This document shows positions 1 to 64,000 of a stretch of DNA of 64,000 nt, one piece after another; position 1 is the first letter of the stretch, and every line of letters begins with the position of its first letter. The notes under the pieces were generated by a model. That model did no database searches, was not told where the DNA came from, and was given only the letters and a program-made list of their open reading frames with translations. Made by a program: the position numbers and the translations under genes. This DNA is from Octopus vulgaris (Eukaryota), in contig OX597822.1 of NCBI GenBank assembly GCA_951406725.2, forward strand, positions 92,814,001 through 92,878,000, given 5' to 3'.

Positions 1-394
1 TGTCCAGGAGTCTCTAGAGATGTGCCAGTCACAACGTATTGCCTTGTGTTTCATCAGCCACACCATCCTGAGACCTCACTGTTGTGGGCATTGGGAGCAG
101 GTTGACCCCGCCAGGCCTGCAGAACCTACTCCTTTTACAAGAAGTAAAAGGCCATACACTCCAATCAGGTTAGATGTTTCCTGGGACAGGTTATGAGAAA
201 GAGGCAAAGCTCTGTGGACATGTGTTACTTGTGCCCAACTTTCTTGAGACAGCTTCCCCTCAGCCCATTTCTAAGAAATGAAATTGGTTATTCTTCTTAT
301 GACCACTTCTCAGTCTTTATCAACCAAGAGGAAAGAACATCACAGTTGACCCTCAGGTGTAAGTTGAGCCAGGAGAGTAAAGGGTCATGATTAG

Positions 395-620
395 AAGTGT
401 CATAAGAAAGAATCTCAAGATGGACTCTTCAAGCCAAGTCAACTGGTGGGAAGACCTAGGGGTTGACCAAGAATGAAATGCTTGGATAATATCCGTAATC
501 TCAACTGATCATGCTTTGGAATTCAGTAGGAAAGCATAATGATGGTTCCTTATGGTAAGACCCCATGGAAGAGGTGAATGAGGACTCTACCCTCTCCACC
601 CCAGGAATTGTTGGCAGGGA
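395..620 (+). mobile_element. Degenerate 3' remnant of an RTE-type LINE
   Basis: Interrupted translation resembles the RTE C-terminal 'G.RPRGRPR..W.D.I' motif (gggaagacctaggggttgaccaagaatgaaatgcttggataatatc). Confidence 0.45.
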
Positions 621-1289
621 AAATGGATGGATGGGGGGGGGGTCAAGGGACATAGTTATTATATGTTGTTTCCAAGTATTTAGAGCAGCACTTTATTGTT
701 TCTGCCACTGTACTTCCTTTTAGGTAGTAGTAATAATAATAATAATAATAATAAAGAAGATGATGATGAAATTAATAATGATATGGTTTATTTGGCACAA
801 AGCCTATAAAATGTTAAAGAGGAATGCACCGATTAATCTGGCCGAGAGTGTGATTTTGGCAAGAGAGAGTGTACATGTACCTACACACACATGCACACAC
901 ACTAATCTGTATGTACATACATTCATATGTGCACTACTTGTGCATGTGTAAATGCACATCAGGGTGTGCATAGTGCATAATATTTATGGACACGTGCAAG
1001 TATACATACATGCATGCATGTTCGCATATACACAGATTTGTTTATGAAAATCTTTCAACATTACATACATACATACATACATACATATGTGTGTGTGTGC
1101 ATGTGTGTGTATGTGTGCGTGTGAAATATCTCATTACACTTCCGCTAATAGCTTTTCCTTAATTAGCTTACAAGCAATGATACAAAGAATAACATGAACC
1201 AACATAGAGAAAGGAGGAAAAAAAAAAGAGAGAGACTGGGAGACTAGAAGCATGCATTGATTAATAAAGTACTGTTACCTTCTTGCTGT

Positions 1290-1299
1290 TACTACCATC

Positions 1300-1397
<98 letters not shown>
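1290..1397. repeat. (TAC)n/(CAC)n trinucleotide microsatellite
   Basis: Visible directly; produces the poly-Y and poly-L ORFs at 1257 and 1283. Confidence 0.95.
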
Positions 1398-2721
1398 ATT
1401 GTTGGTATTTTGTTGTTAATTTTGAATGTTTCAATTGTATTTCTTCGTTGTGTGTGACTTGTGAAAGGGAAAAGTAAAAATAATTTTAAAATATTAAAAA
1501 AAAAAGATATTTTGTGAATATTACAGCTTAAAGAGTGTAAAGAAAAGATATTTTTAAAGATGAGTGATAGGGGATGATTTAGGGGGTGTGGAGGAGGAGG
1601 AGGTGGTAGTCTGGTAAACAGGACAGTAAGTCAATTGTCATGACTTCTTCCCCCACCCCAGTATGTGTGTGTGTGTGTACACACATTGAAAACAAAACAA
1701 AAATATAGCAAATTCTGATAAAAAAAAATAAAAAAAACCAAAGTCATTTTGAGGGAACTGTGTAAAGAAAAATGCTCCCCCCCTCCAAGAACCCCCCCCC
1801 ACCCACCGAAAACAATCAAAATACAATTACAAAATAAAGATCTATGGAACTGCTTTAAGCTTGAGGCATGCCACTGGTTTGCATGGCTTCAACTGTTTTT
1901 ACTGATAGGAAATTGTGTTTGTCAAGAATCGACTTGTCTCAACTTGAACCCACACTAGGCTTGTTATAGTGTGTGTGTGTGTGTGTTTTGGCTGCCTGCC
2001 TGTGGCTGCATAGTTAGCAGCTGTGTATGTGTGTATGTATCTCTTTATCTCTGTATGTATTTATGTATCTGTCTGTCTGTCTATCAATTTATGTAAGTAT
2101 GTATGTATCTATCTATTTATGTGTGTATGTATGTATGTATGTATGTATCTATCTATCTATCTATGTATCTATCTATGTATCTATCTATCATCTATCTGTC
2201 TGTCTGTCTGTCCATCTATATCTGTCTGTCTGTCTATCTATCTATCTGTATATATCCATCTGTCTGTCTGTATCTATCTGTATGTGTGTGTGTGTATGAT
2301 GGACTCTCCTGTTGATGACATATGAGGTCCAATTTATTGTGGAATGACCTGCACAAATGATTTGTTTATAGTGATCAAATATTTGAGCTGTACCTTACCT
2401 AACTCCATCCATCGTGGAATACATTAACCCCAATGCTTAACGGATAATTATTTTATTGCCTGTGAAGGGATGAAAAGCACAATTAACCTTGCCGGAATTT
2501 GAACTAAGTTTGTAAAGATGGATGAATTGCCACTAAGAATTCTGTCCAGCCTGCTAACGATGCTGCTAATTTACCTTGTATTGGGAATCAATTAGAGATT
2601 TCTCCAAACGTTTACTGGTTTGCTCAGTCAGGGAATCGAAATAGGTTATTCAATGGTTAATATAGAAATCCAGTAATAATTCAGGTAATGCTAATGCTAC
2701 TTTGCCATACATAATCCTTTA

Positions 2722-3101
2722 AGGAGTGGCTGTGTGGTAAGTAGCTTGCTTACCAACCACATGGTTTGGGGTTCATTCCTACTGTGTAGCACCTTGGGCA
2801 AGTGTCTTCTACTATAGCCTTGGGCCGACCAAAGCCTTGTAAGTGGATTTGGTAGATGGAAACTGAAAGAAGCCTGTTGTATATATGTGTGTGTGTGTAT
2901 TGTATGTGTGTCTTTGTCCCCCCACCATCACTTGACAAACGATACTGGTGTGTTTACGTCCCTGTAACTTAGTGGTTTGGCAAAAGAGAACCGATAGAAT
3001 AAGTACTAGTCTTACAAAGAATAAATTCTGGGGTTGATTTGCTCAACTAAAGGCAGTGCGCCAACATGGCTGCAGTCAAATGCAGTCAAATGACTGAAAC
3101 A
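2722..3101 (+). mobile_element. tRNA-derived SINE, family A (central microsatellite, CR1-like tail)
   Basis: A-box-like TGGCTGTGTGG, B-box-like GGGTTCATTCC, CORE-like CCTTGGGCAAGT, internal (TA/TG)n, tail GGCAGTGCGCCAACATGGCTGCAGTCAAATG. Many near-identical copies in the window. Confidence 0.85.
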
Positions 3102-3137
<36 letters not shown>

Positions 3138-3139
<2 letters not shown>

Positions 3140-3790
3140 GGTGGCGAGCTGGCAGAATCGTTAGCATGCTGGATGAATTGCTCAGCCGTATTTCGCCTGT
3201 CACTATGCTCTGAGTTCAAGTTCCACCAAGGTCAACTTTGCCTTTGATCCTTTCGGGGTCAATAAATGAAGTACCAGTGAAACATTTGAAGATTGATGTA
3301 CATTGACTAGTCCCTTCCCACAAAATTTCAGGCCTTGTGCATATAGTAGAAAGGATTATTATTATTATTATTAAAGCAGTGAGCTAGCAGAATCATTAGA
3401 ACGCTGGACGAAACTCAGTGGTATTTTGCCCCTCGCTATGTTCTGAGTTCAAATTACGCCAAGGTTAACTTTACGTTTCATCCTTTCATGGTTGATAAAA
3501 TAAGTACCAGTTATGCACTGGGGTTGATGTAATCGACTTGATCCCTTCCCCCAAATTTGAATCCTTGTTTTTCCAGTAGAAAAGATTATTATCATTATTA
3601 AGGTGGTGGGCTGGTAGAATTGTTAGCATGTTGGATGAAATGCTTAGCAGTATTTTGCCTGAGGTTAACTTTGCCTTTCATCCTATGGGGACGATAAATT
3701 GAGTACCAGTGAAACATTGGGATCAGTGTAATTGACTAGTCCCATCCCTGCAAAATTTCAGGCCTTGTGCCTATAGTAGAAAGGATTATT
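3138..3790 (+). mobile_element. Three head-to-tail MetaSINE-like (family B) copies separated by (ATT)n
   Basis: Unit AAGGTGGCGAGCTGGCAGAATCGTTAGC...GAGTTCAAATT...ACTTTGCCTTTCATCCTTTCGGGGTCGATAAA..AAGTACCAG...GGCCTTGTGCCTATAGTAGAAAGGATT. The central block resembles the Meta domain as I recall it. Confidence 0.8.
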
Positions 3791-3809
3791 ATTATCATCA
3801 TCATTATTA

Positions 3810-4152
3810 GTTTCACCTTAGGAGGTATTGTTTGTTTGCCTGTCCATGGACAAGGAATCTCAGGAACCGCTGGATGGATTCGGATAACACACTTTCAGGG
3901 ATGTTTGGCCTTGTGACTGGCATGAACTGATTAGATTATGGGATCAATCTGGTGCCAGGCAAGGATTCTGGATTATTGTTCCTATTTTTTACTTAATTTT
4001 TGAGAGAGCAGTCAGGTTCATTTTTAGTATTCTCGTTTGTGGGTGCATTCGAGTTTATTTCAGATATTCCCATTTTAAAAATCATCTCTGGCTAATCGTT
4101 GAGAGGACGTTTGCGTTGCCTTGGCAGAGGTTTGTGCTCTCTGAGTGCTCTT
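3810..4152 (+). mobile_element. Non-autonomous Helentron-associated (HINE/DINE-1-like) element
   Basis: 3' end CCTTGGCAGAGGTTTGTGCTCTCTGAGTGCTC (subterminal repeat plus hairpin), (GTTT)n near the 5' end; second copy inverted at 56761-57131. Confidence 0.65.
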
Positions 4153-4681
4153 ATTATTATTATTATTATTATTATAATATATATATATATATATATATAA
4201 ATCAAAAAGAGAGAAAAAAAAGGAGTTTAAAAAAATCCAGGTAGATATCAATAAAGCACTGTTTTAAATGAATTTGGTTAATTATATCAAACAATCATAC
4301 AAATGAATGCAAGTAGAATACACATCAAACACGTGTTGGTTTATTGATATCCCTGTAATTTAGTGGTTTGGCATAAGAGACTAATAAAATAAGCAGCAGG
4401 CTTTAAAGGAAGAAAGTTCTGGGGTCTATTCATTTGACTAAAAATATTCTTCAAGGCAGTGCTCCAGCATGGCCACAGTCTAATGATTGAAATGAGTAAG
4501 AGAGAAAAGCTGCAGTGTCTGCCTGTGCGAATGTTGATCTTATGGTAGTTTTATCATCTTTTCCTCTTCCTCCTTGTCCTCGACCACTCATTCCGTTGCC
4601 CTTGCCACTGCTGCCACCTGTCTGCACTCAATTATTAATCCACAAGGGCATGTGTTTGTGTGTATATGTATTGGTGGCTTC

Positions 4682-4717
<36 letters not shown>

Positions 4718-4903
4718 CAAGTCACCATCTAAGTCGTCACAGTGTTCAAAAGGTAAATCAATCTGGTGAAATTTAATTATCCACTAGACACTCACACATA
4801 CACACATGCATGCACACACACACGCTGTCTTTTTTATGTATAATCATAGATGTGCATGTGTGTGTGATTGTATCTAAAAAAACGCTTGTGTGTTTATTAT
4901 ATA

Positions 4904-5130
4904 TAGTAATCTTTTAACTATTGTGGGTGTTATGCTCCACCCCCACCCTCCATGAAAGGTGAAAATCTGCAAAGTAGAAACAGTGCTGTACTGTATATGT
5001 TTTTTTTATTATCTTTTGTAATTTGTATATATTTATTTTATTATAAATGCAAAACAACACCACAGAGGAATCGACATGAGCTTAAATAATAAACTGTGAT
5101 AGGTGAACCACAATATCGGAGGGATTACTG
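4904..5130. mobile_element. Degenerate Tc1/mariner (Tigger-like) MITE
   Basis: Imperfect terminal inverted repeats TAGTAATCTTTTAACTATTGTGG ... CCACAATATCGGAGGGATTACTG. Confidence 0.5.
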
Positions 5131-5161
5131 TGCCACTGTTAACACTTTTCTTTGATATATA

Positions 5162-5585
5162 TCATCATCATCATCATCATCGTTTAACGTCCGCTTTCCA
5201 TGCTAGCATGGGTTGGACGGTTCAACTGGGGTCTGGGAAGCCAGAAGGCTGCACCAGGCCCAGTCTGATCTGGCAGTGTTTCTACAGCTGGATGCCCTTC
5301 CTAACGCCAACCACTCCGTGAGTGTAGTGGGTGCTTTTTACGTGCCAGACGAGGCTGGCAAACGGCCACGATCGAATGGTGCTTTTTATGTGCCACCGAC
5401 ACGGAGGCCAGTCAAGGCGGAGCTGGCCACAGCCACGTTCGAATGGTTCTCTTATGTGCCTCAGGCACTGGTATCACAGCTACAAATTCCATTGATGTTG
5501 ATCGATTACGATTTTGATTTTCACTTGCCTCAACAGGTCTTCACAAGTGGAGTTTTGTGTCCCAAGAAAGAAGGAATGCATAAGA
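5162..5585 (-). mobile_element. 5'-truncated RTE 3'UTR copy with (GAT)n tail
   Basis: Reverse complement of the 3'UTR at 9346-9927; starts with (CAT)n CGTTTAACGTCCGCTTTCCATGCTAGCATGGG. Confidence 0.8.
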
Positions 5586-6330
5586 GAAGTATGTTACGTA
5601 TGCTTTGGAGAACAAACACCATTTATTTCATATCGAACAGCAGTTTTATATACCTGCCTTGAATTGGCAGAGTGCTCTTTTAATAATTGACCAAAGCATA
5701 ACTAACCATTCTTTGGTTAAGCAAAGGGTGTAACCCTTACATTGTCGTTCAACTGTATGACGTGCTGCTGAGGTGAATGCCTAGATTTTTAGCTGTCCCT
5801 TTATCTGTTACTGTTATTTAAGAGTGAGCTGGCAGAATTGTTAATGTGCAGAAAGAAATGCCACCAGGCATTTCATCTGACTTTGTGCTCTGGGTTCAAA
5901 TTCTGCCAGGGACAACTTTGCCTTTCACTCAGGGTGAGTGAAAGTACTCAGTTGGACACTGGAGTTGATGTAATTGACTAACCCCTTAGCTGACAAATTG
6001 TTGGCCTTGTGACAAAATTAGAGAGAATTATTTGCATCACATGCGCATGTGTACACACACACACACTCTAATTTAATTTTCAAGATAACTTAATTGAAAA
6101 GAGGAATGGCATTTGGTTATGCCAGTGCCCCCGACTGGCTCCTGTGCTGGTGGCATGTAAAAAGCGCCCACTACACTCTTAGAGTGGTTGGCATTAGGAA
6201 GGGCATCAAGCTGTAGAAACATTGCTAGATTAGATTGGAGCCTAGTGCAGCTGCTGCCTTTCCAGGCCTCAGTCAAACCGTCCAACCCATGCCAGCATGG
6301 AAAATGGACATTAAACGATGATGATGATGA

Positions 6331-6590
6331 AGGCAAATTCAAAAACATTATGCAAACCACCCATTTTCTTTCCAGCACATGGACAAATATAATGCAGTTA
6401 AGTTAGCTAGCCATGTATGGAATTTGAAGACCATCTCCACTCTACATACAATTAAATGGAGAATCATGGAGAAATCTAAGCCATATGTTAATGTCTCTAA
6501 GAAATGCAAATTATGTATAGCAGAAAGATTTCATATTCTTCTTAGATCCAATAATTCCTACACACTGCTTAATTCCAGGTCTGAAATATA
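6331..6590 (+). pseudogene. Penelope-like (Naiad-type) GIY-YIG endonuclease C-terminal fragment
   Basis: ORF 6379-6660 contains LASHVWNLK..IKWRIMEKSKPY..SKKCKLCIAERFHIL..LLNSRSEI, collinear with LSKLIWDLK..LEWLIL..PY..KKFCLLCNSE..LVN of the 21599-23410 ORF. Confidence 0.8.
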
Positions 6591-6592
6591 TA

Positions 6593-6759
6593 TATTTCAT
6601 TTAGTGAAAGATAAATATCATTTAATGCACATGTTATTTTATAATAACAGCTACAAATAATTCCTAACCAAAGAGTCACTGACATTAGACAAATTTGTAT
6701 AATGTGCCTTGTGTCTCCAGCAGGGCGGCGTCATTGAAGGCTAAAACGAAGCGCATTGT

Positions 6760-6817
<58 letters not shown>

Positions 6818-7103
6818 TCTAATGTGTACAGTATTTAAGATAAGAGCTTCCAATAATTTCTTGTCATAGCGACACTGTGATTATGCAGATTTACATAATG
6901 TGTTTTGTGTCTCCAAATAATCTTCAGGCTCATAGCACTTGGTTCTATTTGAAAGCCAGTAGACTTGAAGATTGTCTGGAAACACAAGGCACATTATACA
7001 AATTTGTCTAATGTCAGTGTCTCTTTGGTTAGGAATTATTTGTAGCTATTATTATAAAATAACATGTGCATTAAATGATATTTATCTTTCACTAAATGAA
7101 ATA
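6593..7103. repeat. ~128-bp inverted repeat (6593-6720 / 6976-7103) around (TA)n and a degenerate hammerhead
   Basis: Arms are near-perfect reverse complements. Minus strand 6931-6844 reads GAGC-CTGAAGA-long stem II-GAAA..GCTC. Confidence 0.8.
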
Positions 7104-7148
7104 CATTTTTTTTTTTTTTTGTTGATCTTACCTTAATAGATCAATAAA

Positions 7149-7190
<42 letters not shown>

Positions 7191-8926
7191 ACTTCATTAT
7201 CAAGTACAACCTGGAGTTGCTACCTCCTTCTTTTTAAAACTCATAGCGAAACAAGCCGGTTACCTTGAACTATTTCTACCTATCAACAGGTGTTGGAAGT
7301 AAATGTTCGATGGAGGACTATGGTGGTAGTAGTAGGAGTTATTTAACCCTATACCTGCTCTAATCCAGTAAATCTATAGCCAAAAATGTTCCATCTGTGA
7401 CCATGTTTCATTTTTTTTGTCAGACATTGCATATCTAGGAGTACATTATTTAATGTGTTTTGCCTCCCCTCAAAATATGCTATGATTTGAGTTAGATTTT
7501 GCTGCCTTTTCTTACAGGATGGGCAGCTGCATACAGGCTCCCTCATTGGGTTGTAGTGGTGTTAGTACTTTGTGGTGGTAATTATGGTAATGGTGGTGGG
7601 AGTGGTGGCCGAACAAAAGGTGTAAACTGTATCTCATATTTATCATGGATACAGATATATGCACACACACACACACACATGCGTACATGTATGTATATAC
7701 TGGTGTGGCCCCTGACCATGTCAATTTCTGTAAAGCTGTCCAACCCATGCCAGCATGTAAAATGGATGTTAAATGTTGATGATGTACACACACACATGCA
7801 CAGACACATTTGTGTGTTTAAGCAGCTTACTTCCCAACAACATGGTTTGGGGTTCAGCCCCAGTGTTGCACCTTGGGCATGTGTCTTCCAATATAGCGTT
7901 GGTGCAACCAAAGCCTTCTGAGTGGACTTGGTAAATAGAAACTGAAAGAAGCCCATTGTGTATATGTGTAAATGCATATGCACATGCATTGTGTGTGTGT
8001 GTCTTTGAGTTTCCTTGTCATGACATCACATGACAGCTGTAAACAAGTTCCACCAACATACAAGCAGTGTCCTTTGTTTCCATAATTCTATGGAAGCACG
8101 TTCAGCCATGACAAATGTTACCTTGCTTTGAAACAGGTATGGTTTGGTGCCTTAGAAAGTCAGCTTTGGTGGATGCCAAAATGTATGTGTGTCTGTTTTT
8201 GTTTTCATTTGCACTTCTTTGAAAACCACAGGCTTCGAGTGGTGATGCCGTTGTCAGTTTTCCTGTCAACAGGTTTTAATGTTTGCTTTGTGTAAAATAA
8301 AAGGTCCTTTACTTGGTAAACAAGTAAGAGTTAGTGACAGGAAGGGTATTCAACTACAGAAACGACCTGTCTGTAATGTATTCATCTAACCTATGCTAGC
8401 CTAGAAAATCTATAATAATCAAACTTTGTCAGGCAATTATTATATCTCAGTGACATGTAAAGATCCTACTTTTATTCCTTTACCTGCGCCTACTGTATTT
8501 TTCAGACCAAATTTTACAGCCCATGTCCCACCAAAACCATAGGTTGACTTACCATAATGACTCTGAAGGACCGAAAACTTGGTGTGAAATTGCTGCAGAT
8601 TATGGAAAGATAGTCACAATGTCTAAATGTTTACGCTACATACTGTGTTCATTTGTGTGCTGGAAAATATGGTCGTTGACTTACAGACACCACCTACTTG
8701 TGATGTGGACATCTTAGATATTGTGTAACTAAGCTGGTGTCTTTAGTTGAACAGTGGCTGAGGAGGTGATTTGTCTGAAAGGTCACTGAATCTTTTAGAT
8801 GTCTCATGAAGTAACTTATGGTTAATATTACATATTGTCTTTAAGGGGTATATTTCAGGTTGGCTTTTCCCTGTTTTGTTGATTCAAATGGGCATAGCAC
8901 CAACTACCTCTTGAGTTCTTTTGCAC

Positions 8927-9927
8927 TCTGCTGGTGACAAAGAGCCTCTCGCTCAGCGTAAAAGGTAGACTGTATGACGCATGTGTATGAACAGCCATGC
9001 TATATGGCAGTGAAACATGGGCCGTGACTGCTGAGGACATGCGTATGCTCGCAAGGAATGAAGCCAGTATGCTCCACTGGATGTGTAATGTCAGTGTGCA
9101 TGCAAGACAGTGTAAGTGCCCTGGTGTGCAAGAGAGACGACTGCGCTGGTATGGTCATATGGTGAGAATGGATGAGGATAGCTGTGTTAAAAAGTGCCAC
9201 ACCTGTTGAAGAGGTAGACTCATGAAGACCTGAAATGAGGTGGTGAAGCACGACCTTCGAACAGTAGGCCTCACTGAGGCAATGACTAGTGACTGTGTCC
9301 TTTGGAAATATGCTGTGTGTGAGAAGACCCAGCAAGCCAAGTGAGACCATAATCCATGGCCTATGCCAGGGGTGTAACCAGCCCACTTATGCGTACCTTT
9401 CCTTCATTGGACACTAAACTCTGCTTGCGAAGATCTGTTGAGGCAAGTGAAATCGAAATCAAATTCGATGACTGGCATCCATGCTAGTGGAGCGCTAAGA
9501 GCACCATCCGAGCATGTTCATTGCCAGAGCAGCTGACTGGCTTCTGTGCCGGTGGCATGTAAAAAGCACCATTCGAGTGTGATCATTACCAACCTCGCCT
9601 TAGTGGCTCTTGAACCAGTGGCACGTGAAAAAAACATTTGAGCGTGGTCATTGCCAGTGCTGCTGGACTGGCTCCTGTGCAGGTGGCATGTAAAAAACAC
9701 CATTTGAGCATGGCCATTGCCAGTACCACCTGACTGGCCCTCATGCCGGTAGCACGTAAAAGCACTCACTAGACTCTCTGAGTGGTTGGCGTTAGGAAGA
9801 CCATCCAGCTGTAGAAACTCTGCCAGATCAGATTGGAGCCTGGTGCAGCCATCTGGTTCGCCAAGCGTCAGTCAAATCGTAGAACCCATGCTAGCATGGA
9901 AAGCGGACGTTAAACGATGATGATGAT
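8927..9927 (+). mobile_element. 5'-truncated RTE-clade LINE (ORF C-terminus, repeat-containing 3'UTR, (GAT)n tail)
   Basis: Translation KGRLYDACV*TAMLYGSETWAVT..MLARNEASMLHWMCNVS..ERRLRWYGHMVRMDEDSCVKKC is typical of the RTE post-RT region; stops and frameshifts present. Confidence 0.9.
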
Positions 9928-10683
9928 GTGTGTGTGTGTGTGTATACATATTTTTTTATTATTAATCTGCAAAAGCTACAGATTGTCTTGGGCTAACAAT
10001 TTCATGTTGATGCACTCTGTAGCTTCTACTGATTAACAACGAAATATACATACACACGCACACACATATATATAAAACATCAAAGTATTGACAACAAATA
10101 CAACTGCATAATTAACATGTTGGTTTCAATAACTAGGCTAAAACTGATTGCCTGTCAGGATTTATCAATACCTTTGGTAATTTTGCTGTCACAATTGCAG
10201 TCAGGTGTTGCAACAACGAATACAACAGATATATTGAAACAGTTTCTAACACTCCCTGTCAATTCATCTCTATTCATCTATCTCTTCATTTGCCTTCCCA
10301 CCTCTGTGTATGTATGTGTGTGTGTGTGTAGTTACTATAAATTTTTCTATTTTTCTAATAATTTTTCTATGCATCTGCCCCTGTCTGTCTGACTGTCCAT
10401 AAGGTGTTATTTCTGTCTGCCTGTCTTGAATACATTGGCAAACCACTTCCAGTTGACTGATACTTTATTTTATCAAGGGTAGGGGGTGACTGGGGTTCAG
10501 GGTACCGTTTATCTAAATGGGGTGTTGAACCACATACCACTTGTATGTTTCATGTTTGACTTGGTTTCTATGGCTTGATGCCCTCCTTAACACCAACTAT
10601 GTGTTTATGTAAGCACTCATTACCTGTATGTATTCTGTTCTACTACTGATTTATTATAACTTTATATGTTATCTATACTACTT

Positions 10684-10980
10684 ATATCAGTGGAACTGGT
10701 GTTCTCATCTTGATTGTTGATATTTCACTACTCTTCAACTGATCATGTATTCTCCAGCCATCTTCAGGTGTCTTGTGTTGAACTTGGTCGTTGTATCTAA
10801 ACCTGAAAATATTTATGAAGGACATGTAATTTACTGATGCCACAAAGTTCAGCATTTAAATGGAGATCGGATACAACAACCAAGTTCACCACAAAACACC
10901 TGAAGAAGGCTGGAGAATACAACTGCTGAAATGTTGTGAAATCAGCAATCAGGATGAGGACACCAGTTTGACTGATGTAT
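10684..10980. mobile_element. Foldback element with a degenerate minimal hammerhead in each arm
   Basis: 10684-10797 is the reverse complement of 10870-10980. Right arm CAC-CTGAAGA-A-GGCTGGAGAATAC..GAAATGTT-GTG, then GATGAGGACA as in the 14815 and 63170 elements. Confidence 0.7.
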
Positions 10981-11343
10981 ACATAATATAAATAACTCCA
11001 TATGTGCTTGATAAAAAGTAAGCCATTGCTGTCTTGTGTCTCAGAACTCATGTGACTGGTCACCCAGTTTCCATGTGTTTAAGTGATGGAGATCACAACA
11101 TTTCCTCTGAACATAACCCCCATGTATCAAAGGGTCATTCATTTACTACTGACTGAACTGGAACTATATGAAATGAAGTATTTTGCTCAAGGATAGAACA
11201 TCATTTCCTTGGTCAGGAAGTGAAACTATGATCTTAAGATCGTGAATGCCCTAACCAACAGGCATGTACCTTTCCATGTGTTTAATGTCCACATGTATTT
11301 TGTACTACTATAATTTAACTACTATAACAACCACTGTTATAAC

Positions 11344-11759
11344 CAGGGCTGTAGAGTCAAAACAAAAAACTTCGACTCTGATTCCTCTGCTATTGGCGAC
11401 TCTGCCTCCTCTATATGTAATTAAGTGATTGTGGTCGACATATCTCATAAAGCATATGTATATGCTTGTACTTTGAGTAGGCCTATATGTTATAACTGGT
11501 TTATATTAAAGAATATATTGTGAGTCAGAGTCGGTATAGTTTTACCAACTCCATGACTCCGCAACTCTCCGGCTTGGTGACTTTCTAACTCCCCAACTTG
11601 GCAACTCGCCCACTCTCTGACCCGGCTACTCTCCGACCCAGCAACTCTCCAACCTGGCGACCCTCCGACCTGGCAACCCTCCGACCCAGTGACCCTCCGA
11701 CTTGGCGGCCCTCTGACTTGGCGACTATCCAACTCCATGACTCTGACTCCTCAGCCCTG
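11344..11759. mobile_element. hAT-type MITE with internal ~18-bp minisatellite
   Basis: TIRs CAGGGCTGTAGAGTC / GACTCCTCAGCCCTG; perfect 8-bp TSD GTTATAAC (11336-11343, 11760-11767); CTCCGACCTGGCGACCCT-like repeats at about 11560-11745. Confidence 0.9.
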
Positions 11760-12844
11760 GTTATAACTACCATTTTCTAACTTATGTTGCCATGTATTTA
11801 TATGTGATGAGTGGATGCAGTTTTATTACTGTTTGGTTTCTGTCCAACTGGTTTTATTTCTCTTATATAATTTGTCTCTTCATTAGTGTAAATGGCGTGG
11901 TGTTGAAGAGAACTGGGTGAACATTTAATGGACTTCACAGTATAGCTGTGTAGTTAGGAGATTTGCTTACCAACCATGTGATTTCTTGTTCAGTCCCACT
12001 TCATGGCACCTTGGGCAAGTGTCTTTATAGCCCTGGGCTAACCAAGTCCTTGTGAATGGATTTGGTAGATGGAAAGAGAAGCCCATTGTACATATGCATC
12101 TATATATGTATGTGTGTCTGTTTGTCTTCCATCACCACTTGACATCCAATGTTGGTATGTTTACACCCCCATAACTTAGTGGTTTGAGAAAAGATACTGG
12201 CAAAATAAGTATGAGGCTTTAAAAAAAAAATGTTCTGGGGCCAATTTATTTGACTAAAAAATTCTTCAAGATGGTGCTCTACCATGGCCACAGCTTAATG
12301 ACTGAAAAATGTAGAAGATAAAACACTTGGACTTAACTAATTTGGGTAGATTATGAGATGCCAGTGCGAATGTTGAAGTAAGCAAGCAAACAAACGGGGT
12401 AAAAACAGCAGCACTTAATTTCTTGGTGGTTGGATATACTGAATAAGCAGGCTGTGTGTGTGCGTGTGGTACTATCATGCATTGCACCGAATCAAGATAA
12501 AACAAAGATCTTTATAAAACCTTTGACCTTTGGAATTTTGTTGTCGTTACTGATCTTCTTAATTAATGTTGTGACCTACTAATGAAAAAAAAAAAACCCC
12601 TGGGAATTAAGATTGTTGTTGTTGTTATAAATGTGATTACTTCATTCATTGCCACTTCCCCCTCCATTACTCTCATTGCTGGCATCATCATCATCATCAT
12701 TCCTTATAGTTTGTATGATGGGATGGTGGTAGAAAAAAAAAAGAAGATTAACAGTTGAAGGTTAGCGTTTCTGCTGTTGCTGCTGTTTTTTCAGGAGTTA
12801 CAAGTGAGAATCAAGCTTTTAGAAACAATAATAATAATAATAAT

Positions 12845-13290
12845 AATTTTACTATAGTTTCAAGGCCTGAAATTTTGGGTGGGGTACAGTTGCTTACATC
12901 AACCCCAGTACTCAACTGGTATTTGTTTCATCAACCCTGAAAGATGAAAAGTAAAGTTGACCTCAGCAGAATTTGAACTTGGAATGTAGAGATGAATGAA
13001 ATGATATGAAACATTTTGCCCAATGTGCTTATGATTCTGCCAGTTTGCCACCTTAATATTATTAATAATGGTAATAATAATCCTTTCTACTGGAAGTACA
13101 GGGCTTCAAACTTGGGGGAAGCGATCAAGTCAATTACATTGACCCCAGTGTGTAACTGGTACTTATTTAATCAACCACAAAAGGATGAAAGGTAAAGTTA
13201 ACCTTGGTGCAATTTGAACTCAGAATGTAGCTATGGGCAAAATACCACTCAGAGTTTCGTCCAGTGTGCTAATGATTCTGCCACATCGTT
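12845..13290 (-). mobile_element. Two tandem MetaSINE-like (family B) copies
   Basis: Reverse complement of the family B unit, flanked by (AAT)n. Confidence 0.75.
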
Positions 13291-14814
13291 GATTAATAAT
13301 GATGATGATGATGATAATAATAATAATACAAATAATAATAATAATGATTTCTTTATTAAGTACTAAGGGCTTACAATGAGATTGGGGAGATTACAATAGA
13401 ATGTAGAATTATACGAAAGTGTGTGAACAGGAAAATAACAGTAATAATAAATTTGAACAATGAATAATTCCCCCAAAGAGGGAGAATTCCATGGGCTCCT
13501 CTGGGTGAAACCTCATAAAACCATAGTTATAATAATATTAAGGGAGTACGAATGACAATGGAATGCATCTAGAAAGTTCCCCTCTAATGTACAAGTCCGG
13601 GTAAGGTTGTTTATGGAAGACCAGCAGTCTCTCATATCCACCAGCCTCCCCTCTCCACACCACCGGGGGATGTGGTGTGGTGTGGAGTGGCATTGATGGT
13701 GCTTTTTATGTGCCACTAATAATAGTGGACCAACACAGTCAGTGAGGTACGCAGTTTGGGCTAGTCCCGTAGAGATGACGAAATACATAGTGAAAATGAG
13801 GGACATAAGTTTCCATTCAGCAAATCCACTCCCAAGACAAAGTGTGCCATGCTGTGGGACTGAACTTGAAACCATGTAGTTGGGAAACAATCTCCTTAGT
13901 GACACAAGAAGCGTGTCTATACCTAATAGCCACAATCATTCAATTTAAAAACAAACAAAAAAAAAGTTTTTTTAGTCTCTTTAATTAGGCAGCAACATAA
14001 TCACACCCTCTTGTGTGCACACACATGTACACACACTTGCAACTGTCCTGTATACATGCATACATGCATATGCACACACGCACACGCATGTACACAGTTC
14101 TGACACTTTTATTGTGTTTGCTCTTGTTAATTTTATTGCTTGGTGATGTTGGTAGTTATTGGGTGCAATTGGTTGTTGTGTGTATGTGTGTGGGTGAGGA
14201 TTTGTTTAGCCTCTGATCTAGAGCACTGGGGTGGAGGCTATAATCAAAGAACCATTCTATTGAGGACATTATTCATACTATGTCTCCTTTGTAACCCTTT
14301 TTTAAAAATAAGACTGTAGGGTGTGATTTGAGAGATTAAGCTGCTGTTTCTAGCACGTTAAATGGCTGCCCTCCTCCTCCTCCTCTTCCTCTGTTTTAAC
14401 ATCCACTTTTCCATGCTGGCATGGGTTGGACGGAGTGTGTTGAGGTGGATTTTTCTACAACTAGATGTGCCCTTTCCATAGCCAATCCTCACCTGTTTCC
14501 AAGCAAGGTAGTATTCCACACTCCCCCACGGCCAGATGGGTTTTCACGAAAATCTGTGAACAAGGAACATCAATCACTTGCATGACGGTGACACTTGTTT
14601 ACAGCTATCATGTGAAATCAAGACAAGGAGACAGTAAAACAACACACATGTGCATGTGCACACACACACTCTCTCCCCCCCACACACACTCACACATGAT
14701 TGGTTTCCACACAGTTTCCATCGACCAAATTCTTGCAAAAGGCATTGGTCAGCCTAGGGCTATAGGAGAAGAAACTTGCCCAAGGTACTCATGCAGTGCG
14801 ACTACCATGTAGAA

Positions 14815-15285
14815 TAATACAGTTCTTATATTATTTAAGAAATGAGGAATTATTTACATTATTTACATTTGACAGATATTTGTCCTCCTCTTGTTTGTTG
14901 TTAACACAACATCTCAGCTGGTATACCCTTCAGCCTTCATCAGGTGTCTTGGGGAAATTTTGAACCTGGGTTCTCATTCCTAAGGTATTTTTGATGTTGT
15001 TATTATTATTATTATTTTTATTATTATTCAGGTCACTGCCTGGAATCGAAATCGGAATCTTGGGGTTAATAGTCTGCGCTCTTAACCACTATGCCATATA
15101 CCTACAGGCATATGGCGTAGTGGTTAATGATAACAACATCGAAAAATACCTTAGGGATGAGAACCCAGGTTCGAAATTTCCCCAAGACACCTGATGAAGG
15201 CTGGAGGGTATATCAGCCAAAATGTATAAACAACAAACAAGATGAGGACAAATATCCGTCGAATGTAAATAATATAAATAATGTA
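14815..15285. mobile_element. Palindromic tRNA-head + hammerhead element, copy 1
   Basis: Arms are reverse complements about a centre near 15100. TSD CCATGTAGAA (14805-14814, 15286-15295). Right arm GACAC-CTGATGA-A-GGCTGG..TCAGCC; most of the right tRNA head is deleted. Confidence 0.9.
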
Positions 15286-16006
15286 CCATGTAGAAGTTTA
15301 TTCATTTATTTGTAGTGTTGAGGCTGATGATTGTGTTATGTGAACAAATTTATTTCATCACTTAACGTCCATTTTCCATGCTGGTATGGGTTGGACGGTG
15401 CTACAGGGGTTGGTAAGCCGTAGGCTTACGCTAGGCTCCAGTTGACTGTTTTGGCTTGGTTTTTGTAGCTGGATGCCTACAATATTTTCTACAAAACAGC
15501 CAGCAGTTCCTGCCACACTAGGCAACCCATGCCAGCATAGAAAACGGATGTCAAAAAATGATGGCACACCAGCAAATATAATTAGTGATAATGGTGGTTG
15601 AGGTTACAGTCATTGCAAGGTCTTAGTTGTCATGGTACATACTTAACAGTTTTGTGGTTGATCTGTCCCAGCTCAGCCTTGTTTCAGCTGATCTATGAAC
15701 ACGTCATCTTTTATCAATGTGCAAAGGAACAAAATTGCCAAATATGTCCTTTTAGGTGACTCGAGGGAGATGTTGCTGCTATTTCTAGCAAATCAAATGA
15801 CTACATAGAGGCACTTGCATTGGTGGTAGTATTGTTGCAACTTAGCCCAGAGAATGCTCTGACACAGTAGATCTGTGATCCACAAGCTTTCTAATTGTGA
15901 CCATCTTGGTCTAATTTTTTCAGACATAGTACCTCAGATTTTCTATTATTCATTGGGAGGAGCGGGTTCAAGTCCTGTGGCTATCTAATGGCAACTTGTT
16001 TCATAG

Positions 16007-16168
16007 GTGCAGGAGTGGCTCTGTGGTAAGTAGCTTGTTTACCAACTACATGGTTCCAGGTTCACTTTCACTGCATGGCACCTTGGGCAAGTGTCTTTTA
16101 CTATAGCCTCGGGCCAACCAAAGCCTTGATTGGATTTGGTAGGCGGAAACTGAAAGAAGCTCATCATA

Positions 16169-16201
<33 letters not shown>

Positions 16202-16400
16202 TTGTATATGTTTGTCCCCCTATCACTGCTTGGCAACTGATGTTGGTGTGTTTACATCTCCATAACTTAGTGGTTCGGCAAAAATGACCGATATACTAAG
16301 TACTAGGATTACAAAGAATAAGTCCTGTGGTTGATTTGTTTGACTAAAAAGGCAGTGCTCCAGCATGGCCGCAGTCAAATGTCTGAAATGAATAAAAGAA
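16007..16400 (+). mobile_element. tRNA-derived SINE, family A, full length
   Basis: GGTGCAGGAGTGGCTCTGTGGTAAG ... GGCAGTGCTCCAGCATGGCCGCAGTCAAATGTCTGAAATGAATAAAAGAA. Confidence 0.85.
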
Positions 16401-16700
16401 TATCTTTCCATTTTTTTCTCAAAACAAAATAGGGTTTGATTTTATGTGTTGGCTGCTTTTTCTAGCAGGTTGAGTGACCACATAGTTGCTCCTTCATTTG
16501 GCTCATGATGCCAGTAGCTGTATTGATACCACAGATGATGTTGATGGTATTTGGTGGTTGTTGGTTATGGTGCTGGTTGGAGGTTTACTAGTTATGGTTA
16601 GTTTAGTCTGTTGGTTTTAATATTTTGCTGTCGGAATGTCAAATCATCAGATTTATAAACAAGCTTTTTGTTTTATTATTGACTCAAAAACCGCTCTCAG

Positions 16701-16724
16701 CTTAACAAGAACCTTCAAGAACAG
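16701..16724 (+). CDS. Candidate 24-nt microexon (LNKNLQEQ) with GC donor, host coiled-coil gene
   Basis: ctctcag|CTTAACAAGAACCTTCAAGAACAG|gcaagt; phase 0/0; upstream T-rich tract and TTGAC; peptide continues a heptad pattern into the 35324 exon. Confidence 0.5.
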
Positions 16725-17827
16725 GCAAGTTCATTTGTCATTTGATTAAGTTCATTAGTTTTACAGTTGGCTTCAGGTAATTTTTGCTAATACTTCACAC
16801 ACACATACACTCCTCTCTCTCTCTCTTTCTCTTCCCTTCCCCCCTCTCTCTCACACACACTCATATACACCCTTATTGCTTGGTTGGGGTGTGATGTCAT
16901 CAGAATTATAATGTATTATTTCCCCGTTCTGGATGTGTGTGTATGTGTGTTTTTATATTTGTAGTGATCTATTTTGTGCATGTGTATATGTGAGTGTTTT
17001 TTGTGTAAGAGCTTGTGTGTATGTATGTATGCAGTTGTGCATGTGTGTGTGTGTATGTGTATATATATATATGATGGACTCTCCCGTCATTAGACAACGT
17101 ATGAGGGTTCGACAATTTCATACTGAACAGCCACACCAATGATTTTTGTTTATAGGGGTCAAATGTTTGTGTAGACCTAAGCTCACTCCCCCCATCAGAT
17201 CGACATCAACTGTACAGGTGCAACTGGGTGCCACATGTCAGATGTCAAAATGATCACAGATCAACGTGAAATGAAGTGCTTTGCAAAGAACGCAACACAA
17301 TGCTCGGTCTGGGAATTGAATCCATGAACTCACAGTCATGAGTGCAACACCCTAACCACCAAGCCATGTGCCTTCACAGATGATATTGATATATCTACAC
17401 ACGCACACACACACACACTGCTGTCTCCTGCATCAAAATAAAAATCAAATGGAAATTGTAGTTGGACAGCTCAACAGGAGCTGACAAGCCACACGACTGC
17501 ATCAAAGTCCTATGTCAGCTTTGGTATGATCTCTCCGGCTTCCCTGCCAGTGGCATGTAAAAAGCACCATCCAAACATGGCTGGTGCCGGTGGCACGTAA
17601 AAATCATCGACCGATCGTGGCCAGTTCCAGCCTTCTCTGGCCCCTCTGCCGGTGGCACGTAAAAGGCACCCACTACACTCATGGAATGGTTGGTGTTAGG
17701 AAGGGCATCCAGCTGTAGAAACACTGGCAGATCAGACTGAAGCCTGGTGTAGCCTCCTGGCTTCCCAGACCCTGGTCGAACCGTCCAACCCATGACAGCA
17801 TGGAAAATGGACATTAAACGATGATGA

Positions 17828-18135
17828 TGGCTTGGTGGTTAGAGCATTGGCCTCACAATCACAAGGTAGTGTGTTCGATCCTCACACTGGGCTGTGTTGT
17901 GGTCTTGAGCAAGACACTTTATTTCACATTGCTCCAATTCACTCAGCTGCAGAAGTGAGTTGCAATGTCATTGGTGCCAAGCTGTATTGGCCATTGGACA
18001 ACATGGGTGGTGTGGAGAGGAGTGGTTGGTATGTGTGGGTGACTGCTGGTCTTCCATAACCAACCTTGCCCAGACTTGTTTCTTGGCCGGGAACTTTCTA
18101 GTTGCAATCCCATGGTCATTCATGACCAAAGGAAG
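17828..18135 (+). mobile_element. tRNA-derived SINE, family C
   Basis: TGGCTTGGTGGTTAGAGC A-box, GTTCGATCC B-box, body CTTGAGCAAGACACTTTATTTCACATTGCTCCA..CACTCAGCTG; relatives at about 29335-29607(-) and 41020-41300(+). Confidence 0.7.
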
Positions 18136-18548
18136 TCTTTATGTATATGTAAAACTTTATCTAGTTGTGTCCAACTCAATGACCTGTCCCCATAGTTATT
18201 AACTCTGGTAATGTTTGTTCTCTTTTGTGATGGAATGTTTAAGTATGATGCTGTTCTTCCTTCCACTTCATAAAATAGATGATGATACAGATTATTTATT
18301 TACTTATTTGCCACAAAGCTAACACAAATACAAAACATTAAAAATTCACCAGCAAAGATGAGATACTTAAGGAAATGTACCAAAATTCCTCATTTGTGCA
18401 AAAGGAACAGTGCATATAACCTCATATACATTTGTCTGTCCATTGGTTTACCTACCTACCTACCTATCTGTCTGTCTGTCTGTCTGTCTGTCAACCTTGC
18501 TGTCTGTCTATCTCCATCCATCCATTTCAGTACACACACACACACACA

Positions 18549-18617
<69 letters not shown>

Positions 18618-19385
18618 TCACCAAAAGTCATAATGGTCTATATAAATAATGTTTGTATCCATTTATCTACACATATAGGTGGTGCTCCAGCATGGCCACA
18701 GTCAACTGACAAACAAGTAAAAGCATAGAATCATAAAAGCATACCTGTGTGTATATGTATGCACACGCAGACACACACACAAGCATATGCATTTATCTTA
18801 GTGTAGGTGGGGTGAGGTTGGGTTGTGTCTCTTCCTGTAATACCTTTAGCCTTGTCTTTTATTCCCCAGAATGCTCTTTCTAACCCCTCCCCCTGTCATG
18901 TCTCACCCCCTCCTCCCAACCCATCCCTATTTAGCAAAGAAAATGACAAAAACAACAACAATAACGGCAATATTAATAACAATATTTCCTCTTCTACACC
19001 CAGCAAAAAGAAAAAAAAAAACAAACAAAAACAAAACGAAAAAAAAAAGAAAAAGAAAATAATGAATGTTTGAATTAGAAAACCATAACAATAACAGAAC
19101 AAAACTGCCCTGACCAGAAGTCTTTGAATGGAATAAATAAATAAATAAGACCAAATGTTTGACAAGCTTTAGAATACATATGACCAACTGGAAACAAAAG
19201 CTAAAATACTTCATACCTTTTCCAGTATGTCCAGATGTATGTATTATATATGTATATACAAGACTTTCTTTACCAACCTGTCGGTCATTTCTGATATATA
19301 TATATACATACATGTACATACATACAGAACAATCAAGAAACCAAGCAAACATCAATGAATCAATATACCTTTTGGTCTTATCAAC

Positions 19386-19762
19386 ATATGTATATAGATA
19401 TAGGTATGTGTGTCTATGTATAGATATATGTGTGTGTATGTATAGGTATGTGTGTGTATGGATAGATATATGTGTGTGTATGTATATATATATATGTGTG
19501 TGTGTATATAAATATATATATGTATGTATATATATATGTGTGTATATATATGTATATATATATGTGTGTGTGTATATTGTATATATATATGTGTATATAT
19601 ACATATATGTATGTATATATATATATATATGTATGTGTGTATATATGTATGTATGTGTGTGTATATATGTATGTATGTCTGTATATATATGTATATATAC
19701 ATATATGTATATATATATGTATATATATATATGTATATTTGTGTGTGTGTATATATATATAT
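19386..19762. repeat. Compound (TA)/(TG)/(TATG) microsatellite
   Basis: Visible directly; source of the Y/I/H/T-rich ORFs here. Confidence 0.95.
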
Positions 19763-19903
19763 AACCCATGCTAGCATGGAAAACGGACGCTAAACGATGA
19801 TGATGATGATTGGGGGAGAATTCACGAAAAAAACAAAAGACGAAGACAGGTGGTGTAGAAAACAAACAGATGTATTAGTATAATGCTCAGGAATTGAAAA
19901 AGT

Positions 19904-19937
19904 CTTATATTTCGAGCCTGTGCTCTTCCACAGAAAG
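19904..19937 (-). ncRNA. Degenerate minimal hammerhead-like motif, probable Penelope-like terminus
   Basis: Minus strand CTTT-CTGTGGA-A-GAGC-ACAG-GCTC-GAAA-TATAAG: perfect 4-bp stem II, variant core. Confidence 0.45.
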
Positions 19938-20430
19938 GAACACAGAAAGAAACAAAGAGAGAAAAAAAATAATGTGTAGTGGCTACTGATCTATCATGGT
20001 GATTGCTGGACAGAAGGGTCATACAGGAGAGCGAAGAAGTAGGGGAGATAACAAAGTAAAGGTGATCCCAAAACAAAGGTGCGCGTGAAAGAGGGCTGGT
20101 GGTCTTGATGTGTGTGTATGTGTAGGTGTGAAAATGTGGGGATGGGAATTATTCAGTGCTGGTGTGTGGGTGGTGTGTGTTGTGATGTGATGTGTAGTGT
20201 GGTGTGGTGTGATGTTGTCAGGTGGGGGAGGCGAGACTGAGGAAAGCACAGGTGGGGTGTGGTGTAGGCTAAGGGTTGTGGTATAGGGGTAGGCAGAGGG
20301 TGGGAGTAGAGGAGAGCGATTGGGATCACGTGGATGAGGAAGGCATGATCCAGAGAGTGGACAGCATGCTGTGAGCAGTGGTGTCAAATGGACGCCTGAC
20401 AGACTGGTCGGTCAAGGTGATATATATATT

Positions 20431-21181
20431 ACATGAGTAAGATGCAACCTTTCATGTGCATATTGCTAAATTGGCAATGAAATGTAGGCAGCTGACCGGA
20501 TGGATTCTTAGAACTTTTAGAACAAGAGACCAGGAAACCATGATGGTCCTCTGGAGGACATTTCTCCTAAGCCATTTTGACTATTGTTCTCAGCTATGGT
20601 CACCAACCAGTGTCAAATTAATCTTAGAACTTGAGGCAATCCAACGAAGCTACACGAAGAAGATAGCCTCTATGCAGCATATAAGCTATTGGGAAAGACT
20701 CAAGAGATTAAGACTCTATTTCTTAGAGCGTAGGCGAGAAAGATATGCCATAATATCTGGAAGATCCTGGCAGGACTTGTCCCAAACTTTGGCATTGAGA
20801 GTTACACAAATACTAGAACTGGGTGCCATTGCATAGTGCCAAGGACTCCAAATTTGCCATCAAGATGTAGTACAAGATACTGCAATAGCTTGGGCTTCAG
20901 AGGTGCACTGCTCTTCAATATCCTCCCGAAGGACCTGAGAGACCTGCATGGGGTGGATGCAGGTGTCTTCAAAATAAAGCTGGACCTCTTCCTGTCAGGT
21001 GTCCCAGATGAACCAACTTCATGGCAGGAGGTGCAGATGAAAGCAGCTGCATCAAATTCTCTCATGCACCAAATGTCAATTGCTAAAAAGGCATTCATGA
21101 AGTAAAATTATGTACCAACACCAAATGGCAGTGCCCCAGCATGGCCACAGCTCGTGAGCTGAAACTAGATGAAATAAATGA

Positions 21182-21184
<3 letters not shown>
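20431..21184 (+). mobile_element. 5'-truncated CR1/L2-group LINE (ORF2 C-terminus and 3' tail)
   Basis: GWILRTFRTRD..LLSHFDYCSQLWSP..LEAIQRSYTKKI..YWERLKRLRLY.LERRRERY and LLFNILPKDLR..FKIKLDLFL..VPDEP; one frameshift; tail GGCAGTGCCCCAGCATGGCCACAG. Confidence 0.9.
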
Positions 21185-21220
<36 letters not shown>

Positions 21221-21260
21221 TAAAAAATGGAGTTAACGCAGGTTTAAACAAGTATTTTTA

Positions 21261-21344
21261 CTTTCTACACATGTTTCGAAAATTCCACTGATACTATTCA
21301 AAAGAATAAATGGTATAAACAATGCAATCTTCTCTTCGGGAAAG
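21261..21344 (-). ncRNA. Type I hammerhead ribozyme variant in the PLE 3' end
   Basis: Minus strand: stem I CTTTC/GAAAG, core CCGAAGA, stem II GAAGATT/AATTTTC with a long structured extension, then GAAA-C-ATGT-G-TA (palindromic ACATGT, GUA triplet). Confidence 0.75.
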
Positions 21345-21598
21345 GGAAAAAAAACGAAACTCGTCAATATGACATTTTAGCAAAAAATGATAGATTTGTA
21401 TAGCGATAGACAGAACGCTATTAATATTGTTTAAAAAAACGTTATATGATATAACGTCATAAGTAGCTAACAGAAAGAGTAGGGATATTAATAGTGAATG
21501 TTAAATATAAAGGAAATTAAAGTTTAAATTATATATAATGATAGAGACTACTTATATGCACTAAATGTATGTTTCTGCCAATGCTTACATCTGTATGC

Positions 21599-23410
21599 TC
21601 ATTCTATAACCGTGTTTACTAGAGTATTTTTAGAAAAAATAATGAAAAATAGCTCAGAATTGCAGAGAAGACAGAATTTCTTGCCTTTGTCATATGGTAT
21701 CGAAATTGAAAGGATCAACCATTCTAAATGAAATTGTTCATTGTGGTCTTTTAAATCCCAAATCAGTTTGCTGAGACCGGTACTATTCCGTTTATTTCTA
21801 TCCCTAAATGTTGAGTAATGGATAGAAATTCTTTTAGATAACTCTAACGATGTGCTTCCAATGTAAAATCGTACTTTATTACGAGTACTGATTATACACT
21901 GGTATATAGAATTTTTAATCTTAGAGTTACTTGACATAAATTTAATTCTATTGGAATTGACTTCAGATACAATAACCTTGTTATTAATATTTCTAGAGGG
22001 TTGGATGGTATTAGCTAAATTAATGTTAGTATTAGTAAATGTATTAATATTTAACAGTTTGTTATTATGAGAGGATATAATTTGCAAGAGATTTTTTGTG
22101 TTAGAAAAACCTATCCTAACCTTATGTGAATTAATTAAAGAGTAATATCTAGAATTGTTTGGAAAATTCCTAGCAATAGCTTGACGAAACAGCAGTGGGA
22201 GATTAGATTTAATTTGTCTCCCGTAAGGAATTATTAACCAAATATTTTTACTAGTATTCATAGCGTAATTACTTTTGAAGGTGTTATATTTACTTATAGA
22301 TCGATAATAGGGGATTAAATAAGGGTTATCTGCCTTCATTCGCTTTGTATCGGTGCGTAAGTTATGTTTGTTATCAATAATTATCTTATCTACATTATTG
22401 AATTTACAATTAGACTGAGCAGAATCAATGTAGAAAATTTTATCTGTATAACCTGCTTTGATTAAGGCAGAGTTATAGAATTCAGCGTTATTATTGAAAA
22501 TATCAACATTAGCAGATAATTTAGATAATCTAAATGAAATATTCTTAACTAAATTCTTAGTAATTGCTCCAGGATGATTACTAAATTTGCTAATGTACTT
22601 AAGATTGGTCAACGGTTTATGATATGGGAAGTAAGAGTCACTGTGTAAATTAAGCGTAATATCTAAAAAGTTGGCCTTCGTCAGATCGTCATCAAAAACG
22701 ATTTTTAAGCCCATTCTACTGAAAAAATTAACTAAACTATTCTTAACCCTTTGTACCTTTTGGTTGGAAACATTTTGGAGGTAAAGTAAACAATCATCAT
22801 GATATAGACCTCCATAAATGTTAGGGAACTCTTCAGCCATTTCAAAAAGAATATATATACAGACCAAATCAGCTATCTGTGCTGAATCAGAACTTCCCAT
22901 TGGTATATCGAAACTATCTGGTGTGTCTTTACGGACCCACAACTTATCATCAAATTTAATAATAGTTCTTCTGGCTGCCAACACAACATTAATTTCTTCT
23001 CGGGTGAGACCAGCTTTGTTATGAGCAAGCCAAAGTGCCTTATTAAGTACTATCGGATTAATAGACGAATAAAAATTGGAAATATCAAACTGGATAAACT
23101 TAGTACTCACCTTACTGTTAATAGACCTAAACCAGTCAACTACTTCAAATGAATTAGTCCATAAACTAAGTTTTAATGTTTTGATTAAATTAGGAATATA
23201 TTTATCTAGTATATTTTTACTAAGGATACCGATGTCAGAGCTAGAAGGGCAGATGAGCCTTAATGATGGGTTAGTAAAAAAATTTGGTTTGTGATCCTTC
23301 AAAATGAACCGAGGTTGCTTAGGAACAAGTGGTTCTGTCTTCATTTGTAGGTTATATTTCTCCATGATTTTCATAGCCCCAATGTTGGCTTTCTTAAGTA
23401 TTGTTAACAA
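21599..23410 (-). CDS. Penelope-like reverse transcriptase + GIY-YIG endonuclease (603 aa, N-terminally truncated, probably inactive)
   Basis: RT motifs FIQFDISNFYSSI, FDIPMGSSDSAQIADLV, GLYHDDCL, NFLDITLNL, SNHP; endonuclease IYQC..FYIGST..KRISIH..; C-terminal CxxC. The frame continues past the TGA as AYRCKHWQKHTFSAYK*. Confidence 0.92.
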   Translation of the reverse strand: MLTILKKANIGAMKIMEKYNLQMKTEPLVPKQPRFILKDHKPNFFTNPSLRLICPSSSDIGILSKNILDKYIPNLIKTLKLSLWTNSFEVVDWFRSINSKVSTKFIQFDISNFYSSINPIVLNKALWLAHNKAGLTREEINVVLAARRTIIKFDDKLWVRKDTPDSFDIPMGSSDSAQIADLVCIYILFEMAEEFPNIYGGLYHDDCLLYLQNVSNQKVQRVKNSLVNFFSRMGLKIVFDDDLTKANFLDITLNLHSDSYFPYHKPLTNLKYISKFSNHPGAITKNLVKNISFRLSKLSANVDIFNNNAEFYNSALIKAGYTDKIFYIDSAQSNCKFNNVDKIIIDNKHNLRTDTKRMKADNPYLIPYYRSISKYNTFKSNYAMNTSKNIWLIIPYGRQIKSNLPLLFRQAIARNFPNNSRYYSLINSHKVRIGFSNTKNLLQIISSHNNKLLNINTFTNTNINLANTIQPSRNINNKVIVSEVNSNRIKFMSSNSKIKNSIYQCIISTRNKVRFYIGSTSLELSKRISIHYSTFRDRNKRNSTGLSKLIWDLKDHNEQFHLEWLILSISIPYDKGKKFCLLCNSELFFIIFSKNTLVNTVIE

Positions 23411-23432
23411 GGTAAAAATACACTCATCTATT

Positions 23433-23480
<48 letters not shown>

Positions 23481-23605
23481 CAGGGTGTTTCAAAAGACGC
23501 CATACATTTGAACAATTTATTTTTTTATAACAGTTTTTATATTTAACTGTTTCTTATTAAAAAAATTAATTTTCCCCCATGTATGGTGACTTTTGAATCA
23601 CCCTG
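23481..23605. mobile_element. Tc1/mariner MITE
   Basis: TIRs CAGGGTGTTTCAAAAGACGCCATACA / TGTATGGTGACTTTTGAATCACCCTG flanked by TA, inside a TA microsatellite. Confidence 0.85.
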
Positions 23606-23623
23606 TATATATACATATATGTG

Positions 23624-23667
<44 letters not shown>

Positions 23668-23691
23668 TATGTGTATATGTATATATGTGTG

Positions 23692-23740
<49 letters not shown>

Positions 23741-23796
23741 AAATTTTAGCAGTGGCCAGCATTTTAAAAAATACCTTTTAAGGTGAAAATTATAAG

Positions 23797-23997
23797 CAAC
23801 TTTTGAATAAGAGCAAAAGAAAGAAATTTCTATGTCAAATATGCCAAGAATAGACTTTAAATCATCAATAACCACATATAATTTATTCATCACTATAAGC
23901 ACAACAATTAATTATATGTGGTTATTGACGATTTAAAGTCTATTCTTGGCATATTTGGCATAGAAATTTTTTTCTTTTTTCCCTTATTTATAAGTTG
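23797..23997. repeat. ~200-bp imperfect palindrome
   Basis: 23797-23883 is the reverse complement of 23910-23997 (GCCAAGAATAGACTTTAAATC / GATTTAAAGTCTATTCTTGGC). Confidence 0.85.
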
Positions 23998-24043
23998 TAT
24001 ATTTTTGTAGATATATAAGTATGTATATATATATTTATGTATG

Positions 24044-24083
<40 letters not shown>

Positions 24084-24301
24084 TTGTGTTTTATGTTGTT
24101 ACTTGTGGAATAGTTACATTGTATTGTTTATATTAGTGATGGGCAGGTGTTGCTATATGGTAAGGAGTTTGCTTCTCAACATCATGGATCTGGGTTCAGT
24201 CTCGCTATGTGGTATCTTGGCAAAATGTTATGTATTATAGCCTTGGGCTGACCAAAGCCTTGTGAGCAGATTTGGTAGACTGAAACTCAAAGAAGCCCAT
24301 T

Positions 24302-24477
24302 GTCAAAAATAGAAAATACTAAGATAATTTTATAGTGAATCTTTCAGTACCGGTTTCGGTCATATATATATAGATCATATTATATATATATATATATAAT
24401 ACGATCTATATATATATGACTGAAACCGGTACTGAAAGATTCACTATAAAATTATCTTAGTATTTTCTATTTTTGAC
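24302..24477. repeat. Near-perfect 176-bp palindrome carrying the 3' half of a hammerhead (GAAACCGGTA)
   Basis: GTCAAAAATAGAAAATACTAAGATAATTTT... is mirrored by ...AAAATTATCTTAGTATTTTCTATTTTTGAC around a (TA)n centre. Confidence 0.9.
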
Positions 24478-24521
24478 TTGTTTTTTCATATATATCAACT
24501 CATGTGTTCCTTTCCACCCTT

Positions 24522-24560
<39 letters not shown>

Positions 24561-24561
<1 letters not shown>

Positions 24562-25711
24562 TTATATACTACATATGTGGAAAACCGGTGTGTTTGTTTG
24601 TGGCATTGTTAGCTAACTCCTCCTACATCGTTTTATTGATTTTGATGAAACTTGATACATAAGTAGAACTCATGCCTGGAAATCTCATGACATACTTAGA
24701 TTGTTGAAAATATCGATAATACGGCCTCTGGAAGGGACCTTTATATCAACCTCTTATAACTATTTTTTTAAACACCGAAGTGAAATAACCCATAGCACCA
24801 GTACAATATTTTTAAACACTCAAGGGAAATAACCCATTTCATTGTTTATGTTTGATTACTTTGAATATTGAATTTTTTTGTGTGTCCTATTTCTAATTTT
24901 TGCAGACAATATCACTTTTATACTTTATTGTCACTTGAGTAGAACTCATGTCTGGAAACCTTGTGACATACTTAGATTGTTGAAAAAAAATCGATAATAG
25001 GGCCCTCCCAATCGATCCTTCTATCTACTACATATTACCAATGTTTTATTTAAACAACCCAAGGGAAATAGCCCATACCACCTGCAAATTCTAGCGAAGC
25101 GATCAATATTTGATTCTCATGATCAGCTGACCTAATTCTGTATTTCACTACTCAGAGTTTTGAACTGCTAAGCATTACTATTGCACTTCCTTAATTTGAA
25201 TCTTACACATTAAAGACTTCATTCATACATTTCTATACATACATAGTTTTTTGAATGCCCATTACTCCGATAATTCTGCATTTTTACAGTTGTACTTTTT
25301 CCATGACAGTTGATAAATTTTTTATTCCTCAACGTATTTGTAGTGGCTTCATGCAGGCATAGTGTGGATTTGATCCTCGATTGTTAAATTTCGCTTAACA
25401 CTTCAACAGCGCTTTTTTCATGCTAAAACAATAGTTTTTCTGTGAATGACAACAGTTATACATTTCCCAGATGCCTTCGCTAAGCAAAATAATGTCTTTG
25501 TCTCTTGCCAACCTCCGCTACTAACCTCTCTCACCAACCTCTGAAAACCTCTCTTGCCAACCTCTAACAATCAATCTCTCACTCCTCCAGCTGACAGTTT
25601 TTTTACTTTTTCGTGACGGAAAATACACCTTTTGTGGCATCTTATATCAGAGTAATAAGGTGTTTCAATAGAACATCTTAACCCCTGGTAGTTACCGGTT
25701 ACACCAGCTAG
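24561..25711 (+). mobile_element. Non-autonomous Helitron-like element nested in a family A SINE
   Basis: 3' hairpin CTGGTA-GT-TACCGG then CTAG|T; GATTTTGATGAAACTTGATACA block shared with the 50560 element; internal ~140-bp duplication (about 24662 and 24939). Confidence 0.7.
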
Positions 25712-27522
25712 TATATATGTATATATGTGTCTGTGTTTGTCCTTCCACCATCACTTGACAACCGATGTTGGTATGTTTACATCCCCGTAACTTTGTGGTT
25801 TGGCATTAAAGATTGATAGAATAAGTACTAAGCTTACAAAGAATAAATCCTGGGGTCCATTTGTTTGACTAAAGGCAGTGCTCCAGCATGGCTGCAGTCA
25901 AGTGACTGAAACAAGTAAAAGAACAAAAGAAAAAATATATATCTATACAATGTGTGTGTGTGTGTAAAAGCCTTTGTGTCTGTTCCCCATCCCACCCCCT
26001 TGCTTGGCAGTTGGTGTTGGTGTGTTTACATCCCCATAACTTGGTGGTTTGGTAAAAGAGACTGATGGACTAAGTACCAAATTTTAAAGAAAAATGTAGT
26101 GGGGTTGATTTATTCGACTAACATTTCTTCAAGGTGATGCCCCAGGCATGGTTGCAGGTATTTTTGTGATAGTTATTACTGTCTTCACGAAAGCTGTTTC
26201 CATGTCCACACCAATCCCGTATTGCTTTCCTTTCCGATAAGGGCTGCAGTGGATTTTTAGTTACTTCAACTGTAATGTTATCTACCCATCAGTGTTGCTG
26301 GCCTACCATTCCGTATGTGCCCCTCCGTCCTCAAAGTTCATTGATGTGGCTAATGCTATTGTTGTTTTCATTGCTGAGATTTTAAGATGGAAGAAAGAGG
26401 GTGTGTGATGTTCTGTGCATAGCTCTTTGTCAGAAAGAGTAAAGAGGAAAATGTTCAGAGAGAAGGGAAAGAAAAGTCCCGAGAATAGCACACGTGTCAT
26501 TACAGGAATGAAAAATAACTCACATGCAAACACATACTCAGGGGCACACACACAGACACACATCTTATCATCATTATCATTCTAGCATCCATTTTCCCAT
26601 GCTTGTATAGGTCAGATGGAGTTTATTATTCAGGTAGATTTTCTATGTCTGGATGCCCTTCCTGTCGCCAACCCTCACCTGTTTCCCATGGCCAGACATG
26701 CTTTTCACAGAATATTGTATGACAAACTATTCTTGGACTTGTCTCCTTTACAACTATCACATGATGTGAATACAAGGACACACAAAACACACACTCTTAC
26801 ATCCATCCATCCATCCATCCATACATACATGTGCACACGCACACACGTGCACACACTCACACACACACACACACATGATGGGCTTCATTCAGGTTTTATC
26901 CACCAATCCACTTGCAAAGCTTGCTTTAGTCGGCCTGGGGTTATTAGCAGATACTTACCCCGGGTGTCATACCATGGGACTGAACTCAGAACCATGTGAT
27001 TGGGAAGCTAACTTCCTACGACACAGCTGAAATTACACACACACACACTCACACACACATGTATATATGTTGTATGAGAGAGTAGCAGGAAGCATGGTGT
27101 TGGTATTTCATTTATTTCCTATCCACGATCGATTCAGCGATTGATAATCAAGTTCGATTAATAATCACAATTTACAAAATATGTTTGATGAGATTGGTTA
27201 AGGACTGCTTCATCAGGCAGAAACCTGGGGCTCATCGCCATATACACCCATCTTTGCTCTACTTCTTGCTTGCCTTCCATACTCCACTGGATATTGGATA
27301 TATTACAAAATCACTGTTTACGATGTATATATATCTCTATGTACACGCACACACACACACACACACTCTCTCTTTTTCTCTTTGAGAGTGATATGATGCT
27401 TGAACAACTTCCTCATAACAGGTTGTATGGGAAGTGTTTTAAAATATAACCTGATAGACATGTGTGTACGTACATGCATTTGTATTTATCAATGTGTGTG
27501 TATATATGTATGTCTTTATTTA

Positions 27523-27569
<47 letters not shown>

Positions 27570-27713
27570 TCATGTATATACATGTGTATATATTTGCATA
27601 TATACAAACCTATATTTGTTTGTGTGTGTATGTATATATATATGTGTGTGTGTGTATGTGTGTGTGTGTGTGTGTATGGTCGCGGCCTTCCGGCTAAAAC
27701 ATTTTTAAGGATT

Positions 27714-27765
<52 letters not shown>

Positions 27766-28280
27766 CTGGCTTCCGTGCCGGTGGCATGTTAAAAGCACCA
27801 ACCGATTGGGGCCGCTGCCAGACTCCCCTGGCACGTGAAAAGCACCCACTATACTCGCGGAGTGGTTGGCGTTAGGAAGGGCATCCAGCTGTAGAAACAC
27901 TGCCAGATCAGACTGGAGCCTGGTGCAGCCTCCTGGCTTCCCAGACCCCGGTTGAACCGTCCAACCCGTGCTAGTGTAGAAAACGGACGTTAAACGATGA
28001 TGATGATGGTTGTTTACTCCTTATGCAGAGTTTGACCACCTCCTGTACCTACAGCTTAGAACCGTCATGGCATCCGATGTGGCTTTTTAAACCAGACAAT
28101 GTTTTGAAAAGGTACCCACATAGATTGCATATCCAATCTGCATCACACATATACACACATAAGAGCTTATGGTTGTATATATATATACATACTTATGCAG
28201 AGGGTGTGTAATATGTCAATATACCTGTTTGAGCTTGGCTAAAATAGTTTTTTGTTTTTTCCATATATCTATGGAGATAC

Positions 28281-28319
<39 letters not shown>

Positions 28320-28893
28320 CGTAGGCGGCAGAGTATATTCTATTGTTTTATGTCAGTTTGCCTATCAAGTGTATATTTCCATTTAGTAGTCGTAGTAGTA
28401 GTAGTAATAATAGCAGAAGCAGTCGTTGCTTAGTCCCAGGTGAATCCTGATGGAATACACCTGTGATCAAATGTGTCGCAGCTATGCACACCTTGTCATT
28501 TCTCTCAGGTATTGCAGCTTAGAGATTTTCCTAACATGTGGCTGTGTGGTTCAGAAGCTTGCTCGGTAACCACATGGTTCTGAGTTCAATCGCACTGTGC
28601 AGCACCCTGGGCAATTGTCTTCTACTGTATTCCTGAGCTGACCAATACCTTGTGAATGACTTTGGTAGGTGGAAACTGTGTGGAAGCCCATATATGTGTT
28701 TGTGCATGTACACACACACACACACACACAGAGGCATGGTTGTGTTGTTAAGAAGCTTGTTTTGCAATCACTTGATTTCAGGTTCAGTCTCACTTCATGG
28801 TTCACTGGTCAAGCGTCTCCTATTATAGCCCCAGGCTAACTAATGCCTTGTAAGTGGATTTGATTGTCAGAAACTGTGCAGAAGCTTGTCATG

Positions 28894-28926
<33 letters not shown>

Positions 28927-29998
28927 ATTCTACCTTTCCATTTTTTGAGTCAGCAAATTGTGTGATTTGAAGGGAATTTGACTGCTTTTTCTAGCAAATA
29001 AACATCCATGTAAAAGTCCTGTCTTTGTCTCCAGGAGTTTCTACATTGGTTCTGTGTGTGTGTGTGTGCGTGTGTATTTGTAATTAAAGCTCCCCTTGCT
29101 ATCCTGCTAATTTTCTAATTTTACCAGACCGATTCTGTGTTGCCGTAGCAACATGACAACATGAAAGGAGAGTGAAACAGTTGAAACCTGCTTCTTTTAT
29201 AACATGTTGTATTTTATGTCCTGCGTTTTGTGAGCAATAACTGTTTTGGTTTCTAACAGCACGAGTGTGACCAAACACACACACACATACATATGGCACG
29301 CTGTTGGTTATGGCAACGAGTGTTCTGTTTGATCTCATCAATGGAACAGCTTGTTTGTGAAATTAACGTGCAAATGGCTGAGCACTCCACAGACACGCAA
29401 ACTCTTCATGTCGTTCTCAGAGAGATTCAGTATGACACAGAGTGTGACAAGGCTGGTCCCATCTGAATTACAGGTACAACTCATTCTTGCCAGCTGAGGT
29501 GACTGGAGAAACATGAAATAAAGCGTCTTGCTCAAGGACATAACCTGCTGCTGGGAATCGAACTCACAACCTTACAGTCGTGAGCCAAAAACCCTAACCA
29601 TTAAGCTACACAATCCCCCCCCTACACAAGGTGTTTTGGTCTGTCTTTTGAGCGATGTGTCTTTGATCAAAACTGCCCTGTGGTATTTATTGTGTGTCAG
29701 TGAATAAATCAGCAGAGTTACAGTGTCAGGCAAAAGCTCTTGTGATATTTCTTTTGGTTCTCCGCATTCTGAGTTCTAATCTTACCAAAGTCAACTTTGT
29801 CTTTCATCCCACCCCGCCACGGTCCGAATATTTACATGGTATTATTTATAGTCTTATGTGCTTCAAGATCTGCTGTTCATACAGCGCTAAAATTAAAAAA
29901 TACTGCTCAGGAATCCACGAGTTTATTACTACAAGTAACAACACAAGAGTAAATAAATACTGGTAAATTATAGATACAAATATATATATATATATATA

Positions 29999-30167
29999 GG
30001 CATAGGAGTGGCTGTGTGGTAAGTAGCTTGCTTACCAACCACATGGTTCTGGGTTCAGTCCCACTGTGTGGCACCTTGGGCAAGTGCCTTCTACTATAGC
30101 CACGGGCCGACCAAAGCCTTGTGAGTGGATTTGGTAGATGGAATCTGAAAGAAGACCGTTGTATATT

Positions 30168-30206
<39 letters not shown>

Positions 30207-30432
30207 GTGTGTGTGTATATAGTTGTGTGTCTGTGTTTGTCCCCCCCAACATTGCTTGACAACCGATGCTGGTATGTTTATGTCCCTGTCACTTAGCGGT
30301 TCGGCAAAAGAAACCGATAGAATAAGTACTAGGCTTACAAAGAATAAGTTCTGGGGTCAGTTTGCTTGACTAAAGGTGGTTCTCCAGAATGACCACAGTC
30401 AAATGACTGAAACAATTAAAAGAGTAAAAGAA
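29999..30432 (+). mobile_element. tRNA-derived SINE, family A, full length
   Basis: Complete head, microsatellite centre and AAAAGAGTAAAAGAA tail. Confidence 0.9.
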
Positions 30433-32917
30433 TATACATTCTTACGTGCCACCAGCACAGGAGCTAGGCAGGCGGGCCTGGCATCAATCATGTTCGGACA
30501 GGGCTTTTTACGTGCCATCAGCACCAGAGCCAGTCAGTAGGTACTGGCATCGGCCACGATCGGTTGGTGCCTTTTATGTGCCACTGGCATGGGAGCCAGT
30601 CAGGCAGACCTGACATCGTCCACGTTCAGATGGTGCCTTTTACGTGCCACCGGCACGGGAGCCGGAGAGATCATACCAAAGCTGACATAGGAGTTTGATG
30701 CAGTCGTGTGGTTTGTCAGCTCCTGTTGAGCTGACCAACCCATTGCCAGCATTGAAAGTGGGTGTGAAATGATGATGATAAAAGAAGCCCCATAGAATAT
30801 TTTTGTTGCAAGGTCCAGGCTTGATTGTTTTTTTTCTTGCCATTGTGTAGTACATCACTTGAAAAGCACCCACACCTACTGTCCCCCCTCCATGTGTGTA
30901 TATATGTTTGCATGTATGTGTGTATATATAACATGATTACCACCTTATTTTACTGGACCCTCATTTATTGTTCATGATCAGAGAATCCATTATATATGTA
31001 TCCACCCACCTATACACACGCATCATTATAACATGGGAGTGTCATTGTGTCAATAAGAAACACTCACACATACACACACTGGTTCTATTTCACTTCTTGT
31101 TACTATCATTAATTTACTAATTGATTGTTTGATTAATCATTTGATCATTCAATCAATCAGCTGGTTTGTCAGTCCTTTCTCAAGTCCTAGGATTCGAGAC
31201 AGTAATGTCCAGGAGTTGATGATGCTGATGGATGTAGGTGGGATGTGTGTATGTGGCATTCTTTGACTGTTATTGTTTCAGATCGTTGGTCCTAATTGAA
31301 TTTGCTTATGATCATGTGTTCCAGCCATGACCATCTCATCTCATTTGTGTGTGTGTGTGTGTGTTAAATTGTTTTTGAGATAGTAGGGTGTAGTTTGATG
31401 GATGCTTAGCTGTTGTTTCTAGCAGGTTGATCAACCAGAAGTCTCCAGTGTTGGTATGAATTATCGTGTAGGTGTTTATGATGTGAGTGTGTGTGTGTGT
31501 GTGTGTAGGAGTACTTGATGTTGATATTCTGTGCATGTTGTGACAGACCTTGTGAGGAAACTTCTGGCAGTCCAAAGTTTCTGGCGGCTGAGCGGATCAG
31601 TACGTGAGTACCATCATCAAAGACCCTCCCTCCCTCCTTTTAGATTCCTTCCTCTCACTAAACTGACACTGTCACCACTGGAGTAAGTACTTTGTTGAAG
31701 GAGGCCAACAAAAGAGCCCCTTACATGGTCACTCAGCATGTTAGAAATCAGTCAGATCTTAAATCTTGCCTAATTTGTCTTGAAGGAAGGTGTGGAGTGT
31801 AATGTCATCATGTGATCACCTACACACTGGGAAAAGACAAGGTGGTCATGGCTGGAAGGCCTTTGATCATATAGCTGCTGGAGTTAAGAAGCTTTCTTTT
31901 CAACTACATGATTTCTGGTTCAGCCTTCCTGTATGGCACTTTGGACAAATGCCTTGTACTGTAGCTCCAGGATTTGGTAGATGGAAACTGAGTGGAAGCC
32001 TATCGTGTATGTGCATATATATATGTCTTTGTGTGTGTCTCTTCTTCACTTGATAATTGGTGTTGGTTTGTTTCCATCTCTGTAACTTAGTGGTTTGGCA
32101 AAAGAGATTGATAAAATAGGTACCAAACTTGAAAAAATAAGTACAGGAGTTGATGCTTTTTTTTCCTCAACGTATTATCTTAAAGTTAGTGCCCTAGTAT
32201 GGCCGCAGTCCTGTGACTGTTAAAAAAAAAAGGAAAAGATAAAAATCAGGCTTGACCTGGAGCTAAACATCACCACCACCACCACCACCACCACCACTGC
32301 CATCATCATCATCATTATCATCACCACCATCATCACCATCACCCCACCCCCCAATCATCATCGTCATCATCATCATCAACATCAATCTCGTTTAAAAACT
32401 ATATAATAAAACCAAAATTGGAGCGACCAAAAAAATGCAAAGCGTGTTCATACTTGAATATAAAAAAAAATAGAAATGAATTTGGTGGGGATGGGGAAGG
32501 TGGGGGCTATTAATGAATGAAAGATCCACGATGGGGGGAGTAGTAGAGAGTGATAGGAGAAGCCCTCCCCTACTCCCTTCACCTCTGCTTATCTGAAAGG
32601 GTGGTAGTGGTGGTGGTTGTATGTATAGTGTAGTCTTGGTGATATTGCTGTTTAAGGTACTCTTGTGACACTGTCTACCTGGGGGTAATGTACTGAAAAC
32701 AAACCTGTGTTTTTGTAGTGCTTGGTTGCCCCCTTACCACACATATACACACACACACTTGTCAGAATCTGTGTATGTGTGTGTGTGCAAGTGTGTACTT
32801 GAGCATTGATGTTTGGCTGTTGGACTGAATGTGTGTATGTGGTGTATGTGTGTCTGTGTCCATATGTATAGAACTGTGTGTATGTATGACTTTTTGTGTG
32901 TGTTTGAGTTTGTAAGC

Positions 32918-32977
<60 letters not shown>

Positions 32978-33214
32978 TCTCTCTCTGTCTCTATATGTGT
33001 GTGTGTGTGATTGTGTATTTTTACAAGTCAAACTTTTATTAAATTGTGTGTATGTGTATATCCACACACACACACACACAAGTTTTATTCCCAAAGTGTA
33101 GGTCAACTATACACTGCAAAATATAAATATCCACACTCCAACACTTGAAACATACCTGTTACAACACTTCATCTTGATTTGAATGTACAGGAATTGTTTG
33201 TTTGTTTGTTTGTT

Positions 33215-33424
33215 TTTCCAGTTTCAGCTCTTGAGCTGTGGCCATGCTGGGGCACCGCCATTGTGGTGAAAGAGTACAGCAGGGATCACCACCCCCTGCC
33301 GGAGCCTCGTAGAGCTTTTAGGTGTTTTCGCTCAATAAACACACACAACGCCCGGTCTGAGAATCGAAACCGCGATCCTGCGACCGCGAGTCCGCTGCCC
33401 TAACCACTAGGCCATTGCGCCTCT
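33215..33424 (-). mobile_element. Short tRNA-derived SINE with the CR1-like LINE tail
   Basis: Head GGCGCAATGGCCTAGTGGTTAGGGCAGCGGACTCGCGGTCGCAGGATCGCGGTTTCGATTC; tail nearly identical to 21126-21166. Confidence 0.8.
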
Positions 33425-33720
33425 AATGTGAATGTATTTAGAATGGCCAAACTTATTTCCTATTTCTTTATTGCCCACAAGGGGTTAAACATAGAGGGAC
33501 AGACAAATGGATTAAGTTGATTACATTGACTCCAGTGTGTAACTGGTACTTAATTTATTGACCCCCGAAATGATGAAAGCAAAGTCGACCTCGGCGGAAT
33601 TTGAACTCAGAATGTAAAGCATTTCGCCCGGTGTGCTAATGATTCTGCCAACTTATTTCTGCAAATGTGCTAAGCACTGATGCTAATCATAGTTTAATCA
33701 ATAAGTGTAGGAGTGAGGTA

Positions 33721-34030
33721 AATGCAGTAAAAATAGGGGGTGAGAGACAGTGGGACCCATTTAAACGGCCCTTCAGAAATTGAGCCTCCTTACGATACCC
33801 CTTGGGATTTCATTGTATGACATTCATTGCCATTGCTCTGATTTGATCGCCAATGCCATGTATTTAGTTTAAAATGCAGTAAAAATAGGGGGTGAGGATC
33901 AGTGGGGCCTCATTTAAGTGGCCCTTCAGAAATTGAACCTCCTTGCAATACTCCTTGGGAGTTCATTGTATGACATTTGTTGTCATTTCTCTGATTTGGT
34001 CGCCAATGCCATGTATTTAGTTTAAAATAT
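33721..34030. repeat. ~153-bp tandem duplication (2 copies plus partial), possibly inside a rolling-circle element
   Basis: AATGCAGTAAAAATAGGGGGTGAG...GCCAATGCCATGTATTTAGTTTAAAAT repeated. Confidence 0.75.
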
Positions 34031-35323
34031 TGTTAAATTGGATGGGTGGCCAATGGGGCCCCAGTTAGGTGGTCCTTAAAAAAATAGACCCCCTTAAGGC
34101 ATTCCCTGGGATTAGGGAAGTTGCGGGTTTGAGTTTCATTTTCCTTGCACCAACAGTCTAGGAGTTAATGAATATAATGTAACAGGCAGAGGAACTTCTC
34201 TCAAATTTATAAAAGGATAACACTTACCCAAGATGACATGTAGTAAGATTGAACCTAGGACCTGATGGTTGTGAAACTGATTTCTTAACCATTCAGCCAT
34301 ACTGCATCAACAGTTGCAATCCCCAACCTTTTTTGCACCACAAACCACTTTCACGCAAGACAATTCTTCCATGGACCATGACATCACAGGCATAACAGAA
34401 TACAAAATGCACAATCACATACATAATACACATCTATCACATGCTCACCATTTTTTCTCAGTCTATAAATCTATTTTACGGGTTACATATATCATCTCTT
34501 GACAAGGCCCCTTACCTGAAATAAAGTGTTAATACTTAAACTATGCAAATTGGTAGCCCTAGTTCCCTGTAGCTACTGAAATTGAAACAGACTTGCTGCT
34601 TGTTTCTCTGGAATTGGTCTAAATTAATGTTGACGCCACTGATGAGAATTCAGATTCAAAAATCGATCAAGGTTTTTTGTCATTTTTTTCAGTCTTCAGA
34701 GAAATAGCTAAATTAGCCCTACTTATAAATCTGTTTTATGGGTTACACGCATAACATCATCATCATCATCATCGTTTAATGTCAGTTTTCCATGCTGGCA
34801 TGGGTTGGATGGTTTGACTGAAGGCTGGCAAGCCAGAAGGCTGCACCAGGCTCCAATCCAATCTGGCAAAGTTTCTACAGCTGTATGCCCTTCTAACACC
34901 AACTACTCCAAGAGTGTAGCGGGTGCTTTTTATGTGCCACTGGCACAGGAACCAGTCAGGTGGCACTGATAACAACCACGCTCTAATGGTGCTTTTTACA
35001 TGCCACTGGCATGGGAGCTAGTCAGGTCCAGTTTTTCTCTTAGGGTGCTCACACCTTATGTGTGTATGCACACTGACATTATACATCCAGTGGATCATAC
35101 TAGCTTCATTTCTTTCAAACCTAGGCATCTTTAAAAAAATTCTTTTGGCAATGCGATGGTCATCTCAAGACTATTCTGGTGTCTTAAAATAAAAAATTGA
35201 AAATGTTTTTAGTCAATTGCCATTTTTTTACTTTTTTAGTTTTGTTTTCCAATAATTGTTTTTTTCTTTTACTCTTAATTTTAATTTCCCAAACTAATTT
35301 CTTTTTTTTTTTTCTTCTCACAG

Positions 35324-35491
35324 CTTCAAAGTTTGAAGGATGAATATGAAAGGCAAATGGAAGATTTGAAACAAGAATTCTATGACGAACGGATTAAACA
35401 TGTTAGAAGCAATACTAGTGAGAGTCAGGCCAGTGGCAGCAGCGAGATGGACGAGGGATCTAATGGAGCTGTTGACAATAAACAGGAGCAG
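35324..35491 (+). CDS. Exon of host coiled-coil protein (LQSLKDEYERQMEDLKQEF...DNKQEQ)
   Basis: Long polypyrimidine tract then cag acceptor; CAG|gtgagc donor; 168 nt, phase 0/0; open, purine-rich frame. Confidence 0.88.
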
Positions 35492-37039
35492 GTGAGCTTT
35501 GCATTTCTGGTTCTCATGATTTTATTGATACATATACTCTTCACCTTTCATTTGTTCCAGTCATTGGACTGTGGCCAAGCTGGGGCACCAGCTCAAAGGA
35601 TTTTTAGTCAAACAAATTGACCTCAGTAATTATATCTTTTTTTGAAGTTGTGGGTTTCTTTTGCCAAAACACTGAGTTTTATGGAGACATAAACAAACCA
35701 ACACCGTTTTTTATGCAGTGCAGGAAGCAACACACTCTCATACACACAGACACATGACAGGCTTCCACACAGTTTCCATCTACCGAAATTCACTCACAAA
35801 GGCATTGGTCAACCCAGGGTCATAAAATAAAGCACTTGGAGTGGGACTGAACCAGAAGCCACATGATTGCAAATCAAGCTTCTTAACCATACAGCTAGGC
35901 CTGCACCTAAAAGAAAGTTTTTTTTTTTATTTCTGTGGAAAAGAGGCAGTGCTCATGATCTCTCACAGATATCATAAGAATACTTGTTACTGAGTCAACT
36001 CTGCTAAAGGCTGAAAGTAACCTAGGTGGTGGTGGTGGTGGGTGGGTGGAAACTGGGGAATGGTTTAAGTCTAAGCCAGTGGTTATCAACCCTCTTTCTC
36101 CTCTGGACCCCTTTGATTCCCTTTTTACTCAAATGGACAGTCATAGCCATTTGATGTTTAACAAAAAAACCTCATATTTTTATATTAAAAATCAAAAGCA
36201 AATCAAGATGGAAATCAAAATGGAAATTGTAGTTCAAATTCTGCCAAGGTCGACTTCGCCTTTCATTCTTTCACGGTCGATAAATTAAGTACCAGTTATG
36301 TATTGGGGTCAATCTAATTAGCTTGCTCCCTCCCCCCAAATTTCAGGCCTTTTACCTGTAGAAAAGATTACTATGAAGCTGGCAGAAACATTAGCATGCT
36401 GGGCGAAATGCTTAGTGGTATTTTGTCTGCTGCTACGTTCTGAGTTCAAATTCCGCCAAGATCGACTTTGCCTTTCATCCTTTCGGGGTCGATTAAATAA
36501 GTACCAGTTACGCACTGGGGTTGATATAATCGACTTAACCCATTTGTCTGTCCTTGTTTGTCCTCTCTGTGTCTAGCCCCCTGTGGGTAGTAAAGAAATA
36601 GGTATTTCGTCTGTCTTTATGTTCTGAGTTCAAATTCTGCCAAGGTCGACTTTGCCTTTCATCCTTTCAGGGTCGATAAATTACATACAAGTTACATACT
36701 GGGGTCGATGTAATCGACTGGCACCCCACACCCCACAAAATTTCAGGCCTTGTGCCTAGAGTAGAAAAGAATATTTGTTTTGTCTATAAATTTTTTGAAT
36801 TTCATTCCCAGGTTAGGTTAATTTTAGGGTGGGATGGGCTAGAATTGGTATCATTTTGTTTAGTAGTTTATTACCAGAATAATAAGTCATTAAGTGCAGG
36901 GAAATATCCTGCCTGGTGTTCTTAGGGTTATGCCAAGTCATTGTTCCTGGATTGATACATTTTTTTATATTGACCCTGCGAGTATGTGTAACTGCCATTG
37001 GCTCATCCAGGTGTACAGTTATTAGTAATGGGACTCTGG

Positions 37040-37590
37040 GCCTATCGCAAAATGTTTTTTCCCCCACGACAGTTTTGGGCCCCAGTAATGAACTCATTTG
37101 CTTACAGCCAATCAGAGCTCACCTTGACCTTGTCGTCGAGTTAACAAAGGTTGACATTTAAGAACAGTGTTGTAAGTTGACCAATTGCCAAGTTATGCCT
37201 GAATTTAGAAGGAGACAAGTAATTAGATAGATTTGCATCTATAGCTGTTATCGGATTTTGGTAGGGCCCCATATGGTAAAGATGTGGATGGAGAAATGTG
37301 GGTAGAGGGGGATGTGCTAGCAACCCTCCCCCCTTACTGTTTTATAAAGTAAGCAACAACACAAATAACTACGCAGAGGCAGCCATGGTTGAAACAAGAA
37401 CAAGAACAACATGCATTCTTAAAAGAGAAAAGAAGCACAGTCATTCCTTAACCAAGTGACTTTTTCTTATCGCCCATCACTTGTTATACGCTAATAAATT
37501 AGTTTGATAGTTGAGCTCTGATTGGCTGTTTGCAAATGAGTTCATAACTGGGGTCCAGAACTCTCGTGGGAAAAAAAATTTACAGGCTTA
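37040..37590. mobile_element. MITE/foldback element with ~80-bp inverted ends
   Basis: CCCCAGTAATGAACTCATTTGCTTACAGCCAATCAGAGCTCA (about 37080-37121) versus TGAGCTCTGATTGGCTGTTTGCAAATGAGTTCATAACTGGGG (about 37512-37553). Confidence 0.65.
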
Positions 37591-38015
37591 TCACACACTG
37601 AGGGGCAATGGTTATAGAGGTGGGTTGGGAGATCTAAATTTTGTAATTTACCACTGACAAAGGGAGGTAATAGATATGTATGTATGAGAGCATTTGCACA
37701 TACACACACACATCCAGACACACCACACAGATAGAAAGATTGCACATAATACATACACACACCAGTGCGAGAGAACCTCTTGTTGGGAGTATGGCCTGCT
37801 AGAAATAGCAGCCAGATCACCATCATTTCATACCCTTCTGTTTTAGAAAATGAAAAACTGAATAATGCTGTCCCAGATTCCTTGGATATAAGGGCAAAAA
37901 TAGGGTAGTAGCCACAGCTGGAGTGCTTGTGGCCATAAGTCTAAATAGGGGTGGCCTGGGACTAACAAGCGTTGTACATACAAAATATCATACACTTAGG
38001 CATTATAGCCTACAC

Positions 38016-38249
38016 CAGCATTTCTCAACCTGGGTTCCCCCGGGACCCTAGGGTTCTGCAAGAAAGAATGAGATAAGCTAATACTAATTTCAATATATAT
38101 ATATGTGTGTGTGTGTGTGTGTATCACGTGAACTATGATGAAAATGTACGAGAAAGATATGGTATATAATTTTTTTTTGTGCAGGGGTTCTTTTAGACAT
38201 GTAATTTATTTTAAGGGTTACACAAGGGTAAAAAGGTTGAGAAACACTG
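38016..38249. mobile_element. hAT (Charlie-like) MITE
   Basis: TIRs CAGCATTTCTCAACC / GGTTGAGAAACACTG; 8-bp TSD GCCTACAC / GTCTACAC. Confidence 0.85.
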
Positions 38250-38349
38250 GTCTACACAAACCCCAAGTGTGAAACTGGCTTGCATGGAGCAAGGGAAATA
38301 ACTTTGCAGCATTCAGGTGAGCTATTCAAGTGGGATATTTATAACGATT

Positions 38350-39170
38350 ATAATGAAATTATTGTGTACAGTGCTCAGGTGCACAACTCATCAAAGGTGC
38401 ATGCACAATACATAGAATTATGTACAAAAGTCAGGAAAGTGAATAGTGTATGTGTCATGATATACATGTGTATGGAGGAGGGATATCAGGTGTAGTGTTG
38501 GTGAATTTCAGGAAGTATGTCAGTTTTAAAGGATGCAATGTCTCAGCAACTAACAACTGATGCAGGTAGTTTGTTCCATGCTTCAGCAACTCTGAGTGTG
38601 AAAAAATGTTTCTGAAAGTGATGGGAGCTGTGCTGTTTTCTGACTTTGTAGGCATACCCACATGTGTTTGTTAGACACATGGAGCTCAAAAAGGTGTTCA
38701 AGATGGTTGTTGGCACAATGGTTAATAATTTTGTGGGTCTTTTATAAAGTCAGTTGCCAGACATCAAAACTTCAATGTAGCTATGCCTTGAGAAGCAAGG
38801 TGTTCAGAGTATGGTAGATGCCTGATGGAGGGTGTTCGCTTGGTTGCATGTCTCTGAACAGTTTCCAGGAGGTCAATGTGCTGAGCAAGATAGGGGTTCC
38901 AGATGCAAATTCCAAGTGTGGCTGTACCCTAGCCAATATACAGCCTTAAATAAATCGCTGGAGAATGGCTGACAAAAGTTTTGCTGAATGATGTCAAGAC
39001 ACTCTCAGCCTTCTTGACAATTTTAGTAATGTGCTTTGTCCAGCACAAATCACTGTTGATAGTAATGCCCAGGTCACACTCACAAGAAAACTTCTTGATA
39101 TTAGTGTTGTGCAGAGAGTATGTGGACGTTGGGTTTTTCCTCCCAAAATGCATGGCGGTACACTTGTCCA
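38350..39170 (-). mobile_element. Degenerate CR1-type LINE 3' fragment
   Basis: KCTAMHFGRKNP..Y.L..CECDLGITINSDLCWTKHITKIVKKA..FSKTF..YLRLY; a further frame gives FFTLRVAEAWNKLP. Confidence 0.85.
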
Positions 39171-41339
39171 CATACACACGTGTGCTGATACACACATTCA
39201 TGCATCATTGTCAATTAAATCTGTTTTCTGTGCTGACATGGGGTAGGGTCATGATATACAGTGCATATATATTATATGTGTAATACATGCATATATATAT
39301 ATATTATCACCTCATCTTCAGTTAAAGTTCGTTATACATGCTAGCATGGGTTGTTTGACAGTTTGACATGAGCTGGTAAATCAGGGGACTGTTTCCTGCA
39401 TTTTAATGGTGATGACATTGGTGCTAAGTGTTTCCCTTGGGTTATGTCAGTGATATGGAGAGGCAGAGAAGCTTGCATGCATGGCTAGTGATTGGTCTTC
39501 GAGAACAAAAAAAAATGGGAGGCAATAAGCTCCTTCTTTTCTTGAAACACTTGGAGCCCCTATGGACCCCTCCCCCCAACTCCTAAGATACCGTCATCTC
39601 CACTGTTACTGCCATGGGCACCCACACTAACCACTGCAACCATTCCTTCTATTTTGTGCTGGTAATTAATTTAGCACCACCATTACCACCACTATTACTG
39701 CTTCTACTACTACATCTATAACAACACCATTAGAAATACTGCTGCCGCCGCCACCGCCACCACTACTTTCACTGCATTAGTAATACTACTACTACTGCTG
39801 CTGCTACTACTGTAATGACAAACATGAGTGTTTATTACCACTAACACCACCACCACCACCACCACCACTACCTCTGTCAAAACAACTGCAGCATGATGAT
39901 GCTGAGGCTGATGATGATTGTTATCATCACTGTACACAGCTGAATGAAGAGTTGAGGCCTTGGGCAATGAACAGAAATCCACGTTAATCTTCTGCTTTAA
40001 GTGGTATACACACATACACACACACATGTATGTATACACACTGTGTATACTTGTAGGTTAATCTCTTGTGAAACCCACTTACAGCTGTTTAGTTGTGCAT
40101 CAACTTATATTAAGCAGATCAGGGATGAAGTCCTCCTCATCCCACCTGGATAGGATGGTAGTCTGTAGCAAGTGATTTCCCATCTCTTCATGATTTCTCT
40201 TCACAGCAAGGTAATGTGAAGTTAAACATGTGGAGTTCAGGGTTTTGCTCCCATGGCAGATACACCATGGAATACACACCTTAAAACCTGAACTTCCTAC
40301 CTCTTACCTCTCTCCATCCATCACTCAGTCAATCAATTATACACATATTCCTTTTGAGTGTTGGACCTCACTGAGGCAAAGTGGCTGAGTTCTTTTTGAG
40401 TGTTGGGCCTCACGAAGGCAAAGACCAAGACCTTTGGCATTATATCGTGCTTGGGAAGAAGACCCGTCAAGTCAAGCAAAATCATGGTCGTGGCAGATAC
40501 TGGTGTCACACAAATTGGCACCCTGGCCGGTGGTATGTAAAGGTGGCGAGCTGGCAGACACGTTAGCACGCTGGGCGAAATGCATAGCTGTATTTCGTCT
40601 GCCAATACGTTCTGAGTTCAAATTCTGCCTAGGTCGACTTTGCCTTTCATCCTTTGGGGATCGATAAATTAAGTACCAGTTACGCACTGGGGTCGATATA
40701 ATTGACTTGATCCGTTTGTCTGTCCTTGCTTGTCCCCTCTGTGTTTAGCCCTTTGTGGGTAGTAAAGAAATAGGTATGTAAATGCATCCTGGTGTCATGC
40801 AAATGGCACCTGTGCTTGTGGCATGTAAAAGCACCCGTTATACTCTTGGAGCGGTTGGTGTTAGGATGGGTATCCAGCCATAAAAAAACATGCCAAATCA
40901 GACTGGAGTCTGGTACAGCCTTCCAGCATGCCTGCCCAAACCGTCCAACCCATGGACAACAGACGTTAAATGATGATGATTTTGAGGATGATTCATTAAG
41001 ATCCATACAGACTAAGAGAAGGTGTGTGGCCAAGGTATTTGGCTCACGATCATAAGGCTGTGATTTTGATTCTCATCAGTGCATCGTGTCCTTGGCCAAG
41101 ACACTTTAATTCTCATTGCTGCAGTCCACTCAGCTGGCAAAAATAAGAAGTACCTGTAATTCTGTGTCGTGCTGAATCTTCGTGAGATCTACGTTAAGGA
41201 TATGTATTTCTGTGAAGTTCTCAGCCACTAGCATATTACTTTCATGAGCAAGCCGTTCCGTTGATCAAATCAACTGAAACACTTGTTGCTATAACTGACG
41301 TAGTGCCAGGCAAGCTCAGATGAATGTACCAAAGATTGA

Positions 41340-41485
41340 AGTAGGAGAAAAGCACAGTCAAAAGAACTGAATAAAATTGAGAAATATGAAGATCTAAGTG
41401 TGGAGATTCTGAAAAATGTAGATGATGGAAACCCCTGAGATACCTGTAATTATAGTGGGTCTTGGGGGTAATTGGCACTGGGCAT
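41340..41485 (+). pseudogene. Restriction-like endonuclease remnant of an R4/Dong- or NeSL-like non-LTR element
   Basis: Frameshifted translation KELNKIEKYEDLSVEILK/M*MMETPEIPVIIVGLG resembles the K..KY.DL..EI..(M/L)W...IP.(V/I)(V/I)G.LG RLE motif. Confidence 0.55.
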
Positions 41486-41574
41486 ATTTTACTTGGAACA
41501 CCATCATTGTAAATTTTATAGAGCTTTGTAATTTTTTTTTTATTGAGCACTTACATACACTGTTTTTTTAAAAT

Positions 41575-41790
41575 TCTTTTACTTGTTTCAGTCATTTGGC
41601 TGCAGCCATGCTGGAGCACTGCCTTTAGTCGAACAAATCGACCCCACAGCTTATTCTTTGTAAGCCTAGTACTTATTCTATCGGTCGCTTTTGCTGAACT
41701 GCTAAGTTACGGGGGACATAAACACACCAGCATTGGTTGTCAAGCGATGTTGGGGTGGGGGGACAAACATAGATACACAAACATATGCAT

Positions 41791-41835
<45 letters not shown>

Positions 41836-41998
41836 CGACAGGCTTCTTCCAGTTTCCGTCTACCAAATCCACTCACAAAGCTTTGGTCGTACCAAGGCTG
41901 TAGTAGAAGACACTTGGCTAAAGTGCCACACAGTGGGATTGAACCGAGGACCATGTGGTTGGTAAGCAAGCTACTTACACACAGCCACATATTGCGCC
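41575..41998 (-). mobile_element. tRNA-derived SINE, family A, full length
   Basis: Reverse complement of the family A consensus. Confidence 0.85.
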
Positions 41999-42397
41999 TA
42001 TATTTTGATTATTTAAAAGAAAAAGTTCTTATCCAGTCTTGGCACATTTTGACATTATACAATGATCAGAAGCATTAAGAACATCCAATCTGGCATCTGT
42101 CTTGGGTATCTGTGGGGATCCTGGTGGATAATGTGCAAATATAGCAGATAGGAAGAAAAATGGAAATAAAAGATCAAAGTCCTGATGTAGGACCATGCAG
42201 TGGTTCTCGTGGCTTCTGATCTTAACTGATTGGAAGTGTTATCATGTAAATTGTTTTGTCTTGGTATAAAAGATGGGCTACAGCAAATATTCTGTTCAAT
42301 ACCATAGATTTGCTTGTCAGTTGAGCAAGTCCCTTGGTGGCTGACGATGTGTGCGTCTCTGATCACGGGTAGAAGTCATGAGAGACCATCATAGCCG

Positions 42398-42952
42398 TTA
42401 CGTTCTGAGTTCAAATTCCGCCGAGGTCGACTTTGCCTTTCATCCTTTCGGGGTCGATAAATTAAGTACTAGTTACGCACTGGGGTCGATATAATCGACT
42501 TAATCCGTGTGTCTGTTCTTGTTTGTCCTCTCTGTGTTTAGCCCCTTGTTGGTAGTAAAGAAATAGGTATGTTAAATACCTTAAAACAAAAATTCTTAAA
42601 TTAAAAATTGTCCCTGCCTCAAATCTGTGTAAATCCCCACTGCTTTTCACAATTGAATCATTTAAATGTTGCCAATCATTTTTAAACCCTTGTGGCAAAT
42701 AAGTTATTTTTATAACTATTATCATTATTATTATTATTAGGTGAGCTGGCAAAATTGATAGCATGCTGAGTTAAAATGCTTAGCGGCATTTTGTCTGTCC
42801 TTTTAATTCTGAGTTCAAATTCAGCTTGTGGCCAACTTTGCCTTTCACCCTTTCGGAGTCGATAAATTAAGTACCAGTCAAGTACTGGGGTCAATGTGAT
42901 TGATTGTCCCCCTCCCCACAAAACTTCAGACCTTGTGCCTATAGTAGAAAGG

Positions 42953-42984
<32 letters not shown>

Positions 42985-43651
42985 CATCATCATCAATTAT
43001 TAAGGTGACGGAGCTGGCAGAATTGTTAGCATGCTGGACGGAATACTTAGTGGCATTTCGCCCGTCACTACATTCTGAGTTCAAATTCCGCCAAGGTCAA
43101 CTTTGCTTTTTATCCTTTCAAGGTTGATAAAACAAGTACCAGTTGAGTACTAGGGTCAGTGTAATCAACTCGTCCCCACCTCCCCCCAAGCTGCCCTTGT
43201 GGCAAAAATTTGAAATAATTATTCTTTTCTACTCTAGGCACAAGGCTTGAAATTTTTGGGGAGGGTGCCCAGTACACAACTGATACTTAATTTATCGACC
43301 CCGAAAGGATGAAAGGCAATCTCAGTGGAATTTGAACTCTGAATGTAAAGACAGACGAAATACCACTTAACATTTTGCCTGGTGTGCTAACGTTTCTGCC
43401 AGCTCACCTCCTTTATTTGGAATAATTATTATCATTAAGGTGCTGATCTGGCAGAATCATTAGCACGCTGGGCGAAATGCTGTTAAGCATTTCGTCCATC
43501 GCTATGTTCTGAGTTCAAATTTCGTCGAGGTCGACTTTGCCTTTCATCTTTTCAAGGTCCATAAAATAATTACCAGTTGTAGACTGGGGTCAATGTAATC
43601 GACCCATCCCCACCTCCCCCCCCAAGCTGCCCTTGTGGCAAAATTTGAAAC

Positions 43652-43703
<52 letters not shown>

Positions 43704-43953
43704 TATTATTATTTATCAGCTAGCTGAATTGGATACCTTATAATCCTTTCTAATATAGGTAGAGAGACTGAAATTTTGAGAGTAGTTGGTTACTAGTTGC
43801 TCGATTGGTACTTAATTCATTGACCCCCGAAAAGGCAAAAGGCAAAGCTGACCATGGCAGAATTTGAACTCAGAACGTAAAGATTGACAAAATGCCACAA
43901 AGCATTTTGTAGGCATTTCGTCCTGCGTGCTAACAATTCTGCCAGGTGGCCAC
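42398..43953. mobile_element. Cluster of about six MetaSINE-like (family B) copies in both orientations among (ATT)n tracts
   Basis: GAGTTCAAATT..GACTTTGCCTTTCATCCTTTC..GTCGATAAA recurs near 42410, 42810, 43080, 43300(-), 43510 and 43830(-). Confidence 0.8.
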
Positions 43954-44275
43954 CTCTATAGATCCAAATCTGATGGTTCAGAGAGAACAGACATGATGAG
44001 GTTAAAACAACAAAGGCCCTCCACACCACCACCACCACCACCACCACTGCTACCACTGCCACAATCACAGTAAACACTTTGCTAAAATCACAACAACAAC
44101 AACAAAGCATATTGCATAAACAATTAAACGAAGCTTTTATAATAAACGAGCTTGTACTCAAAAGTCAATTTTTACCCTGGCTGGGTGGTACGAGGCGGAA
44201 GGTGTGGGTAGAAGGATCGGGGAGGGGTGTGATAATCTCCCTCTTTCTAACATTACTATCTACTCCTGCCATATC

Positions 44276-44307
<32 letters not shown>

Positions 44308-44459
44308 TTCTCTTAGTAATCCCTCTCCCCACCCCTCTTGACTTTCTTAGCTCTGTGACAACATGGTGTTTTTTTTTTATTCTATGTTTATAATACTTTG
44401 GAAGTTAATCGCATTGCACCAGGTTAGGGTGGTTATGGAGAGGGGAGAGCGGATAATCT

Positions 44460-44460
<1 letters not shown>

Positions 44461-44534
<74 letters not shown>

Positions 44535-44823
44535 GTATGTATGTGTATGTATATATATATGTATGTATATATATATATGTATGTATGTGTATATATGTAT
44601 GTGTATGTATATATATATGTATGTATGTGTATGTATATATATGTATGTATGTGTATGTATATATATGTATGTATGTGTATGTATATATATGTATGTATGT
44701 GTATGTATATATATATGTATGTGTATGTATATATATATGTATGTGTATGTATATATATATGTATGTGTATGCATATATATATGTATGTATGTGTATGTAT
44801 ATGTATGTATGTGTATGTATATG

Positions 44824-44858
<35 letters not shown>

Positions 44859-44883
44859 ATGTATATATGTATGTATGTGTATG

Positions 44884-44914
<31 letters not shown>

Positions 44915-44955
44915 CTTTCGACATACACACACAGACACACATACATGTATATGTA
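44461..44955. repeat. Long compound (TA)/(TG)/(TATG) microsatellite
   Basis: Visible directly. Confidence 0.95.
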
Positions 44956-45344
44956 TATCTTTAATCTTCTACCTGTTTCAGTTATTGGACTGTGGCCATG
45001 CTGGGGCACTGCCTCGAAGAGTTTAATCAAACAAATCAACCCCAGTACTTATATTCTAATGTCTAGTACTTATCCTATCAATCTCTTTTGCCAAACTGCT
45101 AGGTTATGGTGATGTAAATATACCCACAATGGTTGCCATGCACACACACACACATACAATGGGCCTCCACATATTTTCTCTCTATCAAATCCACTCACAA
45201 GTCTTTTGTCAGCCTAGGACTGTAGTAGAAGAAACTTGCCCAGGGTGCCATTCAGTGGGACTGAACCTGGAACCATGTAGTTGTCAAGCCACATGCATAA
45301 AATCAAGAAACAACCGTCCAAATGGTTAGTGCAGTAATGTAGAA

Positions 45345-45553
45345 TGATTTGTGGTACACTACATGAAAGTCAGTTTTATTTATGGTACCCTACATGAAAG
45401 TCAATTTGATTTGTGGTACCCTACATGAAAGTCAGTTTGATTTGTGGTACCCTACATGAAAGTCAATTTGATTTATGGTACCCTACATGAAAGTCAATTT
45501 GATTTGTGGTACCCTATATGAAAATCACTTTGATTTGTAGTACCCTATTTGAA
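45345..45553. repeat. 31-bp minisatellite, about 6.7 copies
   Basis: Unit TGATTTGTGGTACCCTACATGAAAGTCAATT, head-to-tail, no spacers. Confidence 0.92.
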
Positions 45554-46259
45554 GCACAAGTGCCTTCTCCCAGTTCTTGCCACCAGTTTACAGCTTCATG
45601 GCCAGTCTCGGCCCATTTGGTGTTGCCTGTTTTGCCACATTCAATCTCCATTCATAAAATATGAAAAGACAGAAACCATAAAGTAAATAAAATAACACAA
45701 TAAGTATAAAAAGTATAACATGTTCTGATTTTCCTCTGTGTTTGTCTGTTTGGTGAGTTTTAATTATGGATGAGGTTTTCCTTCTGTATTTTAAGTACAT
45801 ATATTGTTTTCACTTTACGCCCACTTACCAATGCTGGCATGTATGTATGTATGTATGTATGTATGTATGTATGTATGTATGTATGTATGTATGTATATAT
45901 GTATGTGTGTGTGTGTGTGTGTGTGTTGTGTGTGTGTTATGAGGGGAGTGCACATACACCTGTGTTTTGGCATGACATGTGCTTGTGTGCAATAGACTTC
46001 TATCTAATAGATTTGTATTATTGAAATTATCATCTATAGCTTGTGTATGTGTGTGCATGATTATATAAACACACATTTATATAAGTAGTTTGTCTTCACA
46101 AGTGCGTACACACTGACATTTTGTGTGTTTGTGTGTGTGTGCTGGCATGCACTCACACACACAGTCCTAACCTGTTTCATTTGTATACTCTACAATAAAA
46201 AAAAAAAAGACTTGTCCAACGTATATCTATACCATTCTCTTCATAAATGTATTAAACAG

Positions 46260-46379
46260 ATTCTGGATGAACTGCGGAAGGACCTTACAGAGGACCAGCA
46301 GCACAAACTGGAGCTGGTCATCTCACAGATTGTCAAACAGCATAAAGCACATCTTGACCAACTCACATCACACTACAAG
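46260..46379 (+). CDS. Exon of host coiled-coil protein (ILDELRKDLTEDQQHKLELV...LTSHYK)
   Basis: aaacag|ATT acceptor, AAG|gtaact donor; 120 nt, phase 0/0. Confidence 0.85.
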
Positions 46380-46565
46380 GTAACTGCCACTTTCCTCTCT
46401 CTCTCTAATTCTCAATTTTTGTTTGCTTATTCACACACACACATATTCACTGATTTAAATCTTAATTATACTCGGCTTAACTTACATCTACAATCTCTCA
46501 TTTTACATGAACATATACATATACACATATACACCTGTCTGACTCCCTCCCTCCCTCTTTTTTAC

Positions 46566-46617
<52 letters not shown>

Positions 46618-46790
46618 GATACACTCACACCTCAATTTCATCAGCTTTATTTTACACACACACACAATTGCATGGATTATAAATATGTAAACAACTTATA
46701 TATATACATATATATATATATATATAAGAAAATAAAAACGGAAAATACGCACGGAAAATATATATATATATATAAGTTGTTTACATATTT

Positions 46791-46833
<43 letters not shown>

Positions 46834-47431
46834 TACACACACACACTTTCCATCTCACACACATATATATATATATCTCATAAGCCTCACACACTCTGCT
46901 CTTCCCATTCCTCGTCATCGTCATCCTCCTCCTGTACCTTCAGCTCCACTAAAAACACACATGTTGAGTCCTCCATAATAACATTGATGTTGACAAACGA
47001 TGTTTATGGTGATGCTGTTCTGCCAGCAATGGACCCCCTTAGCAGTGTCATCATCATCATCACCATCATCGGTGCTACCAACAAAGCATGATAGCCATCT
47101 TAGCTTTCACAAAAGTCTATTGGTATATGAAAATGGTTAGTCTTTCGCTCTTATCTTTCTCTGACATTCTAGCACTCTCTCTCTCTCTGTCTATCTGTCT
47201 GTTTCTCTCTCTCTAGTTCTCTGTGCCTTTCTCTCTGTGCCTTTCTCTCTGTCCATTTGTCTCTCTCTTTCTCTAGTTTTCTGTGCCTTTCTCTCTGTCC
47301 ATCTGTCTCTCACTCTCTCTTTCTCTGTCTGTCTCTTTGTCACTGCATATGTGTGTATGTCACTCTCTCTTTCTCTGTCTGTCTGTCTGTCTCTCTTTTT
47401 TTTCTGTCTGTCTGTCTCTCATTCCTCTTCA

Positions 47432-47484
<53 letters not shown>

Positions 47485-47964
47485 CATAGTTGTTGCTGTT
47501 ATTGTTGTACAGTGTCTGTTGTATCTTCTTGTTATTATGTTGTTGTTAGTTCTCCCTGCTGCTACTGATGTTGTGATGTCAACCTTGTTCAAGCAAAGCT
47601 GTGATCAAAGACATTCCAACCATGACCAACCTATTTTTTCTCTATGTGTAGGAAGGCAGGATTACATTAGCATCTCTGTCCTTTTTCTAAGATGGCAGGG
47701 TGTGATTTGAGGCTGATTTGGCTGCTATTTCAAGCAGAATGAGTGACCTTGAAGAGCTTCTCACATTAGTTTGTGTCATTGTTGTATGTTGGTGATTTTA
47801 TTTGTTGTTGTTGTTGCTCATCTTTATCAGTCCTGATCTCCTCCAATACAGTTTCAGTCAGAAGTATCCCAGTTGTGACCACCTAGTCTGTATATCACAC
47901 ATAGTGCATCTTGGACTACTCCACCAAATTTGTCATTTTAAAGATTTAAAAAAAAAGAAAAAAA

Positions 47965-48044
47965 TTATTCAGGTCACTGCCTGGAATTGAACTTGTAATC
48001 TTGGGGTTAGTAGCTCATGCTCTTAACCACTATGCCATATGCCC
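47965..48044 (-). mobile_element. Solo tRNA-like head of the palindromic hammerhead element
   Basis: TTATTCAGGTCACTGCCTGGAATTGAAC..TCTTGGGGTTAGTAGC..CTCTTAACCACTATGCCATATGCC matches about 63369-63448. Confidence 0.8.
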
Positions 48045-50509
48045 ATAAAACAAGTCTTGATAAATAGACAACAGTAAGGAATGATTTGAGGAATATTTGT
48101 TTGTTGCCTCTAGCAGATCAAGTAATCGTTCTGAAACTCTGTTAGTTCATGATGTGTTGTTGTTGCTGATGATGATGTTGAGCTCCATATTTGTGTATTT
48201 ATTTGTATTCTGCATCACTCTGTCAAACTACTTATCATCATTGTTTAACGTCCGCTTTCCATGCTGGTATGAGTTGGACGGCTTGACTGAGGACTGGCAA
48301 GCCAGGAGGCTGCACCAGGCTCCAATCCAATCTGGCAAAGTTTTTACAGCTGGATGCCCTTCCTAACTCCAACCACTCCAAGAGTATAGTGGGTGCCTTT
48401 TACATGCCACCGGCACGGGAGCCAGTCAGGTGGCACTGGCAATGACCATGCTCATTTATTTTAAATCATAATGCATTGACCATTTTTGTTTGATTAACTG
48501 TATTTTAGTTTTGATTCCATGGGATTGAACCCTGTCTATGTACGTGTTAAGGGGTTTAAGAAGTTTTCTTTATATGAATCGAGTCCTTAGTTCAGTCTCA
48601 CTTCACTGTGTAGCATCTTGGGCCTGTATCTTTTACCATAGCCTTGGGTCAATTGACCCAACTCTTGGGAGTGAATTTGGATTGGGAGCAAAATGTGTTG
48701 GAAATCCCTCAGATGAACTGTGCCTATACTGAAAGGGTCAGGTGGCCTCTTTTTATACACACACACACACACACACATTTATGTCACATTGGTTCTACCG
48801 GAAAACTTCTTCAAATAGCCCCAATTGCGATGCATTTCACCACACATCACCAAGAATCTCTGTCTTTTATTAACTTTGGTTGATCCTCTTTACATGTTGT
48901 TTGTCCCCGTCAATAACACCAATGTAGGGAAGTGGTCTTTGTTGTCTATTAGGGCACAGAAATCGCCAACATTATAACATCTGGTATGACTGGCTGTTTA
49001 CCATTATCGCTGTGGCCGGTACAAAGTTTGCCCTGTATTGATCCTTGTATGGTTAAATAAAAGGGTACATAGGGCACCTGTGGAATACTCAGCCAACTAC
49101 ACCCTGTGACACACTGATTCTTAATGGTACATGTGTGTGTGGTATATTCAACCAGTTCTACTATAATTCAATGATCAGATTGTTCAATTGATTGAACAGC
49201 TGGAAAACACATTGTTGAAACCAGATGAACCATTCATATAAATTGTGTACATATCAGAAGCATTCATTTATTATTCAGGTGGTCGGTTGTTGAATTGGTT
49301 GTGCTTGCAAACACAATATATATATTGGGTCTATTGAGATCAGGTGTGTAGCCTCAGTTCAGGTGTGTAGAGCTGCCTTTCATCTTCTTGGTTTGATAAA
49401 TCTGAGTACCAGTTAAGTACTGCACCTGCCTTAATCAACTACACCTTCACCTTAAATTTTGGGCTTTGTACCTGGATCATCATCATCGTTTTAACATCCA
49501 CTTTTCTGTGTTTGCATGGGTTAGACGAAGTTTATTGAAGTGTTCTTGTTTTCTATGGCTAGATGCCCTTCCTGTCACCAATCCTCACCTGTTTCTTAGC
49601 CAGGCAATATTTCTTCATAGCCAGATGTTTTTTAGCAGAATATTAGAAATGAATAGCACTGCTTTTGTGACAGTGGCATTCATTTACAACTCCTAGATAG
49701 CTGAGTATTATGGCTGGTTGCTGGGTTGCACTTTTGCAGTTCAAGCTCAAGTTTTGATTGATGATTGAGCCATGTTGCCACAGATCAGTCTGTGATAAAC
49801 ATAACAGTGCCAGTGGCATGTAAAAAGCACCATTCAAGCATGGTCATTTCCAGTGCCGCCTGACTGGCTCCTGTGCCAATGGTACGTAAAAAAGCACCAT
49901 TTGAGCATGGTCAATGCCAGTATCGCCTTTCTGGCTCCAGTGCTGGTGGCACGTAAAAAGCACTGTTCAAGCATGGTTGATGCCAGTACCACCTTACTGG
50001 TTCCAGGTTCAGTTCCATTGCATGGTACCTTGAACAAGTTTCTTTTACTTTAGCATCAGGCCAACCAAAGCTCTGTGAGTGAATTTGATAGATGGAATCT
50101 CTATTGTCATCACATCCTGAAAATCCAACAAAGTATTTAACCAAAATATGCACAAATGAACCCAAACATCGGCTTAAAGGTTTGGGCACCTGCCTCTCTA
50201 AAATTAAAAACCCTCTACACACATACCACCCCTCTCCTGCATATACTTTCAAATTCTTGCATTACAACCAAGGGACCACTCAATAGACCTTTATTCATTT
50301 GTGTCTCACAACTTCATTTTGTCATTTTGCACAATGCCTAGAAGCTGGATATGACATTTTTACCATATCTGCCATCCCTGAAGAGCACATGGTATCTATT
50401 AACCAACCTGTTATCTAATATCCGGTTACCTAATATCCAGTGTGAAACTTATAAGATTGACTTATAAGATTGCAATGGATCTATAATAATGTATGCTTTG
50501 ATTAATGTT

Positions 50510-50559
<50 letters not shown>

Positions 50560-50560
<1 letters not shown>

Positions 50561-50929
50561 CTCTCTCTATATAAACGGCAGTTTGTCTGTGTGTGTTTCT
50601 GTGTGTCTGTTAGGTTGTACCCTCACCCTGACCACGGCTTTCAACCGATTCTGATGAAACTTGACACACACATAGCCCAATGTCATAATTCAAAACTAAC
50701 GCAGCGAAAATTTTGAAAAGTTCCCCCAGTTCTGAAAAAAATCGATAAATTCGACATGGGGTCGAGAATCAGAAACACAAACCACAGACTGTCTAGGGGA
50801 CGCAACTCGACCTTTTTAACTAAAAAAAAATTTACCATCATTTTTTCCCCATTTTTTGGCTATAACTCTCTAAAAATGCTTTATAGTTATTTCCCTTACA
50901 AACCCGAGCAACGCCGGGCGATACTGCTA

Positions 50930-50930
<1 letters not shown>
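50560..50930 (+). mobile_element. Non-autonomous Helitron
   Basis: A|TC 5' end, subterminal hairpin CCCG-AGCAACGC-CGGG, CTAG|T 3' end, no TSD, inserted in (TA)n. Confidence 0.85.
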
Positions 50931-50979
<49 letters not shown>

Positions 50980-51646
50980 CAAAGTGTACATACGTCGCTA
51001 TATATATATATATATATATATATAATTCTATTCTGCAGTCTCACTTTATCAGACATTTCCTACTCCACCCTTTCACTTCTGGCACGACTCCCCATTCATT
51101 GCTATCCACCTTGTACCTTGATGGTCTATTCACCACTTATATCCCTTTCCAGCTCCTCCTGCTTCTCTTCTAAAATGTGAATAGCCATGTAGCTCCTCTA
51201 CAATAAGAAAACTATTCTGCCCTGGCCCCTCCTCAGTTTCCTAGCATAAAATTGTCCCCCTATTAGGGTCTATAGTCTTATGATCTTCATGGTGACCTCA
51301 TAAGTGCTAGTGGCACAAGAAAAAAAGCACCCAGTTCCATGTGGTAATGTGGTTGGTGTTAGGAAGGGCACCTCATTGTAGAAACCATGTCAAAGCACAT
51401 ACTAGAGTGTGATGAAGTCTTTGGGCCCGTCATATGCTGTTGGACCATCTAACCCATGCCAACATGGAACATGAACTTTAAATGATTGATGATGATTATT
51501 ACATAAATCTGAGCTTCTTGAAACAGCTGTTGAGTGAAGAAATGATGCTGTTGATGAGTGTGAAGACAGGTTTTTGTTTGTTTCTGGTGAGAGAGGTGAT
51601 AGTTGACTCTGGGGTTACTTTAAGTCTTTAAGTCTGTTGATAATAT

Positions 51647-51678
<32 letters not shown>

Positions 51679-52021
51679 GTGGTGGTGGTGATGTTGCAAG
51701 TGATTGTGTTTTTAGTACAGGTGTTGATAGTGGTGCTGTTGTTGGCATTAGTTTTAGTTGTGTTGGTGGTAGTGCTGAAGGTTAGCCTGGATCAAATAGA
51801 CCAATGCAGTGATTTGGCAAAGCATCAAGGAAAAAACAAAAATGCATGTGGCATTTAGTTACTGCCCTTTATGCCCTGAGTTCAAATCCTGCTAATGTCA
51901 GCTTTGCCTTTCATCCTTCCAGGCTTGATAAAATACCGGTCAACTACAAAGGTTGGTTTCTCAACCACATGGTCTCAAGTTCAGTTCCACTGCATGGTAC
52001 CTTGGCCACTTGTCATCTATA

Positions 52022-52414
52022 TGGACATTATCAAAGAAGCTTGAGAGGCGGTTGGATGGAACCTACACTCGTCTCCTTATGAGAGCTCAAAATCTCTCGT
52101 GGAAGTGTCATCCAACCAAAATGCAAATATATGGGAAACTACCACCTGTGTCATCTCTTGTGAAAAGTAGGAGAGTCCAGTTTGCTGGACATTGTTGTAG
52201 AGCTGAAAACGAGGCAATTTCTACTCTTCTCCTCTGGAAGCCATCTACTCGCAATACCAGAGGGCACACACTCTCCTACCCTGATGTAATCTCCAGGGAT
52301 ACAGGCATCCAGCAACAGGACCTCCGTAATGCTATGATGGACCGTGAAATCTGGCATAGCATGGTAAATTCCATTGTCTCGACCACGGTTGAACAATGGT
52401 GATGATGATGATAA
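52022..52414 (+). mobile_element. Young 5'-truncated RTE-group LINE inserted in a family A SINE
   Basis: Open frame WTLSKKLERRLDGTYTRLLMRAQNLSW..RRVQFAGHCCR..AMMDREIW; (GAT)n tail; 11-bp TSD TGTCATCTATA (52011-52021, 52415-52425). Confidence 0.9.
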
Positions 52415-55400
52415 TGTCATCTATAGCCCCAGGCTGAGGGAAGCCTTGCAGGTGGATTTGGTAGATAGAAGCAGAAAGAACCATGTGTATGCGTGTCCCC
52501 TTGTTGTGGAATCACATGATAGTTGTAAATGAGCATCATTGCCATACAAGTAGTGTTGTTCGGTTCCAATCCTCTGTGGAAAAACATATTTGGGCCATGG
52601 AAACGGGTGAAGTTGACAATGGAGAGCCATTCGGCTGCAGAAGAATCTGTCTCAATAAATTCCATTCGACCCATGCAAAACTGGACATTAGAACAAAGAT
52701 GATGATGATGATAATAAATGGTACCCAAAGAACAATCATTGTTTTAGTTATCCTCTCACTCTACCTATTGAGGATTATGCTATGTACACAATGTGGCAGA
52801 CATACTCATGGTCAAAAATTTGGAACATTTAGGAAAAAAATTAAAATTATCTCCAAGTACAATTCAATTTAAATATTACTTTAGGCATTTTATATAAAAA
52901 TTCTAATTTTCAGACTTACTTTCCAAACTTTTAGCCACAGCTGTATTGTTTTCTTCCTTCATTAACCAATCTGGTATTTTTATGTCTGTTTTTGTTGTTT
53001 AACCCTAGGTCAGTTTCTGACCAGGCAGACATATAATCAAGGTGTTTCAGCTGTCACAATTTCATTGTTTTTTTTGTTTTATCCCCCCCCCTTACTTTTC
53101 TCATGTTTTTGATTGTATTGTGACATTGGCGCAGGTGTGGCCATGGGGTAAGGAGTTTGCTTCCCTACCACATGGTGCTGGGTTCAGTCCCACTGCGTGA
53201 CACCTTGGGCAAGTGTCTTCCACTATAACCTTGGACTCAACAAAGCCTTGTGAGTGGATTGGATGTGGTAGACGGAAACTGAAAGAAGCTTGTCATACAC
53301 ACACATATATCATCATCATCATCATCAGCCTAACTGGCTCCTGTGCTGGTGGCACATAAAAAGTACCCACTACATACCTGTAAAGTGGCTGGCATCCAGC
53401 TGTAGAAACATTGCTAGATCAGAAGGGAGCCTGGTGCAGGCTTCAGTCAAACCGCCCAACGCATGCTAGCATGGAAAACGGATGTTAAATATATATATAT
53501 ATATATATATATGTTATTTTGAGGATATAAATCCCTCTTAAAAGGGATGTTAACATCCAAGTTTCTTATCATATGCTATATATATATATAGACTGACACC
53601 TCTGGGGATATGGTGTGATTGAGAAGACCCAGTAAGTAAAGTGAGATCACAGTTGTAGCCTATACCAGTGTCACATAAGAACCCTATTTAAAAAGTACCA
53701 TTGAATTGTTGGGCAACATGCTGTGCTTGAGGAGACCTATTGAGCCAAGTAAAATCAAAATTCCAATCACATTCAAATGGAAATTGTAGTTGACTGGCTC
53801 TTATGCTGGTGGCACTCAATAAACACAATTCATGCGTGGGTTGTTGCCAGTGCCGCCTGACTGGCTCCCTGTGCCAGTGGAATGTAAAGAGCACCATCTG
53901 AACATGCTTAAATGATGATGATGATTGTGTGTGTGTGTGTGTGACTCTTTATGTCTGTGTTTGTCCCAACCCTCCTCCTGTTTCATAACTGGTGTTGGCT
54001 TATGTACCTGTAACTTAACAGTTCAGCAGAAAAAAACTGATAAAATAAGTACCAGGCTTAATGAAAAAAATGTTATAGGGGTCGGCAGTACCCCAGCATG
54101 GCCACAGTCTAATGATTGAAACAAGTAAAAGATAAAACTGATCAGGTCAATGACTGATGAATTTGCTGGGGTGAACTATGTCTATTGCATGTCCTGATTG
54201 TCCAATAGTTTGATGGTGGTGGTGGTGGTGTCGCGTCATCCATGGTATTGGAGGGCGGATCAGAACGTAGAGGGAGATAACTCCATACCATTCCTATCTC
54301 TGCTATTGGTATCAATGGGATTTGAACCATTGACACACACTCAGTTGTGACTGAATACTGCTGCTGATACTACTACTACTACTACATATAATAGTCCTTT
54401 CTACTAAAGGCATAAGGCCTGAAATTTTGGTGGGGGAAAGATTACATCAACCCCAGTGTTTCACTGGTACTTAATTTATTGAACCTGAAAGGATGAAAGG
54501 CAAAGTTAACCTCGGCGGAATTTGAACCCGGAGCATAGTGATGGGTGAAATACCTCTAAGCATCTCGTCTAGTGCACTAACGTGTTTGCCAGCTTGTTTA
54601 CCTTAATTACTGGGTGTGGTAGTAACAATAATAATCTCAAATTTTAGCAGCACAAGCCCATCAGTTTTTGAAGGGAGTGGAAGTAGATTACATTGACCTC
54701 AGTACTTTACTGGTACTTAGTTAACCCCCCCCCCTGAAAAGATGAAAGACAAAAAATTGACCCCTGCAGCATTTGAACTCAGAATGGTTCTGCCTCCTCA
54801 ACAACTTAGTGATGATGATGATGATCATAATAATAATAACAATAAAGTAGATTTGGTAATCTCTTCCCTCCTCCTCCTCCTCCTCCTCACTGCAACATCA
54901 CCTCTCACTACCACTCTATTCACATGTCACATCCTGTCTATCTGTGTGTGTTTGTCAGCATTGCTGGTTAATTTTGGGCAGCCTTGTCTGCAATTTGTGA
55001 TGATAATTACAGGTTGGAGAGAGATCCAACATTGATGCTGCATGTCATCTTAACAGGATTACACTGTTGTTGTTGTTGTTGTTGTTATCACCGTTGCTAA
55101 TTGTAATCAGTGTTATCTTCATTGTAGCCATGATGATGATGATAATGATGATAGTTGCAATGGTAGAAATGATGATGATGATGGTCTTTATGGTTTGAAT
55201 ACCTTCCATACTGTTGTGGTTTCACTTCATTTCAGTTTCTTGTAAAAGCTTGTTAGCGAAAGCATGAACGTCACAAAATCTCTTTACTTTCTTTCTGTCT
55301 GTCTGTCTGTCTCCATCATCATTGTCATTACATTACTCACTATAATTATCATCACCACCATCACCGTAACATAACCTTAACCCATCACCACCATCATCAT

Positions 55401-56760
55401 AATCATCATTACAAACCCTTCCATTCATTTTCATCATTATCGTTATTGTCATCGTCGTCTGTGCTGCAGCTGGCCAGTTCAATAAGGTGGTGGGTCACTG
55501 ACCCAGAACAGCAGACGATGTTTGTATCCTCTCATCCTTGATGTCATTGTGTCCAAGGACAAGGCACTTAACTCCTGCTGGCTCACCCCACCTAGCTGTA
55601 AATGGGTTACATAAAGAACTGTTTAATTAAAAGATTATTGTTATCACTTGCAGTAGTGGTGGTCGTGGATAGCGACAGTAGTGATAGAAGTTAAAGGAGC
55701 TTCTTTAACCCTAAGTTAGTCCTGATCGAGCAGACCTGTGGTCAATAGTATTCACATCTTTTATCCAGGCATTCGAAATTCCGGACTGTTTTCCCGTATG
55801 TCCTTCCTTTATAAGTCTGTTGGGTGTGACTTTTAGGAAGATTTAGCTGCTATTTCTAACGAACCAAGTGACCATGTAGGGCTCTTCTGTTGGCCTCATG
55901 TGGTGTTTGGTGATGGTTTGGTGGTAGTGCTGGTGGTTGTTTAACCTCAGGTCTGTCCTGATCAAGCATACTTATGATAAAATGAATTCCAACCATGACC
56001 ATCCTGCCTTTTTTCCAACTCACAGAGAACCCAGAACCAAAACATTCAAGAAACAAATTTTTTTATCTCTAGAATAACATTTCTCCATGCGGTGTTTATA
56101 ATCTGATCAAGTGTCATGTGAGGATTTAGCTGCTGTTTCTAGTGGTAAAGTTAAGTGGTACAGCACGTGGCGACTCATGTTGATGGTGTTTGTGTTTCAA
56201 TTTTCCACACTTGATTTAAATTGTGTAAAGTTGTCGGTTTAGAGAATATGTTTGGGATTTGTGAGATTAAAGGATTTTGTGTTACATACTGGGTGTATGT
56301 GTGTACATGTGTATGTACATTTGTGCGTGTACATATGATAAAACATGATTGTATTTATCAGGAATACCACACACATGCATGTATGCACACATGCAAACAC
56401 ACACAGATACATTTATAAGTGTGTTAAATATTTTTTTTAAAGCTGAAATGATGCAAGGCAGTGCCCCAGCACAGCTTCAGTTCAATGAGTGCATTGAGTC
56501 AAAAATAAAAGGTGTGTGTGTGTGTGTGTGTGTGTGTTTATGTCACACCTTCCACCACTTGACAACTGGTGTTGGTTTGTTTATGTCCTATAACCCAGTA
56601 CTTCAGTTAAAAAGACCAGTAATATATGTATCAGACTTTAAAAGAATTAAAAAAAAAAAACCCCAAGTGTTAGGGTTGATCTGACTGACTAAAATCATTC
56701 AAGGCTGCGCCCCAGTATTTCTGGGGTCTAATGGTTGAAGCAAATAATAATAATAACAAC

Positions 56761-57131
56761 AAGAGCACTCAGAGAGCGCAAACCCCTTCCAAGGCAACAC
56801 CAACGTCCTCTCAACGATTAACCAGAGATGATTTTTAAAATGAGAATATCTGAAATAAACTCGACTGATTTCACAAACAAGAATACTAAAAATGAACCCG
56901 ACCTCTCTCTCTAAAATTTAGTAAAATAACTGGAAAAATAATCCAGAATCCTTCTCTGGTATCGAATCAATCTCAAAATCTAATCAGTTGGTGCCATTCA
57001 TGAGGCCAAACATCCCTGAAAGTTTCATCCGAATCTATCCATCGGTTCTTGCGATATCTTCTCCACAGACAAATAAACAAACAAACAAGCACAACTGAAA
57101 ACAATACCTCTGCCTTCGCAAAGGTGGAGGT
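56761..57131 (-). mobile_element. Non-autonomous Helentron-associated (HINE-like) element
   Basis: Inverted homologue of 3810-4152; minus strand starts TTATTACCTCCACCTTGCGAAGGCAGAGG and ends GCGCTCTCTGAGTGCTCTT. Confidence 0.7.
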
Positions 57132-57244
57132 AATAATAATAATAATGATTTCATTTATTTGCCACAAGGGCGTAGAATGAGGGGGACAATAAAAGACAAA
57201 CATAAAGTGTGTGTGTGTGTGGGGGGGGGTACTTTACATATATT

Positions 57245-57641
57245 CATTTACTCTTTTACTATTTTACTTGTTTCAGTCATTTGACTGCAGCCATGCTGGA
57301 GCACCGCCTTTAGTCGAGCAAATCTACCTGAGGACTTATTCTTTGTAAGCCTAGTACTTATTCTAGCGGTCTCTTTTGCCGAACCGCTAAGTTATGGGGA
57401 CGTAAACACACCAACATTGGTTGTCAAGCGATGTTGAGGGACAAACACAAACACACACACACACATATATACATATACATATATATGACGGGCTTCTTTT
57501 CAGTTTCCGTCTACCAAATCCAATCGTAAGGCTTTGGTCGGCCCAAGGCTATAGTAGAAGACACTTGCCCAAGGTGCTACACAGTGGGACTGAACCCGGA
57601 ACCATGTGGTTGGTAATCAAGCTACTTACCACACAGCCACT
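57245..57641 (-). mobile_element. tRNA-derived SINE, family A, close to consensus
   Basis: Reverse complement of family A with many CpGs retained. Confidence 0.88.
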
Positions 57642-58062
57642 AGAAACAATAAAAATAATACAAAAAGGATGGAAGAAAGAAAGTATACACGGTATAGACA
57701 GAAAAAGAAGGGACATATACATAGCATATAAAGTTTAAAAAAAAAAAGTGGTGGTGAGGACAATAGAGATGTGGCCCTCTTTATGCAGGAAGGCCTCTAG
57801 GGATAATTGAGGAACCAATAATAAAAATATTTAAAATTATTTCTTGTTCTCATTTGACTATCCCAGATCCATGTCTTCCACAGTTACTTCCCTTGTCTTT
57901 CTTTGCCTTAACCTAGAACTGCCATTACCATTTCATATCCATACCACACAGCTGTTTCTCCTGTATGCTTATGTATAGTCATCATCGTCATCATCATCAC
58001 CACCATAATTTTATACCCCTTTCTGTGCTGGTATGGGTTGGCAGAGTCATGTTTTTCTTTAA

Positions 58063-58282
58063 CCCTTTCGTTACCAACCCGGCTGAAACCGCCTCTGGCT
58101 CTGAGTACAAATGACTTGTTATCATAAGTTTTGAATTAAAATCTTCCACCAAACCTTAGTCACACTTTATGTTCCTAACACCAGCTTAATGATAACGAAG
58201 TTATTTTACAAAATTCTTTGTTATATCTAAAATAATTGAGAGAAAGACAGAGCATCCCAAAATAAATACAGTAACGAAAGGG
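58063..58282. mobile_element. piggyBac-type MITE
   Basis: TTAA|CCCTTTCGTTAC ... GTAACGAAAGGG|TTAA: perfect 12-bp TIRs and TTAA TSD. Confidence 0.92.
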
Positions 58283-59079
58283 TTAAGGTTACCACTCTCC
58301 TAGGCACAAATAGCAGTCCAAACCTCTCTTTTCTATTTTCATTTGATTATGATTCCTATGGCTGGATGCCCTTTCCTACACCAACCACTTCACAGAGTTT
58401 ATGGGCTGCATTTTTCATGGCACCTATGCTAAAGAGGTTCTCATGCCCTTGCCACGACAAGACTAAGGCTCCTGTCGATGGAATTGAGGCAATTATGTGC
58501 AACTGTTTCGACACTGATGATTTGGCTCAGCTGGCTGGATATTCAGCCTGAATTTGGCAAAAATACTCTTTGGTCACACACACACACACACATGTAGTAA
58601 TATACACATGCAGTTAGAAAGAGTAAGAAAATGGTAAACATTACAACATTTGATGACAAATAAGTCAGTGTTGATTCTGCAACATCAAAGAGATGGTATC
58701 AAAATGGCTGTACCAAAACATTTTATACCCTTAATATTCCATATACTTCGTAGTCAAGGTCTCTCCTCAGCTGTATTGGACTGGCTATATATAATTCCTT
58801 ATACTTGTTAGTAATATTATCTTCATTTACCTGTATTTTTTCTTCATTTAACAAGAAATATGTAGTGGAAATATGGTCACCTTGGAGTAATTCAACTAAA
58901 GTTGCATACAAAAATCTGCTGGAAGAGTTTTACTAAAGTCATAACATTTGAGAGATTGTAAGAGAAAAGATGAAAATTAGTCAAGTTCCTTTATTTTTTT
59001 GTATTGCATGTGTAGCTTGCCAGGAGCATGTGTTTATTTCTGTATTTACTTATGTATATTTCTATCTGAAACCCCTTAG

Positions 59080-59329
59080 GATGAACTTAACCTTCGTATC
59101 AAAGCCACCCGGCTCACTGCTGAGCAACTGCACAAGTCCGAAGCTGAGTTGATGAAAGCAGCTTTGGAGGAGAAAAAACAGAATGAATTGGCTGAACTTC
59201 GTGATATTTTAGCACGGTACCACAATGAGGAAACTGACCGGCGTGAGGGAGAGTGGTCATCTCATTTAGAGAGGCTCCGTCAACAGTACGACTATCAGCT
59301 GGCAATTGGTCAAGAACCTGCTCCAAAAG
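59080..59329 (+). CDS. Exon of host coiled-coil protein (DELNLRIKATRLTAEQLHKSEAELMKAALEEKKQNELAELR...QEPAPK)
   Basis: ccttag|GAT acceptor, AAAG|gtttgt donor; 250 nt, phase 0/1; open E/L/K/R-rich frame. Confidence 0.88.
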
Positions 59330-60633
59330 GTTTGTCCACTTTACTGCTTCTTCATCTGTGCATAAGTTGTAGCTTTGTGTAAACATTTTTTTTCTTTTTA
59401 ACAAAACTCAATATATTGCCAGTGTGGCTCAATTCATCATAAACATAATGAAAATAGATATTGGCTGCTGGTAGGGACACAGTATTTTGTTTATCAAAAT
59501 CAAATACTTTGTCCCTACCAGCAATTAATATGCCTGTACCAGTTGCCAGGAATGTGTTTCATATGTAAAATTGGCTTATCCAATAGTTGTTGCCGTTGTC
59601 GGTGTTTTATCATGTGTCTGATAATTTATTTGGCTTTTTCTGACCACTTCTTCCCCTCTGTCCATGTTTATGCCTCTGATGACTAAAGAGGCCAATTGTG
59701 TATGGAAATGTCTAATACAAAGTTCACAAGGGTTCCTTGATGGAGGAGGCTTGAGTTATTGCAGCCTCCATTTTCTTTCTTATCATTTCTCTTCTTTCCT
59801 CTGTCGTTCAGCTTCAAAATGATTTGTCACAGTGGAGATGGAATGATGCCAGCTGGGCCTGTCTTGAGTTTCAATGTCCCAGGCTTTATATGGTGAACTT
59901 TCCACCGGAAGAAGACTTTGTGGCTGTTATCCAATAGTGTTACACTGCTAAACTTAGTGGCTGTTTAAGAAACATGTTTATGGATAGTTAATGGGTTGGA
60001 TGTAGTGCTGAAGAGGGAGCAATAATTCCTGAAATATGCGTATACACCACTACCTATTTTTCTATCTTTGATCACATTGTCTCCATAGATGTATTTGTAT
60101 ACGAAACATCATAACTTCCAGTGCTGGCTCTAGTTTTTATCAAAAATCTGAAGTGATAAACTTAAAAGTAATGAACATCATCGTAGGTGCAGATGTGGCA
60201 GTGGGGTTTTGGGTTCAGTGCAATGCAGTGGGACTTGCCTTTATAGTAGCCTCTGGTCACCCAAAATCTTGTGAATAGATTTTGTTGGTGAAAACTGGAA
60301 AAAATCCCATTGAATACACACACACACACACTGTTTGTGTGTTTTGTGTATCCTCGTCTTGACATCAAGTAATAGCTGTAAATGAATGTCACTGTCATAC
60401 AAGCAGGGTCATTCATTTCTAATACTCAGTGAGCCCATGCCTGGCCATGAGGAAATATTAGCCTGCTGGGAAACTGGTGAGGGTTGGCAGCAAGGAGGGC
60501 ATCTGGCATAGAGAATCTGCCTTAAAAATTTCTGTCTGACCTTTGCAAACATGGGAAACTGGACATTAAAATGATGATGCGAATGAAGAATTTGGAAAGA
60601 TTTGGTTAAATAAGTGCAACTGAGATAAAACGG

Positions 60634-61060
60634 GTCATCATCATCATCGTTTAATGTCCGCTTTTCATGATGGCATGGCTTGGATGGTTCGACAAGGGTC
60701 TGGAAAGCCAGGAGGCTGCACCAGGCTCTAATCTGATCTGGCAATGTTTCTACAGCTGGATGCCCTTGCTAATGCTAACCACTCTGAGAGTGTAGTGGGT
60801 GCTTTTTACATGCCACTGGTATGGGAGCCAGTTGGGCGGCACTGTCATCAACCATACTTGAATGGTGCTTTTACGTGCTACCGGTGCAGGAACCAGACAG
60901 GGTGGGGAGGCTGGCATCGACCACGTTCAGATGTTGCATTTTACATGCCACCGGCATGGGGAGCCAGCCAGGTGGCACTGGCAATGACCCACGCATGCAT
61001 GGTGCTTATTGCATGCCACCAGCACCGGAGGCAATCAGGCAGCACTGGCATCAGCCACAA
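60634..61060 (-). mobile_element. RTE 3'UTR copy with several internal ~60-bp repeats
   Basis: (CAT)n CGTTTAATGTCCGCTTTTCATG..., repeated GGTGCTTTTACATGCCAC. Confidence 0.8.
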
Positions 61061-61655
61061 CCCCTGAAGGCAGTGCCCCAGCATGGTCATAGTCCAGTGA
61101 CCATGCTGGGGTCTGACCTACAAGGGTTTAGTTTATCATTTTGACTGCAGTATTCATTTCAGTTTTGTTCTATTTTATTGGTTGTTGTTTGATGACCTGC
61201 CACGTTACAAAGCAAGAACACAAACACATTCTAGATGCATGTTCGGCCCCCACTGTGTGATATTTTGGGCATCTTTTGCCTTGTACTGACCAAAGCGTTT
61301 TGTATGGATTTGAGAGATGGAAACTGAAAGAAGCCTGTGTGTCTCTGGTTGTCAAGCAGTGGTAGTGGAGAAACAAAGACACAGTGTTGGCGTGTTTATC
61401 TCTTTGTAACTTAGCAGTTCAGTGAAAGAGACTGATAAAATAAGTACGAGACTTGAAAAGAAATGTACAGGAGTCAATTTATTCAACTAAAAATTCTTGA
61501 AGGTCATGCCCCAGTATGGCCACAGCCTAATGACTGAAACAAGAAAAAGAATAAAAGAAAGAATAATACTTTTTATTTACATTCTCACTTTTTCTTTATC
61601 CTTTTGTATATTTCTTGCTTTTGTTGAGTATCCTCCATCTCTGTTCTTTCCACAG

Positions 61656-61738
61656 GTGCTGTGGGAACCCTGGAGGGTGCAACCCTTGTAACAGAACTCA
61701 CCAAACGCTTGAATGATGAACACAAGAAGTTGATAGAG
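61656..61738 (+). CDS. Exon of host coiled-coil protein (GAVGTLEGATLVTELTKRLNDEHKKLIE)
   Basis: tctttccacag|GT acceptor, GAG|gtaaaa donor; 83 nt, phase 1/0, completes the split Gly codon of the previous exon. Not shown in this frame in the ORF track. Confidence 0.85.
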
Positions 61739-61888
61739 GTAAAAACCAAATGCAAAACGCGCATTCACAAAAAAACACCATGTCCTTTTGTTTTTTCTTT
61801 GTGTTTTTGACATGTTTTCATTTTACTTTGTGTTTGTGTTTAGGTAGGGATGGGTTGAAGCAATCACTGCTAACAAACTTTATTAATT

Positions 61889-63150
61889 AAGGCGCCGAGC
61901 TGGCAGAATCGCTAGTACACCAGGCAAGATGCATAATGGCATTTTGTCCAACTTCACGAACTGAGTTCAAATTCCACTAATATCTACTGCCTATCAACTT
62001 TTTAGGGTGAATGAAATAATTACCTGTTGATCACTGGTGTAGATGTCCCCAACTAGCCCCTTCCTCCCAAAATATCAGGCCTTGTCCCTATTTTAGATAT
62101 GATTATTATTATCATTAATGTGAGCTGGCAGAATTGTTAGCATGCTGGATGAAATGCTGAGCGCTTTTTTGCCTGTTACTACATCCTGAGTTCAAATTCC
62201 ACCAAGGTCAACTTTGTTTTCCTCTTTCGGGGTTGATAAAATAAGTATCAGTTGAACACTGGGGTCAGTGTAGTCGATTCACCCCTACCTCCTCTTGTGG
62301 CAAAAATTGGAAATAATTATTATAATTAAGGCAGTGAACTGGCAGAATCGTTAGCACACGAGGCAAAATGCTTGGTGGCATTTTGGCGTTTTGGTATATC
62401 TTTTATATGTTGAATTCAAATTCCGCTGAGGTTGACTTTGTTTTTCATCCTTTCGGAGTCAATAAAACAAGTATCCGTTGAGCACTTACCCCCTCCCTCG
62501 AAATTGCTGGCCTTGTGCCAAAATCTGAAACCATAATTTTTTATTATTGAATGAGAGAGCAGCGCATGCCATCAAAGTGATGCTGGGGTACAAATATACG
62601 AAGCCCAGTATACCCATCATGACTACCCATCTGATAAGTGTACAACAGGTGCATGCATCACAACCGCCCGAAATTGCTGGCCTTGTGCCAAAATTTGAAG
62701 CCATTATTATTAAGTGGTGGGCTGGCAGAAGTGTTTGTCTTAGACAAAATACCTTGCAACATTTCATCTGGTTTTACAAACCTGAGTTCAAATGCTGCTG
62801 AGGTCAACATAGCCTTTCATTCTGTCAGGGTCAATAAAGTAGGTACCAATTAAATACTGGGGTTAATGTTATCAACTAGGCCCCCCCCCATTTCAGGCCT
62901 CGTGCTTATATTAGAAAGGATTATTTTTATTATAAAGGAAGTGAGCTTGCAGAATCATTCATGTGCTGGGCAAAATGTTTCCTGACATCATTTCTATCAG
63001 GTTGATTTTTGCCTGAAGTTGATTTTTGCCTGAAGTTGATTTTTGCCTTTCCCCTTTTTGGGGGTCAGTGAAATAAGTGCCACTTAAACACAGGGGTTGA
63101 TGTAATTGATTAAACCCCTTTCCACTACATGTGCCTAGAGTAGAAAGAAA
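61889..63150 (+). mobile_element. Head-to-tail array of about five MetaSINE-like (family B) copies
   Basis: GAGCTGGCAGAAT-like heads near 61897, 62123, 62336, 62720 and 62943, each preceded by (ATT)n. Confidence 0.8.
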
Positions 63151-63169
63151 TTATTATTGTTCTAATCTT

Positions 63170-63708
63170 ACAGTTCTATATTTAAGAAATGAGGAATTAT
63201 GTACATTATTTATATTATTTACATTTGACAGATATTTGTCCTCATCTTGTTTGTTGTTAACACAACATTTCAGCTGATATACCTTCCAGCCTTCATCAGG
63301 TGTCTTGGGGAAATTTCGAATCTGGGTTCTCTTTCCTAAGGTATTTTTCGATATTATTATTATTATTGTTATTCAGGTCACTGCCTGGAATCAAACTCAG
63401 AATCTTGGGGTTAGTAGCCTGCACTCTTAATCACTATGCCATATGCCTGTGGCATATCTATACATTGGATTACAGAAGCATATGGCGTAGTGGTTAAGAG
63501 CGCGGGCTACTAACCCCAAGATTCTGAGTTCAATACCAGGCAGTGACCTGAATAATGATAATAATATAGAAAAATACCTAAGGAATGAGAACTCAGGTTT
63601 AAAATTTCCTCCAAGACACCTGATGAAGGCTGGAGGGTATATCAGCCGAAATGTTATGTTAACATCAAACAAGATGAGGACAAATATCCGTCAAATGTAA
63701 ATAATGTA
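63170..63708. mobile_element. Palindromic tRNA-head + hammerhead element, copy 2 (both arms complete)
   Basis: Left arm to about 63450 mirrors right arm 63478-63708. TSD TTCTAATCTT (63160-63169, 63709-63718). A-box TGGCGTAGTGG, B-box-like GAGTTCAATACC. Confidence 0.92.
63615..63660 (+). ncRNA. Minimal type I hammerhead ribozyme (mirror copy on - strand at about 63259-63305)
   Basis: GACAC-CTGATGA-A-GGCTGG-AGGGTATA-TCAGCC-GAAA-TGTT-ATGTT; the left arm retains GTGTT, giving a full stem I. Confidence 0.8.
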
Positions 63709-64000
63709 TTCTAATCTTTATTATTATTTTATGTTTATGGAATAACTTTAACCTATATATGCCCCATAAAAAATTTCACTGTATTTCGATTAAATGTTAT
63801 GGTAAGCTTTCACAGTCTGGAAGAGAAGGACAGATTGCAACTGTTTGCTACGGGTGTTGACTTCCTACCCAAGCATTTCGTAAACCCAGTCAGATGCTTC
63901 CTGGCGAGTTCATGTCCAAACAAGCAGGAGACACAAAGGGGTGTATATGGGTTAAGCCTTCAGATTAAAACTAAAAATGATTTTCTAACCCCTGGTTCCC

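What the first reader, a model, noticed from the sequence alone, without database searches (positions are those of the whole stretch)
63170..63708. Palindromic mobile element of two divergent tRNA-promoter + hammerhead units
Seen: a ~540-bp foldback. Each arm, read outward from the centre, has a tRNA-like head (GGCATATGGCGTAGTGGTTAAGAGCGCGGGCTACTAACCCCAAGATTCTGAGTTCAATACCAGG, with A and B boxes and an anticodon-like stem-loop), a short (TAA)n, a minimal hammerhead (stem I GACAC/GTGTT, CTGATGA+A, stem II GGCTG/CAGCC, GAAA, vestigial stem III), and an AT-rich end. Only the left arm has an extra ~30-nt tail. A 10-bp TSD flanks the whole palindrome, and a second copy at 14815 has the same ends but a different TSD, so the palindrome is the mobile unit. 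Known: minimal hammerheads with palindromic loop III and inverted terminal copies are typical of Penelope-like pseudo-LTRs; Pol III-driven hammerhead repeats are known from Schistosoma SM-alpha. Inference: a non-autonomous Pol III ribozyme-SINE mobilised by a Penelope-like RT/endonuclease. I do not know of this bidirectional layout being described in cephalopods, but cannot check databases here.
Basis: partly seen in the sequence, partly recalled or inferred. Interest (0 to 1): 0.88.

Follow-up and report, generated by a model that had tools for sequence, protein, structure and literature searches.

The report
Penelope retrotransposon with tRNA-type promoter repeat
This hairpin is a decayed back-to-back pair of the end repeat of a very common octopus jumping gene, a layout such genes are known to leave; the unusual part is that the repeat starts with a tRNA-type promoter and the whole protein-coding element lacks that polymerase's stop signals, so it is likely read by the polymerase that normally makes only small non-coding RNAs.

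Summary
The foldback, tRNA-like heads, minimal hammerheads, one-sided tail and 10-bp TSD are real. The palindrome is not the mobile unit, and the arm is not a separate SINE. Each arm is the ~283-nt terminal repeat (pLTR) of an autonomous Penelope/Poseidon-type element (2.66-kb unit, 838-codon RT + GIY-YIG frame starting inside the pLTR). Inverted copy plus one-sided tail is the published PLE insertion signature; centres and truncation points vary, and only 9 of 59 copies picked without regard to layout are two-headed palindromes. About 33,000 loci (13,000-67,000), old and decayed. What I found no paper on: a tRNA-derived A/B-box cassette begins the pLTR; most arms stop at it (27 of 30; 28 of 33); an older sister family keeps both boxes; and the sense strand of the whole unit has no run of four T (about 4.7 expected; 0 of 24 long Penelope-type control ORFs are T4-free). 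This suggests Pol III transcription, perhaps of the coding RNA itself; untested. The scan noted this family before in this genome (e1-8669850, e1-9583789, e1-9536931, e1-9581514) and similar elements on other DNA.

The parts
63160..63169 (.). target-site duplication, left copy (TTCTAATCTT)
63170..63448 (-). long arm: complete pLTR with tail (consensus 1-283), 93% identical to family majority
63170..63209 (-). one-sided tail; in autonomous copies it is ORF sequence that runs on into the element body
63259..63304 (-). minimal type-I hammerhead, 11-nt core intact, loop-III palindrome lost by CpG decay; predicted cut after 63264
63388..63441 (-). left A box (63431-63441) and B box (63388-63396), both with substitutions at conserved positions
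63449..63477 (.). centre: remnant of the pLTR's 5' hairpin junction plus about 20 nt of filler with no source in the window or the element
63478..63708 (+). short arm: pLTR without tail (consensus 3-242), 91% identical to majority
63483..63536 (+). right A box (63483-63493) and B box (63528-63536), both fit the Pol III type-2 consensus (recalled consensus)
63585..63587 (+). ATG that opens the element's ORF in autonomous copies (frame closed early in this copy)
63615..63660 (+). minimal hammerhead, core intact, loop-III palindrome and first stem-I pair lost
63709..63718 (.). target-site duplication, right copy
14803..15295 (.). second insertion: 12-nt TSD, long arm 14819-15103 (-), short arm 15107-15283 (+) lacking most of the head
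47964..48043 (-). head-only fragment of the same family
10700..10962 (.). head-to-head pair of an older sister family with the same pLTR layout

Best explanation
[quoted passage not shown] Shown: the unit is head, (TAA)n, ATG, hammerhead, tail, then ORF (RT, GIY-YIG), stop, and head again; insertions carry 8-20-nt TSDs; one arm ends at a fixed tail end and the other about 40 nt earlier. Inferred: the element's RT/endonuclease nicks both target strands and primes two cDNAs at two internal sites of the RNA (as shown in vitro for the anole element PAc); both run to the RNA 5' end at the head, where a short self-complementary stretch (TGCCC-AC-GGGCA) lets them anneal, or they are joined at truncation points with filler DNA. 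Inferred: because promoter and priming site both lie inside the repeat, short RNAs starting at the head (from a downstream pLTR, a solo copy, or the first pLTR of a full-length RNA) give the many ORF-less copies, so the pLTR behaves like a built-in SINE. The hammerhead would cut only as a dimer and does not mark either end; the window copy is dead.
For: ORF link: 28 of 30; RVT_1, E 4e-9; tail in frame with ORF in L252; 838 open codons from the pLTR ATG in the majority of 59 segments; 16 of 29 5'-selected loci keep part of an upstream pLTR fused to the ORF; a 55%-identical 847-aa relative starts with a homologous hammerhead-coded peptide. Made at insertion: variable centres and truncations; of 148 arm ends, 76 at 281-283 and 61 at 236-257; TSD of 8 nt or more in 38 of 49 head-to-head insertions, mode 12, 10% in swapped-flank controls; 7 of 11 ORF-bearing foldbacks checked also have one; paired arms share subfamily variants three times more than shuffled pairs, 0 of 2000; no position of 193 separates 80 long from 59 short arms. 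Literature: PMC8557442, PMC3846280, PMC11167929. Pol III: 27 of 30 head-selected arms and 28 of 33 layout-blind arms that reach the head stop within about 13 nt of it; sister family keeps A- and B-box segments while the spacer differs; no T4 run on the sense strand of the 2.66-kb unit against 0 of 24 long control ORFs and 0 of 7 same-genome RT ORFs being T4-free; T4 runs in single copies (0.45/kb) match post-insertion mutation alone (0.39/kb).
Against: No transcript evidence: three RNA-seq runs cover the family equally in both orientations and show no place where many molecules begin or end. The T4 absence is one sequence: P 0.007 (base shuffle), 0.028 (synonymous-codon permutation), but 0.07 and 0.22 under first- and second-order Markov models; 6 of 43 control regions, all short or T-poor (1.8 or fewer runs expected), also had none; the sister family's ORF pieces were too short to replicate it (2 runs in 907 nt, 1.6 expected). 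The sharp 5' boundary could come from the hairpin rather than a start site; Adineta pLTRs without tRNA also begin with palindromes (PMC3846280). Centre asymmetry can also arise by deletion after insertion. L307 has ORF 3' sequence upstream of its 5' pLTR piece, so some templates read across or jump. Shared arm variants could reflect gene conversion. No intact ORF was seen in any copy examined.
Confidence: 0.75

Rival explanations
1. Ordinary Pol II-driven Penelope element whose pLTR carries an old tRNA-derived passenger; the short copies are plain 5'-truncated ends that pile up at the pLTR hairpin.
For: The D. virilis Penelope promoter is a TATA-less internal promoter like those of LINEs (PMC2377424, passages); a coding RNA normally needs a cap (general knowledge); pLTR 5' palindromes are known without tRNA; T4 absence is not significant under Markov nulls.
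Against: Arms stop at the head even when not joined at the hairpin; A and B boxes are the segments kept between two families; T4-free coding strand is not seen in 24 long controls.
Confidence: 0.2
2. One reading: a non-autonomous ribozyme SINE whose mobile unit is the whole two-promoter palindrome.
For: Full palindromes with TSDs exist; many junctions carry a short inverted stub of the head, which could be left by deletions in once-complete palindromes or by templates from palindromic sources.
Against: No shared centre; no arm-specific variants; 9 of 59 and 0 of 7 two-headed; same foldback on ORF-bearing copies; a transcript of the palindrome is one long hairpin that buries both ribozymes.
Confidence: 0.04
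3. A foldback DNA transposon or MITE with long terminal inverted repeats.
For: Long inverted arms flanked by a direct repeat.
Against: TSD length varies 8-20 nt; ends are asymmetric; arms are contiguous with an RT/GIY-YIG ORF.
Confidence: 0.01

Closest known systems
Penelope/Poseidon EN+ PLEs: Poseidon_Ac (PAc) of the green anole (PMC11167929, parts 1-2 of 4 read), Adineta Pen2a (PMC3846280, passages), D. virilis Penelope (PMC2377424, passages)
   Same: Single RT + C-terminal GIY-YIG ORF with CCHH and without the Neptune linker finger; ORF starts in the pLTR at the hammerhead; tail is ORF sequence; cut site to tail end about 94 nt here against 85-92 nt in PAc; inverted truncated copy, one-sided tail, palindrome at the pLTR 5' end, TSD about 8-15 nt.
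   Different: pLTR begins with a tRNA-derived A/B-box cassette; coding strand has no T4 run; solo and paired pLTRs outnumber ORF-bearing arms about 6-9 to 1; the one PLE promoter I read about is LINE-like.
Minimal hammerheads of metazoan PLEs (Cervera & de la Pena 2014, PMC4209133, parts 1-2 of 4 read)
   Same: Extra base before stem II, G10.1-C11.1, palindromic 15.2-16.2, short stem I; that paper already notes pairs on opposite strands 100-700 bp apart.
   Different: No tRNA cassette mentioned in the parts read.
Schistosome Sm-alpha / Sj-alpha hammerhead SINE-like repeats (review PMC6765202, passages)
   Same: Pol III promoter together with a hammerhead.
   Different: Those are tandem, non-coding and cut into monomers by the ribozyme; here the ends do not coincide with the cut site and the unit is part of a coding element.
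Cassandra, Helenus, Ajax (small-RNA-derived LTRs; PMC10886601, search listing and passages)
   Same: Small-RNA promoter inside a terminal repeat.
   Different: Non-autonomous LTR elements; this is an autonomous PLE.
Animal non-LTR retrozymes and non-autonomous PLE derivatives (bioRxiv 10.64898/2026.07.22.740005, parts 1-2 of 5; MRC1 in PMC8557442)
   Same: Short non-coding PLE-derived units with type-I hammerheads.
   Different: Head-to-tail arrays; no tRNA head described in the parts read; here dispersed head-to-head pairs.
Octopus SINEs OR1, OR2, OK (Ohshima & Okada 1994; paper not held)
   Same: tRNA-derived octopus repeats; the head here scores best with tRNA-Arg(TCG) among 25 distinct genomic tRNAs of 6 isotypes, barely ahead of Ala by z-score.
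   Different: OR1 and OR2 are cited as CORE-SINEs and this unit has no room for a CORE domain; sequences could not be compared, so identity with OK is not excluded.

Membership tests
Penelope/Poseidon EN+ PLE | single ORF with RT and C-terminal GIY-YIG endonuclease | tested here: met
   RVT_1 E 4e-9; endonuclease motifs read by eye, Pfam GIY-YIG gives no hit on L216; 838-codon majority frame; 51 long homologues
Penelope/Poseidon EN+ PLE | CCHH motif present, CX2-5CxxC linker finger absent | tested here: met
   against definitions in PMC8557442; Neptune-type ORFs of the same genome have the finger and are only 27% identical
Penelope/Poseidon EN+ PLE | placement in the clade by RT phylogeny | not tested
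   no named reference set available; pairwise identities only
Penelope/Poseidon EN+ PLE | pLTR partial tandem, inverted 5'-truncated copy, one-sided 30-40-nt tail, variable TSD | tested here: met
PLE minimal hammerhead | conserved core, stems I and II, palindromic 15.2-16.2 | tested here: met
   majority sequence; 53 of 92 arms keep the 11-nt core, 19 of 92 also the palindrome; window arms have lost the palindrome
PLE minimal hammerhead | self-cleavage as a dimer | not testable with these tools
   RNAcofold gave a non-hammerhead dimer fold; needs an assay
tRNA-derived SINE | 5' tRNA-related region with A and B boxes defining the 5' end | tested here: met
tRNA-derived SINE | head absent from the autonomous partner (only the 3' end shared) | tested here: not met
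   head is part of the autonomous element's pLTR, 28 of 30
tRNA-derived SINE | transcription by RNA polymerase III | tested here: inconclusive
   indirect signs only; RNA-seq uninformative
Non-LTR retrozyme / Sm-alpha type | head-to-tail arrays of monomers delimited by ribozyme cleavage | tested here: not met
   ends at 236-257 and 281-283, cut site after 189; no short tandem arrays seen
Foldback DNA transposon / MITE | fixed symmetric termini and fixed-length TSD | tested here: not met

The most novel reading that the evidence does not exclude
An autonomous, protein-coding retrotransposon transcribed end to end by RNA polymerase III from a tRNA-derived promoter in its own terminal repeat: its 2.66-kb sense strand has been purged of Pol III terminators, internal priming frees it from a defined 3' end, and the same repeat amplifies as a built-in SINE. 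It would need cap-independent translation of an 838-residue RT/endonuclease.
Probability: 0.4. Interest if true: 0.85.

Novelty: new variant of a known kind. Interest (0 to 1): 0.6.

Why it matters
The palindrome itself is a known Penelope footprint. The promoter is what matters: if Pol III makes the coding RNA, it would be a rare case of an animal Pol III message and a new way for an autonomous retroelement to be expressed, and it would show a route by which a PLE end becomes SINE-like without any LINE. The family also offers a simple test bed for the open question of how PLE inverted insertions form: a 283-nt template with a defined 5' end, two priming sites and a 5' hairpin predicted to anneal the two cDNAs. 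Tens of thousands of 200-550-bp inverted repeats are also a potential source of double-stranded RNA in a lineage with heavy RNA editing (not tested at this locus).

Tried and rejected
Rfam at gathering score on the window and at E up to 1 on ten loci with intact hammerheads: no tRNA or hammerhead match. ARAGORN on window and majority head: nothing. GIY-YIG family search found Neptune-type PLEs that do not share the 3' end; the partner was found instead from shared upstream sequence. A search with a distant Poseidon-type protein returned 30 loci all of this family, so no same-genome Poseidon control. A-to-I editing trace in copies: A>G 0.012 against T>C 0.014, none. Telomeric filler at centres: 3 of 57 head-to-head insertions but one exact genome-wide match for a strict pattern, so rare. 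The first A/B-box scan of controls failed its positive control and was redone: 0 of 30 controls with both boxes. The upstream-match count was faulty and was replaced. Sequencing-run search: no RNA holder listed; raw RNA reads laid on an ORF-bearing copy were uninformative; locus-specific expression and editing of the window copy remain untested. Repbase/Dfam could not be searched; Albertin 2015, Ohshima & Okada 1994 and Lunse 2016 were not held. The O. vulgaris repeat annotation (PMC13282606, part 1 of 3 and one supplement searched) lists 190 PLE and many unclassified SINE families without structures; its library files were not seen and may contain this family. Ten literature searches returned no listing describing a tRNA-headed pLTR or a Pol III-transcribed PLE.

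Full report
Observation. The window is G000:C9:92814001-92878000 of a 2.8-Gb genome; predicted Octopus sinensis and O. bimaculoides proteins contain peptide from this repeat, so the host is an octopus by inference. The foldback is real: arms 63170-63448 (-) and 63478-63708 (+), 88% alike, TSD TTCTAATCTT on both sides, fold z -35. A majority of 61 near-full arms gives a 283-nt unit: tRNA-like head with A and B boxes, (TAA)n, an ATG at 120, a minimal hammerhead cutting after 189, and a tail to 283. The intact hammerhead occurs exactly 721 times. The window copy is decayed: both arms have lost the loop-III palindrome, and only the right arm keeps consensus boxes. The second copy lacks most of its right head and ends differently. 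Sixty random 10-kb stretches held 7 loci, giving about 33,000 (13,000-67,000) genome-wide; copies are about 4.6% from the majority at non-CpG sites.

The palindrome is not the unit. All 19 palindromic loci compared have different centres. In samples chosen without regard to layout, head-to-head pairs are common (15 of 30 hammerhead-selected, 17 of 29 tail-selected, 5 of 7 random; lower bounds because arms more than 130 nt apart were not paired), but pairs with both heads and both ends are 4, 5 and 0. Of 148 arm ends, 76 fall at 281-283 and 61 spread over 236-257. TSDs of 8 nt or more flank 38 of 49 head-to-head insertions, mode 12, against 10% of swapped-flank controls. Paired arms share non-CpG variants at 0.0051 per site against 0.0017 in shuffles (0 of 2000; 48 pairs, which include the loci found with the palindrome as query); at site 158, 5 pairs carry the variant on both arms and none on one; no position of 193 separates long from short arms. 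So both arms come from the same source sequence. An inverted 5'-truncated copy and a 30-40-nt one-sided tail are the published signature of endonuclease-bearing PLEs (PMC8557442, passages; PMC3846280, passages), the tail matches two internal priming sites shown in vitro for PAc (PMC11167929), and opposite-strand pairs of minimal hammerheads were noted in 2014 (PMC4209133).

The arm is the pLTR of an autonomous element. Six arms shared sequence upstream of the head; it is the 3' end of an RT/endonuclease ORF. In 28 of 30 ORF-selected loci the head region follows the ORF end (8 are duplicates of one insertion, one is the query's locus). In L252 the tail continues in frame into the ORF N-terminus; 16 of 29 loci selected on the ORF 5' part keep a piece of upstream pLTR fused to it, and the two that reach the head (L301, and L317 with an insertion) start there. 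The majority unit is 2,663 nt with 838 open codons from the pLTR ATG. The endonuclease has the CCHH motif and lacks the Neptune linker finger, which points to Penelope/Poseidon; no tree was built. ORF-bearing copies carry inverted arms of many lengths joined at varied truncation points, 7 of 11 checked inside a TSD, which a fixed palindromic master cannot produce. No intact ORF was seen.

The unusual part. (1) The pLTR starts with a tRNA-derived cassette, best matching tRNA-Arg(TCG) in a limited set. (2) It is a sharp 5' boundary: 27 of 30 head-selected arms and 28 of 33 layout-blind arms that reach the head stop within about 13 nt of it; those that pass run on 45 to more than 800 nt into the ORF. 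(3) An older sister family, present in this window at 10700-10962, has the same order of ORF end, hairpin, head, hammerhead and tail, and keeps the A- and B-box segments while the spacer differs. (4) The sense strand of the whole unit has 13 T3 runs and no T4 run, where about 4.7 are expected; P 0.007 by base shuffle, 0.028 by synonymous-codon permutation, 0.07 and 0.22 under Markov models that absorb TT depletion. Seven other RT ORFs from this genome each have at least one; 43 Penelope-type families from metagenomes have 220 runs against 165 expected, none of the 24 longer than 1.5 kb is free of them, 6 short or T-poor regions are, and none of 30 has A and B boxes after the ORF. T4 runs in individual copies equal what later mutation alone predicts. 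Four T is the animal Pol III stop signal (recalled). These signs are indirect; RNA-seq reads from three raw runs cover the family in both orientations with no common start or end.

Mechanism. Shown: anatomy, ORF link, TSDs, two end classes, common source of paired arms. Inferred: two internally primed cDNAs per insertion; joining at the 5' hairpin TGCCC-AC-GGGCA, which gives the perfect centres seen in L006 and L150, or at truncation points with filler (telomere-type repeats in 3 of 57); Pol III initiation just upstream of the head; short RNAs or priming on the first pLTR as the source of ORF-less copies. I put the structural identification at about 0.9, a working Pol III promoter in the repeat at about 0.65-0.7, and Pol III transcription of the coding RNA at about 0.4; the need to translate an uncapped RNA whose hammerhead lies 70 nt after the ATG is the main difficulty.

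Novelty. The foldback is known; the element is a Penelope/Poseidon member by the features tested, and fails the SINE test that the head be absent from the partner. Ten searches gave no listing on a tRNA-headed pLTR or a Pol III-driven PLE; Repbase, Dfam, the O. vulgaris library files and three older papers could not be seen. Earlier notes of this scan reached similar readings on other copies; they are unchecked AI notes and not support. Verdict: new variant of a known kind, interest 0.6.

Noticed in passing
window 10700-10962: Head-to-head pair of an older sister PLE family (about 80% alike among copies, 1315 first-look candidates) whose pLTR also has a tRNA-like head with A and B boxes and a similar tail.
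   Followed up: partly
L061 2745-4763 (+) and about 2300-2670 (-), G000:C1:20000001-20010000: Young retrozyme-like array: 5.6 tandem 359-bp units, 98% alike, each with an intact canonical type-I hammerhead, plus two inverted units; a related hammerhead in L070.
   Followed up: no
L181-L184 (e.g. G000:C16:20834000-20842000): Recently active Neptune-type PLE family with many intact 781-codon frames and 99-100% identical direct repeats flanked by microsatellites.
   Followed up: partly
L003, L026, L030 centres: Telomere-type TTAGGG repeats as filler at the head-to-head junction, suggesting telomerase action on a free end; rare genome-wide.
   Followed up: partly
P0001, P0003: The pLTR-coded peptide appears at the N-terminus of predicted O. 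sinensis and O. bimaculoides proteins (a TNF-receptor-like protein by eye, and dystrobrevin beta): exonisation or gene-model artefact.
   Followed up: no
G000:C31 (L197, L199, L205, L206, L208, L210, L211, L214): One ORF-bearing insertion repeated at least eight times with shared flanks across a 12-Mb contig: a large segmental amplification.
   Followed up: no
window 3414-3547, 36411-36544, 40583-40716, 42376-42509, 62753-62886 and others: Several other abundant SINE-like families with B-box-like motifs.
   Followed up: no
window 6584-6720 and 6976-7112: 137-nt inverted repeat, 96% complementary, 255 nt apart.
   Followed up: no
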